This document shows, one piece after another, positions 1 through 16,969 of a stretch of DNA of 16,969 nt. The DNA is from Myxococcales bacterium. Lineage in GTDB: Bacteria; Myxococcota; Myxococcia; Myxococcales; Anaeromyxobacteraceae. The first letter of the stretch is position 1; each line of letters begins with the position of its first letter. The DNA lies in assembly GCA_038320275.1 (NCBI GenBank), contig JBBQEB010000078.1, forward strand, positions 1 through 16,969, read 5' to 3'. The position numbers and the translations under genes are program-made. The notes under the pieces were generated by a model. That model had not been told where the DNA came from and made no database searches. It saw only the letters and a list, made by a program, of their open reading frames with translations.

Positions 1-1392
1 GGCACACCGGATGGAGGCGCTCCCGATGGCGGCCCGATTTTCGGCGGCCCCGGCCCTTGGCCCGTCACGAACCAGGTTTACGGGGTGGCGGACGGCATCC
101 TCGAAGCGCCGGTGGTCGCCATGAGCACCGACGAGGACCAGAACCGCTGGGTCGCGACGGGCAGCGCGCTCTATCTGCTGAAGCCCGGAGAGACGACGTT
201 TCGGCGCTATGCCTCCAGGGATGGGCTGCACCTCGCCGACAATCCGGTGCTCTACGACGAGTCGGCCTACTGCCTGACGGGTCCCACACCGCCGACTCCG
301 CCGGCCGCGGGAACGGGGGGTGGCAAGCAGGTGCCGGGCGCCGCCACCGCGCAGGGAATCACGACCATCGTCGGCGGGGCGGCCGGTGAGGTATTCGTCG
401 GCTACTGGGGCGCGGTCCCCTCCGCGGGAGACTGCACCGACCCGGCGGCGGACCGCCACTCCGGCAAGCTCGACCGCATACGGCTGCAGCCGGACGGCTC
501 GCTCGAGGTGAAGCGCTTCGACTTCTTCTCCACCCTCTACGGCATGCAGTACTGGCACAACCGGACGGTGTTCCGGATGGTCTACGACCACGTGCTGCAC
601 CCGCACACGCTCTACGCCGGCACCGAGCACGGCGTGAACATGTTCTTCCCCGACAAGTACCGCGACGCGCTCCCCGGCGAGTGGCCGGACGTCGCGATGC
701 AGGAGTACACGTCCGACCACATGCACGTGCAGGTCTGCTTCCACGGGGACACCGTGTGCCTCGCCGGCGGCGAGGGCAATGCGCGCATGGGCGACTGGCG
801 CGGCCTCGCGGTCGACCCCAAGGACGGCGACCTGTGGCACGCGGGCCGCTGGAGCGGCGGGAAGATCCGCTTCGATCCGGACCTCAAGGTCTGGAACCAC
901 CGGGGCGGGGTGGCGGCGTACTCCGAGGCGTTCGGGAATGGCAGCGAGCCGGTCTTCCCGGTCACCTCCATCGGCGACGTGGTGAGCCTCTCCGCGGTCA
1001 CGGTGGCGAAGGACGGCACCGCCTGGTTCGCGAGCTCCTGGTTCTACGGTAATGCGGCGTCCGTCGCGGCCCCCGGCAGCGGCCGGGGCCTCGCGCACTA
1101 CCTCGGGAACGGCAAGTTCGGGTACTACACCGCCCTGTCCGCGGGGCTGCCCGATGGCGACGTGCAGGACCTGGTCGCGCTGCCGGATGGGCGGCTGGTG
1201 CTCGCCGGCGCCGGCGCGAACGGCGGCCTCGTCTTCTGGGATCCCGCAACGAACACCTCGAAGAAGGTTCAGGCAGGCGGGGGAATCCCCGACAATCGCA
1301 TCCTCCAGCTCGAGCTCGACACCATGGTGAGCCCGCCCGCTCTGCACGTCTCGACGGCGGGCGGGGCGGCGGTGCTGCGCGTGTTCCCGTGA
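1..1392 (+). CDS. Secreted/lipoprotein-type beta-propeller-like protein (myxobacterial type), 5'-truncated by the window edge
   Basis: Frame 1 is open from base 1 (GTPDGGAPDGGPIFGGPGPWPVTNQVYG...) into the 85..1392 ORF, so the true start lies upstream. PDGG linker repeats are typical of myxobacterial exported proteins. It has repeated blade-like motifs (GLAVDPKDGDLW, VTVAKDGTAWF, LVALPDGRLVL, GLPDGDVQDL, GIPDNRILQL). Confidence 0.75.
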   Translation, partial: GTPDGGAPDGGPIFGGPGPWPVTNQVYGVADGILEAPVVAMSTDEDQNRWVATGSALYLLKPGETTFRRYASRDGLHLADNPVLYDESAYCLTGPTPPTPPAAGTGGGKQVPGAATAQGITTIVGGAAGEVFVGYWGAVPSAGDCTDPAADRHSGKLDRIRLQPDGSLEVKRFDFFSTLYGMQYWHNRTVFRMVYDHVLHPHTLYAGTEHGVNMFFPDKYRDALPGEWPDVAMQEYTSDHMHVQVCFHGDTVCLAGGEGNARMGDWRGLAVDPKDGDLWHAGRWSGGKIRFDPDLKVWNHRGGVAAYSEAFGNGSEPVFPVTSIGDVVSLSAVTVAKDGTAWFASSWFYGNAASVAAPGSGRGLAHYLGNGKFGYYTALSAGLPDGDVQDLVALPDGRLVLAGAGANGGLVFWDPATNTSKKVQAGGGIPDNRILQLELDTMVSPPALHVSTAGGAAVLRVFP

Positions 1393-1488
1393 TTCAGGGC
1401 GGGCCCTGCGGATTTGCAGCTCGAGAATGATCCGGACCGCGACCTCAGACCCGACCCCGACCTTCGATCCCTCCGCCCTGCGCGCGTG

Positions 1489-1529
1489 AAAAAGCCCGGG
1501 CTCCCGCAAGAGGGGAGTCCGGGCTTTTT
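1489..1529. terminator. Bidirectional intrinsic terminator
   Basis: AAAAAGCCCGGGCTCCC-GCAAGAG-GGGAGTCCGGGCTTTTT: a GC-rich stem flanked by A5 and T5, lying between two convergent genes. Confidence 0.9.
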
Positions 1530-1568
1530 GCGCTTCCAGCGCCGCGCCGGAGCGCGACCCTTTTCGTC

Positions 1569-5210
<3,642 letters not shown>

Positions 5211-5321
5211 GCTGTCTCCTCGCTGAGCGAGCTGTGCGCGTGCTGCGAGCGCTGTCGTGCCGCACGCAAGCCGTGCGGAGCTGCGGGAAAACGCAGGGGT
5301 CTCCTGAGGCGGGACCACCGC

Positions 5322-5335
5322 GTGACATGGATCAA
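5322..5335. promoter_or_regulatory. FNR/CRP-family-like box between the divergent nifJ and MFS genes
   Basis: The minus strand reads TTGAT-CCAT-GTCAC versus the FNR consensus TTGAT-N4-ATCAA (one perfect half-site). It lies about 110 bp upstream of an anaerobic enzyme gene. Confidence 0.5.
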
Positions 5336-5408
5336 GATTCGCTTCCCGTCGGCGGGCCTGGTGTACAGAAAAACGGGTGCGATGCGCAAGGGCTCGGGGG
5401 TGAACGAA

Positions 5409-6662
5409 ATGACGCAGCGCGGCCCGGCGCCGATGGGGTCTCCGCGGATCCTGGGCGCGGCGGTGGTGGTGGCGGCCCTGGGCTACTTCGTCGACATCTA
5501 CGACCTCGTCCTGGTCAGCATCGTGCGCGTTCCCTCCCTCCGCGCGCTGGGGGTGCCGGAGGGCGGCCTGGTGGAGGCGGGGGTGCGGCTCCTCAACGCG
5601 CAGATGGTGGGGATGCTGCTGGGCGGCGTGCTGTGGGGCGTCGTCGGCGACCGCATCGGCCGGCTTCACATCCTCTTCGGCTCCATCACGCTGTACTCGC
5701 TCGCCACGCTTGCCAACGGGGCGGCGCGCACGCTGGACGGTTATCTCGCGCTGCGGTTCGTCGCGGGGGTGGGGCTCGCCGGCGAGCTGGGCGCCGGGAT
5801 CACGCTCGTATCGGAGATCCTCCCCGCCCGACTGCGCGGCTACGGGACCATGGTGGTCGCCTCGGTGGGCGTCTCCGGCGCGATCCTGGCCAACGCGGTG
5901 GCGAAGACCTTCGACTGGCGGGCCGCCTACTTCATCGGCGGCGGGCTCGGAGTGGCGCTGCTCGCCCTGCGCATCGGCGTCCACGAGTCGTCCCTGTTCC
6001 AGCGGGCGATGGGAAAAGCGCCGGGCGCCGCGGTGGCGCGGGGAAACTTCCTCGCGCTGTTCGCCACGCGCGAGCGCTTCCTTCGGTACGCGCGCTCCAT
6101 CCTCATCGGGACGCCGACCTGGTTCGTGGTGGGGGTGCTCATCACCTTCTCCCCCGAGTTCGCGCGGGCCATGGGCGTCACCGGCCCGGTCTCGGCCGGA
6201 GACGCGGTGATGGCCTGCTACATGGGGCTCGTGGTGGGCGACGTCGCGAGCGGCGTGCTCTCGCAGGTGCTGAGGAGCCGGCGCAAGGTGGTGCTCCTCT
6301 TCCTGGCCCTGGTGACCGCAGGGGTGGCCCTGTACTTCACGCTCCCGCGGGGCGGCCCGCCGGCGCGCATGTACGCCGCCTGCTTCGCGCTCGGCGTGGC
6401 GGCGGGCTACTGGGCCATCTTCGTCACCGTGGCGGCCGAGCAGTTCGGGACGAACCTCCGCGCCACGGTCGCCACCACCGTGCCGAACTTCGTGCGCGGG
6501 ATGGTCCCTGCCATCACCTGGAGCTTCCTGGCCGCCCGGGCCGCCTTCGGCCTCGTTCCGGGGACGCTCGTGGTGGGCGCGGTGTGCCTCGGGGTCGCGA
6601 TGGTGGCCGCGCTGGGGCTCCAGGAGACGTTCGGGAAGGACCTCGACTGGCTGGAGCGGTGA
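5409..6662 (+). CDS. MFS transporter (start uncertain: 5382, 5400 or 5409)
   Basis: Has about 12 hydrophobic segments, MFS motif A (GVVGDRIGR), RFVAGVGLAGE, VSEILPARLRG and AEQFGTNLRAT. Confidence 0.92.
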   Translation: MTQRGPAPMGSPRILGAAVVVAALGYFVDIYDLVLVSIVRVPSLRALGVPEGGLVEAGVRLLNAQMVGMLLGGVLWGVVGDRIGRLHILFGSITLYSLATLANGAARTLDGYLALRFVAGVGLAGELGAGITLVSEILPARLRGYGTMVVASVGVSGAILANAVAKTFDWRAAYFIGGGLGVALLALRIGVHESSLFQRAMGKAPGAAVARGNFLALFATRERFLRYARSILIGTPTWFVVGVLITFSPEFARAMGVTGPVSAGDAVMACYMGLVVGDVASGVLSQVLRSRRKVVLLFLALVTAGVALYFTLPRGGPPARMYAACFALGVAAGYWAIFVTVAAEQFGTNLRATVATTVPNFVRGMVPAITWSFLAARAAFGLVPGTLVVGAVCLGVAMVAALGLQETFGKDLDWLER

Positions 6663-6671
6663 GGGCCCGCG

Positions 6672-6690
6672 ACGAGCCACGGAGGCTCGT
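6672..6690 (+). terminator. Small hairpin after the MFS stop, possible weak terminator
   Basis: ACGAGCC-ACGGA-GGCTCGT lies 9 nt after the stop but lacks a strong U-tract. Confidence 0.3.
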
Positions 6691-6719
6691 TGCGAGAAGT
6701 AGCTTCCGGAAGCTACATT
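6690..6719 (+). promoter_or_regulatory. Sigma70-type promoter with an overlapping 18-bp palindromic operator for the TA operon
   Basis: TTGCGA (6690-6695), an 18-bp spacer, then TACATT (6714-6719). The perfect palindrome GTAGCTTCCGGAAGCTAC (6699-6716) covers the spacer and the start of the -10 element. Confidence 0.7.
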
Positions 6720-6725
6720 CCTTCC

Positions 6726-7019
6726 ATGCGAACCGTCGGGCTGAAGGTGCTGAAGAACCGATTGAGCGAGTACGTGCGGCTCGCCGCGCGGGGTGAGACG
6801 GTCCTCATCTCGGACCGCGATCGCGTCGTCGCGGAGCTGGTTCCGCCGGGCGCTGGGCGCTCCTCCGAGCTCCCGGACGCGCTGCTCGCGGAAATGGTTC
6901 GGCGTGGGCAGCTCACGCCCGCGACGCTGCCTCCAGGTGCGAGACCACGCTCGCTGCCCGGCGTCGCACCCCTCGCGGAGCTCCTCGCCGAGCTCGAAGA
7001 CGACCGGTCGAGCCGGTGA
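6726..7019 (+). CDS. Phd/YefM-family type II antitoxin (97 aa)
   Basis: MRTVGLKVLKNRLSEYVRLAARGETVLISDRDRVVAELVP is a typical Phd N-terminus. Its stop overlaps the toxin start (GTGA). Confidence 0.9.
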   Translation: MRTVGLKVLKNRLSEYVRLAARGETVLISDRDRVVAELVPPGAGRSSELPDALLAEMVRRGQLTPATLPPGARPRSLPGVAPLAELLAELEDDRSSR

Positions 7020-7399
7020 TCTACCTGGACACGTCCGTCGCCCTGGCGGAGCTCCTCTCCGAGGACCGCAAGGCCCCCGAGGCCCTCTGGTTTGAGCCGC
7101 TCGTCGCGAGCAGGCTGCTCGAATACGAGCTGTGGAGCCGGGTTCACGCGCGCGGACTTGGCGCCTCCCATGGCGACACGGTGCGCGAGCTTCTGGCGCA
7201 GGTCTCGCTCGTCGAGCTCCTTCCTGCGGTGCTCGAGAGGGCGCTCCAGCCGTTCACGTCACCGTTGCGGACACTCGACGCGATGCACCTCGCGACCGCC
7301 CACCACCTCGCCATGGCCCGCCAGAGGATCGCGATGGCCACCTTCGACGAGCGCATGCGGCGCGGCGCGCGTGCGCTCGGGCTCGACCTCGCCTTCTGA
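7016..7399 (+). CDS. vapC: VapC-type PIN-domain toxin (127 aa)
   Basis: Contains the PIN motifs IYLDTS, E.E, LRTLDAMHLATA and ATFD, and is translationally coupled to the antitoxin. Confidence 0.9.
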   Translation: MIYLDTSVALAELLSEDRKAPEALWFEPLVASRLLEYELWSRVHARGLGASHGDTVRELLAQVSLVELLPAVLERALQPFTSPLRTLDAMHLATAHHLAMARQRIAMATFDERMRRGARALGLDLAF

Positions 7400-7517
7400 C
7401 CGATGTCCCCCTCTTTCTGCTCCGCACCGGGGAGGCGTCCGGAGGGGGGGGGCGAACGGCGAGCCGGCAGGTCTCGCCGAGGACGTCCTCTTTCACGAAA
7501 GGTAAAGGACATACGCA

Positions 7518-8429
7518 GTGCGCCCTCGCATCGTCGCCGTCTACCTCCTCTGCTGCGCCGTCTGGGGCTCGACCTGGGTGGTCATCGCCGCTGGCCTGCG
7601 CGATCTCCCGCCGCTGCTCTTCGCCGGCTCGCGCATGCTGGTCGCGGCCGCGCTGCTCGCGCCGGTCACGCTCCCGGAGGTGCTAAGACTGGAGTCCCGC
7701 GTCTGGCGGCGCCTCGCCGGGCTGGGCGTCCTCCAGATCGCTCTTCCCTACGGCCTCATGTTCGCGGGCCAGCAGTGGACGCCCTCGTCCCTCGCCGCCA
7801 TCCTCTTCGCCAGCTTTCCGGTGTGGGTGGCCATCCTGGGTCGAGCGGTGCTCGGCGAGCGGCTCACGCGGCGTCGAGCCGTCGCGGTGACCCTCGGCGT
7901 CCTCGGCGTGCTGGTGCTCCAGTCGCCCAGCCTGCGCAGGCTGTCGGCCTCGGGGCCCCTGGCGCTCGCGAGCACGCTCATCCTCGCCGCCTCGATCAGC
8001 GCCGCCCTCGCGAACGTGCTCGCGAAGCGGTACACCGTGGGCCGGGTGAGCCCGCTCGCAATGGTCTTCGCGCAGGCCTTGCCCGCGGGCGCGCTCCTCC
8101 TCGCCGGCTCCGCGATGCTGGAGCGCGGGCGGCCCGCCGCCTTCACCCTGAGCGCGATGGGCGCGGTGGCTTACCTGGCGGTCTGCGGCACGGTGCTCAC
8201 CTATGGCTGCCTTTACTGGTTGCTCCCTCGCGTTCCGCTGTCGTTCGTCGCGACCATCCCGCTCCTCGACACCACGCTGGCGGTCTGCCTGGGCGCGCTG
8301 CTCCTTCGCGAGCGGCTCGGCTGGCACCTGGCCCTCGGCGGAGCGATGGTGCTCGGCGCCGCCGTCTTAGCGGGGCTCCCGGCGCGGCGCGCCGTGAACG
8401 CCGGACAGCCCGCGTCGGTTCCTGCCTGA
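7518..8429 (+). CDS. EamA/DMT-family transporter
   Basis: VWGSTWVVI...LPPLLFAGSR, two EamA repeats (LGERL, LRERL) and about 10 TM segments. AAGGA lies upstream of the GTG start. Confidence 0.92.
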   Translation: MRPRIVAVYLLCCAVWGSTWVVIAAGLRDLPPLLFAGSRMLVAAALLAPVTLPEVLRLESRVWRRLAGLGVLQIALPYGLMFAGQQWTPSSLAAILFASFPVWVAILGRAVLGERLTRRRAVAVTLGVLGVLVLQSPSLRRLSASGPLALASTLILAASISAALANVLAKRYTVGRVSPLAMVFAQALPAGALLLAGSAMLERGRPAAFTLSAMGAVAYLAVCGTVLTYGCLYWLLPRVPLSFVATIPLLDTTLAVCLGALLLRERLGWHLALGGAMVLGAAVLAGLPARRAVNAGQPASVPA

Positions 8430-8551
8430 TCGGCCCAGCAGGGGAAGGGGTGGAGGGTGTCACCGCCGATTCTCGAGGTTCCCGCGCGCGGCGCGAACCC
8501 TCCGCCGCGGCTGCGGCTCCAAGGGGTAGACCTCGACCAGGAGCCGCCTCC

Positions 8552-9145
8552 ATGCACTTCTTGCCTCGATCCCGCCCCGCCGTGCTTGCCGCCCTCACCC
8601 TCGCGCTCGCCGCCTCGCTGTCCGCATGCGCGCACTCCAGGGGATCCGAGGCCGCGGCTCCCCCTCCGACCGCCGCTGTTTCCGCGGCGAGCGCCGCGAC
8701 CAGCGCAAAGGTGGATCCGGGGCGCTCCGAGGCCGCGCAGAACCTCGCCGCCTTCTTCGGCAAGACGAAGGGCATGCGCACGGTCTTCGCGTCGGACCTG
8801 CGGGCCGACCTGGCGAAGGACAAGTACTTCGTGGTCGACGTCCGCCCCGCCGCCGACTACGCGAAGGGCCACGTCCCGGGCGCGATCAGCCTGCCGCTCG
8901 AGACGCTGTTCACCGAGGCGTCCCTCGCGAAGCTGCCGCCGCGGGCCGGAAAGCCCATCATGCTCGTCTGCCAGACCGGCCACACCGCGTCCATGGCGCT
9001 GGGCGGGCTCACCGCGCTCGGGTACGAGCCGTACGCGCTGCGCTTCGCCATGATCGGGTGGGAGGCGAAGACGGCGCTCAAGGTGTTCTCCAAGGACGAG
9101 CCGCCGCAAGAAGTGCGGGGGCTCGGCGGGCCCATCGAGCGCTGA
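8552..9145 (+). CDS. Rhodanese-domain (sulfurtransferase) lipoprotein, 197 aa
   Basis: AGGAG RBS before ATG 8552. The signal peptide ends in the lipobox LSAC. It has the rhodanese motif VVDVRPAADYAKGHVPGAISLP and the active-site loop VCQTGHTA. Confidence 0.88.
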   Translation: MHFLPRSRPAVLAALTLALAASLSACAHSRGSEAAAPPPTAAVSAASAATSAKVDPGRSEAAQNLAAFFGKTKGMRTVFASDLRADLAKDKYFVVDVRPAADYAKGHVPGAISLPLETLFTEASLAKLPPRAGKPIMLVCQTGHTASMALGGLTALGYEPYALRFAMIGWEAKTALKVFSKDEPPQEVRGLGGPIER

Positions 9146-9157
9146 AGAGGCCGCCCC

Positions 9158-9373
9158 ATGCCTATCTACGAATACGCTTGCGCGAAGTGTGACGGGAGCT
9201 TCGAGGAGCTCATCGTCCGCCGCTCGGACGAGGCCGACGTGTGCTGCCCGCGATGCCAGGCGAAGGACGTGCACCGGCTCATGTCCGCGCCCTCGGCCGC
9301 GCCCTCCCGCGGGAACGGCGGCGGGCGGGCGGCTCCGGCACGGGGGTGCGGGCCCGTGGGTTGAGGGATCTGA
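9158..9373 (+). CDS. FmdB-family zinc-ribbon protein, probable selenoprotein (UGA 9362-9364 read as Sec; 68 aa if it is a stop)
   Basis: MPIYEYACAKC...CCPRC...VHRLMSAP is the FmdB signature. The C-terminus reads GCGPVG-TGA-GGG-ATC-TGA, followed by a SECIS-like hairpin. Confidence 0.85.
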
Positions 9374-9375
9374 AC

Positions 9376-9393
9376 GCCGCCCGGTCGGGTGGC
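9376..9393 (+). promoter_or_regulatory. Bacterial SECIS-like element
   Basis: GCCGCCC-GGTC-GGGTGGC: a 7-bp stem (one G-U pair) starting 11 nt after the UGA, with a GGUC loop 18 nt after it. This matches the E. coli fdhF SECIS geometry. Confidence 0.75.
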
Positions 9394-9462
9394 ACAGCGC
9401 ACGGCGCGAAGGGAGGGGCTCCGCACCTTTGAGCCCCGGTCGTCGGTCGAGGTCACGAATCT

Positions 9463-9480
9463 GGTTCAATCGATTGAACC
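9463..9480. promoter_or_regulatory. Perfect 18-bp palindrome, putative transcription-factor operator
   Basis: GGTTCAATCGATTGAACC is AT-rich against a very GC-rich background and lies about 90 bp upstream of the ATG at 9568. Confidence 0.65.
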
Positions 9481-9567
9481 GCGCCCGACCCGATCCGAGG
9501 GCGCGAGCTGCGCGCAAACCTTCTCACGCGGCCAGGCTCTCGAAGAGTGTCTGGACCGGAGCTCACC

Positions 9568-9816
9568 ATGGATCTCGCCTCCCGCTGGGCCGCCTTCTCC
9601 CGCTCCCACCTGCGCACGCTCGCCTCCGCGGGGATCGGCGCCGGGCTCGGCGCGGCGTATGCGCTCACGATCGGCTGCTCCACCGGGAGCTGCCCGCTGA
9701 CCTCGAACGCCTGGACCGCGGCGCTCTTCGCGGGCTTCACGGGCGCGATCGCGGGATGGCCGGACCGGCCGAGGCGCGTGGCCGGGGCGGAACGGGAGGC
9801 CCCGCCGGTCCCGTGA
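9568..9816 (+). CDS. Small two-TM membrane protein with a GCxxGxCP motif (DUF6132-like), 82 aa
   Basis: GGAG RBS before ATG 9568. Two hydrophobic helices flank IGCSTGSCPLTSN. The family assignment is from recollection of the motif. Confidence 0.75.
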   Translation: MDLASRWAAFSRSHLRTLASAGIGAGLGAAYALTIGCSTGSCPLTSNAWTAALFAGFTGAIAGWPDRPRRVAGAEREAPPVP

Positions 9817-10124
9817 GCATCCCGCGCCGCGCTTTCGCTAGCGGCGCACGCGAGGCGGTGCTCGCCGCCGTTTCACTCCGGCGACCTCGAATCCGCTCTC
9901 CCGCGCCGCGGCGAAGAGCGCGAGGTCGTGTGTGGCGAAGACCAGGTCGCACCGCACCGTTCGTCACCGGCGAGGACCGCTCGAGTACCCGATGACCCCG
10001 TGGCCGCGGACCTTCCGCGCTCGAGGTGTGACGTCTTGCCGCGCAAGCGCGTGTGGACAGCGCCCCTCGACCCCCCGAATATGGGGCGCTCCGGCACATG
10101 AGCTCGTGGCCGCAGAGGTGCACC

Positions 10125-10898
10125 GTGTCCGACGCAAAGCTGGGACGTAGGGAGCTCGTCACCCTCATCGGCGCCGCCGCCGCCGGCGCTGGCCTGGTCG
10201 GGAGGGCGCGGGCCTCCGCGCCCGACGCGAAGCCGGCTGCGGGCGGGAAGACGCCCTGGGTCTACCAGCCGCTCGAGCCCGACGCGGTCGCCGAGCGAGC
10301 CTTCGCGAGCTACGCGAAGGGACACTGCATGTACGGCTGCTTCGAGTCGATCGTCGGCACGCTCGCCGACCGCGCCGGCGAGCCCTACCGGTCCTTTCCC
10401 TTCGACATGTTCGTCTATGGAGCGGGCGGCGTCGCCGGGTGGGGCACGCTGTGCGGCGCGCTCAACGGCGCGGCGGCTGCCTTCCAGCTCCTCTCCGCGA
10501 AGCCCCAGCCGCTCGTCGACGCGCTCTTCACCTGGTACGAGCGCGAGCCGCTCCCGAACTATCGCCCGCGCGGCGCGAAGTTCCCCGACGTGAAGATCGC
10601 CGCGGGCTCGCCGCTCTGCCATGCGTCGGTCTCGGAGTGGTGCAAGGCGGCACACAAGAAGACCTACACGCCGGAGCGGAAGGAGCGCTGCGGGGTGCTC
10701 ACCGCGTCCGTCGCGCGAGAGGCTGTGGTGCTCCTCAACGCCCAGGCGGCCGGGAGGACCATCCCCGCCGCATTCGAGAAGCACACCGAGGAGTGCATGA
10801 GCTGCCACGAGCAGGGCGGCGCGCAGGAGAACTCGCGCGGCAAGATGGGCTGCAGTTCGTGTCACTTCAGCTTGGGCACGAAGCACACGCCGCTGTAG
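10125..10898 (+). CDS. Tat-exported C_GCAxxG_C_C-family protein with two C-terminal c-heme motifs (split-Soret cytochrome c-like), 257 aa
   Basis: AGAGG RBS before GTG 10125. Twin-arginine signal LGRRELV...ARA. Conserved Cys motifs GHCMYG, GWGTLCGALNG, SPLCHASVSEWC and RKERCG. Heme motifs CMSCH and CSSCH at the C-terminus. Confidence 0.85.
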   Translation: MSDAKLGRRELVTLIGAAAAGAGLVGRARASAPDAKPAAGGKTPWVYQPLEPDAVAERAFASYAKGHCMYGCFESIVGTLADRAGEPYRSFPFDMFVYGAGGVAGWGTLCGALNGAAAAFQLLSAKPQPLVDALFTWYEREPLPNYRPRGAKFPDVKIAAGSPLCHASVSEWCKAAHKKTYTPERKERCGVLTASVAREAVVLLNAQAAGRTIPAAFEKHTEECMSCHEQGGAQENSRGKMGCSSCHFSLGTKHTPL

Positions 10899-11066
10899 CG
10901 CGAGGCGGCGAAGCACGGGATCGCAGCGCGTTCGGCTCCGCGCGGCTGAGGCCCTCAGCTCCGCCGCGTCATTGACGATACGTGCGGACCGGCCCGGCAG
11001 GTCCTCGGGGAGCTGGCGCCCGAGCGCGCGTCGTGGGCCGGCTTCGTTGCAAGAAAAGCCCGCAGG

Positions 11067-11088
11067 ATCGTCCAACCGGTTGGACGAT
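11067..11088. promoter_or_regulatory. Perfect 22-bp palindrome in a convergent intergenic region
   Basis: ATCGTCCAACCGGTTGGACGAT, whose core is related to the palindrome at 9463. Confidence 0.55.
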
Positions 11089-11318
11089 GAGGCACGCCCA
11101 CACGGCACTTCGCCCCTCCCCCGTGGGGTGAAGATCTCCAGGGCTGCGGCGCGCAGATCGAGTTCCGCCTTCGCCAACCACGCACGGGCGCCGGCATGCC
11201 GCGCATGCTCAGACGACGTGAGACGCAGGACTTCGGGAGAGCGCGGGATCCGCCTCGGCTGCGGCCGCGGACATCACATGCATGCGACCATCCTCGCTCT
11301 TCGTCGCCCGCCCGAAGC

Positions 11319-12005
11319 TCACCCCTCCAGGGTGAACCTCGGCGCGTCCGCCCACAGGCCCTCGAGGTCGTAGAACCCGCGGGCCTCCCTCCCGAAGACG
11401 TGCGTGACCACGTCCCCGTAATCGATGAGGATCCAGCGGCCTCCTTCGTAGCCCTCGGTGCCCACCTTGGTGGCGCCGCCCTTCTTCAGCGTCTCGTCGA
11501 CGTGGTCGGCGATGGCGCCGGCCTGGCGGTCGGAGTCGGCGGTCATCAGCACGAAATAGTCGGCGTAGCTGGTGAGGCCGCGCACGTCGAGGACGAGGAC
11601 GTCCTCGGCCTTCTTGTCGAGACCTGCGCGGGCGATCTCCTCCGCCCGAGGGCGCGAGGAATCCGGGCGCTCCACCCGCGCAGGCGCGGGCGGTGGAGCG
11701 ACGTCGAGCCGCTCGGCGAGCTCCCTGGCCGACTTGGGCCGCCGCCCGGGAGCCGGCGCCCCGCGCTCGCGGGCGACCTGGTTGCGGCCCGGCTTCTTGC
11801 TGCGGAGCGGACCGCCCTTCCGCTTCTCGATCTTCACCTTGGGGAAGGTCTTCGCCTTGACCTTGAAGGTGGTCGCCTTCGCCTTGAAGGTCTTCTCGCC
11901 CGCCTTGAAGTTCTTGTTGCTCGCCTTGAACGTCTTGGGCTTCGCCCGCTGGGTCGCCTTCGCTCCCGCCCCACTCTTCCGCGCTGCCGTCTTCTTCTTG
12001 ATCAT
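11319..12005 (-). CDS. rsfS: Ribosome silencing factor RsfS (Iojap) with a long Lys-rich N-terminal extension, 228 aa
   Basis: The C-terminal domain is DKKAEDVLVLDV...YADYFV...WILIDYGDVVTHVF...RGFYDLEGLWADAP. ATG 12005 lies 5 nt after the proA stop, with GAGG upstream. Confidence 0.92.
   Translation of the reverse strand: MIKKKTAARKSGAGAKATQRAKPKTFKASNKNFKAGEKTFKAKATTFKVKAKTFPKVKIEKRKGGPLRSKKPGRNQVARERGAPAPGRRPKSARELAERLDVAPPPAPARVERPDSSRPRAEEIARAGLDKKAEDVLVLDVRGLTSYADYFVLMTADSDRQAGAIADHVDETLKKGGATKVGTEGYEGGRWILIDYGDVVTHVFGREARGFYDLEGLWADAPRFTLEG
11833..11936 (-). repeat. Degenerate 21-bp (7-aa) tandem repeat within rsfS
   Basis: KTFKASN / KNFKAGE / KTFKAKA / TTFKVKA / KTFPKVK. Confidence 0.7.
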
Positions 12006-12010
12006 GCCGT

Positions 12011-13291
12011 TCAGGTCCTCACCTGGCCTTCGCCTTCCACCACGTACTTCTGCGTGGTGAGCTCCGCGAGCCCCATGGGCCCGAAGGCGTGCAACTTCGT
12101 CGTGGAGATGCCGATCTCGGCGCCGAGCCCCAGCTCGCCGCCGTCGTTGAACCGCGTCGACGCGTTCACCATCACCGCGCTCGCGACCACCTCGCGCTCG
12201 AAACGACGCGCGTTCGCGAGGTCGTTGGTGGCGATCGCCTCGGTGTGCATCGAGCCGAAGCGCGCGATGTGCTCCAGCGCGCCGTCGAGGCCGGGCACCA
12301 CCCTCACCGCCAGGACGAGGTCGAGGAACTCCTTGCCGTAGTCCTCGGGGCTCGCGGCGACGGCCTTCACGCCCGCCCGGCGCAGGATGCCGAGCGCCGT
12401 GGGATCGCAGCGCAGCTCCACCCCAGCCTCCGCCAGCGCCCGCCCCACCTCCGGCAAGAGCTTCGCCGCGGCGGCGCGGTGCACGAGGAGGCACTCCAGG
12501 GCGTTGCACACGCCCGGGCGCTGCACCTTGCCGTTCATGGCCAGGGCCATCGCCCGCTCCGGCGGGGCAGAGGCGTCCAGGAAGAGGTGGCACACGCCCT
12601 GGTAATGCTTCACCACCGGCACCCGCGAGCGCTCGGCGACGGCCCGGATGAGCGAGGGACCGCCGCGCGGGATGGCCAGGTCGATGAGGTCGTCGAGCTG
12701 CAGGAGCGCGAAGGTGGCCTCACGGTCGGGGGTGGGGACCACCTGGGCAGCGGCCTCCGGGAGCCCGGCCGCCGCGAGCCCCTCGGCGAACGCCTCCCCG
12801 AGTGCCAGGCACGAGCGCAGGGCGTCCGAACCGGGCCGCAGGATGGCGGCGTTGCCGCTCTTCACGCAGAGGGCCGCCGCGTCGGCGGTGACGTTGGGGC
12901 GGGCCTCGTAGACCATGAGCACCACCCCCAGCGGGATGCGGACCTTCTTCACCGACAGGCCGTTGGGACGGCGCCAGCTCGCCGTCACCTCGCCCACCGG
13001 GTCGGGGAGCGCGGCGACCTCCCGAAGCGCCCGCGCGATACCGTCCAGCCGCGCCGGGTCGAGGGCGAGCCGATCGAGGAAGGCGGCGGGCTGCCCAGCC
13101 TTCCGGGCCTGGGCGAGGTCGGCCCGGTTGGCGGCGAGGATGGCGCGCGCCCGGCGGCGAATCGCGTCGCCAGCGCCGAGGAGGGCGGCGTTCTTCACCT
13201 CGGTGGGCGCGTGGCCCAGCAGCCGGGACGCATCGCGCGCCGCGGTGGCGAGCGCGCGCATCTCCCCTTCCAGGCTGGCAGGCTGCCTCAT
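12011..13291 (-). CDS. proA: Gamma-glutamyl phosphate reductase
   Basis: Motifs [49 protein letters not shown] and GPMGLAELT. Its start overlaps the proB stop (ATGA). Confidence 0.97.
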
Positions 13292-14433
13292 GCGCTCTCC
13301 GGCCCTCCCTCGAGGAGGACCATGTCGCTGCGGTGGACGATCTCGTCCAGGTACCTATAGCCGAGCGCCCGCTCGATCTCGCTCGACTTGAGGCCCACCA
13401 GGCGCCGGATCTCGTCCGCCCCGTAGCCTGCGAGGCCCCGCGCGAAGGGCGCCTTCCCGCCGGCCACGGCGATGTCCACCGGATCCCCCACGCCGAAGGC
13501 GCCCGTCACCGAGCGCACCCCGGAGGGCAGGAGACTTCGCCCGCGCTCCACCAGTGCCTGGCGCGCGCCGGGATCCACCAGGATGACCCCGCGCCCGCGC
13601 GCGGCGGCTGCGAGCCATCCCTTTCGGCCGCGCAGCCGGTCGGAGCGCGGGGAGAAGACCGTCCCCACCGGCTCTCCCCGGAGCAGGTCGGCGAGCGCGC
13701 CCCGCCGCCGGCCGGAGAGGAGCGCCGTCGTCGCGCCCTGGGCGGCGAGCCGCTTCGCCGCGCGGAGCTTCGTCACCATCCCACCCACGCTGCGCTCCGA
13801 CCCCGCGCCGCCCGCCATCCGCTCCACCTCGGGCGTGACGCGCGCCACGTCTTCCACCAGGCGCGCTCCGGCCTCCGAGGGCGGTCGATCGTAGAGCCCC
13901 TCCACATCGGTGAACATCGCCACCAGCTCGGCCTCGACGCAGGTCGCGACCAGCGCCGCCAGCGAATCGTTGTCGCCGACCTTGATCTCCTCCACCGCCA
14001 CGGTGTCGTTCTCGTTCACCACCGGCAGCACGCCGAGCTCGAGCAGCCGGGCGAAGGTGCGCCGCGCGTTCAGGAAGCGCTTGCGGCTGGCGAGGTCCTC
14101 GGCGGTGAGGAGCACCTGGGCCACCTTCATCCCCTGCGGCGCGAGCGCGTCGCCCCAGGCGCGCACGAGGTCGGGCTGGCCCACGGCGGCGCAGGCCTGC
14201 TTGGTGGCCATGTCCCATCCCTTGCGGGAGCGGGAGAGCCCGAGCCGCTCGGCCCCCAGCGCGATGGCGCCGGAGGTGACGAGCACCACCCGCCGCGTCC
14301 GCGCCGCGTCCGCCAGCTCGGCGGCGAGCCTGCCGCAGTTCTCGCGGTCGAAGCGGCCCGAGCCGTCGGTGAGCGTGCCTGTGCCGACCTTCACGACGAG
14401 CCGCTTCACGCGGGAGAGGGAGGCGCGGGACAT
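13288..14433 (-). CDS. proB: Glutamate 5-kinase with a C-terminal PUA domain
   Basis: Motifs [35 protein letters not shown] and GGMVTK, plus the PUA region (SLLPSGV...F..GD) and EIVHRSDMV. Confidence 0.97.
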
Positions 14434-14539
14434 GGCGGAGCGGGGAGCATACAGCGTTCGAGCCTGTTCGCCCGCGTGCGTCCGCGAGCTCTTGCTCAGG
14501 ATGGGCGCATGGAGGGGCGCGGCCTCCTCGGCCCGACAC

Positions 14540-14734
14540 CTCGGGGCGGCGCAGGCCTACCTCGCGAAGGCGCGCCTGCGGACGGAGGTCCTCGACCTCT
14601 TGCTCTCGCGCGGCGGCTTCTCGGACGTCGTTCGCGAAGCGCAGGAGCTCGTCGAACGGGTCTGCAAGGGCATGCGGCCGCACGTCGGGATCGAGCCGCC
14701 GAAATAGCACGACGAGCGGGTGATCGCGCCCTGA
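14540..14734 (+). pseudogene. Truncated HEPN-domain gene fragment
   Basis: AQAYLAKARLR...FSDVVREAQELVERVCKGMRPHVGIEPPK*HD resembles the N-terminal half of HEPN proteins (AQE..E..LK...G..PP..HD). A TAG interrupts the motif just before HD, and the C-terminal half is missing. Confidence 0.6.
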
Positions 14735-14800
14735 GGCGCGCCGCCCTGGACGAAACCCCCAGGTCGCCCTCGGCTCCGAGGATGATTACAACAGGGTGAG

Positions 14801-16528
14801 ATGGAAGAAGTCTTCGGGAACACGCTCGGCCTCAAGCCCAGCCAGCTGCATGCCCTCCGCCGCACCTTCCGGCGCCGCGTCGACGCCGAGGACGTCATCT
14901 CGCCGGAGCTGGCGCGTCACCTCACCGAGGTGTCGCGCGAGACGAACCGGCAGATCGGCGTCCTGCTCGATCGCAAGGGCGACGTGCAGTCGGTGCTGGT
15001 GGGGGACGCCCGCAAGCTCGAGCTGCCCGACATCGGACGCGCCCGCGCAGGCTCGCACCGCCTGAGAGGTCTGCGGCTCGTGCACACGCACCTGCACGGC
15101 GAGCCGCTCACGCGCGACGACCACACCGACCTCGCGCTCCTGCGGCTCGACCTCGTGGCGGCCATCGAGGTGGGCGAGGACGGGCTGCCCGGCAAGGTGC
15201 ACTACGCGCACCTCCTGCCGGAGAACCCCACCGGCGCCATGTGGAAGGACGAGGTCGCGCAAACCGTCCACGACCTGCGCTACGACGCGCTCGGCGGCGC
15301 GCTGGCGCTGGAGGACGAGTTCGCCCGCGCCTCGGCGCTCCGCCGCACCGGGGAGCGGGAGCGGGCGCTGCTGGTGGGCTTCGGCGACGGCAAGAGGCGG
15401 GGCCGTGCCGCCGCGGAGGCCTCGCTGGAGGAGCTGCGCGAGCTCGCGCGCACGGCGGGGGTGGCGGTGGTGGACGCGACGCTGCAGATGCGGCGGCAGA
15501 TCGACCCGCGCTACCTCATCGGCAAGGGCAAGCTCGACGACGTCCTGCTCCGCTCCATGCAGCTCATGGCGGACCTGATCGTCTTCGACTGGGATCTCTC
15601 CCCCTCCCAGGCCCGCGGCATCGGCGAGGCGACCAGCCTCAAGATCCTCGACCGCACCCAGCTCATCCTCGACATCTTCGCCCAGCGGGCACAGTCGGCG
15701 GACGGCAAGCTGCAGGTGGAGCTGGCGCAGCTCGAGTACCTCTATCCGCGGCTGGTGGGCAGGGACAGCTCGCTGTCGCGGCTCGCCGGAGGCATCGGCG
15801 GCCGCGGCCCCGGCGAGACGAAGCTCGAGATCGACCGCCGCCGCGTGCGCGACCGCATCACCGCCCTGAAGCGGCGCATCGAGAGCCTCTCCGCCAACCG
15901 GCAGGTGCGGCGCAAGCAGCGCAACCTGCGCGGCCTGCCGGTCATCTCGATCGTCGGTTACACGAACGCCGGCAAGTCCACCCTGCTGAACGCGCTCACC
16001 GACTCCGCGGTGGTGGCCGAGAACGTGCTCTTCGCCACGCTCGACCCCACCAGCCGCCGCCTGCGCTTTCCGCGGGACCGGGAGGTCATCATCACCGACA
16101 CGGTGGGCTTCATCCGCGATCTCCCCGCCGACCTCGTCAACGCCTTCCGCGCCACGCTGGAGGAGCTCGGCGACGCCGATCTCCTGCTGCACGTGGTGGA
16201 CGCGGCCGACCCGAACCTCGAGTCGCAGACTCGCGCCGTCGAGGGCATCCTGCGCGACCTCGAGCTCGACGGAAAGCCGCGCCTCCTCGTCTTCAACAAG
16301 GCGGACAAGCTCCCCCCTGGACAGGCCGAGGCGCTGGCGCACCGGGAGGACGGCGTCGCGATCTCGGCCGAGACGCGGGCGGGGCTGGAGGGGCTGCTGC
16401 GCCGCTGCGACCAGGTGCTCTGGCAGGACGGCAAGGGGCTGGGCCGCGCGGCCCACGGTCCCGATGGCGACGAGGAGCACGAGCCGTCGAGGCTGTTCCC
16501 GGCGGCCGTGGCCCCGCTGCGACGGTGA
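14801..16528 (+). CDS. hflX: GTPase HflX, long form with an extra N-terminal domain
   Basis: Motifs DRTQLILDIFAQRA, GKLQVELAQL, GGRGPGETKLEIDRR, G1 GYTNAGKS, LFATLDPT, DTVGFI and NKAD. Confidence 0.96.
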   Translation: MEEVFGNTLGLKPSQLHALRRTFRRRVDAEDVISPELARHLTEVSRETNRQIGVLLDRKGDVQSVLVGDARKLELPDIGRARAGSHRLRGLRLVHTHLHGEPLTRDDHTDLALLRLDLVAAIEVGEDGLPGKVHYAHLLPENPTGAMWKDEVAQTVHDLRYDALGGALALEDEFARASALRRTGERERALLVGFGDGKRRGRAAAEASLEELRELARTAGVAVVDATLQMRRQIDPRYLIGKGKLDDVLLRSMQLMADLIVFDWDLSPSQARGIGEATSLKILDRTQLILDIFAQRAQSADGKLQVELAQLEYLYPRLVGRDSSLSRLAGGIGGRGPGETKLEIDRRRVRDRITALKRRIESLSANRQVRRKQRNLRGLPVISIVGYTNAGKSTLLNALTDSAVVAENVLFATLDPTSRRLRFPRDREVIITDTVGFIRDLPADLVNAFRATLEELGDADLLLHVVDAADPNLESQTRAVEGILRDLELDGKPRLLVFNKADKLPPGQAEALAHREDGVAISAETRAGLEGLLRRCDQVLWQDGKGLGRAAHGPDGDEEHEPSRLFPAAVAPLRR

Positions 16529-16587
16529 GCGCCGCGCGGACGAAGCCTGTGACGCGGCGCCGGAGGATGGCGTACCCTCGCCCGCTC

Positions 16588-16969
16588 ATGCGCGTACGAC
16601 GTGCCCTCGCGGTCTCTTCACTCGCCCTTGCCGCCGCGCTCTCCCTGGGCCTCGCCTGCGGCGAGCGCAAGGCGAGCCGGGCCGCCACCGGCTCGACGGG
16701 CGATGGCGCGCAGGCCGGCAACGCGGCGGCCGTCGCCTCGACCTCTCCCGTGGACGGCCTCGCCCTGAACGCCGACGAGGTGGCGAAGCTCATCGGCCCC
16801 TTCGCCTGGCGCGGCCAGGTCACCTGGACGGTGACCAAGGCGGGCGCGCCGGAGGTGCACGCCACCGAGGACCACCGCGTGCGGCAGGGGGCGAACGGCT
16901 CCTTCGAGGCGACGGCCGAGATCGACCCTGGGGGTGGGCCGGCCTCCCTCACCGGCAAGACGGTGATCT
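16588..16969 (+). CDS. Putative lipoprotein, 3'-truncated by the window edge (alternative start at 16567)
   Basis: An open frame to the window end that is absent from the ORF track: MRVRRALAVSSLALAAALSLGLAC-GERKASR..., with a basic n-region, a hydrophobic h-region and a Cys. Confidence 0.7.
   Translation, partial: MRVRRALAVSSLALAAALSLGLACGERKASRAATGSTGDGAQAGNAAAVASTSPVDGLALNADEVAKLIGPFAWRGQVTWTVTKAGAPEVHATEDHRVRQGANGSFEATAEIDPGGGPASLTGKTVI

Follow-up and report, generated by a model that had tools for sequence, protein, structure and literature searches.

Does the FmdB-type zinc-ribbon gene in this window (the whole stretch of 16,969 nucleotides that was analysed) end at its first in-frame TGA, or is that codon read as selenocysteine (Sec)? 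The first-pass annotation had argued for Sec, with a 71-residue product ending in CGPVGUGI that standard annotation would cut short. On the conservation of both the UGA and a downstream hairpin in relatives, the apparent stop is almost certainly read as Sec, and we put the probability of the complete explanation, a selenoprotein carrying a C-terminal Cys/Sec arm, at about 0.93.

When the first TGA is translated as U, the frame opened by the ATG at 9158 runs on through GGG and ATC to a second TGA and yields exactly the predicted length and C-terminus (Table 1). The protein matches TIGR02605 (57.7 bits, cut-off 31.3) and PF09723 (51.4 bits, cut-off 34.4), models that span residues 1–50 only and do not describe the C-terminal tail; zinc binding and a regulator role are putative annotations of the FmdB family. 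The ribbon residues C8, C11, C30 and C33 are invariant in 47/47 aligned orthologues, as are C64, G65, P66, G68 and the UGA position, with four residues separating C64 from U69. AlphaFold modelled the ribbon at a pLDDT of ~90 (residues 1–40) and gave low confidence to linker and tail, below 50 at residues 50–57. A Foldseek search against the PDB returned no match at E≤0.001 and weak matches to other zinc ribbons. The rhodanese gene upstream and the FmdB gene probably form one operon.

Table 1. Coordinates of the FmdB gene, its parts and its immediate neighbours in the window.
Feature	Position	Strand	Basis
Full gene, FmdB-family zinc-ribbon protein, UGA read as Sec, 71 aa	9158..9373	+	Reading-frame translation; TIGR02605 and PF09723 matches
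Zinc ribbon, residues 1–42, C8/C11 and C30/C33	9158..9283	+	Pfam match, orthologue alignment, pLDDT
Linker rich in Gly/Ser/Ala/Pro, length varies	9284..9346	+	Orthologue alignment, pLDDT
Conserved tail C64-G-P-V-G-U69-G-I	9347..9370	+	Orthologue alignment, codon variation
In-frame UGA, inferred Sec69	9362..9364	+	TGA in 67/67 pattern-matched loci and the other 3 of 70
True stop codon, TGA here	9371..9373	+	Next stop varies among 67 orthologous loci
SECIS-like hairpin, 7 bp, GGUC loop, wholly in the 3′ UTR	9376..9393	+	Fold, pairing in 64 orthologues
Shine-Dalgarno-like AGAGG, 7 nt 5′ of the start, abutting the rhodanese stop	9146..9150	+	Sequence, inference
Rhodanese-domain protein, lipoprotein-like N-terminus, upstream neighbour	8552..9145	+	PF00581 from 8582; start and signal by eye
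DUF6132 small membrane protein, downstream neighbour	9568..9816	+	PF19628

Eleven nucleotides (9365–9375) separate the first TGA from the hairpin GCCGCCC-GGTC-GGGTGGC, and its GGTC loop begins at 9383, 18 nt past the UGA; both distances are exactly those given in the first-pass annotation. With just two codons past the UGA, the SECIS falls in the 3′ UTR beyond the true stop, again as described there. The Escherichia coli fdhF SECIS has an 11-nt spacing, an apical GGUC loop and a bulged U in the upper stem. The element found here shares the spacing and the loop, whereas its stem is a perfect 7 bp, lacks the bulged U and lies outside the coding region; the minimum-energy fold is this same uninterrupted hairpin. 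The earlier term 'fdhF-like' therefore holds for spacing and loop only.

Taken alone, the hairpin is not above chance: against shuffled sequences its z-scores in three sequence windows were −0.62, 0.17 and −1.70, and a GGTC hairpin follows 29 of the 66,401 TGA triplets of the genome, a rate like that after control triplets (2.1–4.5 × 10−4). At 72% GC such hairpins are ordinary, TGA is the commonest stop (719 of 1,006 long ORFs, 71%), 17 of the 18 ordinary FmdB paralogues likewise end in TGA, and the database entries examined all stop at this codon. These observations would suit a first TGA that is a real stop, a second that is a tandem back-up, and a hairpin that is a terminator, an RNA-stability element or a small repeat. 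We consider this very improbable. The hairpin core is present once in the genome, no promoter or terminator was called between 7300 and 11200, an Rfam search gave a chance match only, and no U-tract follows the stem at any of 67 orthologous loci (the 8 nt past it never hold more than 3 T). Nor does a terminator require an invariant GGUC loop or a fixed distance from the first stop. Two other genes of the same genome served as internal controls: an FdhA-type Sec gene (L299, on C8 of this genome, G000) has a GGUC SECIS hairpin with the loop at +18, and a PrdB-like gene (L300:603-1301, G000 C59; TIGR04483, below cut-off) has a GGUC hairpin with the loop at +20.

Judged from the aligned sequences, it is only through conservation in relatives that the hairpin stands far above chance. 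A search of Anaeromyxobacteraceae genomes gave matches to the gene in 78 of 92, and the orthologue set was made up of the 70 best full-length loci, which come from 69 genomes, the present one among them. All 70 keep the TGA and the GGUC hairpin, where Haft and Gwadz ask for ten or more examples that uniformly carry TGA. The pattern CGP[VI]G plus a stop fits 67 of the 70 loci, with TGA as that stop in 67/67, and the next stop is TGA in 47, TAG in 19 and TAA in 1, near genome usage. Similarity extends over the two residues that exist past the UGA: 65 of the 67 loci have exactly [GAS][ILVF] before the stop, with synonymous codon changes there and on both flanks of the UGA. The other two (L054 and L085) carry an indel after the UGA and read on, probably through sequencing errors. 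Of the three loci outside the pattern, one ends in CGPFS-U-GT, one escapes the start pattern and one has an upstream frameshift.

The GGUC loop, which supplies the apical G of a SECIS at its customary distance, begins 16–22 nt past the UGA in 66 of the 67 loci and 31 nt past it in one. Across the 64 orthologues with a tetraloop (three GGUCC rows were left out of this count), 437 of 448 cells of the 7-bp stem pair, as against 159–207 of 448 when the 3′ arm was slid. Compensatory changes occur at pair 2 (C-G 42, G-C 22), at pair 6 (C-G 31, U-A 31) and also at pair 7. By eye, the ordinary FmdB paralogues have neither the conserved extension nor the hairpin. The conservation of two codons past the UGA at the amino-acid level speaks against plain termination. 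Hardly any weight falls to a changed code that reads UGA as Trp, Gly or Cys, or to an assembly error: in this genome TGA closes most long ORFs, the codon is common to 69 independently assembled genomes, and a contig from run X1 shows zero differences, that run being possibly the assembly's own source and so not independent.

The sel genes that the first-pass annotation wished to see are largely present. The assembly (90.7% complete, 2.9% contamination) contains a Sec-type selD with an in-frame TGA, two different tRNA-Sec genes (C89:8313-8411 and C231:1160-1258), a partial native selB and a selA that may have come from elsewhere. The selB fragment covers model positions 1–49, lies at the end of contig C146, and shares 88% identity and synteny with the selB of a genome of the same genus; a search of the assembly for PF09107, the C-terminal domain of SelB, gave no match, which the contig end that cuts the gene explains. 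The selA match, on the 1.9-kb contig C312, scores above the cut-off and does not stand out in tetranucleotide make-up; its identity to same-family SelA is only ~50–60%, and it may therefore be foreign. One set of these Sec genes may be contamination. A selA match containing one internal TGA was seen in genome G430 (C157:2068-3432).

Across the family the gene follows the Sec machinery. Sec genes occur in 69/69 carrier genomes: 56 have a selB match, 10 more have selA, G044 and G014 have tRNA-Sec and a TGA-containing selD, and the last is the present genome. Six genomes lack selA and selB (G009, G010, G011, G016, G017 and G047), and the gene was found in none of them; G016 (100% complete) and G017 (96%) are also without selD and tRNA-Sec. 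Five of the six belong to one genus, so these absences represent few independent events. The gene is also absent from 17 Sec-positive genomes, in which it is dispensable or unassembled.

Cys counterparts of the UGA were found outside the host family. From other genomes of the phylum 36 loci were taken, 35 of which fit the reading pattern; three end in C-x4-C-G-I (L145 and L162) or C-x4-C-A-V (L172), and these tails match the C-x4-U-G-I and U-A-I endings residue for residue. The three genomes concerned, 97–99% complete, have no selA match. Two further C-x4-C-G-I tails (P0080 and P0160) occur among the top 150 representatives, 14 of which end at CGP[VIL]G and 52 in a C...[FHY][STRG]-type tail, counted at the protein level and possibly truncated. 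No CGPxGC tail occurs among these 150, nor a Cys version in the 70 family loci, so Cys at the aligned site belongs to homologues and to none inside the CGP[VI]G clade. Cys aligned with the UGA in genomes without selA, together with a gene that tracks the Sec machinery, counts against a plain stop. The first-pass annotation had named as contrary evidence a genome without sel genes and homologues ending here in TAA or TAG with neither a Cys counterpart nor a hairpin; neither half describes what was found.

Most other outside homologues have CxxC-x4-CxxC(H) tails. In one FmdB protein (L167:785-1003, genome G345) the tail reads CxxC-x4-TGA-x2-C-S-H with TGA replacing the third tail Cys, which by its sequence constitutes a third putative Sec arrangement in the family; four more end in GFS-TGA-G-stop with a GGUC hairpin, and selA is present in all five genomes. 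A further FmdB protein (L141, genome G102) ends in GGGGL-TGA-G-V-P... with a hairpin at +11, and its genome has tRNA-Sec and a TGA-containing selD with no selA match. In a tree built from the ribbon only, the CGP[VI]G group lies on one side of a branch with support 97/88; the Cys-tailed homologues were not resolved as its sisters, nor was the number of Sec-tail origins. Among 401 genomes of the phylum searched with a profile, the CGP[VI]G-UGA form turned up in the host family alone.

Related forms extend well beyond the phylum. A scan of GTDB for FmdB genes followed by TGA-GGN-TRR gave at least 120 loci; among the 120 matches listed, the TGA is the first in-frame stop in 108. A metagenome scan for FmdB genes with a G-U-x-hydrophobic-stop pattern gave 120 loci, 116 of them in frame. 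Because both patterns preselect a TGA with a short extension, these in-frame shares are in part a product of the search; this does not apply to the hairpin and selA tests. Of the 108 listed in-frame GTDB loci, 105 read U-G-stop (TAA 37, TGA 36, TAG 32) and three have TGG in place of the stop; a hairpin is present in 107, mostly 15–21 nt from the UGA, and 101 of the listed loci have G in the first two loop positions, compared with 14% in shuffles. Within the first 50 of the 120 matches listed, selA was found in 42 of 45 in-frame genomes versus 2 of 5 out-of-frame genomes. In the metagenome set 112 of 116 in-frame loci have a hairpin and 20 are of the CGP[VI]G type. Nine phylum labels occur among the 45 rows sampled for the tree. 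Many members of this wider class end in U-G-COOH, and their Cys-Sec spacing varies between 1 and 12. For scale, the main text of BSepDB counts 16,621 species that use Sec in a set of more than 64,000 genomes.

FmdB selenoproteins have been catalogued before, in a different form. The accessible parts of Zhang and Gladyshev (2008; PMC2398784) describe them as two single Global Ocean Sampling reads, with Sec, according to the supplement, in the first CxxC at positions 8 and/or 11; a TIGR02605 UxxU entry also stands in Table 1 of PMC13188914 as far as that source is accessible. Those reads belong to the same zinc-ribbon family and have a UGA with a predicted SECIS, but they differ in the Sec position and in the downstream sequence. 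The present gene encodes its ribbon with four Cys codons, places Sec third from the C-terminus, has its SECIS in the 3′ UTR and comes with scores of genomic orthologues. The C-terminal-Sec FmdB is therefore a distinct form. The earlier guess that the family may not be new does not extend to this Sec position. A 2026 inventory of 119 families, in its accessible part, treats different Sec positions as distinct subfamilies, repeats the Global Ocean Sampling entry and lists no C-terminal-Sec FmdB; the accessible parts of a 2022 review table and of the deep-Sep reference set likewise repeat that entry with no C-terminal form. FmdB is not mentioned in the main texts of BSepDB and SelCysML, and the families of Haft and Tolstoy (2025), as tabulated in a review, include no FmdB entry, though supplements could differ. 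The accessible full-text literature on FmdB, zinc-ribbon or Anaeromyxobacter selenoproteins yielded no description of a C-terminal-Sec FmdB. The protein called 'FmdB' in PMC11227280 is another one, subunit B of formylmethanofuran dehydrogenase.

Automated resources pass over the tail in the same way. NCBIfam 20.0 offers no selenoprotein model that fits the Sec-extended protein or any of four other Sec-type homologues; one of the four gave a weak partial match to NF041197. The RefSeq entries from cultured Anaeromyxobacter (WP_041453372.1, WP_012526586.1 and WP_012097275.1) are 65–66 residues long, the length expected if translation stopped at the UGA, so standard annotation does truncate the protein as anticipated. 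Similar truncation affects SaoC (NF040734) and KCU-star (NF033934), which have Sec at or near the C-terminus and a SECIS past the stop codon (Haft and Gwadz, 10.1101/2022.07.06.499078). SaoC is thus a precedent for a 3′-UTR SECIS. Both are unrelated proteins with adjacent Cys-Sec, in contrast to a Cys and Sec four residues apart on a zinc ribbon, and the present protein does not match either model.

Several further features of the genome and window were recorded. Two paralogous membrane-type peptides of 54–55 residues (L297:1537-1701, minus strand, G000 C5; L298:1267-1428, minus strand, G000 C263) share WVLP-x-x-GVPT, an in-frame TGA and a GGUC hairpin 19 nt on; read through, they have no NCBIfam match and are candidate uncatalogued selenoproteins. 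A thioredoxin-like U-x-x-C gene (ASPT-TGA-GMC; L301:531-968, minus strand, G000 C10) also has a hairpin, and the 146-residue part scanned gave no NCBIfam match. Between the FmdB gene and the DUF6132 gene lies a perfect 18-bp palindrome (9463–9480) with four near-identical copies in the genome, at least two of them inside an apparently repeated ORF; it may be an operator or the relic of a repeat. Other genes occupy 1569–5100, 6690–7399, 10053–10898 and 12011–16528; the window encodes a split-Soret cytochrome c-like protein (NF047622, below cut-off) and, by eye, a PIN-type toxin-antitoxin pair, proB/proA, RsfS, HflX and pyruvate:ferredoxin oxidoreductase.

The SelB/SECIS recoding pathway of bacteria is established, and a course of events can be proposed on it. 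SelB carrying Sec-tRNA would bind the GGUC hairpin, which begins 11 nt beyond the UGA, and insert Sec at codon 69, after which the ribosome would add Gly-Ile and terminate at the second UGA. The predicted product joins the FmdB zinc ribbon, through a flexible linker, to the C-G-P-V-G-U-G-I tail. In this tail a mobile Cys64/Sec69 arm would cycle between selenenylsulfide and selenolthiol, be re-reduced by the thioredoxin system, and act on or switch a partner engaged by the ribbon. The 'redox-active' tail of the first-pass annotation is likewise a proposal. Mammalian thioredoxin reductase carries a C-terminal Gly-Cys-Sec-Gly arm, and the likeness, a flexible C-terminal Cys/Sec pair, is analogy only: there is no homology and no flavin domain, and Cys and Sec are not adjacent here as they are in tails of the thioredoxin-reductase or CU-COOH type.

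Gene neighbourhoods bear on this function unevenly. In the host family the gene usually lies between a pyrophosphatase or DUF2721 gene upstream and a GspE/PilB-type ATPase gene downstream; these are housekeeping genes, and a shared functional neighbourhood was looked for in the family and not found. At the present locus the rhodanese gene precedes and DUF6132 comes after, the rhodanese not being a usual neighbour in relatives. In the wider class, where the scan covered 90 of 122 selected neighbours, a thioredoxin reductase or thioredoxin-fold gene is directly adjacent at 10 of 71 long-flank loci, a count that has no background control and includes several related Syntrophales; ArsR (2), HMA, NifU, OsmC and DUF302 genes also occur.

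On these neighbourhood data we favour, tentatively and at somewhat less than even odds, the mobile redox arm served by thioredoxin; the free Cys-Sec spacing, which fits no fixed redox geometry, counts against it. That same free spacing would suit a Sec-containing tail that works as a chaperone or sensor and binds a metal-sulfur cluster or else soft metals or metalloids (Cu, Hg, As, Ni). The CxxC-x4-CxxC(H) tails of relatives without Sec resemble metal sites, the Sec of L167 replaces the third Cys of such a tail, and ArsR, an HMA-domain protein, NifU and rhodanese stand among the neighbours. The Sec form, however, retains one tail Cys only, and thioredoxin-system neighbours outnumber the metal-related ones; we regard metal binding as possible and less likely than the redox arm. 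UGA recoding competes with termination, and partial recoding could give forms of 68 and 71 residues in a ratio that tracks selenium supply, so that the protein would act as a selenium-dependent switch. The tail is not needed to complete the ribbon, and the FmdB family is annotated as a putative regulator, but relatives without Sec have lost the gene altogether and do not retain a short form, which suggests that this form is of little use and makes such a switch unlikely.

Leaving function aside, the recoding itself is very probably of the ordinary bacterial kind, and what appears from sequence comparison to be new is the Sec position and the large unannotated class. This selenoprotein subfamily, absent from the accessible part of the 119-entry 2026 inventory and without an NCBIfam 20.0 model of its own, is found in 69 of 92 Anaeromyxobacteraceae genomes, with related forms in at least nine phyla. 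Because the class is widespread, many FmdB database entries are probably two or three residues short and without their most reactive residue, which exposes a systematic weakness near C-termini in selenoprotein finders that work by homology. The class also supplies hundreds of natural SECIS elements that no coding sequence constrains and that would be useful for work on SelB recognition and selenoprotein expression, and the Sec tail gives a family of unassigned function a chemical handle. A broader view, which we hold with considerable doubt, is that FmdB proteins with a C-terminal Sec may form one of the selenoprotein families most widely spread among bacteria. Catalogues would have missed them for two reasons: the UGA is followed by no more than one or two residues, and the SECIS sits in the 3′ UTR. 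These proteins may be zinc-ribbon switches or carriers that are coupled to thioredoxin and swing a Cys/Sec arm, a parallel in bacteria to the tail of mammalian thioredoxin reductase; the present gene would represent their CGPVGU-x-I branch, conserved across the host family.
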